A stretch of DNA of 32,159 bases, taken from IMG/VR virus record IMGVR_UViG_3300032225_000350, positions 1-32,159 of that record. One strand, 5' to 3'. Source of the stretch: a virus. Lineage: Duplodnaviria > Caudoviricetes. The translations under genes were made by a program, and so were the position numbers. Every line of letters starts with the position of its first letter. Positions within the stretch are counted from its first letter, which is position 1. This document shows positions 1-32,159 of the stretch, piece after piece. The notes below the pieces were generated by a model that worked only from the letters and a program-made list of their open reading frames with translations, did not search any database and was not told the origin of the DNA.

Positions 1-123
1 AGGTGTTTGTTTGTACTGTTTCCGAACCACAGCAAATTTGTCTCTTCGCACCCGATCAAAACGAAATGATTCGACTGCCCCGTATCTGTTAAGAAAATAA
101 ATATCGTTTGTATCATATTTTGA
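1..123. repeat. Terminal direct repeat, copy 1 (circular overlap)
   Basis: Identical to 32037-32159, and an ORF reads in frame across the junction. Confidence 0.97.
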
Positions 124-843
124 GCATTCGTCTTTTATGTAAATTGTAAAGGTTTCACTTTGCGCACCGCTCCCCGTTGCTTTTACTTCTAAATATGTAG
201 CTCCGCTACTTGGAATAATTGGTATTCTTATAACTGAATCCAAAATTCCAGTTAATGTTATGGTCTGAGTAGTTGCAGCAGGATAGGTTTTTATTTGAAC
301 TGCCAGTGCATCCCCCTTCCAAAAATACAGCCAATCTTTTTGAGTGCGGTGTATTGTTTTATTTCGCATCGTTGTCAAAAACTCTGCATTTTTAGATGTG
401 TTTATTTTGTAGTCATTTTCTACAAATGTAGCAAAGTCAATAGGATGTAAAGCCATATTGTAAGCAGTTAGACCGGTAACATTTGTCAATCCGGTAGATG
501 TAATCATCGGTGACGTACTACCGGTTGAATACTCATACCCAAATTTTACATTATAGTAAAAATTACTATTAGGGCATCCACTAACTGAAACATCATTGAT
601 ATTCCAATCGTAGGTTACAAAATTTTCAATCAGTCTTGAAATGTTAAATACACCTTTGTTTGTGCTATATGGATAAATAGGGGCTTTCAAACGTGCTAAA
701 AGTGTGCTATTATTGTACACATCGCAAATGTATTTGAAGTTTGGGCTGCCATAAATTGCACCTGAACTTTCACTAATCACAAAATTCAAGTCATTATATG
801 CTGGACTATTGTTATCAGGTTTTTGATTTACTGTTATACTCAC
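1..843 (-). CDS. 5' part of a 379-aa putative tail protein spanning the circular junction (843->1, then 32036->31740)
   Basis: GTG start at 843 (MSITVNQKPDNNSPAYNDLNFVI...) lies just below a late promoter motif and is in frame with ORF 31740..32087. It precedes the large tail protein and the tape measure. Confidence 0.8.
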   Translation of the reverse strand, partial: MSITVNQKPDNNSPAYNDLNFVISESSGAIYGSPNFKYICDVYNNSTLLARLKAPIYPYSTNKGVFNISRLIENFVTYDWNINDVSVSGCPNSNFYYNVKFGYEYSTGSTSPMITSTGLTNVTGLTAYNMALHPIDFATFVENDYKINTSKNAEFLTTMRNKTIHRTQKDWLYFWKGDALAVQIKTYPAATTQTITLTGILDSVIRIPIIPSSGATYLEVKATGSGAQSETFTIYIKDECSKYDTNDIYFLNRYGAVESFRFDRVRRDKFAVVRKQYKQTP

Positions 844-848
844 ATATA

Positions 849-876
849 TAAATTAGCAAAATGTGATTTTTGTTGC
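849..876 (-). promoter_or_regulatory. Putative late promoter GCAACAAA-N12-CTAATTTA
   Basis: One of four copies with identical spacing, each directly upstream of a structural gene. Confidence 0.8.
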
Positions 877-1059
877 TTTGATAAAATACATATTAGTTTA
901 CTAACTTATAATTGCTCAATATAAGTTGTATGACTTATGTGGTAAAATTCATGCAATAATGCAATAATGTGCTTTTAATGTAGTATAAACCAATCATTTT
1001 GTTTCACAGAGGGACATTAGTGCCCCTCTGTTATTCATTACACATTAGCACCCTCAAAT

Positions 1060-1095
1060 AAAAAACCCCCATACTCTGTTAATTGCATGAGGGTT
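1060..1095 (-). terminator. Rho-independent terminator
   Basis: 11-bp stem AACCCUCAUGC/GUAUGGGGGUU followed by a U tract. Its G-U pairs work only on the minus strand. Confidence 0.8.
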
Positions 1096-1117
1096 GAAAA
1101 AAAACATATGAAAAAAC
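1060..1117 (-). ncRNA. Putative ~58-nt small RNA carrying an anti-start-codon sequence (GUUUUUUCAUAUGUUUUUUUU)
   Basis: Bounded by a TATATTTG promoter (1122-1129) and a terminator, with no ORF between them. Confidence 0.55.
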
Positions 1118-1121
1118 AATA

Positions 1122-1150
1122 CAAATATACTAAATTTTTGTTAAATACAA
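1122..1150 (-). promoter_or_regulatory. Bacteroidetes housekeeping-sigma promoter (TTG-N18-TATATTTG)
   Basis: Matches the -33/-7 TAnnTTTG consensus. Confidence 0.65.
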
Positions 1151-1863
1151 CATAACCGCACCTTCAAATGTAGTAACTCGTTTTATTTCTTTATTAAAAT
1201 TATTCCATTGACTTGTATAAAAACTAACTGTGTTTAGAAATTCAATCAAATCCATAGTCAAAATTGAATCCCATTGTTCACGTCTGCCTTTGCAAATCTT
1301 ATCTACGATTTCAAACCAGCTTTGAATCGGATTGCTTCGTGTTCCATTTCCTTCACCTTCGCTATCAAAAAGTCCTGAGTACTTTCCAACAACTTGGGAT
1401 AAACTTGCGAAAAAAAAAGAGAGTAAGTATTTGCAATATCATAAGGCATCTGCAAAAATAGTTCACTCACATCTTCAAAATGCTTTGCAATGTTTTTTAT
1501 TTTTTTAGGTTTACCAAATATGTTCACCTCAGTAGTTAGCATTGCCATTATTTTATGTAGATTGTTTACTATTTCATCACCACTATATTGCTGCAAACTT
1601 ATGAAGTGTTGACCTTGCATTTCAGTTGCATTTGGAATCATTTTAAAACGTCTACCTTTTAACTTGAAAGTAAAACGCAAGTTTTCACGTGGTGTGATTT
1701 CTGCGACTATCTCATTGAATCGTGCAAACAAATCTTTGACAGTCATTTCTTCTACATCGTCAATGATCTTCTTATCAATTATGCAGATAGTGTGAATGGC
1801 TTTTTCTAAGGGATTGTAGTCTTCAATCTCTTTAAGTTCTTGTAGTTGTTGTATTGTTATCAT
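1130..1863 (-). CDS. Tail assembly chaperone, long (G-T-like) form made by -1 frameshift, ~244 aa
   Basis: A T9 slippery run (plus-strand A9 at 1410-1418) opens onto a -1 frame of 93 sense codons ending at TAG 1130 (...FASLSQVVGKYSGLF...SWFEIVDKICKGRREQWDSILTMDLIEFLNTVSFY...). Confidence 0.7.
1303..1863 (-). CDS. Tail assembly chaperone, short form, 186 aa (likely start MITIQQLQ)
   Basis: ORF 1303..1902 with a better ATG at 1863 and a slippery site near the 3' end. Confidence 0.7.
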   Translation of the reverse strand: MITIQQLQELKEIEDYNPLEKAIHTICIIDKKIIDDVEEMTVKDLFARFNEIVAEITPRENLRFTFKLKGRRFKMIPNATEMQGQHFISLQQYSGDEIVNNLHKIMAMLTTEVNIFGKPKKIKNIAKHFEDVSELFLQMPYDIANTYSLFFSQVYPKLLESTQDFLIAKVKEMEHEAIRFKAGLKS

Positions 1864-1865
1864 TA

Positions 1866-2026
1866 TTAAAATTTTTCTATATAAAAACCAAACCATAGCC
1901 ATTCGATTGCTATAAGATTAATTTTTAATTTTTTATAACGCATAGTTATACGTGGTAATAGTTCAATTTGTGTAGGAAAGTTGTATAAAATTCACAATAA
2001 TATTTATGTATTTTAAATGATTTCAT
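1866..2026 (-). pseudogene. Frameshifted small gene (MKSFKIHKYYCEF / YNFPTQIELLPRITMRYKKLKINLIAIEWLWFGFYIEKF)
   Basis: Two partial frames fill the gap between terL and the chaperone. Removing 2 nt near 1985 joins them. Confidence 0.4.
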
Positions 2027-2027
2027 A

Positions 2028-3215
2028 TTAACTAAATGCAAATATACCTTTTCTATTATGTTTTTTACAATCATTTGCCAATGCAATGCTATTTACTGCG
2101 TCATCGTGCATTCCACTTGGTGCTGAATACTTAACTCCAGTTCTTGTGTACTCATATTCAAAGTTTTCTAATTCAAAACCGTAAGGTTCTTCAGGGAAAA
2201 ATATACTATGTTGTTGTATTTCCATTACCAATCCTTCCATAAGTTGTTGTTTGCTTTGTGAAGTGTATTTAAATCCTTTAATATTTGGCAATATGCGTTG
2301 CAAATCTTCTACAATAGGATCACCTACTCCGGTAGCATCTATATGTGCAGGGGTACGCCCTACGACATTTATGATCTTTTGTTTAGTTTGCATCCAATCT
2401 CCTTGAAATCTTTCCGTATAACACACTTTATTCATATTATCTAACCCAGTTATTACTGTCCAGTCCGTGTATTTTGCCAAATCTATTCCAAATGCAATTG
2501 GTATGTCTTTTGACAATGGTGAATAGCATTTGCGTATATTGTCTAATCCAAATGGATTACTATTATCATCACCAGGTTCTGCAAGGTATAACTCTTTAAA
2601 TACAAATTCGGGCAAATCTTTTTTTGCTTGTTCTATTTCTTCAACATCTAAAATGCCTTCTTTTGCAGCATCATATGCAGTTATCTTAAAAAACTTGTAG
2701 TCTGCTTCACCTAATCTTGCACGTTCACCTAACTTATAAAACCAATTCTTTTTGCCTTTTACGTTACCAATCATTTTACATTTACCTTTTGTAGCAGTTA
2801 ATGTACTACGTAGTGCATACCAACTTTCTTCACGCATACGACTTGCCTCGTCTACTACTGCTGCGTAAACGTCATCACCATACAAGTTATCGGGTTTTTC
2901 ACCTGACTTAAATTCTATTCTTGCACCATTTGGTAGTATCAATGTCAACTTACTTTCGTTTGAAATAAAAAAGTCTTTTTCACTTACTTGTGATTTCATC
3001 CTACGAAATGCGATTTCAGCTTGTTGGTAAACTGGTGCAATCCACCATACTGATTGATTATCTTTCAACTGCAATGCTTGTTCAAAAATCCATATAATAT
3101 GGCTTGCCGTTTTGCCACATTTGGTTGCTGCTGCTGTTATTGTGTAACGTTCCGGAGCATCCAAAATAGCTTGTTGGTAAGTCGTTAAAAATGGTCTTTG
3201 ATAGTTTATTTGCAT
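2028..3215 (-). CDS. terL: Terminase large subunit
   Basis: Walker A AATKCGKT, Walker B AVVDEA, and nuclease motifs FGIDLA and HDDAV. Confidence 0.95.
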   Translation of the reverse strand: MQINYQRPFLTTYQQAILDAPERYTITAAATKCGKTASHIIWIFEQALQLKDNQSVWWIAPVYQQAEIAFRRMKSQVSEKDFFISNESKLTLILPNGARIEFKSGEKPDNLYGDDVYAAVVDEASRMREESWYALRSTLTATKGKCKMIGNVKGKKNWFYKLGERARLGEADYKFFKITAYDAAKEGILDVEEIEQAKKDLPEFVFKELYLAEPGDDNSNPFGLDNIRKCYSPLSKDIPIAFGIDLAKYTDWTVITGLDNMNKVCYTERFQGDWMQTKQKIINVVGRTPAHIDATGVGDPIVEDLQRILPNIKGFKYTSQSKQQLMEGLVMEIQQHSIFFPEEPYGFELENFEYEYTRTGVKYSAPSGMHDDAVNSIALANDCKKHNRKGIFAFS

Positions 3216-4228
3216 AATTCTACAAGCATATTATATCTTTGCTCATTGATAGTTTTTAAATTATGGTATTTGTCACAATAATCATAGTTCCATTGTCCAC
3301 GACCTTCTATTGGGTTTATAATACTTTTTAAACATTGATACCAACTTTCAAAAGTATTATTGCATAACATAACACCAGGATTATACAAATGAAAACTATA
3401 AGGTTTTACATAACTGCAAATAATTGGTAATTTGTATGCTGCTGCTTCTACTATTTTCAATTCGCTTTTATACTGATTAAAATTATCTTCACGCAATGGT
3501 GCAATACAGAAATCAAATAACGCATAAGATTGACCATATAAGTCTGCACGTGTACCTAACACAGTTTTAAACCATTCAGGTCGTTTGTCTAACCCTACTC
3601 CCGTAATTGCTTTTTCGCATAGATGCCACTCGGTAGCATCACTATGATACCCACACATATAAAATTCAGCATCGTAATTTTCACAGAATCTTTTTACAGC
3701 ATCTCCTACACATTTCAAATCTTCTAAATGTGAAATACCACCAACCCATCCAACACGTAACTTATCTCCCTTTTGTTTTGCCAAATTCCATTGCTCAGAA
3801 GTCAAGTCTAAAGCGTTTGGAAACGTAATTGTATTTTCGTTAAACTCTTTTACCTTACTTGCAAGGTGATCAGTTGAACACGTTACAATATCCGCTAAAC
3901 TCATTGCATCTTTTACGCAGTTTTTAATCACTTTTTTATAAAACTTAAATGCTGGATTTGAACGTGGTATAACCCAATAATCGTCTATATCGCATATAAG
4001 TTTACATTTTGCCTTTAATATTGCCTCAAATACGTTGTATTGATAAATTCCACACCACCTATTGAATACTACTGCATCATATTGCATGTAATCAATATTT
4101 ATCCAATCGGTAGGGGTTTGCGAAACGTCAACAACTATGTCGTAATCTTGCTGCATTTTAGCATATGGGGTAAATAGTCTGTGAAAACTTACCCCACTAT
4201 TGTTATCCATTAATACTAATATCTTCAT
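3206..4228 (-). CDS. Glycosyltransferase (GT-B fold, group 1-like), likely start MKILVLMD
   Basis: Motifs DIDDYW, VGWVGG and FNQYKSELKIVEAAAYKLPIICS; ATGA coupling to the upstream gene at 4225-4228. Confidence 0.85.
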   Translation of the reverse strand: MKILVLMDNNSGVSFHRLFTPYAKMQQDYDIVVDVSQTPTDWINIDYMQYDAVVFNRWCGIYQYNVFEAILKAKCKLICDIDDYWVIPRSNPAFKFYKKVIKNCVKDAMSLADIVTCSTDHLASKVKEFNENTITFPNALDLTSEQWNLAKQKGDKLRVGWVGGISHLEDLKCVGDAVKRFCENYDAEFYMCGYHSDATEWHLCEKAITGVGLDKRPEWFKTVLGTRADLYGQSYALFDFCIAPLREDNFNQYKSELKIVEAAAYKLPIICSYVKPYSFHLYNPGVMLCNNTFESWYQCLKSIINPIEGRGQWNYDYCDKYHNLKTINEQRYNMLVELCK

Positions 4229-4416
4229 TCGCCCGGTAATAAAGGAATATACATCCAATATAATGGTTCTGCTTTAATTATTTCCGAATGTGATTCTACC
4301 CAGTCGCCATCAGTATCGTAATAACAAATCGCTTGTTCACCATTTTTATAAGTAACCAAGACATTTCTTTCGTCACTTGGCTTTTGGTCGCTTGTTAGTC
4401 TCCAACTTGCTTTCAT
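4225..4416 (-). CDS. Small hypothetical protein (DUF551-like)
   Basis: Pattern W...P...VLV...YWMYIPLLP; translationally coupled to its neighbours. Confidence 0.6.
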   Translation of the reverse strand: MKASWRLTSDQKPSDERNVLVTYKNGEQAICYYDTDGDWVESHSEIIKAEPLYWMYIPLLPGE

Positions 4417-4634
4417 AATTTTAACCCTTCCTCTTGTAGAATTTCGTGTAACATATCTCTAGTTTCTTCAAATGCCTTGTATGTATCATCACTCATATTT
4501 TCCGGTGGATGTTTTATTTGACCACGTAACCATTGATCAAGTTGCCACATTGCCCCCATCCATTTTGAACCATTGACTGCCAAATCAAAATCTAACTGGT
4601 CATCAGGTAAATTGAATTTTAATATTGCTTCCAT
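4413..4634 (-). CDS. Phage hypothetical protein
   Basis: 73-aa ORF coupled by an ATGA overlap. Confidence 0.75.
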   Translation of the reverse strand: MEAILKFNLPDDQLDFDLAVNGSKWMGAMWQLDQWLRGQIKHPPENMSDDTYKAFEETRDMLHEILQEEGLKL

Positions 4635-4661
4635 AGTTTTGTTGTCAGGTTTAAACTGACA

Positions 4662-4886
4662 TTAGAACGGTAAATCATTCTTTGGTTTAGGTACTGCTAC
4701 AAAATGAGTAGCTTTTGATTTTTCGTTTACTTGTTTAAGTTTGCCCACGTTGATTTTTACATCACCGTATTTGTTTACTTCAAGTTTGCCCGTTGCAATG
4801 GCTTGTTTTAATTTCTCGATGTTGATTGATACGTTTAGCCCGTATTGGTTTTCCCATCCGTTCCCTAGATAAATTGTTTCGCTCAT
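4662..4886 (-). CDS. Small protein with an SSB-like C-terminal DLPF tail
   Basis: Ends in NDLPF; 74 aa, beta-rich. Confidence 0.6.
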   Translation of the reverse strand: MSETIYLGNGWENQYGLNVSINIEKLKQAIATGKLEVNKYGDVKINVGKLKQVNEKSKATHFVAVPKPKNDLPF

Positions 4887-5026
4887 ATATTTATATTGAT
4901 ATAATAATATTCTATAATAGTTTTTAATGCTTCGGTTATTAATTTCGGATTTGGCATTTCAATATCTTCACCCATTCGCCAGTCGTTGTAATACGTCAAA
5001 ATTATGATTGCTTCTTTTTCTGTCAT
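4883..5026 (-). CDS. 47-aa hypothetical protein (MTEKEAIIILTYYNDWRMGEDIEMPNPK...), not in the ORF track
   Basis: ATGA overlaps with both neighbours. Confidence 0.7.
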   Translation of the reverse strand: MTEKEAIIILTYYNDWRMGEDIEMPNPKLITEALKTIIEYYYININI

Positions 5027-5385
5027 TGCTTCAAGTTTAAAGTAATTGTAATTGGTTCGTCTGTTTTGATGTTGTTGTCAACTGTCTCTTTTGGTTTGCC
5101 GTGTACACGTGTTACCAATGTTTCAAGATTGTACAATGAATTTTTATCGTGAGACTTTACAAGTGAACCTGCAATGATTTGTTCAATGATTGTGTACTGT
5201 CCAGTTTTGTCCTTGTCAATAACTTCAAGTTCTTGTCTATTCATTGCACACATATTCATATACGTTTGGTTAATATCATCTTTTGAATACCCCAATTCTT
5301 TTAATTGAGTAACTATCTTTTTAGGTCTACCATTAGGATTTCTAACTTCGCCTTTTTGTATTGGTTTTAAATTTTCGTTATTCAT
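5023..5385 (-). CDS. terS: Probable terminase small subunit
   Basis: N-terminal NLKPIQKGEVRNPNGRPKK (DUF5681-like), C-terminal RVHGKPKE, and position upstream of terL. Confidence 0.7.
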   Translation of the reverse strand: MNNENLKPIQKGEVRNPNGRPKKIVTQLKELGYSKDDINQTYMNMCAMNRQELEVIDKDKTGQYTIIEQIIAGSLVKSHDKNSLYNLETLVTRVHGKPKETVDNNIKTDEPITITLNLKQ

Positions 5386-5402
5386 ATTGTTTCTTTTTTA
5401 TC

Positions 5403-5804
5403 TCATTTTTTATTGAACTTCATAAAATTTAAGTGTACTTCTTTTAGCATCTCTTTGTATTGTTTTTTATCACCGAATTTAACGTGTTCTTCACTGTAAT
5501 TTTCTGAATTGAGTTTTGCCTTGATTTCAAAAGTTAAATTGTAGGCTTCTTGTATTTTAGCTAAAGTGAGCAGGTTCGCCAGTTTGTCTCCTCTATACAA
5601 TTGTGTTATATAACTTGCTGATGTGTTAATTGCTTTAGCTAAATCTTTTTTCTTGAGAGGTTTTTCTGAATTGAGTTTTTCCAATTCACTTAAAAAACGA
5701 AACATAATCATTTTTGCTTCGTGCTCTAACTCGTCTTCTTTACTTTTTGAAGTAAAAAGACTCTCAAATTCAGGAGCAATGTTATATTTATCTTTAAATT
5801 TCAT
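5403..5804 (-). CDS. XRE/HTH protein (HigA-like antitoxin) fused to the C-terminal tail of the phage HNH protein
   Basis: HTH KKKDLAKAINTSASYITQLYRGDKLANLLTLAKI. The C-terminus HVKFGDKKQYKEMLKEVHLNFM resembles the end of small phage HNH proteins. Confidence 0.75.
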   Translation of the reverse strand: MKFKDKYNIAPEFESLFTSKSKEDELEHEAKMIMFRFLSELEKLNSEKPLKKKDLAKAINTSASYITQLYRGDKLANLLTLAKIQEAYNLTFEIKAKLNSENYSEEHVKFGDKKQYKEMLKEVHLNFMKFNKK

Positions 5805-5985
5805 ATTGGTATTTTGCTACTTTTTCAATTATATTAATTTGTTGTTGGTTGAGCTTTGATCCACCACTTTTCTTATTCTCGATATGGTGAATGTCGTTTG
5901 CAGTTTTGCCACAAATTTCACAACAAATAAAATCGGATAAATCATATCCAAAATAATCCATATAGATTTTTGTGTAATTACGCAT
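5794..5985 (-). pseudogene. N-terminal half of an HNH endonuclease, truncated by foreign DNA
   Basis: CEICG...DIHHIE...GGSK is present, but the following N/CxxC segment is replaced by LNQQQINIIEKVAKYQYEI. Confidence 0.7.
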
Positions 5986-6296
5986 TACTTCTTTTTTCTT
6001 ATCGGTTTAATCTTTTGTTCGTCATCGGCTAATTGTGCCAATTCCAATGCCTTTTGATTTACCTCGTCAATGGTTGGAATTTGCTGCTCTTTTAATGCCT
6101 TTGCACGAATAATTATAGATGTAAAGTGTTCTATAAAACAACTACTGCAACCGGGCATTGGGCTGCCCATTACTTCGTGGTAAATGGTTTTTACCTTTAA
6201 TGTTTCTTCGGGTGTTAGTCTAAACACTTGCGTTTTTCTAAATGTGTGTAAATGATGCTCTACGCTTAAGATGTAATTTATTTGTTCGTTTGTCAT
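5985..6296 (-). CDS. Hypothetical protein with CxxC motif
   Basis: PGCSSC motif; 103 aa. Confidence 0.75.
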   Translation of the reverse strand: MTNEQINYILSVEHHLHTFRKTQVFRLTPEETLKVKTIYHEVMGSPMPGCSSCFIEHFTSIIIRAKALKEQQIPTIDEVNQKALELAQLADDEQKIKPIRKKK

Positions 6297-6607
6297 AATA
6301 CTTCGTGTTGTTCTATAAAAAATTCATCAATATCTTCTCCATTTTGAAATTGTGGAAATGGATTAATTTTTTGCCATTCTTGATATTTGTCAGATAAAAT
6401 ATCATCTTCTTCTGGTGATAAATTACAATAATCCTTAAAATTAAGAGGATTAGTTTTGTTATGTTCAATTAATGTTTGCGACAATTCTGCTAATTTATTA
6501 TTTGCATTTTGTTCGTCTTGAAATACGTATGCAATAAAATGGGTTTTTTCAGGTTCATAATAAAATGTGCCTTCATACATTTTTCCTATAATTATATTTA
6601 CTGTCAT
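6293..6607 (-). CDS. Hypothetical protein (accessory)
   Basis: 104-aa ORF with ATGA overlaps. Confidence 0.7.
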   Translation of the reverse strand: MTVNIIIGKMYEGTFYYEPEKTHFIAYVFQDEQNANNKLAELSQTLIEHNKTNPLNFKDYCNLSPEEDDILSDKYQEWQKINPFPQFQNGEDIDEFFIEQHEVL

Positions 6608-6753
6608 ATTAAATATTTTGATTTTCTTGGTTCTATTTTAATAATTAATGAATTATCAATTTCTATTTTACCATTTACCATTTCAATTTGTGGTGAACAC
6701 AAATAACCAACTGACCTTTTTTTATGTTTAAATTGTATTTTTACTTTTTTCAT
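6604..6753 (-). CDS. Small basic hypothetical protein (likely start MKKVKIQF)
   Basis: ATGA overlaps at both ends. Confidence 0.55.
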   Translation of the reverse strand: MKKVKIQFKHKKRSVGYLCSPQIEMVNGKIEIDNSLIIKIEPRKSKYLI

Positions 6754-6974
6754 AATTTCCATATTAAAGATGCAACTACATAGCAAATTGCTGCTGGTAT
6801 AATTGCTAAAATTCCAAATTCAATGTTAAAATATCCAATTGCCAACCACCAAGACATACAACTTTCACAAGTGAATGGTTTTACTTTTATCTTTTGTGGT
6901 AGCATTGGTGTCACTACACTTGAAAATATAAATCCAAGTGATGATATGCCTAAAATTTCAATTATTATATTCAT
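6750..6974 (-). CDS. Small membrane protein with CxxC (KPFTCESCMSWW)
   Basis: Two to three hydrophobic segments; likely start MNIIIE. Confidence 0.7.
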   Translation of the reverse strand: MNIIIEILGISSLGFIFSSVVTPMLPQKIKVKPFTCESCMSWWLAIGYFNIEFGILAIIPAAICYVVASLIWKL

Positions 6975-7476
6975 TGTACCATTCATTATAAAATTCTTCA
7001 GCTTTTAAAAGAATTTCGTTTTTAGTTTTATCATTGTCGCTACCATTCCAATAAGCATCTTTGATTTGTTCTTTTTCTATTTCTTTTGCTTTGCTGAATG
7101 CCGTTAAAATCATTTTAGCCCATTCTTCTTTGCTTACTCCCGATTTCGTTGTTAATTCATTATACAACCAATCTACTGCCGTTTGTTTTGTTTCGTTGCT
7201 CATGGTATGCATCGTTCCATTTTGTGTTAAATTATTCATTTGTTCTTTAAATTTTTCCAAGTTTTTAACGTAATCCCAATATCCAATAGCATTTAAATAT
7301 TCTAAATATTCTTCAGGTGTGTTTACATTGTCTGGCAATAATGTTTTGTTTGATAAATTCATTGTTCCTTTAATATCGGGATCTTGAATACCATTAGTAC
7401 TTGAATTGCTTGTTTTTTTAAATCCTTCAAAATCTTGATTATACCATTCAACTGAAGTTTGTTTTTTATCGTTCAT
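6958..7476 (-). CDS. Mosaic hypothetical protein with two KQT(S/A)V(E/D)W modules
   Basis: MNDKKQTSVEW at the N-terminus and an internal MSNETKQTAVDWL...AKEIEKEQIKDAY. Confidence 0.7.
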   Translation of the reverse strand: MNDKKQTSVEWYNQDFEGFKKTSNSSTNGIQDPDIKGTMNLSNKTLLPDNVNTPEEYLEYLNAIGYWDYVKNLEKFKEQMNNLTQNGTMHTMSNETKQTAVDWLYNELTTKSGVSKEEWAKMILTAFSKAKEIEKEQIKDAYWNGSDNDKTKNEILLKAEEFYNEWYNEYNN

Positions 7477-7963
7477 ATTTATTGTTTATTTGTTCTTTGA
7501 TTTCTTTGATTACCCGTAACACTTCACGTAATGAGATTTTTGTTTGCCTATGGATGCTTCGTGCTGAATTTCCATTTGACCATTGGGTGAAGATTTCTCT
7601 TTCATACCATTGGTTTTTGCTTACCACGTTTTCAATTGTGTTTAACTGATTCTCTTTTGTTATTTTGTCTTCTAATGAATCTACTTCTACTAAATCTAAA
7701 CTATGTACATCATACTGCCCAATGGTCGCAAACAGTCTGTTAAATGCTTGTCTTGGGCTTTTTGTTTGGTTGAACATAACTTTGACGCAAAAGTATTTTA
7801 AATATCCGTTTTTGTTTAAATCTATAAGTTTATAATCTGGCATCTCGCATAAAATTAATAGAATATGTTGCTGCAAATCTTCGTGGTGTAAGGGGCAAAT
7901 ATTTTTGGCTGCTTTTTTTAACCAGTCACTTGTGGCAACTTCTATTAAAATTTTATCTTTGAT
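7466..7963 (-). CDS. ECF/sigma-70-like transcription factor, ~165 aa with probable ATC start
   Basis: Region-4-like HTH (SARSIHRQTKISLREVLRVIKEIK) and region-2-like HEDLQQHILL. The frame is open 29 codons upstream of the tracked TTG. Confidence 0.65.
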   Translation of the reverse strand: MKDKILIEVATSDWLKKAAKNICPLHHEDLQQHILLILCEMPDYKLIDLNKNGYLKYFCVKVMFNQTKSPRQAFNRLFATIGQYDVHSLDLVEVDSLEDKITKENQLNTIENVVSKNQWYEREIFTQWSNGNSARSIHRQTKISLREVLRVIKEIKEQINNKYER

Positions 7964-7972
7964 GTGTCAAAA

Positions 7973-8125
7973 TTATAAAATCTTTTTCAAATTAAAAAAT
8001 ATCCATCCTTTTTTTTCATATTTTTTACGATAATATTCTACTTCTTCAAGTGTATGTAAACACCATGTTACACTTTCTTTGCCTTTATTCAGCACCAATT
8101 GATAGGATGTTTTTACATTGTGCAT
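7973..8125 (-). CDS. 50-aa hypothetical protein (MHNVKTSYQLVLNKGKESVTWCL...), not in the ORF track
   Basis: Open frame filling the gap between two larger genes. Confidence 0.55.
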   Translation of the reverse strand: MHNVKTSYQLVLNKGKESVTWCLHTLEEVEYYRKKYEKKGWIFFNLKKIL

Positions 8126-8540
8126 AATAGTTTGATTCAATTTTATAGTTACAATCCAAAAAATTCTGATAAGTATGTATAGAATGAATTACCGTGCTAT
8201 GGTCTTTGTTTAAAAACTTTGCAATACTGGTCAAAGTAAAATTATAATGCACATTTGCCATAAAACAAAATAATTGCCGTGCCGTGCTTATAGGTCGTTT
8301 TCTGTTTTGAGCTAAAATGTCGTGAGGGATAACATCAGTTGAACTACACACCGCTTCCAAAATAGTTACCAAATTCAAATCTATCTTTTCTTTCTGTATT
8401 GGTTTAGTAAGTAAATGTTTTAAGCGGGTTATTTCTTGTTCATACTTCGCCATAATGGTTGTATGCTTTTTTAATAAATTCGTGTGCTTTTTACGATATG
8501 TTAAGTATCTTTCAAAGTAATCTGTTTCTTCTGTGTTCAT
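8085..8540 (-). CDS. Coiled-coil plus DnaA domain IV-like HTH protein
   Basis: RKRPISTARQ...TLTSIAKFLNKDHSTVIHSI matches the DnaA C-terminal signature (RDHTTV-like). Confidence 0.8.
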   Translation of the reverse strand: MNTEETDYFERYLTYRKKHTNLLKKHTTIMAKYEQEITRLKHLLTKPIQKEKIDLNLVTILEAVCSSTDVIPHDILAQNRKRPISTARQLFCFMANVHYNFTLTSIAKFLNKDHSTVIHSIHTYQNFLDCNYKIESNYYAQCKNILSIGAE

Positions 8541-8541
8541 A

Positions 8542-9312
8542 TTAAAATAATCTTTGTTGAATGCGATTTAATACTTTTTCGTTTGCTAGTTTAAAAAAAT
8601 CTTTTTTAATCTCAAACCCAAAAGATTTTCTATTTCTTTGTGCTGCTGCTAACAAAGTTGATCCCGAACCCGCACACGGATCTATAACAACATCGCCTTC
8701 GTCTGTAAAAATTTCAATCAAATGTTCTAATAATTTTACAGGTTTTTGTGTTGGGTGTACTTTTTCTGTTTCATTATCTCGAACCCAGTCCATACAATTA
8801 AAAATCATTTTACCATTGTTGTTAAATTTGGGCAGTTTATCACGGTATAGCAAAATAGCATATTCGCAATTACCAACTACCTTCATATTGGCTTTTAAAA
8901 CCTGAGCGGAAAAGTTTTTGCGAAATACTAAATTTATGCTTTTTACTAATCCGTATTTTTTTGCTTTTTCCATTAATTCAAATTGTTGTTCAAATGCGCA
9001 AAAAACAATCATGCAAGAAGCTTCCCCATTTTCTTTTGGTTCAGGTCGCATCATTGTACTACAAAAATGTAAAAATTCCGAAATTCTGAAATCTTTGTCG
9101 GTATCAAAAAATTCTTTATTTGCCAAATTACTTTCCCCATTTTTATTATCCCCATCAACATACCATGCAGGATTTGAGGCATAAGCATTGTTTCCTAAAT
9201 TGTATGGAATATCCGCAATGATTAATTGAGCTTTTGGAACATTGTAACGTTTATAATTTTGAAAGTGATCGTTGTAAAGTTCTGGCCTGTGTATTTTGTT
9301 TTGTTGTTTCAT
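8542..9312 (-). CDS. DNA N6-adenine/N4-cytosine methyltransferase (beta class)
   Basis: DIPY (DPPY variant), HPTQKP and DPCAGSGST motifs. Confidence 0.92.
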   Translation of the reverse strand: MKQQNKIHRPELYNDHFQNYKRYNVPKAQLIIADIPYNLGNNAYASNPAWYVDGDNKNGESNLANKEFFDTDKDFRISEFLHFCSTMMRPEPKENGEASCMIVFCAFEQQFELMEKAKKYGLVKSINLVFRKNFSAQVLKANMKVVGNCEYAILLYRDKLPKFNNNGKMIFNCMDWVRDNETEKVHPTQKPVKLLEHLIEIFTDEGDVVIDPCAGSGSTLLAAAQRNRKSFGFEIKKDFFKLANEKVLNRIQQRLF

Positions 9313-9328
9313 ATCTTTTATTGTTATG

Positions 9329-9358
9329 CAAATATAATATACTTTTTCAATATTGCAA
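9329..9358 (-). promoter_or_regulatory. Early promoter TTG-N19-TATATTTG
   Basis: Bacteroidetes consensus; near-duplicate of 13156-13188. Confidence 0.75.
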
Positions 9359-9365
9359 CTTTATT

Positions 9366-10592
9366 TTATATTCTTTCTGTATATTTTGTGTACTTGCCTT
9401 CAAATGTAACTGGTATTGTTACTGTGCTGCCGTGTCTATTTTTTGAGATAATTAATTCAGCATCGCTTTCAACATCCATTTGTTCTTGTTCGTAGTATTG
9501 TGGTCTAAATGGGAACATCACGACATCCGCATCTTGTTCAATAGATCCACTTTCACGTAAGTCCGAGAGCATCGGTCTTTTGTCCGCACGTTGCTCACTA
9601 TTTCTATTTAACTGAGCCAAACAAATAACTGTGATACCTAATTCTTTTGCAATGATTTTTAAGTTTCGTGAAATTTCTGCAATCTCTTGTTCACGATTTT
9701 GCTTAGTCCCTTTTACTAACTGCAAATAATCTATGATTAAAATGTTTAAGCCGTGCTTTGCTTTGTGTAGTTGTGCTTTTGCCCGTATGTCGTTTATGCT
9801 GCTCTTTGCATCATCATCAACATAGAAATCAGTAGTAAGTTGGTATAAGCTATTTGCTATATGTTCGTGTTCGTTTACCTTTAAATTTCCACTCCTAATT
9901 TTAAAGTTTTCAATATTTGCAAAATAACTAATATAACGCTTTGCAAGTTCTTCACTACTCATTTCAAGTGACATAAATAAAACCTTTGCTACTTGTGATG
10001 CACCAATAGTTAAGGACAATGCAATTGCAGTTTTTCCACTTCCCGGGCGACCTGCAATGATAATTAAATTGCCTTTATTCCAACCACCAATATACTTGTC
10101 TAACATTTGCCACCCCGTTGTAAGTCCCATCAACTTATTACCACGTTTCATTTGTTCTTCAAGGTCATCAATTACCTTACCGGTTACTTTTGACATTGGC
10201 AATGGTTCACGTTCTAATGTTATCTGTGCTTCGGTAGTAATTAAACTCAAATCTTTTAGTATCAAATCTAATTCTTTGTGAACGTCTAAATTTGCGATTT
10301 GTTGGATTAACTTATTTTTTTTGTATATTATATCTAATTCAAATATATAATGCTTTAAATTAGTGCTATGTGCGTAAGAATTAGTAAACTGAGACAGTTC
10401 AAATGCTTTCCCTTTAAATTTACGTGATAAATTCAGTAAATCGATGGGTTGATTGTTTAAATAACATATCTGCATAAACTCAATTATTTCTGCATTCCAA
10501 CCTTCAAACCATTTGTGATTAATTTTAGGTAAAAATACGTGTGTGTTTTTGTCCATCAAAAACGTTCCGATAATATAATGTTCTCTATTCAT
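9366..10592 (-). CDS. dnaB: Replicative DNA helicase, DnaB family
   Basis: Motifs GRPGSGKT, SLEMS, IDYLQL, QLNR and LRESGSIEQDAD. Confidence 0.96.
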   Translation of the reverse strand: MNREHYIIGTFLMDKNTHVFLPKINHKWFEGWNAEIIEFMQICYLNNQPIDLLNLSRKFKGKAFELSQFTNSYAHSTNLKHYIFELDIIYKKNKLIQQIANLDVHKELDLILKDLSLITTEAQITLEREPLPMSKVTGKVIDDLEEQMKRGNKLMGLTTGWQMLDKYIGGWNKGNLIIIAGRPGSGKTAIALSLTIGASQVAKVLFMSLEMSSEELAKRYISYFANIENFKIRSGNLKVNEHEHIANSLYQLTTDFYVDDDAKSSINDIRAKAQLHKAKHGLNILIIDYLQLVKGTKQNREQEIAEISRNLKIIAKELGITVICLAQLNRNSEQRADKRPMLSDLRESGSIEQDADVVMFPFRPQYYEQEQMDVESDAELIISKNRHGSTVTIPVTFEGKYTKYTERI

Positions 10593-11238
10593 CTTGTAAT
10601 GTTGCTAATTTAGGTCTATTTGGTTTAACTTGTGTTTGTTTATTGTAATCTTTACTATTCCAATTTCTTGCTGTTGCTTTCCAATCTTTTACTGCTGTCT
10701 TACCTCTCATCCATCCTACACTTTCATAATAGTCATAAAAGTTTTGTGCATTCATTTCTGGAAATTCTTTTTTAATATCTTCAATTGTGGGTTTAATAAA
10801 TACTTTATTATTCTTTTTTTCTTCTTTTTCTTCTTCTTCTTCTATTGGTGTCGTTTGATGTTTGTTTGTGTTTCGTTTGCGTTTCACTGGCGTTTCGTTT
10901 GCGTTTCCTTCACCCTGATAAGTTTCATACTTACAAACAGTTAACCGTGTCGTTATGTTGTCGCTTTCCAATACAATCATTGAATCACTTTGTAACGCAT
11001 TCATAAAACGTCTAACCTTTGATTTATCCCAATTCCAACGCTTACCCCAACTTTCAAGTGATAGTATGCTTTGACCTCTTTTAATGTCGTACAACTTGCC
11101 TTTTATCATTGATTTTGCATCAGTAAAATTGACCATAAGTAAAATGTCGTGCCAGGCTTCAAACTTACTAAATGTTCTTTTTTCGGTATAAAGCCAATGG
11201 TCTTTTATTGACCTATGAATTTTTATCCAGCCACACAT
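10585..11238 (-). CDS. Phage replication initiator / replisome organizer
   Basis: N-terminal GWIKIHRS wHTH-type domain, C-terminal FYDYYESVGW...DWKATARNW, position upstream of the helicase, and internal iterons. Confidence 0.8.
   Translation of the reverse strand: MCGWIKIHRSIKDHWLYTEKRTFSKFEAWHDILLMVNFTDAKSMIKGKLYDIKRGQSILSLESWGKRWNWDKSKVRRFMNALQSDSMIVLESDNITTRLTVCKYETYQGEGNANETPVKRKRNTNKHQTTPIEEEEEKEEKKNNKVFIKPTIEDIKKEFPEMNAQNFYDYYESVGWMRGKTAVKDWKATARNWNSKDYNKQTQVKPNRPKLATLQDE
10805..10907. repeat. Putative replication origin: iterons plus a purine/AT-rich tract
   Basis: GTTTCGTTTGCGTTTC at 10870-10885 and 10892-10907 (22-bp period), a degenerate copy near 10848, and an adjacent T/C-rich tract. 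Confidence 0.65.
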
Positions 11239-11240
11239 AA

Positions 11241-11909
11241 TTAATTTGTAATTAAAATTTTGTTATGTTCATTGATAATATCTAATAAAGTATCATTATC
11301 AAAATCAAACCATTCTCCAAATATTCTATATTTTGAATACTTTAAATGTAATTTACTTTCAATATCATTATTAAATGATGCTATTAAAACCATATTTGTT
11401 TTAAATTCAGAATTTAAAGATAGAATTCTTTGAGTAATATTTTTACTTCTACCTATTTTGATAAAATTATTTTCAGGATTTTGTATTAAATATGTTTTAT
11501 ATTCAGTATAATTATTATTGTATTTACTATTTGGCAATAACATATAATCAATCCAATTAGTAATTTCAATTTTTGGCATATTGTTAAATTTACCATCTAC
11601 TAAATCCTTTATAAAAATTGCACTATTATGTGAATCATTATTCATACATAAAGCTAATTGAATTTTAGGATGCATATAAATTTTTTTATTATTTCCACGT
11701 CCAATTACTTCATATAATTTTAGTGATTTTAAAACTATTAAAATGCTATTTGTTTCACATTTTTGAAAAAATTCAAAATAGTCTGGTTCACCTATTTCAT
11801 TATAAATAATAAAATAAATTCTTTCTGTGTACATTTTTTTTCTGTACAAATCGTTTAAATCAAAGTTATCTAAATAACTGAATAGTGGTTCTAAGTTTTT
11901 TTTCTGCAT
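11241..11909 (-). CDS. T5orf172/GIY-YIG-like domain protein with a possible KilA-N-like N-terminus
   Basis: YLIQ...IKIGRSKN...R...ESKLH...RIFGEWF; YMHPKI resembles KilA-N; very AT-rich. Confidence 0.75.
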   Translation of the reverse strand: MQKKNLEPLFSYLDNFDLNDLYRKKMYTERIYFIIYNEIGEPDYFEFFQKCETNSILIVLKSLKLYEVIGRGNNKKIYMHPKIQLALCMNNDSHNSAIFIKDLVDGKFNNMPKIEITNWIDYMLLPNSKYNNNYTEYKTYLIQNPENNFIKIGRSKNITQRILSLNSEFKTNMVLIASFNNDIESKLHLKYSKYRIFGEWFDFDNDTLLDIINEHNKILITN

Positions 11910-12005
11910 AAAAAAAGCCCAACCAAAATAGTGCAGTTCAGGTGCGACTATTTTAATTGAGCCAATATCTTTTAAGTAATCGGAATCCTGAACATTCCAC
12001 TTAAC
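11910..12005 (-). ncRNA. Structured leader RNA / attenuator with complementary loops
   Basis: Two hairpins with loops GUUCAGG and CCUGAAC. The second is followed by U7, and a promoter lies immediately upstream. Confidence 0.7.
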
Positions 12006-12009
12006 AATA

Positions 12010-12041
12010 CAAATATAATCAATTTATTTTTCAAAAACAAA
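12010..12041 (-). promoter_or_regulatory. Early promoter TTTG-N20-TATATTTG
   Basis: Bacteroidetes -33/-7 consensus. Confidence 0.75.
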
Positions 12042-12233
12042 CTTGTATTGATTTGATTTTTCACTGAGTATTTTTTCGTAGTCAATGGTTTGAATCATCG
12101 CTTGTTGTTTTTTCTCTATCTCTAAATACTTATGGCAAGTGTCAATAAATTTACGACCAGCGGTTGTATGGATATTAAATAAATGAGGATGTGTATTATT
12201 TAATTCGTTCATCATTTTTTGTATAACTGTCAT
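12024..12233 (-). CDS. Hypothetical protein
   Basis: 69-aa ORF with ATGA coupling. Confidence 0.65.
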   Translation of the reverse strand: MTVIQKMMNELNNTHPHLFNIHTTAGRKFIDTCHKYLEIEKKQQAMIQTIDYEKILSEKSNQYKFVFEK

Positions 12234-12496
12234 TTGTTACCTCCGTATGTTTCGATTTCTTTCTTTACTTCTTGCCAATATTGAAGATATGAAGGTGTCA
12301 TAACATAACATTCTTCATCGATTAGCATATCTGTTTTTATTATTTCATTAACTGCAATTAATGCACACTCTTTTGCTTCAGATAAATTTAACATTGTGCA
12401 TGGAATATCACAAAATGGCATATCACAATTTTTACAATTAAATGAAGCATTTACATATTTATCAATTAATTCGTCTGCTTTTTCTTTCGGTTTCAT
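12230..12496 (-). CDS. Hypothetical protein (KEKADEL...AKECALIAV...YWQEVK), flanked by 25-bp direct repeats
   Basis: 88-aa ORF with ATGA coupling at both ends. Confidence 0.75.
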   Translation of the reverse strand: MKPKEKADELIDKYVNASFNCKNCDMPFCDIPCTMLNLSEAKECALIAVNEIIKTDMLIDEECYVMTPSYLQYWQEVKKEIETYGGNK

Positions 12497-12517
12497 TTGT
12501 TACCTCCGTATGTTTCG
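12230..12517. repeat. 25-bp direct repeat TCATTTGTTACCTCCGTATGTTTCG at 12230-12254 and 12493-12517
   Basis: Exact match; encodes ETYGGNK-stop, a GGAGGT sequence and the next ATG. Confidence 0.9.
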
Positions 12518-12720
12518 TTGTACACATCTATTGGTTTCATGATTTTATCAGACCTTAATAAGTTTTTCCAAACTAATTCACCAAATTCAATCATTTTTTG
12601 CTTCTCCATTTCTTTGGCTTGTTTGTATCCATTAAATTGATGCTCAATAAAACTTTGAGTGCTTTCAGGAATCATAGACCATAATAAATCTACTGCCGTT
12701 TGTTGTTTTTCGTTGCTCAT
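12493..12720 (-). CDS. Hypothetical protein, QTAVD...AKEMEK family
   Basis: Paralog of the C-terminal module of 6958..7476. Confidence 0.75.
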   Translation of the reverse strand: MSNEKQQTAVDLLWSMIPESTQSFIEHQFNGYKQAKEMEKQKMIEFGELVWKNLLRSDKIMKPIDVYNETYGGNK

Positions 12721-12950
12721 ACCAATTCCCCCTTCATTTTGCCTTTGTACATTTTCTTCAACTCTTTGTTTGCCATTTTACCTACTTGGTTAAGTTTGTC
12801 CCATTTAGGCACATCGTTAACTTCGGGCAAAGGTTTACTTTCTACTTCTTTATATTCTTGTAAAGTTTGGTGCGCTACAATAACGCACCACCCACAAAAT
12901 ATTAAAATACTACCTACTCCTATAACTGCCAGTGCATCCCAAATTAACAT
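12717..12950 (-). CDS. Small membrane-anchored protein
   Basis: N-terminal hydrophobic helix. Confidence 0.7.
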   Translation of the reverse strand: MLIWDALAVIGVGSILIFCGWCVIVAHQTLQEYKEVESKPLPEVNDVPKWDKLNQVGKMANKELKKMYKGKMKGELV

Positions 12951-13138
12951 ATTTCAACTAAGTTAAAAAGTCCAACATAAGTAAACGAATCACATTCACC
13001 CAAAATCGCATCAGTTCCATAATGCTTGTATTTAGTTTTGATACTGCCCACAGTTGCATCTGCAACCTTTGATACTACCCATTCAAATGCTTCTTGCATT
13101 GAAAAAAATCGCTGAATAATTATTGTTTTCTTTTTCAT
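12944..13138 (-). CDS. Hypothetical protein
   Basis: First gene after the promoter at 13156. Confidence 0.65.
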   Translation of the reverse strand: MKKKTIIIQRFFSMQEAFEWVVSKVADATVGSIKTKYKHYGTDAILGECDSFTYVGLFNLVEIC

Positions 13139-13155
13139 ATTTTTTAATTGTTTAG

Positions 13156-13188
13156 CAAATATAATAATATTCTTTTTAATATTGCAAA
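13156..13188 (-). promoter_or_regulatory. Early promoter TTTG-N21-TATATTTG
   Basis: Bacteroidetes consensus. Confidence 0.75.
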
Positions 13189-13194
13189 TTTATT

Positions 13195-13833
13195 TTATAA
13201 AAGTTTGACAATTGACTGCAATAATTCATTCGCATAATATAGCTTTTCGTCTATGATCTCTTTCACATCTTCAAGTTTTATGTGTGCAATAAATAAATTA
13301 TGTGTACTTGGCATTCGTTTATCGTAACTTACAAAGTAACCAAACTCACAAGCACTTGCAATCATACCAAGTTGCATCTGCCAATAGTATTCGGGGTGTA
13401 TTTTTAGCAAATCTTGAGCACATTTGATGCTGCGATTCTTTAAATGTATGCCACTATTAAACGGATTCTTTATTTCAATGATACAATTACTACCAAGTGC
13501 ATCAGGACTATAACCCGAATAATCACCATAAGGAATAAACGTGTACGTTTCACCGCCATAATAAGTATAAAAGTCATCTTGGTTATGTTGGAATACTTCG
13601 AATGCTTCTTTCTCGTTTTCCGTTCCCCACGTCAATGCTTCACCCCAAATTGGCTTTTTAATACCAGTTAGTAGTTCACTTGCTTTGTCATACACAAATG
13701 TTTTTGCAGTTTCCGAAAAGTATTCCGATTTGTTTCTCGGAGCACCCATTAGCTTGTGAATGTCTGATGCAGTAAATCTACCTTCACGGACTTTTAGCCA
13801 TTCGCTTTCGTTGTGTGTGATTGTAATTTCCAT
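13195..13833 (-). CDS. YqaJ/lambda-type exonuclease
   Basis: Motifs WLKVREGRFTAS, WGTENE, SPDA, EIKNP and YYWQMQ. Confidence 0.92.
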   Translation of the reverse strand: MEITITHNESEWLKVREGRFTASDIHKLMGAPRNKSEYFSETAKTFVYDKASELLTGIKKPIWGEALTWGTENEKEAFEVFQHNQDDFYTYYGGETYTFIPYGDYSGYSPDALGSNCIIEIKNPFNSGIHLKNRSIKCAQDLLKIHPEYYWQMQLGMIASACEFGYFVSYDKRMPSTHNLFIAHIKLEDVKEIIDEKLYYANELLQSIVKLL

Positions 13834-14207
13834 TATGGTTCGTTGGTTATTTCAATTGTTTTGATATATTTGAATCCCTCGTATTTACTTATTACAGCTT
13901 CTTCTTTGGATTCACTTCTTGCATCACCGATAACAAGCGTATCACCATAATCATAAACATTTACCCAACGTGATTTTTTTTCACCTGCCATAAATAAATC
14001 CCATGATGATTCTTTTGTTGGATTGTAAATTCCTTTTGTAGTCCAATATAACACATCATTAACACCTTCTATTGTACCGTATAATGGTTGTATAAGAATT
14101 TCATTTTTGAATAAATGTAATTCTGTTACTTTTTTACCGTTGCGTGTTACTACTGGTTCACCAGCCAAAGCACGTTCTAAATTAAATTTTTTCATATTAT
14201 TTTCCAA
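13833..14207 (-). CDS. Hypothetical protein (FNLERALAGEPVVTRNG); may start at ATG 14195
   Basis: ORF inserted between erf and the exonuclease. Confidence 0.7.
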   Translation of the reverse strand: MENNMKKFNLERALAGEPVVTRNGKKVTELHLFKNEILIQPLYGTIEGVNDVLYWTTKGIYNPTKESSWDLFMAGEKKSRWVNVYDYGDTLVIGDARSESKEEAVISKYEGFKYIKTIEITNEP

Positions 14208-14224
14208 TAGTTTAAATTAATATT

Positions 14225-14758
14225 TCATTTTGCTGCTATCAGCAATTTTTTGTTTTCAGCACTAATCGTATACTTGCGTTCAATATCTTCCATAAGTCCA
14301 CCCGTTTGCAAGTGTTCCTTTGCCTTATTCCAATTGCTATGTTTAGGCGTTAAGTCTTCTTTTGCAACTTGTTTAGATTGTGATACATTACCAGTCGCTG
14401 CATTGCCGTCATCGTCATCGTCTATGTTTAAATTCAATATAGATGAAATTGAATATCTACGTGCATAACTTACCCCACTACCAAGTTGTTGTGGGTTGGT
14501 TGCATCTTTACACAAAATATCGTAAACACTTTCTATTGTTTGACCGGTATCAATGTGAATCAATTTTGTAACAACACAATTATTCATAACTGGTTGTATA
14601 ATCAATAAACCATTCTTTTTAAGAATAGGTGTAATGATACTTAAAATGTGTGGTAATGTCGCATACTTTGAACCTTTGAAAAAAGGATTAGATGCGTCTT
14701 TGCTAATTTTCGGACATTCTGCCTGAAAATTGCTTACTGAATTAAATAGTTCTTTCAT
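14225..14758 (-). CDS. erf: ERF-family ssDNA-annealing recombinase
   Basis: Motifs NPFFKGSKYATL and QQLGSGVSYARRYSI...DDDDGN. Confidence 0.9.
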   Translation of the reverse strand: MKELFNSVSNFQAECPKISKDASNPFFKGSKYATLPHILSIITPILKKNGLLIIQPVMNNCVVTKLIHIDTGQTIESVYDILCKDATNPQQLGSGVSYARRYSISSILNLNIDDDDDGNAATGNVSQSKQVAKEDLTPKHSNWNKAKEHLQTGGLMEDIERKYTISAENKKLLIAAK

Positions 14759-15060
14759 AGTTTATTTTCGGTTATTAATTTGTCAATAGCATTACACAAA
14801 GAATATTGTGCAAAATCGGTCATCAACTCCCAGTTTATATCTGCATATCTTAACCCATCTTCGTCTTGTTCCCAATGCCTAAATTCTTCAATTAAATCTT
14901 CTTCGTTTTCAATGAGTAAACTTTTTACAATTTCTTCATCAAACTCATTATCGTTAACCCCATCAAAAAAATGCAATTTACCTTCAAAAAAATTTGCACT
15001 CATTTTAAGCCGTTGTAAGCGTGTTATAGCATTATCCATAACATTAATTATTGCCTTCAT
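14755..15060 (-). CDS. Acidic hypothetical protein
   Basis: 101-aa ORF overlapping its neighbours. Confidence 0.7.
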   Translation of the reverse strand: MKAIINVMDNAITRLQRLKMSANFFEGKLHFFDGVNDNEFDEEIVKSLLIENEEDLIEEFRHWEQDEDGLRYADINWELMTDFAQYSLCNAIDKLITENKL

Positions 15061-15232
15061 TGATAATGTCGATTGCGGTGTTTAAAATGATTAATACCTT
15101 AGGTTGTATAACATCCCCGTTTAGGTATTTACGAACTGTTGGCATTGATATGCCAGTACGAGCAGCGACTTTAGACACAATGCCGTGCTTCTTGTGTAGT
15201 TTGATTTGTTTTAAAATTTCTTGTATATCCAT
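15044..15232 (-). CDS. Cro-like HTH DNA-binding protein, 62 aa, probably leaderless
   Basis: HTH VSKVAARTGISMPTVRKYLNG; the ATG lies 4 nt after the -7 element. Confidence 0.8.
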   Translation of the reverse strand: MDIQEILKQIKLHKKHGIVSKVAARTGISMPTVRKYLNGDVIQPKVLIILNTAIDIINEGNN

Positions 15233-15236
15233 AGCA

Positions 15237-15267
15237 CAAATATACAAATAGTTTTCAATATAACAAA
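15237..15267 (-). promoter_or_regulatory. Early promoter TTTG-N19-TATATTTG
   Basis: Consensus match at the head of the early operon. Confidence 0.75.
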
Positions 15268-15284
15268 TAATTTTACAAAATAAT

Positions 15285-15803
15285 TTACTTAAATAGATTT
15301 TCTGCTACGTAATCAGCGATTGATTGACTTAATTTGTCAAATCGTGGTTGTTTTAAAGTTGTAGAAATAAAGGGTTGTTTACGTGTACCACGTCTTTGAA
15401 TTTTCTTTGCAATTGCATCAGCAACAAATAAAGCAAATGAACTATTTGTTCCTTTGGTAAAAACATCTGTAAATGCTCCGTGTCTGCGCTTTTCTTTCAT
15501 CCATTGTAGAATGACTTTTGAAGTAACTTTTACACCAGGCTTTTGCCCGTCTTCAACATCAATCCAATAATCGTTCATCATAATGGTTAATTTTTCACCT
15601 TTTAAATTAGGTGTTAAAATTAATTCCATATTTGCAGAAAGAGAACCACTTGCATTTGTTTTATTGGTTCTTAACTTGGTGCGTAAATCAAAGATTAGTT
15701 TGTTACCCCAATCAGCCATTATACGGTTTACACCGTCTGACTTTAAATATTCGCTGACATTTTGAACACCAAGTCCTTTGAGAAAATCAGGTTCTTTAGC
15801 CAT
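15285..15803 (-). CDS. Putative tail completion/neck protein (HK97 gp10-like)
   Basis: ASGSLSAN, YWIDVEDG and IQRRGTRKQPFI patterns. Confidence 0.55.
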   Translation of the reverse strand: MAKEPDFLKGLGVQNVSEYLKSDGVNRIMADWGNKLIFDLRTKLRTNKTNASGSLSANMELILTPNLKGEKLTIMMNDYWIDVEDGQKPGVKVTSKVILQWMKEKRRHGAFTDVFTKGTNSSFALFVADAIAKKIQRRGTRKQPFISTTLKQPRFDKLSQSIADYVAENLFK

Positions 15804-16396
15804 TAGTACTGCAAACTAAAATCTATAATTTCACCATCTTTAAAATGGGTAATAACTTTAAGCCAATATGCTTTCGGCACAACTTGACATCCAGCGCTCC
15901 AATTGTCAATAAAATTACCAAGTCCTGCCTGATGAAAATTAATTCCAAACAATCCTTTTTGGATTACTTTTTCATCTATATTAGCATCTTTATTCCCATC
16001 ACGAAAGATTTGAATAGGTTTGATTTGTTGAAAATAAGGACAACCTAACCATAAAGATTTCCAATTTGCAGACGTTTTGAATTGATGTGATCCTTGAACG
16101 TACTGAGCCATTGCAATTGCAGTTCCTGTTACCCCACCATAGGTAATAGGGTTTTGAATGTAGTGCTTACCAGCAGTTGTTGAACACGGGAATACTTCGG
16201 CAACTTCACCATTCACCCACAACACCCCAAAATCGTCAAAAGTATTGGTTAGTTTTTTATCGCATCTTACCCAAGTTATGCCTTTGGTTTGGTTAAATAC
16301 ATATTTTTTTATTTCGGTTTTTGTTTTATCACCGATAACCCCATCGACCTTTAAATTGCAGCCGCATTTATTCAGATATTGTTGTACTTGTTTCAT
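15803..16396 (-). CDS. Endolysin: peptidoglycan-binding N-terminus plus an L,D-transpeptidase-like domain
   Basis: VQQYLN...LKVDGVIGDKT binding motif and a GINFH...WSAGCQV His/Cys motif. Confidence 0.75.
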   Translation of the reverse strand: MKQVQQYLNKCGCNLKVDGVIGDKTKTEIKKYVFNQTKGITWVRCDKKLTNTFDDFGVLWVNGEVAEVFPCSTTAGKHYIQNPITYGGVTGTAIAMAQYVQGSHQFKTSANWKSLWLGCPYFQQIKPIQIFRDGNKDANIDEKVIQKGLFGINFHQAGLGNFIDNWSAGCQVVPKAYWLKVITHFKDGEIIDFSLQY

Positions 16397-16589
16397 CTAT
16401 TAACCTTTTTAAATACCATTCTGCTTTTTGTAAATCTTCAACTCCGCCCTTTCTGTCATATCGCCAAATATACTTCATTATATTGCCTTTAAGATAACCT
16501 TTGAATGCTTCTTTACTCATTGCAGATTTAATTGCTTCAATGCACTCAATACTACCCTCGTAGTGTGCAGGTTTATTTATTTTATCCAT
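16368..16589 (-). CDS. DUF3310/SaV-like protein
   Basis: INKPAHY...IECIEAI...GNIMKYIWRY..KGGVEDLQKAEWYL. Confidence 0.85.
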   Translation of the reverse strand: MDKINKPAHYEGSIECIEAIKSAMSKEAFKGYLKGNIMKYIWRYDRKGGVEDLQKAEWYLKRLIDETSTTISE

Positions 16590-16792
16590 TTCTTACAAAA
16601 GTCTTCAAAATCTAAATCAATTATAAATGTGTGACCACTGATATAATGTATTTCAGTATAATCCCAATGTTTATTTGCTGCTACAATGTAACCCGTATCA
16701 AGGATTGCATCTTCCAAAAACTCGCATGATTCTTCTTTGTCTTCATAAACTGAATCTGCAAGTATAACGATATGACATTTTATTTTAGGCAC
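16577..16792 (-). CDS. Hypothetical protein
   Basis: 71-aa ORF overlapping its neighbours. Confidence 0.7.
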   Translation of the reverse strand: MPKIKCHIVILADSVYEDKEESCEFLEDAILDTGYIVAANKHWDYTEIHYISGHTFIIDLDFEDFCKKWIK

Positions 16793-17630
16793 GATATGTA
16801 AATGCGTTAATTACAGTATAATGATTTTTATCCTTAAACTTTCTTTCAGGGCAAATTTCTAACCACCTTCCCCCAAGTGGCTTTGGCGTTGCTCCTCTTT
16901 CTACGTGCCATCCACCTAAACCATTGTTATATTCTTCTTTGTATGTTGCCGTACGAACCATTAATATGTTACGTAATTCAATTGTATAATGTCTTGTTAA
17001 AAATTCATTTGTGTAAATTACCTCGTTGCATTCGTGTACGTGTCCCATCCATATCAAATCTGCTCCTTCTATAAAAGTTGACATTCTATTGAATTGTATA
17101 ACGCCCCTCGTAACTGGTCCACCCCCACCAGCGCCATGAAAGTACTTGATTTTGAAGTTTTTACGAATTACTTTGCCATCTAAAAAATTGTAAATAATCC
17201 ATCCACCATATCCCCCAACTTCAATATTGCTGCCACATTCTCTATTTAAACCAAAAACAAATCGTTGTATTACGTCTGTTTCTTGCCTTTTGATAATATT
17301 CGTTTCGTGGTTACCATAACCAACTACTTTAATAATATGAGCATAAGGTTTAAACCATTCAATTGCATCGTTTACAATAGCATCTAAATAGTTATTTACG
17401 TTGTGTTCAGGTCGGATGTCGGATTTGGATTTTCGAAAATCATAGGCTCCTTGCATAAGGCAAAAAGTATCTCCGTTTAAATGAACATCGTGATTACCAG
17501 CAAGTGCTAAATCTAAATGTTTTTTCAATAGTACCCTATCACACTTGGGATTATCCCAGTGCAAATCCGAGAGCAAAAGAACCTTTCTATTTTCAAAAGG
17601 AACAACAAATTTATGTACGTTATTTTTCAT
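16785..17630 (-). CDS. Calcineurin-like metallophosphoesterase
   Basis: DLH, GD, GNHE, HG and GHVH motifs. Confidence 0.9.
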   Translation of the reverse strand: MKNNVHKFVVPFENRKVLLLSDLHWDNPKCDRVLLKKHLDLALAGNHDVHLNGDTFCLMQGAYDFRKSKSDIRPEHNVNNYLDAIVNDAIEWFKPYAHIIKVVGYGNHETNIIKRQETDVIQRFVFGLNRECGSNIEVGGYGGWIIYNFLDGKVIRKNFKIKYFHGAGGGGPVTRGVIQFNRMSTFIEGADLIWMGHVHECNEVIYTNEFLTRHYTIELRNILMVRTATYKEEYNNGLGGWHVERGATPKPLGGRWLEICPERKFKDKNHYTVINAFTYRA

Positions 17631-17947
17631 TTAAAGATGTAAAATATTGTCACAATGATGGCATAAATAGTGACAGAGTAAAATCGTTCTTTAACTACTT
17701 TATTTTCTTGTTTAACTTCGCATATCCCAAATTCTAAATCTGTAATCGTACTATCTAAAAACTTTATATGTGTGCTATCGTTTTGAATCTTTGCCTTTAA
17801 GATTCTATTTTCTTCACGTGCTTTTGCACCTTTAATCAAATAAAGGTTTACGCTCTTGACTGTCAATGAATCGATGCAAATTGATTGCCCTTTGCAAAAA
17901 CTCGGTGCTATAAAAAGAATCAGCCAAATGTATTTCGATAGTGTCAT
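17627..17947 (-). CDS. Membrane coiled-coil protein, possible spanin component
   Basis: Signal-like N-terminus, coiled coil and C-terminal TM segment; overlaps the upstream membrane gene. Confidence 0.5.
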   Translation of the reverse strand: MTLSKYIWLILFIAPSFCKGQSICIDSLTVKSVNLYLIKGAKAREENRILKAKIQNDSTHIKFLDSTITDLEFGICEVKQENKVVKERFYSVTIYAIIVTIFYIFK

Positions 17948-18116
17948 ATTTGATTTTTAATTTTTGTTTCTCTTTGATGATGATTTTTTCTTTGTAGAAA
18001 TAAAGTGTATCAATACTGCGCTTGGTATTATTATTATAAACCACACGCTTATCATAGAAATACAATATGCTACAAAGGAATATCGCAATAAGACTCGGTA
18101 TAAGGTACTTCAACAT
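17832..18116 (-). CDS. N-terminally anchored membrane protein, possible spanin component
   Basis: TM segment YLIPSLIAIFLCSILYFY; likely start MLKYL. Confidence 0.5.
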   Translation of the reverse strand: MLKYLIPSLIAIFLCSILYFYDKRVVYNNNTKRSIDTLYFYKEKIIIKEKQKLKIKYDTIEIHLADSFYSTEFLQRAINLHRFIDSQERKPLFD

Positions 18117-18504
18117 TGATTTCAACTCCATATCCTGCTAATATATCTGATTTATTATCCATGATTGCCTCAGCATTGCCATTAACACTAAAAAACACTT
18201 CATCTTCGTAAGTATTTCTTTTGCATAGTGTAATAATGTCTTGCATAATTAGTGCCGTGTCGCTTAACACTTCAATCATATTTGTTTGACTTTCAAAATG
18301 CCTATCCAAAACCATAAGCATAAAATTGTAAACGACTTTTTTCCCCTCAGTATCAAAATTGAACCCATTAGGGACTAACCACACCAATGGGTAAAACTTT
18401 AAATTTTCCTCAGTAAAGTCAAGTTCACCAACAATAAACTTATTTACTTGTTTGTGGCTTTCCGCTGCAATTTGTATCTTCGATATTATCTGATTTAATG
18501 TCAT
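18070..18504 (-). CDS. Putative tail terminator
   Basis: Size, YPLVWL motif and position after the connector. Confidence 0.55.
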   Translation of the reverse strand: MTLNQIISKIQIAAESHKQVNKFIVGELDFTEENLKFYPLVWLVPNGFNFDTEGKKVVYNFMLMVLDRHFESQTNMIEVLSDTALIMQDIITLCKRNTYEDEVFFSVNGNAEAIMDNKSDILAGYGVEINVEVPYTESYCDIPL

Positions 18505-18527
18505 TTAGAAAGTTTAAAAGTTTTTTT

Positions 18528-19103
18528 TCATTTTTTAATCGGACTTTCCCCTTTTGGGAAATCGTAGTTTTTGAAGTCTTCATCATTATTAGGTGGTAAA
18601 TAAATTCCTCCGAAAATTTGGGTGTTGTGTGGTCTTATTGTATCAATTGTACTACCAGGATTAAAGAATAAAGGATAAACTGTGCTATTCGCTTGTAAAA
18701 ATTCTCTCAATCTTTGTGCGTAGTATTCTGCTTTGTCTCTATATCTACGTTCAATCAATGTCATTTCATCAATTGTAACTGGTTGTGTGTTGTCTGATGT
18801 CCTTGTTCCTAATGTCTTATTTAGCATTTTAAAGGTCATAGGTAACATGGATTCAGTTAATGTGTAGTATTTTAAACATGGTGCAATATAACTATCTAAA
18901 AGTGTCTTATTTGCCGTGCTTAATGTGTTATTAAATGCTTGTGTTTGTAACTCATTATAAATTCCACTACCAACAACATCACGAATATAGATTTCTTGGG
19001 CTTCTTGAATAGCATTTTTTAAAATCTTATCATCTACATTTTCATTTATAGGTGTATGTTCCTTTAAAAAAGTACTGCTTATAAAATATACAAAGTTGCT
19101 CAT
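18528..19103 (-). CDS. Putative head-tail connector/adaptor
   Basis: Helical 191-aa protein directly downstream of the portal. Confidence 0.6.
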   Translation of the reverse strand: MSNFVYFISSTFLKEHTPINENVDDKILKNAIQEAQEIYIRDVVGSGIYNELQTQAFNNTLSTANKTLLDSYIAPCLKYYTLTESMLPMTFKMLNKTLGTRTSDNTQPVTIDEMTLIERRYRDKAEYYAQRLREFLQANSTVYPLFFNPGSTIDTIRPHNTQIFGGIYLPPNNDEDFKNYDFPKGESPIKK

Positions 19104-20836
19104 ATCTTTTTTCTTACTAATTTACTATTCCAAATGTGTCTGCAATGGTTGATGTGAACCGTTGTTTCCGGTATTGTATACCATCCACCCCTTTCTGTCC
19201 AAATATCCCTACCTACTCTCGCACTAATTGTATCAATTTCACTTCTTAAATACAAACGATTTGCACCTACCATTTGCCTACAAAATTCACGTGATGTTTT
19301 TATGATTTTACGTTCACCACTAAATGCAGGATCTAATGCGTATTCGTATCTAATTTCAATTTGCTGGTCACTTACTTTCTTCAATTCTGACGTACCTAAT
19401 TTTGAAACTGATAGTTTACCTTGAACATCGTCTATAAGTCCGTTAGAAGTCATCTGTGCAATAGTATCGACTACTTTTTTTGTATCTACTTTTAAATACT
19501 TTGCAAGTTCACCCGTTGTTATCCCATCGTTTGCGTTTAGTAGTTGCAAAATTGCAGTTTCAGTTGCAGAAGCAAATTGCATTTTTACTTCTTCAAAGTT
19601 TTCTTTGTCTTCGCCACATTCCATAAACATATTTACAACATCATCTTCGCTATATGCACTTGACATTGCTTGTGGCGTTGCTTCAATAGGTTCAAACCCT
19701 AATTCAATTCTTGCTTCGTTTTGAGTAATTACACCCTTTGTAAATAAGTCAATATAATCTTGCCCGATAGGTGGTTTGTTGATTGTTACAACTTGGCAAG
19801 GTATAGCATATTTTAAAATTGAATTTAAAGCTGAATCAAATTGCTTTTGTCTTGGTTCGATATACGCTTGTTGAAATAACTCGTATGCTTCAATAAGTTC
19901 GTTACGTTGTCCCAAAGCTCCCGCAGTAGAAATACCAAATAAAACGGGGTTTGAAATACGATGACCTACAAATATTTCATCTCTTACTGTGTCATTTAAT
20001 TGTAAAAATTGTTTGTCAAAATCACTTGGTTGCAAGTTGGTTATTTCTGCGGCTCGTTCACTTGGTTCGTTATAACCGATAATCATTCCACCGGCATTGT
20101 GTGTACCCGTCTTTTGAGATTTAAAACGTCTTTCAGTTAATCTCATTTCTTCGGGTGTTGGAATACCTTTGAAAAATTGTATTAACGTTTGTGCTGAAAA
20201 TCCGTTTTTAATTGAATTAAAATGCCAATTTTGAATCTCACTATCTATTTCAATATACCTTAATGCACCAATATATGATGGTAATGGGTATTCTTTTTGA
20301 CCAGCACGATATAACTTGAAGTAAAATACTTGTTTATTTTCACGTGTATTAGAGTTAAAATAAGGATATTCGCATATTTCTGAACGTTGGTTTTGCCAAT
20401 CTTCGCTATAATATGCACAATCTTTGCCTAATCTAACATTTTGAAAAGGTAAATGGTAGTATTCTGCGGGTTTAGTCTTCGCTTTATTCCAAATTACTTC
20501 TACTGCAAACCCATCAAATAACTCAAAGTCTTGTGCTAATTTAGATTTAAGGTTTTCAAAGTCTTCATAAGCATTGATATTTGCCAAAAAATCTTCGGTA
20601 ATTGCTACATCTATTGTGTTTTTACCTTTTATATCAGTATTTGCCCCTACAATATATGCTGCTTTTTGGTTAATAATAGCATTGTGTTTAGGACTACTAT
20701 TATAAAGTCTTATTAATTCTTGTGGATATAGATTATCTAACCCATAAGTGATATAACCCTTTGCTTTATTCTCTTTAAATATCGGTAAACTATCATCTAA
20801 AAATGAAAGTCGGTGTAAGTTAAATTTGTTTTCCAT
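19100..20836 (-). CDS. Portal protein with a C-terminal extension (wHTH plus Cys/His domain)
   Basis: LYNSSPKHNAII, YPLPSY and NSIKNGFS patterns typical of portals of this phage type. Confidence 0.85.
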   Translation of the reverse strand: MENKFNLHRLSFLDDSLPIFKENKAKGYITYGLDNLYPQELIRLYNSSPKHNAIINQKAAYIVGANTDIKGKNTIDVAITEDFLANINAYEDFENLKSKLAQDFELFDGFAVEVIWNKAKTKPAEYYHLPFQNVRLGKDCAYYSEDWQNQRSEICEYPYFNSNTRENKQVFYFKLYRAGQKEYPLPSYIGALRYIEIDSEIQNWHFNSIKNGFSAQTLIQFFKGIPTPEEMRLTERRFKSQKTGTHNAGGMIIGYNEPSERAAEITNLQPSDFDKQFLQLNDTVRDEIFVGHRISNPVLFGISTAGALGQRNELIEAYELFQQAYIEPRQKQFDSALNSILKYAIPCQVVTINKPPIGQDYIDLFTKGVITQNEARIELGFEPIEATPQAMSSAYSEDDVVNMFMECGEDKENFEEVKMQFASATETAILQLLNANDGITTGELAKYLKVDTKKVVDTIAQMTSNGLIDDVQGKLSVSKLGTSELKKVSDQQIEIRYEYALDPAFSGERKIIKTSREFCRQMVGANRLYLRSEIDTISARVGRDIWTERGGWYTIPETTVHINHCRHIWNSKLVRKKI

Positions 20837-21008
20837 CTGTAAAGAAATTAGTTATAAATTTTCCAATTGCACCAATTACACCCGAAATTATCATCAACTT
20901 AGGATTGTCTAAATTCTGAGATGCAATAAATAACGAAGCCGCTGCAATGCTATCCCCTAATATTCTGAATCTTTTTGGTGTTGGTTGAAAATATCCTTTA
21001 AGTTTCAT
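20820..21008 (-). CDS. Putative holin (2 TM), likely start MKLKGYF
   Basis: 62 aa with two hydrophobic helices. Confidence 0.55.
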   Translation of the reverse strand: MKLKGYFQPTPKRFRILGDSIAAASLFIASQNLDNPKLMIISGVIGAIGKFITNFFTDGKQI

Positions 21009-21181
21009 TTTTTTGTTTTTAAATAGTAGTAACGGATTGCAAAACAAGCCGAAATAATAGCCATTATACCCGCTGCAAATGAAACAAGGGGCTGTAATAA
21101 GGTTGCATAGTGTGTTATGGCACTTATCATTGTGGCGGTCATTGCTCCTTCAGCTGCGGTGTCGTTTAGGTTGTTATTCAT
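21005..21181 (-). CDS. 58-aa membrane protein (holin-like), not in the ORF track
   Basis: MNNNLNDTAAEGAM...LLQPLVSFAAGIMAIISACFAIRYYYLKTKK; ATGA coupling at both ends. Confidence 0.65.
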   Translation of the reverse strand: MNNNLNDTAAEGAMTATMISAITHYATLLQPLVSFAAGIMAIISACFAIRYYYLKTKK

Positions 21182-21399
21182 GGCAAAAATAGTGGGGTTG
21201 GTTTAGGTGTAAATTCTGATTTCTGTAAATCAAATAACCACATAAATTCTGTATTTTGAAATTCAATTTTATCTGAATCATTTGCAAAAAAGAACCATTT
21301 ATCGTTAATGTCTTGAACGCAGTTGATAAATTGAAAGGGGTTAATGAATTTCCCTTGTACTTTATTTTTTTGTTCAGTTGTTAAAATATATCCTACCAT
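21178..21399 (-). CDS. Small hypothetical protein next to the fibre genes (likely start MVGYILT)
   Basis: The ATG overlaps the stop of the upstream gene. Confidence 0.65.
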   Translation of the reverse strand: MVGYILTTEQKNKVQGKFINPFQFINCVQDINDKWFFFANDSDKIEFQNTEFMWLFDLQKSEFTPKPTPLFLP

Positions 21400-22178
21400 T
21401 ATACTTGTCTTGAAAGTGTAGTTTGAAATGCTTGTACAGCTGTATACAGATTTACTGCTTGTGTATCGGTTAATCCATCTGAATAATAGGCAAAAGCATA
21501 ACGTGCAGATGCCCATTCAACACCACCATTGAAGCGATTTGCTCCTAAATATGAATTACTACTTGGAATCGTTCCAGCTGTAGTTTTTGTTAATTTTGCC
21601 ACCCCATTTTTATATCCCTTACTTGTGCCATCTAAAGCGTTTGTCATAAATAAACCAAGATGTGATAATTCAGAGTATGTTTGCGTTTGAACCGTTGAAA
21701 ATGCAATAGATACTTCACTAGTTGCCGTACTTTGTAAATAATATAAACTATCCAAAGCAGCATAAAAGGCAATATCTGAACCTCCTGATGTCCATAAATT
21801 TCGATAAACCCCTATTGAAAAACTTGATGATGATAAATTTGTACTTGGATTAAATGTTGTATCCATATAATCACTTGTTCCATTTGGCTTTGCACCTAAA
21901 TTTGTAAATTGCCAATTAGTCGTAAACGTACCATTAAAAGTATTACTTTTTAAATTTTGAGCGCATGATTCTTTACTTCCCCCTACCATTGGATAAATTA
22001 CTTTCATAGGTGTCCAAAGTGAATTTGCTTTTAAATCTAAAATAAGTTGATTTGTAGCGATTTTTTCCGTTGTTGAAAGTGAACCACCCGCAGCGGTTAC
22101 TCTCGCAAAAAATGCTGCTGCATCTGCATCAAATGATGCAATCTGTGAACCTATTATCCCGTGACTTGCTAAAATCAT
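21399..22178 (-). CDS. Putative receptor-binding/tail-associated protein (concanavalin/LamG-like)
   Basis: DADAAAFFARV N-terminus and beta-rich C-terminus; follows the fibre gene. Confidence 0.6.
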   Translation of the reverse strand: MILASHGIIGSQIASFDADAAAFFARVTAAGGSLSTTEKIATNQLILDLKANSLWTPMKVIYPMVGGSKESCAQNLKSNTFNGTFTTNWQFTNLGAKPNGTSDYMDTTFNPSTNLSSSSFSIGVYRNLWTSGGSDIAFYAALDSLYYLQSTATSEVSIAFSTVQTQTYSELSHLGLFMTNALDGTSKGYKNGVAKLTKTTAGTIPSSNSYLGANRFNGGVEWASARYAFAYYSDGLTDTQAVNLYTAVQAFQTTLSRQV

Positions 22179-23383
22179 GCTGTTATATCTCCAAATAAAT
22201 AAGCCTCAGTTGCACTAACAAAAACTAAACTAGCCCCTGAATATTGAGCACTTAATTTTAATTTTCCCCCATTACTTCTAATTGTCATTCCTGAACCTGC
22301 AACAACCGTTGTTTGACCTGCGCCGTACTGAGCTAAAAGTATCTGATTACCAGCGGCAAAAACAGAAGCTGGCACAGTTAAATTGTTCGCACTTGCAACG
22401 TTCATTTCAACAATTTTATCGGCATCACCTAAAACAAGTGTATAACTTGCAGTTTGACGATTTGCTACGATTAATTTATTTGTTTTTAAATCGAGTGCGG
22501 TTTGTGTTGCAGTGCTTACTGGTTTATTTGCATCCGATGTGTTATCTACATTTCCTAAACCGACATCCCCTTTGGCTAAATCTATATTACCACTACCAAC
22601 TAAACTTTGACCTTCAACTGTTTTAATGTTTGTGCCACTTACTAAAGTTGATTGAACTGCAATATCCCCACTACCTAAAAGCGTAGTTGAATTGATTGTT
22701 TTAATATTAGTTGCACTTACAAGTGTATCCTGCTTACTTGCAGCTAAACCACTATATTGACTATTTGTAGCATTATCACCCGTATTTGTACCGCTTAAAT
22801 TTGAAGCAGCAATATTTCCCGTAAAAGTATCACCGCTTAATCTTGCATGATTTTGCCATGATCCATTTGCATAAAATTCATCTCTTTGAGTATCGGTGTT
22901 GTACCTACGCATTCCATTTGAAGGACTTGCTGGTCTTTGTGCAGTTGTACCTTGTGGCAATTGAAAATAACCTGTATTTGTATTATTAATATCTCCCGAA
23001 ATACTATCACCGGCACGATTTAAAGGCGTATAACCTAATGCAGTTTGAAATACACTTACTGCCCAATCATAAACTGATTTTACTGATGGATATTTTGTAT
23101 TACTTGTTCTATCTGAATTTAAAGTTGTAGACTTATTTGCAGTATCTTCTGGGGTGTAACCTAAACTATTCTGTTTAGCATTTAAAGCAGTTTGGGTTGC
23201 ATCTGATACAGGTTTATTAGCATCGCTTGTATTATTAACATTATTTAACGACAAAGCCGTTTTTAACGCAGTAGGTGTAATCTTTTTAGTTTCAGTTTCG
23301 CTAGTATCGACAATAGGGAAAAAATCCGCCGTGTTGTCTACTGTGACGATTGTGGTTAATTCACTTATTCTTTTATCAGCCAT
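22175..23383 (-). CDS. Tail fibre-like protein with internal repeats
   Basis: MADKRISEL start; two NVxNTSDANKPVSxATQTAL repeats and two TLVSxTNIKT...GSGxI repeats. Confidence 0.75.
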   Translation of the reverse strand: MADKRISELTTIVTVDNTADFFPIVDTSETETKKITPTALKTALSLNNVNNTSDANKPVSDATQTALNAKQNSLGYTPEDTANKSTTLNSDRTSNTKYPSVKSVYDWAVSVFQTALGYTPLNRAGDSISGDINNTNTGYFQLPQGTTAQRPASPSNGMRRYNTDTQRDEFYANGSWQNHARLSGDTFTGNIAASNLSGTNTGDNATNSQYSGLAASKQDTLVSATNIKTINSTTLLGSGDIAVQSTLVSGTNIKTVEGQSLVGSGNIDLAKGDVGLGNVDNTSDANKPVSTATQTALDLKTNKLIVANRQTASYTLVLGDADKIVEMNVASANNLTVPASVFAAGNQILLAQYGAGQTTVVAGSGMTIRSNGGKLKLSAQYSGASLVFVSATEAYLFGDITA

Positions 23384-23832
23384 TATAATATAATTTTATT
23401 TCCATTTTCTTGTAATAAAAATCCACCATTTTCCAAAAGCAAATATGCCATTTGATTAATGCCATCTACTTCATATATTTTTTCTGTTAAATCTACTTCA
23501 TATTCATTTGTTGCTAAATCCCCAAGTAAAAGTTTAAATAACCCTTCCTCAACTAATTCATTTGCTAAAGCAGGTTCTAAATTTGTAGTTGAAGTTTGAG
23601 CATATACAAAGTAATTATACTCCCCACAATCTAAATTAAATGTACTACCTTCTGTTACTGCAAATTTGTTGTACCTTTCTTTGTATGCAGAAATATCGGT
23701 AATTAATACATTTGTTTGAACTTCCGTAATGCGGTGAACAAAACTAAATAAGAATTTAGGATTTGCAATTGTCACTTTTTCTGTAAGTGTCAAATACCAA
23801 TTTTTTGATTCTCCTTTAGTTATTAGTAGCAT
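23383..23832 (-). CDS. Virion structural protein
   Basis: Lies under a late promoter; C-terminal LLLENGGFLLQE motif. Confidence 0.6.
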   Translation of the reverse strand: MLLITKGESKNWYLTLTEKVTIANPKFLFSFVHRITEVQTNVLITDISAYKERYNKFAVTEGSTFNLDCGEYNYFVYAQTSTTNLEPALANELVEEGLFKLLLGDLATNEYEVDLTEKIYEVDGINQMAYLLLENGGFLLQENGNKIIL

Positions 23833-23838
23833 TATTAT

Positions 23839-23866
23839 TAAATTAGCATTTTTACAAATTTGTTAC
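23839..23866 (-). promoter_or_regulatory. Putative late promoter GTAACAAA-N12-CTAATTTA
   Basis: Conserved four-copy motif. Confidence 0.8.
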
Positions 23867-23869
23867 AAT

Positions 23870-23896
23870 AAAAAAAGGGTAGCATTTACGCTACCC
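23870..23896 (-). terminator. Rho-independent terminator after the major tail gene
   Basis: GGGUAGC/GCUACCC stem followed by U7. Confidence 0.85.
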
Positions 23897-23920
23897 CAAT
23901 AAACTATGAAAAAAAACAAC

Positions 23921-24427
23921 TTAAATTCCTAAACTTGTGACTACTGCTCCACTTAATTTATATGGTTGCTCACTATCCATGGCTTGTAAAGTAATTTCGT
24001 AACCATTCAAATCACCAAACGCAGTTCCAGTATTTGCAGTCATTGAAGAAACTTCACATCCACTTTCACGACCTACCAACCAATACTCATCATTATTATT
24101 TTTTACAATGCAAAAAGTTCTACCTTGTGCCAATAATTTTAATTCGTTTCTTTTGGTAGTCGACATTCTACGCAATCTAAATGCTACATCAGTACTATTG
24201 TACACAGTTCCATTCTCAACACTTACATTAGTAGTATTTGTCATAGAACCCGTTGCTTTTGGAATGTCATAAGTGTAAACGTCACCACTTGCGATAGTTG
24301 TAGCAGTCACCTCGCCACTTGCAACTGTGAATCCAGTTTTCGCCCAATTCACCAAGTGAATCGACTTAATACCCCCGACTGCATCTTTGCAGTCAAGGGC
24401 TATACTTTGGGTTAATAAACAAGGCAT
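23921..24427 (-). CDS. Probable major tail (tube) protein
   Basis: CKDAVGGIK and TGTAFGDLNGYEITL patterns; follows the capsid gene. Confidence 0.7.
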   Translation of the reverse strand: MPCLLTQSIALDCKDAVGGIKSIHLVNWAKTGFTVASGEVTATTIASGDVYTYDIPKATGSMTNTTNVSVENGTVYNSTDVAFRLRRMSTTKRNELKLLAQGRTFCIVKNNNDEYWLVGRESGCEVSSMTANTGTAFGDLNGYEITLQAMDSEQPYKLSGAVVTSLGI

Positions 24428-24439
24428 CTATCTATAAAA

Positions 24440-25372
24440 TTAAAGTGTGAAATAAACTACTTGGTCAGGGAATGCAATCTGTGTTCCGTATTTCATTGTC
24501 AAACGGAAACGTACTTCATCAGTATCCATAGAATACCAAATTTTAGCATCTTCTTCTTCATGTGCTAAATCAGTTCCTACAAATAAATTGTCTAAATTAG
24601 TACAAACCATTTTGTTAGTACCGTTCAAACCACCTACACCAATGATTTCTACATTAGTACCCGGCCAAATCATTTTTAATTCACTTGTAGCATCTGCAAC
24701 GTAGTGGTAAAGGTTAGCATTTTTCAAATTAACCAAAGCCAATTTGAAGTTATCTACACCCATAAATAATTTGATATTGTCTTTGTCTGCAATTCTCGCT
24801 GGTACGGCAGCATAGATAGCATCTAAAATAGTACCAATATTAGTAGAAGTAACCGCAGTTACAGAACCAGTATTTCCACTTACAAATGCAGCACTATCAG
24901 TGATAACTTTTAACAACCCATCAAATTTATTGGTGTTAGGGTTAGTATTAGCAGTTGCAGTTGTACCTTGCCACATTGCAATTTCCAATTTCTCAGCAAT
25001 GTTCTTTGATTTTTCCATACCGATTTGTTCTTCAAAAGGAACAGCAGTTGGTGAACCTGGTGCGATTTGTGTTTGCATCCATTTTGCTTCCAAAGTTTTA
25101 GGGCATAAAGTTTCTTCAACTTTAATTTTACCTACTGTGATAACACGTTGTGTGAAGTTAGTTACCCCCGAAGGTGAATATCCACAACCATCAGTTTGGA
25201 AGTAAACATCAGAAGAAAGAATGTTCAAAGCACTTGCAGATTTTACACCTACTTGTACTTGACCAGCATCGTACAATAATTTAGCAGTCTTACCACTAAA
25301 TAATGCTTTTACTAACAAGTCAGTGCTTTGCTCGTTAGTATAGTTAGTTAAACCAGTTACGTTAAATGACAT
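24440..25372 (-). CDS. Major capsid protein
   Basis: 310 aa, after the protease and scaffold; contains FDGLLK. Confidence 0.85.
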   Translation of the reverse strand: MSFNVTGLTNYTNEQSTDLLVKALFSGKTAKLLYDAGQVQVGVKSASALNILSSDVYFQTDGCGYSPSGVTNFTQRVITVGKIKVEETLCPKTLEAKWMQTQIAPGSPTAVPFEEQIGMEKSKNIAEKLEIAMWQGTTATANTNPNTNKFDGLLKVITDSAAFVSGNTGSVTAVTSTNIGTILDAIYAAVPARIADKDNIKLFMGVDNFKLALVNLKNANLYHYVADATSELKMIWPGTNVEIIGVGGLNGTNKMVCTNLDNLFVGTDLAHEEEDAKIWYSMDTDEVRFRLTMKYGTQIAFPDQVVYFTL

Positions 25373-25376
25373 ATTT

Positions 25377-25940
25377 TTATTTTTTTAGTTGTTGTGCAAA
25401 TTTTTTGATGTTTTCGAATTGTTGGTCTTTTTTAGACAATTTAGTTTGGTCTACATTCATTGGTGCTTCACTCGGTAAATTAGCAACTCTTTCTACCAAA
25501 TCAACAGTCTTTGAAAACGCTTCACTTTGGTTTTCAAGTTGTGAAACTACTCTATTCAATGCTTCGGTTAAAGTTGAAATTTTGCATTCTAAACTTGCAA
25601 CTACTTTGTCAAATTTTTCAACGGTTGCAAATTCCTTTGCCATTTCGGTTGCAGGTTGCATACCAGGTGTTTCAATTTCAGCTGGTTCTACAATCTCGGT
25701 TACTATACCGTTAACAGTAGTAACTAATGCACCGCCTTCAACTTCGTGTGTTGCATCAGGTGCTGGAATATCTCCATCGGCAGTTTCTACTAAAATAGCA
25801 GTACCAACTGAAAGTGTACCATCCCATTTGATTACTGTGCCATCGGTCAAAACGGCAGTTTCCATTTTAACTGGTTCGTTATTGAAATTGAATTTAGACA
25901 TCAACTCTCTAACTTCTTTGATTAAATCTTTTGTATTCAT
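25377..25940 (-). CDS. Putative scaffolding protein
   Basis: Acidic, with a coiled-coil C-terminus, between the protease and capsid genes. Confidence 0.65.
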   Translation of the reverse strand: MNTKDLIKEVRELMSKFNFNNEPVKMETAVLTDGTVIKWDGTLSVGTAILVETADGDIPAPDATHEVEGGALVTTVNGIVTEIVEPAEIETPGMQPATEMAKEFATVEKFDKVVASLECKISTLTEALNRVVSQLENQSEAFSKTVDLVERVANLPSEAPMNVDQTKLSKKDQQFENIKKFAQQLKK

Positions 25941-25947
25941 TTTTATA

Positions 25948-25975
25948 TAAATTAGTTTTATGTGTTTTTTGTTGC
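25948..25975 (-). promoter_or_regulatory. Putative late promoter GCAACAAA-N12-CTAATTTA
   Basis: Conserved four-copy motif. Confidence 0.8.
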
Positions 25976-27031
25976 ATTTTTTATATGCCTTTGTAAAATC
26001 TCTTTCAATTGTGAAAGAAATTGTATCTCTGCATTGACCGGGAAATTGAAAAATCCCTCAACACTAAAGCCATTCCACGTTCCATCTTTGCATTTTACCC
26101 ATACTGTATCTGCTTCTACCAAATAACTCACAAACCAAGAACCGTCTTTTGCATCTTCAAATCCTTTAGGTGGCATAATTCCACGTTCAAAGTCTAACAA
26201 ATAGCTTTCAAATAATGTGCATCCCTCAATTGGTTGTTTATGATCTGTGTTAACAGCGTTGTATTTGTTGTTTAAAGCCCACTTTTTAGCAATTTTAAAA
26301 ATAGTTTCTTTGTCAAAGACTACATAGTACTCACCTTTTTCTTCATCACGTCTGTAAATAGGCAAATCAGCATACATAGCAGCACCGGTAATGATGCGTT
26401 TTTCTTCGTTTTGAATGGCAAACTTTGTTTTTGGTTTCTTAATTTGCTTAATGTAGTTGGGTAAATCTTTTACAATGATGTCAAATTTTGCACCTACACT
26501 TCCAATTGCATCTATTACGTCTTGATTATTGTCGTAATGTTTGGTAATTCCAAGTTCTTTTATTTTCTCAACTTTTGCAGCATTTGAACCAGTTGCATAT
26601 ACACGACTTTCAGCAATTCCTAAATCATTTGCAACGCTTAACATCCCCTCTACGTTATGACGTGCGGAAATAATGTAAACAGTACTACCATTTTCTATTT
26701 CTTGTTTTGCAAGTTCTTTGCCGTGTGAAGTTGATAAGGTATCATCATAATCAAAACTTACTTTGTCACCTTGAGCAAAGTTTTTGTTATCCCACATTGA
26801 ATTGCAAATTGCAACTGCTTGTTCACTATCCTTACCTTCGTCAATTACGTACTTTATGCACTTGGGTAAAAACTCATCTTTTGTTTCACCTTGTGTTGGT
26901 TGTAAAAATTCTATTTTGTTAAATGCTAAAAAGTTCTTTTGTATTGCTGGATTTTCAACAAGTGAAATAAAGTCGATTCCACTTTCAAAGTCAAATTCGT
27001 CTATTGATAATTTGTAAATAGGTAAATCCAT
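25958..27031 (-). CDS. Prohead serine protease (XkdF/S78_2-like) with an inserted HAD-like domain
   Basis: ISLVENPAI N-terminus; EKRIITG, NTDH, GSW and GFSVEG motifs; internal SFDYDDTL. Confidence 0.8.
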   Translation of the reverse strand: MDLPIYKLSIDEFDFESGIDFISLVENPAIQKNFLAFNKIEFLQPTQGETKDEFLPKCIKYVIDEGKDSEQAVAICNSMWDNKNFAQGDKVSFDYDDTLSTSHGKELAKQEIENGSTVYIISARHNVEGMLSVANDLGIAESRVYATGSNAAKVEKIKELGITKHYDNNQDVIDAIGSVGAKFDIIVKDLPNYIKQIKKPKTKFAIQNEEKRIITGAAMYADLPIYRRDEEKGEYYVVFDKETIFKIAKKWALNNKYNAVNTDHKQPIEGCTLFESYLLDFERGIMPPKGFEDAKDGSWFVSYLVEADTVWVKCKDGTWNGFSVEGFFNFPVNAEIQFLSQLKEILQRHIKNATKNT

Positions 27032-27037
27032 ATTCTA

Positions 27038-27065
27038 TAAATTAGTATTATTGTTAATTTGTTGC
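27038..27065 (-). promoter_or_regulatory. Putative late promoter GCAACAAA-N12-CTAATTTA
   Basis: Conserved four-copy motif. Confidence 0.8.
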
Positions 27066-27066
27066 A

Positions 27067-29031
27067 TTATTCTACTACACTTATTGCTTGGTTATTGCTT
27101 ACCCTACGTTGTGTACGTGTTATATCTCCTTCTGTAACGTACACTTTACGATTTTGTGTAAGTGATTCGTTTGTATTTAAAGTTGACATACGTGGTGCAA
27201 ATGATTGCATTGTGCCTTGACCACTTGCTTGTGATGGCATAGAACCAGTTGCATTTTTACTTTGATAAGTTGTATCACTTATTTTCTTTACTGCGACTAA
27301 ACCAGCAGCAAGTGCTAAACCAGCATTTATTAAATTTTGACCTGGAAATAATTGTTTTTCATTAGCAAGTGCAGCAGTTACACCTTCCCAAGTGTTGACA
27401 ATTGCTTGTGCTATACTTATTGCTTTGTTAACTTCAAATGCTTTCTTTTGGTCTTCTTCATTTGTACTCGCAAAGGCACTATAAATTTCACCTATTGCAG
27501 CAAGTGAATCATTCACTGCTTTATATTTTGCAGTTTGAATTTCTTTTTCTTTGTCTGCTTTTGCTTTTTGCTCTGCTAAATCAGTATCACGAATTTGACG
27601 TTTTTTGTCAAGTATTTGGGTTTCAATTGCAGTTGTATCTTCTTTAAATTTTTCTTTTACTTTTAGTTGCTCTTCTAAACTTTTTGCTTCTAAATCTGCA
27701 ATTTCTTTATTTGTTTGAGACTGGTCAGTTAAATCTTTGTCACGAAGTTTAATAAAGTTTATTTTGTCTTGATATTGCTTTTGTGTTGCTGCCAATTCTG
27801 CTGCAATAAATTTATCACGATTTGCTTTTGTTTCAGCATCTGCTTTTTCTTGATCTGCTTTTTGTTTATCAGTAAATCCTTTTGTTGCTTTTTCAATTTC
27901 AGCATTCCGTAGTTTTAAGATTTGTGCTTCCGTGTAACTTTGTTCACGCAATCCTTTTACCTTTGTATCAAATGAAGCGTTTGCTGCTGCTTCTACTTGT
28001 TCTAATGTGTTTTGCTCTAATGCTAATAATGTTGCCCTACGTTCTAATGCGTTTGCACTTTGTTTGTCGTTATCTGCTTTGCGTTTGTCTGCTGCATCTT
28101 TTTTGGCTTTGTCGTCTTTGTCTGCTTGTTCTTTGATATAATTTGATTCCTCAACTCCTAAAATTGCAAGCGAATTTTTAGTATCGTCAATTATTTTCCC
28201 CCACTCTTTTTCATTGTTCTTGCCTAAATTAGCACGGGCTTGATTTAACTCATTGGTTAATTTTTGTCTTTCTTTTGCATAAGCACCTAATTTATTACCT
28301 TGTGCTTCTAATAATTTTGCTTCACGGTCTAACTGCTCATTGCTTCTTGTAGTTGTTTTATTTAATTTGTCTAATGCCCTATCTTGTGCACTTGTTACAC
28401 CAATCCAATCTGTAAACCCTTGAACTAAATTACCAATGAATTTTGCAAATGTTGCAAGCCCGGGTATTGTGTCTAATACTGCCTTTTTTACTTTGTCAAA
28501 GTTGGCAATAACATAACCAAGTGCGGCAACCAATAAACCAATTCCAAGTGCCGACATTGCCCCTTTTAAACTGCTAAAAGATTTGACTACATTGCCTTTT
28601 ACTTCACTTGCAAGTGTTTTAAATTGTTGTTGTACCTTGCCAAGTCCTTCAAGTCCATCGGCAAGAGCCATTGCACCTTGTACTTTTACAAGTGTTTTTG
28701 TTAAATCCTCACTTTCACTACCAAACAAAGCCATCGCACCTTGCCCAGCTTGGAATCCACGTGAAATTCCTTGCACAACTGTTTGAACTTTTGCAAATTT
28801 ATCAGGATTTAACGCTTTGATTCTGTCGTTAAAGTCATCCATTTTATCAGATAACTCTGCGACTTTCTTTTGCGCTGCTAATGCTTCATCCGAAAACTCA
28901 CCAAATGTGATAACCATTTGTTGTGCTTCAAGTTTTGCTTCACGTAATTGTGTTTTAAAGTTCTTAACTACTGTATCTGCATCACCTTTTGGTAATACTT
29001 CTACTTCTATTGCTGCGGTTGATTTTGCCAT
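27067..29031 (-). CDS. Tape measure protein
   Basis: Long Ala/Lys/Glu-rich helical protein with hydrophobic Gly/Ala segments. Confidence 0.85.
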   Translation of the reverse strand: MAKSTAAIEVEVLPKGDADTVVKNFKTQLREAKLEAQQMVITFGEFSDEALAAQKKVAELSDKMDDFNDRIKALNPDKFAKVQTVVQGISRGFQAGQGAMALFGSESEDLTKTLVKVQGAMALADGLEGLGKVQQQFKTLASEVKGNVVKSFSSLKGAMSALGIGLLVAALGYVIANFDKVKKAVLDTIPGLATFAKFIGNLVQGFTDWIGVTSAQDRALDKLNKTTTRSNEQLDREAKLLEAQGNKLGAYAKERQKLTNELNQARANLGKNNEKEWGKIIDDTKNSLAILGVEESNYIKEQADKDDKAKKDAADKRKADNDKQSANALERRATLLALEQNTLEQVEAAANASFDTKVKGLREQSYTEAQILKLRNAEIEKATKGFTDKQKADQEKADAETKANRDKFIAAELAATQKQYQDKINFIKLRDKDLTDQSQTNKEIADLEAKSLEEQLKVKEKFKEDTTAIETQILDKKRQIRDTDLAEQKAKADKEKEIQTAKYKAVNDSLAAIGEIYSAFASTNEEDQKKAFEVNKAISIAQAIVNTWEGVTAALANEKQLFPGQNLINAGLALAAGLVAVKKISDTTYQSKNATGSMPSQASGQGTMQSFAPRMSTLNTNESLTQNRKVYVTEGDITRTQRRVSNNQAISVVE

Positions 29032-31743
29032 TTATGGTACGATTACGTAATATTTTGTTTCAGTTGAAATAAATTGATGTGAATCTTTATCATTTGTAAT
29101 TGTGTGACTTGTTGACGTGTCTATTAAAATAGAACCATCACCAGCCGTGACAGTTATTGTATGTGGATTGCCTAACTTTTTAACCACAAATATTTTGCCT
29201 TGATTAGTTGACGGGTTAGGTAAAACTATTGATATATTGCCAGTCATTGTTGCTGCAATTAAATAGTCATCATAAACACACGTGTATGGGCTATTTGATG
29301 CGTTAATTTCAATTACATTACCACCACAACTATATGCACCTCGTTGTGGAAAATTGTCCATATAGACTTTGTTGCTTTCAACTGCTGTAAAATCATTGCA
29401 ATTAATTGCAGTTACATATTCAAAACCACTTGGAATGTTTATTCGTTCACCGATTAAAGTTGAATATCTTGCACCACTTACATTATCATTACCAATTACA
29501 ACTGTGTCTAAACTATCTAAATGAGAATTTCCTATATTTATTCCCCCACTACCTACCGCCGTAAACCCCAACGGAATCCCTTTGGGAAATTTGTCACTCA
29601 ATACATCTACGCTACCAATACCGACATTCTTTTTGGTTGCCGTTGTTGGTTGATAATAAGTCACTAATAAAAACTCACATAAAAATACCCCATCTTGCAA
29701 TGGGTTGTAATCGCTTATTTTGTTTAGTCGCCAATATTGACCTTCAAAAAAGTACAAATCTTTGAATTGCAAACTATACCAGTCATAAGGTGTAATTCTA
29801 AAATATGCACGTAGAATCTTGCTATTCTTATCGGTGATTTCACGAATTGTTTTATACCAATATATATTTACAAGGTTTTGATTTGAGTAACTTAACCCCT
29901 TTCCACTAATCACGTTCAATGGCATACCAAAATTCAAGTCGAATTGCATATTGTCTACATCGTCAATATGTAGCGTTAATGGGTATTTTGTGAAGTTTGG
30001 TATTTTTGTTGGAATAGTTTCAAATACTTCATATCCACTTGTAGTTTTTACACCACCAAAATAAAGACATCTTAACTGTCCTTTGTCGTTATTGCTATTG
30101 AAGATATATGAATAATAGCGTTTAGTATCGTCTGCCTGAAATAATACAGTAGGTGCAAACGTAACTTCTATTTTCTTTTCCTCTTTTACAAAGTCGTTAT
30201 CAATACGTATTACCCTATCCCCATAAATTCTTGCAGTACTTTGTTTATAGTCTTTGTTGTACTGATCGTTTCCTTCTTTAAAAGTAAACGTGTAAGGGTT
30301 TGCTTCTAGATTACCCATTGGCACTATTGTCACATTCTGAGAGTAATCAAGTTTCTTTGTCCAATCTTTTGTTAATCCGTTGTAAAAGTCATCACGTGGA
30401 ACAAATCGTAAAAGTTTAGGGTTTAGAATGTCTTGTTCAATATACAAATTAAACATCTTAACAAAGTTTGCTAACAAATCTTTTTGCAAATCTTCACCCG
30501 CAAAGAATAAACCAAAGTCAATTGTGTTATTATAAGCATAGGTTGAAGCATCTGTTTGATTAAAAAAATATGTATTTGAATTTATTGTATAAGTGACATT
30601 ACTTGCAATGGGTTGCCCGTTTATTCCTGATGCTATTATTTTGATTTCATCACCTATGTTACAATTGACAGTAGTATAAGCACCCAAATTAAAAGTCCAA
30701 TTTATATTTGATATATCGGAATTTATTACAATAGTAGAAACTTCAATATTATTTTTTGTAATAATAAAATACGCACCCAAAATAGTTACATATGGCAATC
30801 CAACTGGAATACTTACAGTAGCGTTTAAATTTAAACAAAAATCAAATTGACCTGATTTTGGTGCAATATATTTATAACTTGTAGTATTATAATTACTGCC
30901 ATTGTCAAAATTACCACCAGTAGAATCATTGTTAAATGGTAATATTTGTTTAAATGTAGGGTTAGTAATAGGCACACTCAATTGTGCTTGGAATAAACGA
31001 TTAATTAATGCACTTTCATTTGCCTCAAAACCAAAGTTATTGTATGGAACTACTAATCTTTTAAACCTTTCAGTATTAAAAAATGAATCACTTGTATACT
31101 GATAACCCGTTTTTGCAAATATTTTGTCAATTATTGTCTTGGCATAAAGACTCGGCACGTGGTCATCTACTCTCCACTGACTTGTATTATTGTTTTGAGT
31201 GCCATACTTTGATAATATTTGTGCATAAACATATCCTTCACCATACGCAAATGCTTGTGAATTGCCATTTTTTATAATTGACGTATCCCAACTATTAGTG
31301 ACATTGGCTAAATTCAAAACGTGGTTGTACTCATCAAACGACAATTCGCTTAATTTTGCATTTCCAAGCGTTGTAAACAAGTCCGCAGTCTGTCCATGTA
31401 GTGAACATTCATATTCAATAGTATCCTTGTCTAAAACGTTTATTTGAATTAGTCGTATAAATCCACGTAATTGCTCAAATCCATCAACTAAAACTAAAAC
31501 ATCAGCTTTTTTGTTAGGGTTAAAGTTAGAGCTGAATTGTCCATTGCCTAAAACTGTATGCTCAACTTCAAATATATTACCGAATAAAACATTGTTTGCT
31601 TTTGTACCTGGTAACACAACTGTTTTACTCCAATCACTTGTACGTTGTTCGGGGTTTTTAATGTCTGCAATTGACCGAGTAATTAATAAGTCGAAATCAT
31701 CCGACAAATCCATAAGGACTGTATTAACAAATAAGTTTATCAT
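29032..31743 (-). CDS. Large tail tip/hub protein with a C-terminal fibre-like domain
   Basis: 903 aa; IADIKNP...SKTVVLPGTKANN N-terminus and beta-rich C-terminus. Confidence 0.7.
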   Translation of the reverse strand: MINLFVNTVLMDLSDDFDLLITRSIADIKNPEQRTSDWSKTVVLPGTKANNVLFGNIFEVEHTVLGNGQFSSNFNPNKKADVLVLVDGFEQLRGFIRLIQINVLDKDTIEYECSLHGQTADLFTTLGNAKLSELSFDEYNHVLNLANVTNSWDTSIIKNGNSQAFAYGEGYVYAQILSKYGTQNNNTSQWRVDDHVPSLYAKTIIDKIFAKTGYQYTSDSFFNTERFKRLVVPYNNFGFEANESALINRLFQAQLSVPITNPTFKQILPFNNDSTGGNFDNGSNYNTTSYKYIAPKSGQFDFCLNLNATVSIPVGLPYVTILGAYFIITKNNIEVSTIVINSDISNINWTFNLGAYTTVNCNIGDEIKIIASGINGQPIASNVTYTINSNTYFFNQTDASTYAYNNTIDFGLFFAGEDLQKDLLANFVKMFNLYIEQDILNPKLLRFVPRDDFYNGLTKDWTKKLDYSQNVTIVPMGNLEANPYTFTFKEGNDQYNKDYKQSTARIYGDRVIRIDNDFVKEEKKIEVTFAPTVLFQADDTKRYYSYIFNSNNDKGQLRCLYFGGVKTTSGYEVFETIPTKIPNFTKYPLTLHIDDVDNMQFDLNFGMPLNVISGKGLSYSNQNLVNIYWYKTIREITDKNSKILRAYFRITPYDWYSLQFKDLYFFEGQYWRLNKISDYNPLQDGVFLCEFLLVTYYQPTTATKKNVGIGSVDVLSDKFPKGIPLGFTAVGSGGINIGNSHLDSLDTVVIGNDNVSGARYSTLIGERINIPSGFEYVTAINCNDFTAVESNKVYMDNFPQRGAYSCGGNVIEINASNSPYTCVYDDYLIAATMTGNISIVLPNPSTNQGKIFVVKKLGNPHTITVTAGDGSILIDTSTSHTITNDKDSHQFISTETKYYVIVP

Positions 31744-32159
31744 AAGCGTTGTACCTTATCAGTAAATGAAAGTTCTACATCAATAGTTAAATTAAATACT
31801 TTGTCGTTTATAGTCTTTTTAGTTTCGTAGTCCGAATTAATCACGTTCACACTTTTTAAAATTCCCCCATCCATAAGCCAAACATAGGGTGACATCACAA
31901 GTTCTTTTAACCAGGCACTTTCTTCTTCGGTTATCCAATTTGAATTGAGTGTTATAATTTGATTTGCTTGTGTATCGTAGTTGCTTTTTGACTTTGCGTC
32001 TGTTCCATAGGTGTACGAACTACCCGACAAAGTGTAAGGTGTTTGTTTGTACTGTTTCCGAACCACAGCAAATTTGTCTCTTCGCACCCGATCAAAACGA
32101 AATGATTCGACTGCCCCGTATCTGTTAAGAAAATAAATATCGTTTGTATCATATTTTGA
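31740..32159 (-). CDS. 3' part of the junction-spanning tail protein that starts at 843
   Basis: Same frame; ends ITLNSNWITEEESAWLKELVMSPYVW...QRL. Confidence 0.8.
   Translation of the reverse strand, partial: SKYDTNDIYFLNRYGAVESFRFDRVRRDKFAVVRKQYKQTPYTLSGSSYTYGTDAKSKSNYDTQANQIITLNSNWITEEESAWLKELVMSPYVWLMDGGILKSVNVINSDYETKKTINDKVFNLTIDVELSFTDKVQRL
32037..32159. repeat. Terminal direct repeat, copy 2
   Basis: Identical to 1-123. Confidence 0.97.

Follow-up and report, generated by a model that had tools for sequence, protein, structure and literature searches.

What does a promoter, a short leader and a terminator standing between two genes of a phage contribute to that phage? We addressed this question for positions 1060..1150, minus strand, of the window, by which we mean the whole stretch of DNA analysed (32,159 nucleotides). 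With direct terminal repeats of 123 nt, the window represents a complete phage record of 32.2 kb, and its ORF list places nearly all genes on the minus strand. Pfam and PHROG searches identified terminase, portal, tape measure, DnaB and its loader, an ERF recombinase and a YqaJ exonuclease; among the proteins scanned, neither an integrase nor an antiterminator family was matched. No close cultured phage relative was found by terminase (best 32% identity) or by DNA, and the capsid-like protein gave a single match, at 23-26% identity, among 401 sampled Bacteroidota genomes. The unit and its two neighbours comprise the following features.

1..843, minus strand: downstream virion-module gene, which runs on through the 123-nt terminal repeat and is the conserved downstream neighbour of the unit
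1060..1095, minus strand: intrinsic terminator with an 11-bp stem, two G-U pairs, a 10-nt loop and a U6 tail (hairpin 1095-1064)
1096..1117, minus strand: single-stranded leader and seed, GUUUUUUCAUAUGUUUUUUUUC, with an anti-AUG CAU at 1110-1108, unpaired in both the MFE and the centroid structure
1122..1150, minus strand: promoter of Bacteroidota type, read from the sequence as TTG (1150-1148), an 18-nt spacer and TATATTTG (1129-1122)
1130..1902, minus strand: upstream gene (1902-1303) plus a 56-codon trailing frame ending at 1130, from the ORF list and syntenic in L001-L025

A preliminary description of this locus had proposed a stand-alone small-RNA gene on the minus strand, antisense to a Bacteroidota-type translation start, and our results support that proposal. 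The promoter, the U-rich leader and the terminator are all present where it had placed them. The leader GUUUUUUCAUAUGUUUUUUUU (1117-1097) begins four bases after the promoter octamer, and the promoter, whose Bacteroidota-type label follows a consensus that we assume here, shares positions 1132-1130 with the TAG stop that closes the upstream frame. The proposed minus orientation was likewise borne out: the minus strand reaches a folding energy of -15.1 kcal/mol (z -3.5) and leaves the leader free, compared with -7.6 (z -1.3) for the plus strand, and the stem contains two G-U pairs. Copies of TATATTTG also lie upstream of phage genes at 15244, 13163, 12017, 9336 and 2046, and such boxes upstream of several genes presumably fit the Bacteroidota promoter consensus. 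The octamer alone occurs at chance in the window (69 TANNTTTG sites, 62 expected); in so A-T-rich a genome, the case therefore rests on the combination of elements and on the relatives. A unit finder run over the whole genome returned 1060..1150 as the sole promoter-leader-terminator unit, and our terminator scan, which accepts loops of up to 8 nt, missed the hairpin at 1095-1064 because its loop is 10 nt. We are confident that the unit is a real small-RNA gene. The preliminary description overreached in stating that it can only make a short RNA, since the terminator also ends the same-strand transcript arriving from upstream.

The surroundings of the unit hold several further features. The upstream gene (1902-1303) and its trailing frame matched no Pfam or PHROG family; judging by position, we take the gene (1130..1902) to be a likely tail chaperone. 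The 56-codon frame (window 1130-1300, minus strand) follows it in another reading frame and is kept in relatives, and a run of nine T lies earlier in the gene, at ~1407-1416 (minus strand), an arrangement that to us resembles, presumably, a tail-chaperone frameshift. A near-perfect hairpin without a U-tail (window 1006-1031; -18.7 kcal/mol, z -4.7) lies 30 nt beyond the terminator, and among the relatives examined a similar hairpin occurs only in L002. The word GAGGGTGCT occurs once, at window 1047-1055, and in two or three tandem copies past the terminator in L002, L003 and L005. Elsewhere in the window, the genes for an HTH regulator and a T5orf172/MUG113 protein (5403-5804 and 11241-11909) lie within the most A-T-rich stretches and look like accessory insertions. 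The promoter TATATTTG at 12017 (minus strand) is followed by a 100-nt two-hairpin element with a terminal U-run (z -4.0), which lies directly before the T5orf172/MUG113 gene (window 11905-12017, minus strand). Similar units of a promoter and two hairpins are present in G001, G004, G419, G421, G425, G426, G509, G510, G512 and G513, and these may be attenuators or a second RNA class.

Using the upstream protein, we found 25 syntenic loci, 24 of which reach past the promoter and form the informative set. The preliminary description had suggested searching related phages for such units, and all 24 informative relatives proved positive: promoter, pyrimidine-rich leader and terminator are kept at the same place in each, and 13 of the 24 carry two complete units in tandem. 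In the 16 aligned relatives, the promoter columns TA..TTTG are invariant, 97% of the terminator stem cells are paired (0/500 shuffles as high), and four of the nine stem pairs have changed on both sides, a compensatory signal. The leader itself varies widely between relatives, with GUU(C/U)UUUC kept in 23/24. The preliminary description had staked its reading on conservation of the CAU, and on this point it failed within the lineage: the triplet is present in only 3/24 relatives. The first of the tandem units, with the leader GTTCTTCTAAAATAC..., is conserved in 13/24 relatives (L010, L012-L018, L020-L024; ~3732-3800), and this leader matched neither erf, the recombinase gene discussed below, nor any other start of its own genome. 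In L003 and L005 (~3740-3890), leader and terminator are separated by an insert of ~85 nt that folds back onto the seed, and this form would be a self-masked variant.

The closest known systems are the paralogous FopS sRNAs and GibS, both of Bacteroides thetaiotaomicron. FopS and GibS repress by covering the start codons of mRNAs that lack a Shine-Dalgarno site, FopS acting in this way on SusC-like transporters; one FopS copy has been reported in a phage, and phages have been suggested to spread FopS (PMC11697453 and, for start-codon covering, PMC7366714). FopS (RF04319) and GibS resemble the phage unit in a housekeeping-sigma promoter, a single-stranded 5' seed, an intrinsic terminator, a size of 60-70 nt, a seed word GUUUUU(U)CAU complementary to AUGAAAAAC, and a site of action that spans the start codon of messages with no Shine-Dalgarno site. 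The FopS consensus opens with GUGUUUUUCAU, compared with UUGUUUUUUCAU in the phage leader, so that an R1-type anti-AUG seed is present here, although its CAU recurs in just the three relatives. The R1' seed and the 3' body differ, the 25 nt after the phage seed being unrelated to the consensus. The RF04319 model gave no match on the phage at its gathering score (56 bits), nor at E<=10 in 850-1350, whereas the positive controls L060 and L132 scored 80.7 and 82.3 bits; Rfam as a whole yielded nothing on the phage at gathering score and five chance-level matches at E<=10. Over five non-gut Bacteroidota genomes, the FopS model gave 0/5 above the cut-off. L060 (1441-1512) and L132 (242-312) are provirus records that carry true FopS genes. 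FopS also occurs as multiple paralogues per genome, whereas the phage genome has one unit and 13/24 relatives have two, and FopS targets host SusC, whereas the predicted target of the phage RNA is a phage recombinase. FopS is also an RbpB-bound RNA. By analogy, then, the unit would work like FopS and GibS without being a member of RF04319.

Other phages also encode short antisense RNAs: P22 sar and P1/P7 c4 (68-77 nt) repress translation of a message of their own phage, and c4 underlies immunity to co-infection, according to a review (PMC12197685). Their target is the antirepressor mRNA encoded beside them, whereas the predicted target of the phage unit lies 13.6 kb away and encodes a recombinase. 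The Rfam C4 model gave no match in the phage, and the unit folds as a single hairpin. As to a Bacteroidota phage or a recombinase target, the accessible text of PMC12197685 has no occurrence of 'Bacteroid' or 'recombina'.

Two other kinds of element were considered and rejected. A type I antitoxin or cis-antisense RNA would face a conserved small ORF on the opposite strand; here that ORF has 15 codons, its counterparts in 29 members of the wider class described below are unrelated in sequence and have a median length of 15 aa, and the opposite-strand AUG is absent in most relatives. A Nus-factor boxA would resemble the host rRNA leader and spacer word GTTCATTGA, found in two Flavobacteriaceae-type genomes and taken by us to be boxA; the phage leader has GTTTTTTCA, differing at 3/9 places, and relatives differ at two.

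The predicted target, and a possible second one, are as follows.

14180..14207, minus strand: possible secondary target, the start of a 120-aa ORF at 14195 (MKKFN), -15.1 kcal/mol, 2nd of 51, with a 12-bp contiguous helix
14225..14758, minus strand: erf, the ERF single-strand annealing recombinase gene (Pfam PF04404, E 9e-21; PHROG 2324)
14749..14769, minus strand: predicted target, the erf start region GAAAAUAAACUAUGAAAGAAC, with its AUG at 14758-14756

We found that the leader can form 20 pairs with the erf start at -18.2 kcal/mol, ranking it first of 51 own starts, which were picked by a simple A-richness rule without a gene caller, so that some are wrong. The erf start is also the best 40-nt window of the phage sense strand for leader pairing. 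The helix consists of 11 contiguous pairs through the AUG (one of them G-U), a bulge, four pairs, a mismatch and five pairs, and is A-U rich, with three G-C pairs. The erf start region folds as locally unstructured, and when the complete RNA is co-folded with 130 nt of erf, the gain is ~18 kcal/mol (MFE) or ~17 (ensemble). When the core word was fixed and the rest of the leader shuffled, 0/30 shuffles bound erf as well as the native leader did. The erf AUG overlaps the stop of the upstream ORF (ORF list and sequence), to which erf is translationally coupled. The preliminary description had named two matching starts within the genome: that at 14195 ranks second (-15.1 kcal/mol), while that at 13138 ranks only 13th (-10.2). 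It had also offered phage early genes as alternative targets, an idea that our data favour, but its picture was incomplete in naming neither the best partner, erf (14758), nor the closest family, FopS and GibS.

The erf start carries marks of constraint across the lineage. Among G000-G005, where G000 is the studied genome, erf ranks 1, 2, 3, 6, 1 and 1 among own starts; G005 has an additional tandem unit, for which erf is 5th, and G509 ranks it 4/49. For comparison with host genes we used a surrogate, 600 kb of one Flavobacterium with 462 starts; the true host may differ and hold a better target. For 8/10 leader variants, the median erf start of the lineage beats 93-100% of these 462 starts, the misfits being tandem unit 1 and L886. 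The conserved GUU(C/U)UUUC fits AUGAAAGAAC of erf, a word carried by 0/462 surrogate starts, and the word GUUCUUUC of the relatives is perfectly complementary to GAAAGAAC of erf. ATGAAAGAAC likewise opens 0/462 surrogate starts, and ATGAAAGAAC-TATTT is nearly invariant across 34 erf alleles. All 34 distinct alleles use the same codons for Glu3 (GAA), Leu4 (CTA) and Phe5 (TTT). CTA is rare, accounting for 63/819 of the window's Leu codons, and 2-6 codons are used at each of the 12 further conserved Leu columns of erf. Invariance of 12/12 bases in codons 2-5 was seen in erf alone among 23 orthologue sets, in a gene where 18/120 conserved columns are single-codon anyway. The C of CTA pairs with the first G of the seed and sits beyond the stop of the overlapping upstream ORF, and thus the overlap does not account for the frozen codon. 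A conserved seed, GUU(C/U)UUUC, facing a conserved complementary site in erf is what is expected of a trans-acting sRNA. Co-variation of leader and erf within the lineage was not significant (permutation p=0.14 for 8 pairs and 0.11 for 7), and there are mismatches to own targets: the G003 leader binds its own erf worst (-10.3), and the G001 leader binds the erf of G005 better than its own. On balance, we give erf an even chance of being the main target of the RNA.

We next consider host messages, since the preliminary description had proposed that the RNA silences many host genes beginning Met-Lys-Lys. In its generic form this proposal is not supported. The median leader pairing is -7.7 kcal/mol over the 462 surrogate starts and -7.1 over internal Met codons, while shuffled leaders give -6.5 +/- 0.6; pairing is thus ~1 kcal/mol better than for shuffled leaders, the comparison that the preliminary description had put forward, but only 0.6 better than at internal codons. 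A pairing of -14 is reached by 1.1% of surrogate starts and 1.7% of internal codons, the best surrogate start reaches -15.3 against -18.2 for erf, and changing CAU to GUA did not weaken median host pairing. ATGAA opens 180/462 surrogate starts, compared with 50/418 internal Met codons, and 9/55 of the phage's own genes start ATGAAA/G. A remnant of the host idea stands, in that the studied leader forms helices of at least 10 bp through the AUG at 49/462 surrogate starts, compared with 13/418 internal codons. Under a looser helix rule, 41/86 paired starts are signal-peptide-like, compared with 138/462 overall (p=1e-4), and for the L002 leader 31/48 paired starts are. The other eight lineage variants reach 1-22 surrogate starts each, with no signal-peptide enrichment. 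With respect to SusC-like targeting, signal-peptide-like enrichment was thus seen for 2/10 variants in the surrogate host, among matches that carry no SusC annotation.

We also asked whether erf targeting extends to other phages. The ranks were computed with an 18-mer self-filter, and 25 shorter records from the unit scan lay outside the erf search. In the first 15 erf-bearing records, the own leader ranks erf first in 6/16 units, compared with 6/160 for foreign leaders. A further 16 records gave the same figures, 6/16 and 6/160; 12 of these 16 belong to clusters already sampled, and the four new clusters rank erf 1/42, 25/47, 22/60 and 82/113. At the level of clusters, the own-versus-foreign erf test agrees in 6/9 (p=0.30). 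Own genomes did not offer better best-starts than foreign ones (13 clusters, p=0.40, under a wider self-filter that could drop true targets with a perfect 12-mer), and there was no preference for promoter-proximal starts (9/18 clusters, p=0.93). In the largest cluster, 19 records around G484, the leader mirrors a motif common to several early promoter-proximal starts, including erf. The best start for G411 is an exonuclease-like gene (-26.6), and the best AUG start for G412 is an exonuclease. Four near-complete genomes of phages with a 50%-identical erf showed no unit of this kind. A pattern search for units in 21 erf-bearing records gave no match; it also missed the known G509 unit and is therefore insensitive. 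We conclude that erf is the best-supported target in the studied genome and not a rule of the class.

That class emerged from a scan in which viral contigs were searched for the promoter octamer together with a terminator tail, the leader being left unspecified. The scan yielded 119 matches, 107 of them distinct; 97 combine a paired tail with a leader at least 12 nt long, and these form 58 clusters at 70% identity. TTCAT (UUCAU in RNA) is the top enriched 5-mer, present in 29/58 leader clusters with 4.3 expected from shuffles. With a scrambled octamer (120 matches, 46 clusters), TTCAT appeared in 2/46 (Fisher p=2e-7), indicating that the enrichment depends on the promoter. That TTCAT might be the start of a divergent gene on the opposite strand was rejected, the ORFs having a median of 15 aa and 2/29 exceeding 50 aa. 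Seven of 49 units, in 7/22 phage clusters, point away from both neighbours, and the class therefore cannot consist of terminators or late gates alone. Two matches of the scan, in L060 and L132, are the true FopS genes noted above. Many other units start within 20 nt of an upstream stop codon, and several of the proteins upstream look, from their N-termini, like what we presume to be endolysins. For one narrow anti-start pattern we estimate ~380 stretches in viral contigs. In cellular contigs (8/64 parts scanned), the octamer-and-tail pattern of the viral scan was mostly chance, with a hairpin and a TTCAT leader in 4/120 matches, two of the four from Bacteroidota, and 0/15 units in the 600 kb of Flavobacterium carried TTCAT. 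Anti-start-codon units are thus common in viral contigs, whereas the sampled cellular DNA contains few. On chromosomes, L389 (Chitinophagales) and L400 (Lutibacter, with the word twice) have promoter-leader-terminator units that carry GTTTTCAT. A longer conserved unit beginning GTGTTTTTCATA, with no Rfam match, occurs in viral records L028, L102, L114, L117, L127 and L145, and permuted tmRNA matches lie beside anti-start units in two viral contigs (L077:1615-1843 and L093:1158-1400). In the literature we found nothing on such a phage class beyond the one phage FopS copy, subscription journals lying largely outside the coverage.

Our preferred reading, to which we assign about one half of the overall probability, is that the phage has here a conserved gene whose predicted product, a trans-acting sRNA of ~58 nt and of FopS/GibS type, likely pairs across the erf start and would block its translation. 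Several other readings account for parts of these data. The RNA could instead be a FopS-like molecule whose main targets are host messages encoding secreted and outer-membrane proteins with MKK starts, lowering receptors and transporters and so limiting superinfection, with the fit to erf secondary. The action of FopS on SusC-like transporters and the opening word shared with its consensus speak for this (PMC11697453), as do the true FopS genes in two provirus records, the 49/462 long helices and the signal-peptide-like enrichment for the studied and L002 leaders. We nevertheless regard it as unlikely: the other eight variants show neither that reach nor that enrichment, no surrogate start beats -15.3, and the frozen erf codons are left unexplained. 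Broader still is the idea that the RNA acts against initiation in general and switches off much of the host's protein synthesis. It would suit the excess of ATGAA at surrogate starts and the rank of TTCAT as top 5-mer of the class; given the weak median host pairing, however, general shut-off is unlikely, and because the advantage over internal codons and shuffles is so small, GUA serves as well as CAU, 21/24 relatives lack the CAU and the phage's own starts look alike, we consider this reading highly improbable.

In lambda, the late gate pR'-tR' sets a promoter, a short leader and a terminator before the virion genes, and the unit might be a cis-only element of this kind, a terminator for the packaging transcript joined to a promoter, with the RNA a by-product. 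In the lineage both neighbours do lie on the same strand with virion genes after the terminator, and the leader does vary widely. Class members, however, also oppose both neighbours (7/49) or lie in tandem, and no antiterminator family was matched; the TTCAT enrichment is promoter-dependent, 13/24 relatives have two complete units, the leader departs from the rRNA word GTTCATTGA, and the erf match is left unexplained. We hold such a gate to be distinctly unlikely. A multi-target switch for a set of phage early genes, erf being one among them, seems a little less probable again. The motif mirrored in the G484 cluster suggests it, and in the studied genome early starts have a slight pairing advantage over late ones (-8.5 and -6.5, p=0.06), with 14195 second; yet erf leads by 3 kcal/mol, the starts ranked 2-6 belong to both early and late genes, and the genome's start list has no evident motif shared by early starts.

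If the unit does act on erf, the host-type promoter would transcribe a ~58-nt RNA with an unpaired 5' end, which, given the complementarity, would pair across the erf start codon in the cell and, by analogy with FopS and GibS, block initiation. Coupling of erf to the upstream ORF could bypass or weaken such a block. Because the unit has a host-type promoter and also lies at the 3' end of the terminase-bearing transcript, the RNA would accumulate as infection proceeds, and recombination might be turned down when packaging starts. RNA already present might also damp the erf of an incoming relative, since all erf starts of the lineage fit it. For the studied variant, weaker targets with A-rich MK starts (14195, host envelope genes) may apply.

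These findings suggest a wider picture, which we offer tentatively and think somewhat less probable than erf targeting itself. In hosts that start translation without a Shine-Dalgarno site, Bacteroidota phages may repeatedly have evolved a one-gene RNA switch in which one of their own early start regions, copied in inverted form, is framed by a host promoter and a terminator, in many cases where an operon ends. Several lineages would have tuned it to recombination genes (erf, and the exonucleases of G411 and G412) as a timer that ends recombination and an RNA-based means of kin exclusion; hundreds of such switches would lie unannotated, and gut FopS would be one domesticated branch. Targets are known for few small RNAs of phages, and the accessible part of one review has none from Bacteroidota phages (PMC12197685); the present analysis provides a concrete predicted pair, an RNA of 58 nt and the erf start. 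If true, it would offer a minimal natural scaffold for programmable knock-down in Bacteroidota, would bear on the suggested spread of FopS by phages (PMC11697453), and would make RNA control a further layer both in how recombination is timed and in how related phages compete.

What the first reader, a model, noticed from the sequence alone, without database searches (positions are those of the whole stretch)
11910..12017. Leader RNA with two exactly complementary 7-nt loops (kissing loop) ahead of the replication operon
Seen: from the predicted +1 at 12005, hairpin 1 is UUAAGU-GGAAU[GUUCAGG]AUUCC-(GAUU)-ACUUAA. Hairpin 2 is a 17-bp stem with five G-U pairs, a C bulge and GCA/UGC closing [CCUGAAC], followed by U7 and then the next AUG. 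The loops (plus 11987-11993 and 11936-11942) are perfect reverse complements. Known: loop-loop pairing controls plasmid replication (ColE1, pT181 attenuation), and phages P4 and P1 use RNA-based immunity. Inference: an attenuator or small RNA controlling initiator/helicase expression, possibly giving RNA-based immunity or copy-number control in a phage without an integrase.
Basis: partly seen in the sequence, partly recalled or inferred. Interest (0 to 1): 0.8.

Follow-up and report, generated by a model that had tools for sequence, protein, structure and literature searches.

The report
Kissing-loop RNA gating phage replication genes
This phage starts its DNA-replication genes with a ~95-base folded RNA whose first hairpin tip is exactly complementary to the tip of a predicted transcription-stop hairpin; many related phages keep that match with different letters, so it is a real, uncatalogued RNA element that likely sets how much transcription reaches the replication genes.

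Summary
In detail: four G-U pairs, not five; the rest is as written. The window is a complete 32-kb Bacteroidota-type phage genome with no integrase found. On the minus strand a promoter-like box, hairpin 1 (loop GUUCAGG), a terminator-like hairpin (loop CCUGAAC) and U7 precede a T5orf172-domain gene, a DnaD-like initiator and DnaB. The kiss is under selection: in 36 aligned relatives 97% of loop-loop cells pair and 6 of 7 pairs covary. A loop-blind scan found a 6-10-base match in 86 of 98 promoter-terminator cassettes. 42 of 52 downstream genes belong to initiator, primase or helicase families. It occurs in 8 of 11 GenBank phage regions examined, among them lytic Muminvirus isolates. Rfam has no hit; eight relevant paper searches found no description, though anonymous candidates in one 2023 screen may overlap. 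Best reading (0.6, untested): a ligand-free attenuator in which the kiss competes with zipping of the terminator, as in guanidine-IV riboswitches. Released short RNA possibly feeds back in trans. Lysogenic immunity is unlikely, and no antisense promoter is enriched. This scan noted the same class before on other DNA.

The parts
12010..12041 (-). Predicted Bacteroidota-type promoter: TTTG (12041-12038), 20 nt, TATATTTG (12017-12010); start site predicted near 12005
   Evidence: the TAnnTTTG box sits at the same place in the aligned relatives and lay upstream in nearly all apex-pattern hits that kiss. Consensus recalled; start site not mapped.
11972..12004 (-). Hairpin 1: 6 bp, 4-nt bulge, 5 bp
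   Evidence: upper 5 pairs all show both-side changes, 90.6% paired; also found by unconstrained RNAalifold.
11987..11993 (-). Loop 1, GUUCAGG (code half 1)
   Evidence: pairs with loop 2 in 97.2% of cells, 6 of 7 pairs covary.
11964..11971 (-). 8-nt unpaired linker
   Evidence: median linker 9 nt in the 34 elements with 7/7 loops.
11916..11963 (-). Hairpin 2, predicted intrinsic terminator: 17 bp with four G-U pairs, C bulge, 3 bp
   Evidence: 16 of 19 pairs covary. The consensus scan did not list it.
11936..11942 (-). Loop 2, CCUGAAC (code half 2)
11910..11916 (-). U7 tract, directly before the AUG at 11909
   Evidence: 48 of 48 kissing hits picked by the hairpin apex alone have a GG..UUUU tail, against 3 of 73 other hits.
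11241..11909 (-). First gene: 222 aa, C-terminal T5orf172/MUG113 (GIY-YIG-like) domain; a likely insertion between the RNA and the initiator
   Evidence: Pfam PF13455 E 1.4e-10; relatives with the same RNA carry another gene here; no relative found in viral contigs.
10585..11238 (-). DnaD-like replication initiator / helicase loader
   Evidence: phrog_2514 E 1.2e-27; tblastn hits to SPP1 gene 38 and 'replisome organizer' genes.
9366..10592 (-). DnaB-like replicative helicase
   Evidence: PF03796 E 3.2e-89.

Best explanation
It is a conserved leader RNA of Bacteroidota phages, two hairpins with covarying complementary loops ahead of the replication genes, that likely works as a ligand-free kissing-loop attenuator. 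Shown: the two hairpins, the exact loop match, its covariation, the U tract and the link to replication genes. Inferred: transcription starts just before hairpin 1; loop 1 catches loop 2 as it leaves the polymerase; the short linker is then too tight for the base of hairpin 2 to zip, so the polymerase reads through into initiator and helicase. If the stem zips first, a ~95-nt RNA is released. Further inferred, with less support (about 0.35): released RNA, its loop 2 free, binds loop 1 of new transcripts with the same code and pushes them to terminate. That would give code-specific negative feedback on replication-gene output as genome copies, or same-code co-infecting phages, accumulate.
For: Covariation of the kiss in two structural types: 97.2% and 96.0% of cells paired, 6 of 7 and 7 of 8 pairs with both-side change, 0 of 500 shuffles as high, slid controls 30-50%. 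Loop-blind scan: 86 of 98 terminator cassettes kiss. 51 of 58 helicase-selected loci with enough upstream DNA carry it (41 by strict detector; 10 more). It stays while the downstream initiator is swapped between unrelated families (DUF6291, DUF1376-like, HTH_36, DnaD-like, primase, helicase). No cognate arm-swap pairing between the hairpins, so a classical antiterminator helix is absent and the kiss is the only conserved long-range pairing seen. Crude geometry: with the terminator fully zipped a cis kiss was reachable in 6% of samples and only with a fully stretched linker; opening 3-6 bottom pairs costs 5.5-11.3 kcal/mol against about -8.9 for the loop duplex. Precedent: in guanidine-IV a long-range kissing loop blocks the terminator because P2 growth shortens the linker (PMC11611296, passages). 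For sequence-addressed action of loop 2: 10 of 145 elements carry a copy of loop 1 between U tract and AUG (3.0 +/- 1.6 expected, maximum 8 in 500 permutations). Kiss pairs change on both sides 1.6 to 7 times as often as stem pairs among pairs less than 30% apart, almost never through G-U (1 of 245 and 0 of 238, against 143 of 908 and 51 of 527 in stems). Three loci hold two elements with different codes (L258, L347, L357).
Against: No expression, termination or probing data exist here; start site and terminator are predictions. Covariation cannot tell cis from trans pairing, nor an activating from a stabilising kiss. The geometry model uses recalled, rough parameters. Against all non-kiss sites together the code does not change clearly faster (0.022 against 0.029, 0.018 against 0.073, then slightly higher), and sequence pairs are not independent, so selection for new codes is not established. 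The third site is absent in this window and in 135 of 145 elements. One clade of 7 helicase loci has no element and the one read in full has no gap before the initiator, so it is dispensable there. 10 of 52 downstream genes are not replication genes. No input that would tune the switch was identified.
Confidence: 0.6

Rival explanations
1. The RNA is a fixed scaffold for a phage or host protein that antiterminates at a set time, like lambda pR'-6S-tR' with Q or nut with N (recalled); the kiss only builds the fold.
For: Promoter-proximal terminator; near-constant length (most elements 103-111 nt from promoter box to U tract); one kiss pair is invariant in each type; type 2 has a conserved purine-rich internal loop in the terminator stem (read by eye).
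Against: Most loop and stem letters vary freely (78 code strings in 145 elements, including length variants). No antiterminator family was recognised among the 54 ORFs. It does not explain the third site that tracks the code.
Confidence: 0.15
2. The product is a free small RNA: always terminated, held compact or joined into dimers and rings by the kiss, acting elsewhere (decoy, sponge, antisense); the downstream genes are transcribed by leak or from upstream.
For: It has its own promoter-like box and terminator. A cis kiss looks strained in the finished RNA, which would favour pairing between molecules.
Against: Tight position 5' of initiator, primase or helicase genes (42 of 52), with the AUG often 6 nt from the start of the U tract (22 of 145). 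No code-matching targets enriched in the next 200 nt apart from the third-site subset.
Confidence: 0.12
3. It controls translation of the first gene (for example to restrain a toxic nuclease) rather than termination: loop 2 covers the start region unless loop 1 holds it.
For: Third site next to the AUG in 10 of 145 elements. The first gene here has a GIY-YIG-like domain. Earlier notes of this scan report similar leaders before endonuclease genes (unchecked).
Against: No third site in this window. The same RNA and code precede a different first gene in relatives (L023, L078). The GC base plus U tract is kept in 48 of 48 apex-selected hits.
Confidence: 0.08
4. It is an RNA primer or origin element for DNA replication (ColE1 RNA II-like; recalled), or P4-like immunity of a resident prophage.
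For: Position beside initiator and helicase. P4 shuts off its replication genes by RNA-driven premature termination (PMC4825925, one passage).
Against: A clade of close helicase relatives lacks it. Copies also precede Erf-like and other genes. Carriers include lytic-only phages. Not seen at 10 loci on long isolate contigs; 10 of 401 Flavobacteriales-centred genomes matched the cassette pattern and none kissed.
Confidence: 0.05

Closest known systems
Guanidine-IV (GGAM-1 / mepA) riboswitch (PMC7736828 and PMC11611296, passages read)
   Same: Two hairpins, the second an intrinsic terminator; a long-range kissing loop between them; about 100 nt; no strand-swap antiterminator; steric competition between kiss and terminator is the proposed mechanism.
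   Different: No Rfam match; loops are not conserved but vary as a code; no ligand pocket evident; sits before phage replication genes, not guanidine exporters; Bacteroidota phages rather than mostly Firmicutes.
Satellite phage P4 immunity: CI RNA with seqA and seqC (PMC4825925, one passage read); related P1/P7 c4 (Rfam RF01695 per PMC2864571 table)
   Same: A short RNA from the leader of the replication operon; premature termination; one sequence with an upstream partner and, in a minority here, a downstream partner beside the start codon.
   Different: No c4 match in Rfam; here the partner loop is the tip of the terminator itself; no evidence of processing; the downstream site is missing in this window; carriers are lytic, not lysogenic.
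I-complex plasmid rep control (RNAI against stem-loop I and the repZ pseudoknot) and pT181 attenuation (PMC10724649: passages and reference titles; details recalled)
   Same: Loop-loop recognition upstream of a replication initiator; a few loop letters would set specificity; a cis pairing that a trans RNA could compete with.
   Different: Those need a countertranscript; no antisense promoter is enriched here and the antisense strand folds poorly. Both loops lie in one sense transcript.
Anonymous candidate structured RNAs DNAVirus_187, _230, _4653, _4859 of Fremin et al. 2023 (PMC10690425; passages and supplementary tables 3-5 searched)
   Same: Freshwater phage candidates of 49-124 nt within 25 bp of DUF1376, DUF4373, HTH_36 or Phage_rep_O genes; one has Bacteroidetes hosts. 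They may be pieces of this family.
   Different: Listed with 1-3 covarying bases and no terminator call; the main text has no 'kissing'. The alignments could not be read, so identity is untested.

Membership tests
Any Rfam 15 family | Covariance-model score at or above gathering threshold | tested here: not met
   0 hits in the window and in 10 related loci; only chance-level hits at E up to 10 on the element; no hit on the elements of 6 further loci at E up to 5.
Guanidine-IV riboswitch | Two hairpins, terminator as second, loop-loop pseudoknot | tested here: met
Guanidine-IV riboswitch | Highly conserved loop nucleotides forming a ligand pocket | tested here: not met
   6 of 7 and 7 of 8 kiss pairs vary; feature from PMC7736828.
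Guanidine-IV riboswitch | Upstream of guanidine transport or metabolism genes | tested here: not met
   Downstream genes are initiators, primases and helicases in 42 of 52.
Guanidine-IV riboswitch | Kiss raises read-through | not testable with these tools
   Needs in vitro termination assays; crude geometry is consistent.
P4 CI / c4 RNA immunity | Short RNA from the leader of replication or antirepressor genes | tested here: inconclusive
   Position met; the RNA itself is not shown.
P4 CI / c4 RNA immunity | Complementary targets both upstream and downstream of the RNA's active sequence | tested here: not met
   Downstream copy absent in the window; present in 10 of 145 relatives.
P4 CI / c4 RNA immunity | Maintains a lysogen | tested here: inconclusive
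   No integrase in the complete genome; carriers include lytic-only isolates; a non-integrated carrier state was not testable.
Antisense-controlled plasmid replicons (ColE1, pT181, I-complex) | Countertranscript from an antisense promoter over the leader | tested here: not met
   Antisense -7 box in 19 of 145 against 22.7 +/- 4.4 shuffled, at scattered positions. Other promoter types were not tested.
Antisense-controlled plasmid replicons (ColE1, pT181, I-complex) | Loop-loop recognition upstream of a replication initiator | tested here: met
Intrinsic terminator | GC-based hairpin directly followed by a U tract | tested here: met
   termination itself not measured.

The most novel reading that the evidence does not exclude
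A one-piece, protein-free and ligand-free RNA circuit of lytic Bacteroidota phages: the same ~95-nt transcript is antiterminator in cis and repressor in trans, so the phage counts its own aborted transcripts, and those of co-infecting phages with the same 7-8-letter code, to time or cap replication. The code would define interference groups among lytic phages, as incompatibility groups do among plasmids.
Probability: 0.3. Interest if true: 0.92.

Novelty: new variant of a known kind. Interest (0 to 1): 0.75.

Why it matters
How lytic phages of Bacteroidota, major recyclers in lakes and seas, time and limit their replication genes is little known. This element is common (about 500 stored viral stretches matched one strict cassette pattern) and sits in cultured phages with lab hosts, two of which share the scaffold but differ in code (tooticki6-1 and mumin6-1). 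That makes the mechanism directly testable. If the attenuator reading holds, it extends kissing-loop antitermination from one riboswitch class to a ligand-free family. Its dozens of natural orthogonal codes would also be ready-made parts for RNA-controlled expression in Bacteroidota.

Tried and rejected
RNA evidence: no RNA holder listed; this is no evidence either way. BLAST of the element against GenBank phages gave only weak terminator or promoter matches. Antisense countertranscript: no enrichment. Strand-swap antiterminator between hairpin arms: an apparent match by eye was not cognate-specific. Third site in this window: absent. The other four GUUCAGG/CCUGAAC matches in the window (6 in all against 1.5 expected) lie at 761, 9039, 17405 and 22290, apparently in coding DNA; not followed further. 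'Code evolves faster than the rest': mixed, yes against stems, no against all other sites. A KilA-N-like N-terminus for ORF 11241-11909 was an impression by eye; Pfam, PHROGs, NCBIfam and PDB searches did not support it. Whole-genome searches with the RNA models were insensitive: R1 missed known diverged elements in 5 genomes, R2 scored only 26 candidates per genome and gave one strong hit in 151. The first detector found only 25 of 60 because free-energy folding collapses the loops. Paper searches without a description of this RNA: aimed at it; analogues; two searches served background. Subscription journals are mostly not in the library.

Full report
Observation. The described structure is on the minus strand at 12004-11910: hairpin 1 with loop GUUCAGG (11993-11987), an 8-nt linker, hairpin 2 with loop CCUGAAC (11942-11936), U7 and the AUG at 11909. 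The lower stem has four G-U pairs, not five. The fold is stable and strand-specific: z -4.87; -29.2 against -18.2 kcal/mol for the other strand. A TTTG-N20-TATATTTG box at 12041-12010 fits the Bacteroidota promoter consensus, which I recall and did not take from a call.

Setting. The window is a whole circular phage genome: its first 123 bases recur at its end. Of 54 minus-strand ORFs scanned none matched an integrase. Downstream of the element lie a T5orf172/MUG113-domain ORF, a DnaD-like initiator and a DnaB helicase.

The kiss is under selection. A pattern fixing the apex stem but leaving the loop free gave 121 viral matches (39 of 64 parts scanned). 48 had the loop's reverse complement within 100 nt upstream, in six codes; all 48 also had a GG..UUUU tail, against 3 of the other 73. 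In a MAFFT alignment of 36 sequences made without structure, 97.2% of kiss cells pair and 6 of 7 pairs change on both sides; no shuffle of 500 reached the observed values and slid partners gave 38-49%. A second structural type, with 14- and 10-nt loops and an 8-bp kiss, gave 96.0% and 7 of 8 (31 sequences). These alignments were chosen from elements already seen to kiss, so the loop-blind tests matter more. A pattern naming only the promoter box and terminator tail gave 120 loci (16 of 64 parts). Of 107 distinct cassettes 98 had a terminator hairpin, and 86 of those a 6-10-base match between its apex and the 5' part. Among the 80 best of 179 helicase relatives, 58 had 1.5 kb upstream and 51 carry the element (41 by a strict detector; 10 more seen). 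The other 7, one clade, gave no hit; the one read in full has ORFs abutting the initiator. Controls: 0 of 233; 2 hits in 689,717 nt, both the mirror of one real element.

It belongs to the replication module. In the loop-blind set, 56 elements with full flanks gave 52 distinct downstream ORFs of 110 aa or more (three had none; for L271 and L280 I took the ORF behind an inserted gene). 42 fall in initiator, primase or helicase families, 35 so named by PHROGs and 7 in unnamed families shared with those; 10 do not. The initiator family changes while the RNA stays. Relatives with this window's code carry a different first gene, so the nuclease-like ORF is likely a later insertion.

Where it occurs. 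8 of 11 GenBank phage regions examined carry it: Flavobacterium phages tooticki6-1, mumin6-1, morran9-1, 11b and elemoA_1-9A, Cellulophaga phages phi13:2 and phi19:1, Olleya phage Harreka_1 (the last two read by eye from the printed sequence). Riemerella phage RAP44, Vibrio phage 199E37-1 and an unnamed gut phage record do not. tooticki6-1 and mumin6-1 share the scaffold but read GUGAGACG and GUGGAACG, each with its matching partner. Nilsson et al. found no lysogeny genes in mumin phages and call them lytic only (PMC7077304, passages). Of 47 DUF6291 loci in prokaryote assemblies 12 had the element, all on contigs of 45 kb or less from metagenome-type or single-cell-type assemblies; none of 10 loci on long contigs of named Bacteroidota isolates did. 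10 of 401 genomes around Flavobacterium rivuli matched the cassette pattern and none kissed. So it is a phage element, not found in the host chromosomes searched.

How it likely works. No antisense promoter is enriched (19 of 145 against 22.7). Cognate hairpin arms pair no better than swapped ones in the two main types, so there is no classical antiterminator helix. The guanidine-IV riboswitch offers the mechanism: a kissing loop hinders the terminator, and growth of the terminator stem shortens the linker and strains the kiss (PMC11611296, passages). A crude rigid-rod model with recalled bend angles gives the same picture here. With the stem fully zipped 6% of samples allow a cis kiss, only at full stretch; with 3 pairs open 91% do at full stretch. 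Opening 3-6 pairs costs 5.5-11.3 kcal/mol, close to the -8.9 of the loop duplex. I therefore read it as a kissing-loop attenuator (0.6). What tunes it is unknown. The simplest input is the released RNA itself, whose free loop 2 could occupy loop 1 of new transcripts. Hints for addressed action: a copy of loop 1 beside the AUG in 10 of 145 elements (3.0 expected; one likely chance), near-total avoidance of G-U in the kiss, more both-side changes than in stems, and two differently coded elements at three loci. Against: the code does not outpace all other sites, the pairs compared are not independent, and the third site is absent here. No RNA data were listed.

Known relatives. No Rfam family matches. 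It works like guanidine-IV in anatomy but fails its conserved-loop and gene-context features (PMC7736828, passages). It resembles P4 CI control of replication genes (PMC4825925, one passage) but lacks the downstream target here and occurs in lytic phages. It resembles I-complex and pT181 control (PMC10724649, passages) but lacks a countertranscript. The table and passages seen in Weinberg et al. 2010 (PMC2864571) name no such motif. Fremin et al. 2023 (PMC10690425; passages and three tables) list anonymous freshwater candidates upstream of DUF1376, DUF4373 and HTH_36 genes that may be parts of this family; their alignments could not be read. Six searches aimed at this RNA found no description; only listings were seen for the other papers.

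Earlier notes of this scan describe the same class on other genomes; none covers this sequence or genome. They gave me three leads that I then tested: the third site, the guanidine-IV comparison and the fast-changing code. One note called a similar match chance; the family-level tests here argue otherwise, though I did not see that locus.

Verdict. A real, widespread, uncatalogued RNA family with strong comparative support and an untested mechanism. New variant of a known kind (RNA control of replication genes through loop-loop pairing); interest 0.75.

Noticed in passing
window 1129-1057 (minus strand): A second TATATTTG box followed by a U-rich stretch and an 11-bp hairpin with GGGGG-U6 tail: a ~65-nt promoter-terminator unit with one hairpin and no kissing partner (z -1.83).
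   Followed up: partly
window 15267-15237 and 13188-13156 (minus strand): Two more TTTG..TATATTTG boxes, before the HTH/recombination genes and before the 64-aa ORF at 13138; both have short leaders without hairpins.
   Followed up: partly
window 1-123 and 32037-32159: Terminal direct repeat of 123 nt: the contig is a complete circle with all sizeable genes on one strand.
   Followed up: yes
L258:1501-2075, L347:877-983 and 2898-2991, L357:1030-1133 and 2882-2990: Two elements with different codes in one genome; in L258 they are in tandem around a small ORF before the initiator.
   Followed up: no
L219:1501-1603, L249:1501-1601, L324, L332: Elements ahead of Erf-like or other likely recombination genes rather than the initiator.
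   Followed up: partly
L183, L197, L198, L202, L204, L203, L207, L210, L358 (just 3' of the U tract): A copy of loop 1 between terminator and start codon that changes with the code (three lineages).
   Followed up: partly
L230:1501-1605 and other type-2 elements: The terminator stem holds a conserved 4x4 internal loop (UGAA opposite GGAU) that could form tandem G-A pairs; read by eye.
   Followed up: no
Between the RNA and the initiator (window 11241-11909; L023, L037, L058, L271): This site is a hot spot for one inserted gene: small ORFs, HNH or GIY-YIG-like genes, and a recurring ~165-aa protein starting MKFLEKDLE with no Pfam or NCBIfam match.
   Followed up: partly
L410:1212-1355 (morran9-1): GenBank annotates a hypothetical CDS over the leader RNA; likely a spurious gene call.
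   Followed up: no
window 3206-4258 (minus strand): A glycosyltransferase gene lies directly before the terminase large subunit.
   Followed up: no

Follow-up and report, generated by a model that had tools for sequence, protein, structure and literature searches.

Complementarity between the 3' UTR of a late structural mRNA and the erf start codon in a group of phages: a predicted antisense regulator

Described antisense RNAs and the phage locus

Phages are known to direct trans-acting antisense RNAs at their own early mRNA, as in the case of the c4 RNA of P1/P7 and the CI RNA of P4, both of which are structured immunity RNAs. The closest described systems, however, are the FopS (RF04319) and GibS RNAs of Bacteroides thetaiotaomicron, in which, according to the accessible portions of the two reports, a single-stranded U-rich seed complementary to the start codon is followed by an intrinsic terminator, and start codons are paired in a lineage without Shine-Dalgarno sequences (PMC11697453, PMC7366714). 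FopS-10 blocks initiation on susC by pairing in vitro, the FopS-14 paralog is derived from a 3' UTR, and one FopS copy has been reported in a phage (available text of PMC11697453). Small RNAs derived from 3' UTRs act in trans on targets at other loci through short, imperfect pairing, and one of them, CisR of Vibrio cholerae, pairs with and lowers a phage mRNA, cep of CTXphi (PMC13250501, as far as its open text goes).

The window that we analyzed is a complete virus genome of 32,159 bases with direct terminal repeats, in which the minus strand, marked (−) below, carries nearly all long open reading frames. Terminase, portal, helicase, helicase loader, exonuclease, ERF and tape measure genes were recognized by Pfam and PHROG matches, and a scan of 33 proteins revealed no integrase. 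An XRE-type (HTH_3) gene of 133 aa at 5403–5804 (−) sits among the late-early genes and resembles an inserted regulator. The longest inverted exact repeat of the genome has 21 nt (12425–12445 and 19992–20012), and both of its copies lie within coding regions.

The phages of this group are aquatic and probably infect Bacteroidota. This host was inferred from A-rich starts without Shine-Dalgarno sequences, from TAnnTTTG boxes before early genes, which we take to be the Bacteroidota −7 promoter consensus, and from a cultured, distant relative, Nonlabens phage P12024S, whose tail protein is 27% identical. A-rich starts of this kind have been described for Bacteroidetes (PMC7366714, in the part accessible). 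The sole match in a search of genome collections was one contig in an assembly titled Gammaproteobacteria, which we take for a stray phage contig and which gives the Bacteroidota host no support; this 45-kb contig (L376/L377) holds two inverted copies of a tail gene of one of the clades described below (clade D) and is probably chimeric.

The 3' UTR of the major tail gene in this genome shares with FopS and GibS the arrangement of seed and terminator and the pairing with a start codon, both predicted here. The FopS model has its best match in the genome at the UTR element (23867–23917 (−), 17.7 bits, E 0.05). However, none of five genomes exceeded the gathering threshold of 56 bits (best 24.4), and no FopS was reported in a genome-wide Rfam scan, in which the single match was weak and unrelated. 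Because the model picks out this element and yet scores it far below the cut-off, we suggest that the UTR works like FopS and GibS without being a member of the family. The FopS seed (R1/R1') is conserved, whereas the UTR shares about 10 nt with the FopS consensus, at the latter's 5' end, in this genome and relatives keep the anti-AUG core only. FopS is present in 12–15 copies per genome and targets host susC genes; the UTR element occurs once per genome, with a second unit in clades A and B, and its predicted target is a phage recombinase. Unlike FopS, the UTR seed drifts with a single phage target and is located at the end of an mRNA for virion proteins. CisR, in turn, is host-encoded and Hfq-assisted (PMC13250501, open text), whereas the proposal here is that a phage's own late mRNA acts on its own early gene. 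The UTR shares with the 3' UTR-derived RNAs a target at another locus and short, imperfect predicted pairing, and it differs from the structured, immunity-linked c4 and CI RNAs in that its seed lacks structure and is linked to late transcription; the genome gave no Rfam match to c4 or CI at E ≤ 5. No phage late-UTR RNA acting on a recombinase gene erf was found in the literature covered, which took in only a minority of subscription papers.

The late 3' UTR and its pairing with the erf start

The element lies at the end of a predicted scaffold-capsid-tail transcript of about 2.07 kb. Its first gene is a probable scaffold gene by position (187 aa, 25377–25940 (−)), followed by a probable major capsid gene (310 aa, 24440–25372 (−); weak PHROG match to "virion structural protein", capsid by position and size) and by a probable tail-tube (major tail) gene (168 aa, 23921–24427 (−); phrog_19091), whose stop codon opens the seed. 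The structure model of the 168-aa protein (pLDDT 75) gave weak Foldseek top matches that were mostly tail tubes, the best being lambda gpV (E 1.6e-3), with nothing at E ≤ 0.001; the tail-tube assignment suggested by this model is probable. A bipartite motif occurs just before four late genes (at about 27063, 25973, 23864 and 874 (−)), and on sequence grounds its copies are probable phage late promoters. The extent of the transcript is predicted from this motif, since copies of it lie at 25949–25975 (−), before the scaffold gene, and at 23840–23866 (−), before the gene directly past the terminator; with a promoter at the latter position, downstream genes would not need read-through. A 136-aa open reading frame (7466–7876), considered for the sigma factor that would act at this motif, has no Pfam or PHROG match. 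We rejected Sigma-70 promoters as the wrong type, with scan counts near the shuffle mean. The TAnnTTTG box alone is also at chance level (69 versus 62), so that calls of early promoters are based on position.

Contigs from RNA libraries of approximately 90%-identical relatives, obtained in two studies, correspond to 23905–25951, 23922–25932, 23949–26204 and 24034–25931, and the second of these carries 19 further loose letters, in which the UTR seed of that relative can be read. These are assembled contigs that may include DNA and show neither ends nor strand; their depth cannot rank genes, and the runs were picked by the late region. The contigs that reach the seed are a weak hint that it is transcribed.

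Between the tail-gene stop codon (at 23921) and the predicted terminator, the UTR spans about 25 bases. Folding and match searches point to a single-stranded seed centered on an anti-AUG (23898–23920 (−)), followed by a predicted intrinsic terminator at the end of the late transcript (23870–23897 (−)), whose hairpin (23897–23876) has 9 pairs and a U tail (fold z = −3.6). By inspection, the letters of this hairpin vary among clades and the stem is preserved.

The gene erf (14225–14758 (−)) encodes an ERF-family single-strand annealing recombinase (PF04404, E 9e-21) and is the third gene of a predicted early operon, after an HTH gene and a 100-aa gene, with a predicted −7 box at 15237–15244 (−). 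The gene for a YqaJ exonuclease, a likely partner of ERF by its Pfam match and gene order, comes after erf (13195–13833 (−)); in clades E and F it extends over the stop codon of erf. The HTH gene is Cro-like (15044–15244 (−)); with its start 5–10 nt past the promoter box in most clades, it probably gives a leaderless mRNA. Elsewhere in the genome, a leader RNA (11911–12005 (−), promoter box 12010–12017) lies before T5orf172-domain and replication genes, and its first hairpin loop (11987–11993) is complementary to a terminator-like hairpin loop region (11936–11942). The leader RNA has no Rfam match; as a raw count, a loop complement of 6–9 nt was found in 27 of 30 candidate rows from 29 genomes (about 14 different sequences).

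The initial annotation had described plus-strand 23898–23911 as the exact reverse complement of 14753–14766, and we confirmed this perfect match of 14 nt. The tail gene and erf are both minus-strand genes, and RNA of the UTR is therefore antisense to positions −8 to +6 of erf. One G-U pair and two further pairs bring the match to 17 nt, also as first described, and RNAduplex lengthens the duplex to 23 pairs (−18.5 kcal/mol). The predicted target, as delimited by start ranking, RNAduplex, window scan and opening cost, is the region from −9 to +16 of erf (14743–14767 (−)), 9.1 kb from the UTR. None of 1250 coding-strand windows of this genome exceeds the erf start in its pairing with the UTR. 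Opening the erf start region costs 0.7 kcal/mol, and opening the seed inside the full mRNA costs 3–14 kcal/mol; the pairing energies used here reflect hybridization only. The perfect 14 nt are special to this genome, since three close relatives have a 2-nt bulge at that place, and the duplexes outside clade H are bulged, with 11–23 pairs.

How far this match exceeds chance depends on the comparison. Base composition predicts 0.004 copies on the coding strand, and the genome holds 8 inverted exact matches of at least 14 nt. When start-like seeds were drawn from a profile of this phage's starts, an in-register match of at least 14 nt to any of the 57 starts arose in 1.7% of 20,000 draws, and in 10% when the 7-nt core around the AUG was fixed. 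When the flanks were shuffled, in this genome only, erf came first in 18 of 300 cases and −18.5 kcal/mol was reached with some start in 59 of 300. Thus, the 14-mer is rare by composition and only modestly beyond chance when set against start-like seeds; because start regions resemble each other, the match in a single genome is weak on its own.

Covariation in relatives and a second element

To place the UTR in its group, we surveyed 260 loci with a complete UTR, which represent 83 distinct types. The anti-AUG pattern is present in 76 of these types, and by inspection five of the other seven carry TCAT followed by another base. The core shifts in position relative to the stop codon and the terminator, and its flanks are clade-dependent. 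Pairing was ranked in 32 genomes, this one and 31 further ones from IMG/VR, in which both erf and the tail gene are present, with each called ATG start, 34–77 per genome, ordered by RNAduplex energy; G010 was left out with its erf start cut off, and 13 metagenome loci lie outside this whole-record set. UTR type and identity served to delimit nine clades by hand, which broadly agree with both protein trees. Clades A–D had been viewed by eye before the test, and clades E–I were fresh.

The covariation with early gene starts that had been suggested as a check pointed to erf as the favored target. erf was the best-pairing start in 21 of the 32 genomes and was among the top three in 24. By clade, it came first in 2 of 5 genomes of A, 0 of 3 of B (ranks 2, 9 and 13), 5 of 5 of C, 8 of 8 of D, 1 of 1 of E, 3 of 3 of F, 0 of 3 of H and 2 of 3 of I (the other at rank 2), with rank 2 in G; the count is dominated by clades C and D (13 genomes, all at rank 1). 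The fit fails (rank above 3) in eight genomes, namely three of clade A and two of clade B at ranks 9–13 and those of clade H at ranks 17, 17 and 33. With UTRs from other clades, erf was first in only 61 of 872 pairings, with a median rank of 20. The clade-by-clade diagonal was matched by 2 of 100,000 permutations, a figure that overstates the significance because the clades are related. Ten further pair types, mostly from the same clades, placed erf first in 6 and in the top three in 9, with 0.28 expected.

The clade-matched changes are specific to erf. Among 30 gene families (those in at least 8 of the 9 clades, with up to three genomes per clade), the own-clade pairing excess was −4.8 kcal/mol for erf (p 0.0001) and −1.6 kcal/mol for the HTH gene, and the rest were above −0.9 kcal/mol. 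A mere composition effect is ruled out, since erf tops this excess. Failure of pairing across clades, together with the erf-specific excess, also led us to reject a seed that is a generic anti-start motif only. At the level of single positions, the 22 own pairs show a match at −3 in 64% of cases (18% across clades) and at +6 in 82% (48% across clades). The three bases before the erf AUG and their mirror in the UTR read ACT/ACT here, CCT/CCT in clade C, TCT/TCT in D, GAT/GAT in E and ACT/ACT in I. Within clade D, 3 of 4 records with the UTR variant for erf codons TCA GAA also have those codons in erf, and 6 of 6 with the other UTR variant have AGC GAA; one contig (L381) departs from this fine match. 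Genome G032 falls within the C/D group in both protein trees, yet its erf leader and UTR are both switched. In 7 of 8 genomes of clades A and B, the erf G at +7 stands opposite a U, a G-U pair that RNA alone tolerates. At the scale of whole genomes, 23–711 windows out-pair the erf site in 9 of 22 genomes.

Three observations on other starts and clades may be added. After erf, the start that covaries best with the UTR is that of the Cro-like HTH gene (p 0.009). In P12024S (L155; 2692–2750, 16313) the tail-gene UTR also has a U-rich arm before a terminator; its best start among 60 is gp24 (−12.4 kcal/mol), and erf ranks 8. In clade H (G043, G044, G048) the UTR retains the anti-AUG and fits neither erf nor a consistent phage start, and a host target or a lost target is a candidate explanation.

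A second element (1057–1118 (−)) is predicted from folding and start ranking to be a stand-alone small RNA of approximately 60 nt with a U-rich anti-start seed, which also fits the erf start. It consists of a promoter box (predicted −7 box at 1122–1129 (−), by the position of TAnnTTTG), a 23-nt U-rich arm and a terminator hairpin with a U tail. Among six genomes, this element ranks erf first in four (G000, among 57 starts, G005, G006 and G009), fourth in G003 and eighth in G001; G002 is without it, and the UTR duplex there has 22 pairs. A narrow pattern detected the element in 12 of 13 intergenic types of clades A and B and in 1 of 41 others, with none in three clade H genomes; a scan of the collection for the pattern of the second element was too loose (about 5000 matches). 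Ten of the 12 second-element types contain the complement of erf codons 2–4 in the A/B spelling. The RNA contigs leave the element uncovered, a gap that proves nothing. As judged by predicted pairing, both elements in clades A and B would converge on one erf site, and in clade B the small RNA would fit where the UTR fails. The initial annotation had regarded the UTR and 1060–1117 as sharing one architecture and forming one regulatory system. The ranking of erf first by the second element agrees with this, but its anatomy differs, it has its own predicted host-type promoter and it is found in clades A and B only. A perfect GC-rich hairpin (1008–1030) lies directly downstream of its terminator, and in clade B (L244/L245, which is G006; L019, L020, L030) a tandem promoter-terminator unit that does not carry an anti-AUG lies upstream of the anti-erf small RNA.

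Alternative explanations and a proposed role

The complementarity, the conservation around the anti-AUG and the erf-specific, clade-matched changes are observed. That they reflect a real, selected RNA-RNA complementarity between the late UTR and the erf start is likely, in our judgment. The further step, that the late-mRNA 3' end acts in trans as an antisense RNA repressing erf, is the reading that we favor from these patterns, with somewhat less assurance. The original suggestion that a late transcript acts on early genes thus gains a favored target through covariation and is restricted by the eight of 32 genomes in which the UTR misfits erf.

The alternative that survives best, although we consider it unlikely, is a broad, FopS-like seed directed at many A-rich AUG-AAA starts, chiefly those of host mRNAs (e.g. 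outer-membrane receptors) or of superinfecting phages, with erf as one among them. It is in line with the retention of the anti-AUG core where erf misfits (clade H, some of A and B), with the first rank of early starts other than erf for the UTR in G005, G006 and G009, with the best match of the FopS model falling on the UTR element and with the resemblance of the core to the FopS consensus at the latter's 5' end (PMC11697453, accessible part). However, a seed of this kind would not track the unusual C or U at −3 of erf in clades C and D, nor would it fail on the erf of other clades. Because pairing is symmetric, the direction might also be reversed: the erf mRNA, made early, would bind the 3' end of the late mRNA and govern the stability or termination of that message (e.g. 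through a double-strand RNase), which would keep leaky late transcripts low early in infection. The duplex in G000, G002 and G013 does span the whole interval between the tail stop codon and the base of the terminator, but most genomes have the erf AUG at its center, and the second RNA, a stand-alone transcript without a coding sequence, fits that erf site too; this reading appears decidedly improbable.

Two further alternatives have very little probability. The UTR could contain an RbpB-like protein-binding or stability motif of the mRNA 3' end, with the erf match incidental; RbpB recognizes the FopS motif as well as single strands rich in A and U (PMC11697453, in its accessible text), and the single-genome match is about a 1-in-10 event, but the letters flanking the core vary by clade and follow erf. 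A relic at the DNA level is just as improbable, whether as a copy of the erf start inverted through template switching or recombination or as the beginning of a very short plus-strand open reading frame. On the plus strand, a good start is indeed followed by 8 codons here, and expressed strands out-pair opposite strands in just 20 of 30 pairs, but the matches are bulged, include G-U pairs and are renewed in several clades, and single-base changes in U-run length among close relatives shift the plus-strand frame.

In the antisense reading that we favor, the full late mRNA or a processed 3' piece would pair with the erf start in the cell, and pairing over −9 to +16 would hide the AUG and the A-rich enhancer positions and so block initiation, after the model of FopS-10 on susC. 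The recombination pair would then fall together, because the YqaJ exonuclease gene follows erf and overlaps its stop codon in clades E and F, and the shut-off would be late, because the UTR exists only once late promoters fire. In clades A and B, the promoter-driven small RNA, presumably expressed early, may add to or replace control by the UTR and dose erf from the start. ERF-type proteins serve in circularization and, by analogy with Sak, in concatemer formation (PMC5499656, from the text accessible). ERF would be needed early for these steps and lowered when packaging starts. ERF-like proteins can also have toxic effects on the host, and escape from several defence systems involves mutations in them; ERF-type proteins have been implicated in escape from AbiA/AbiJ and an Erf-like protein in escape from RAZR (PMC12184496, PMC13017515). 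Less ERF would also limit toxicity and detection by host defences, and tight dosing has a plausible pay-off. A bolder version, which we hold to be rather doubtful, is that neither processing nor a chaperone is needed: the structural mRNA, while intact, would silence the ERF-exonuclease module and also block circularization of superinfecting kin with an erf start that it matches, in which case the fast joint drift of seed and erf start would serve as an exclusion code specific to each lineage.

In small lytic phages, the shut-down of early genes at the onset of late transcription is usually credited to proteins. In the present phages, selection appears to have shaped a 25-nt end of a virion-protein message so that it covers the start codon of a single early gene, and natural compensatory variants exist in several lineages. 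The anti-start-codon logic of FopS and GibS would thus extend from gut Bacteroides to aquatic phages, with a target in the phage itself.
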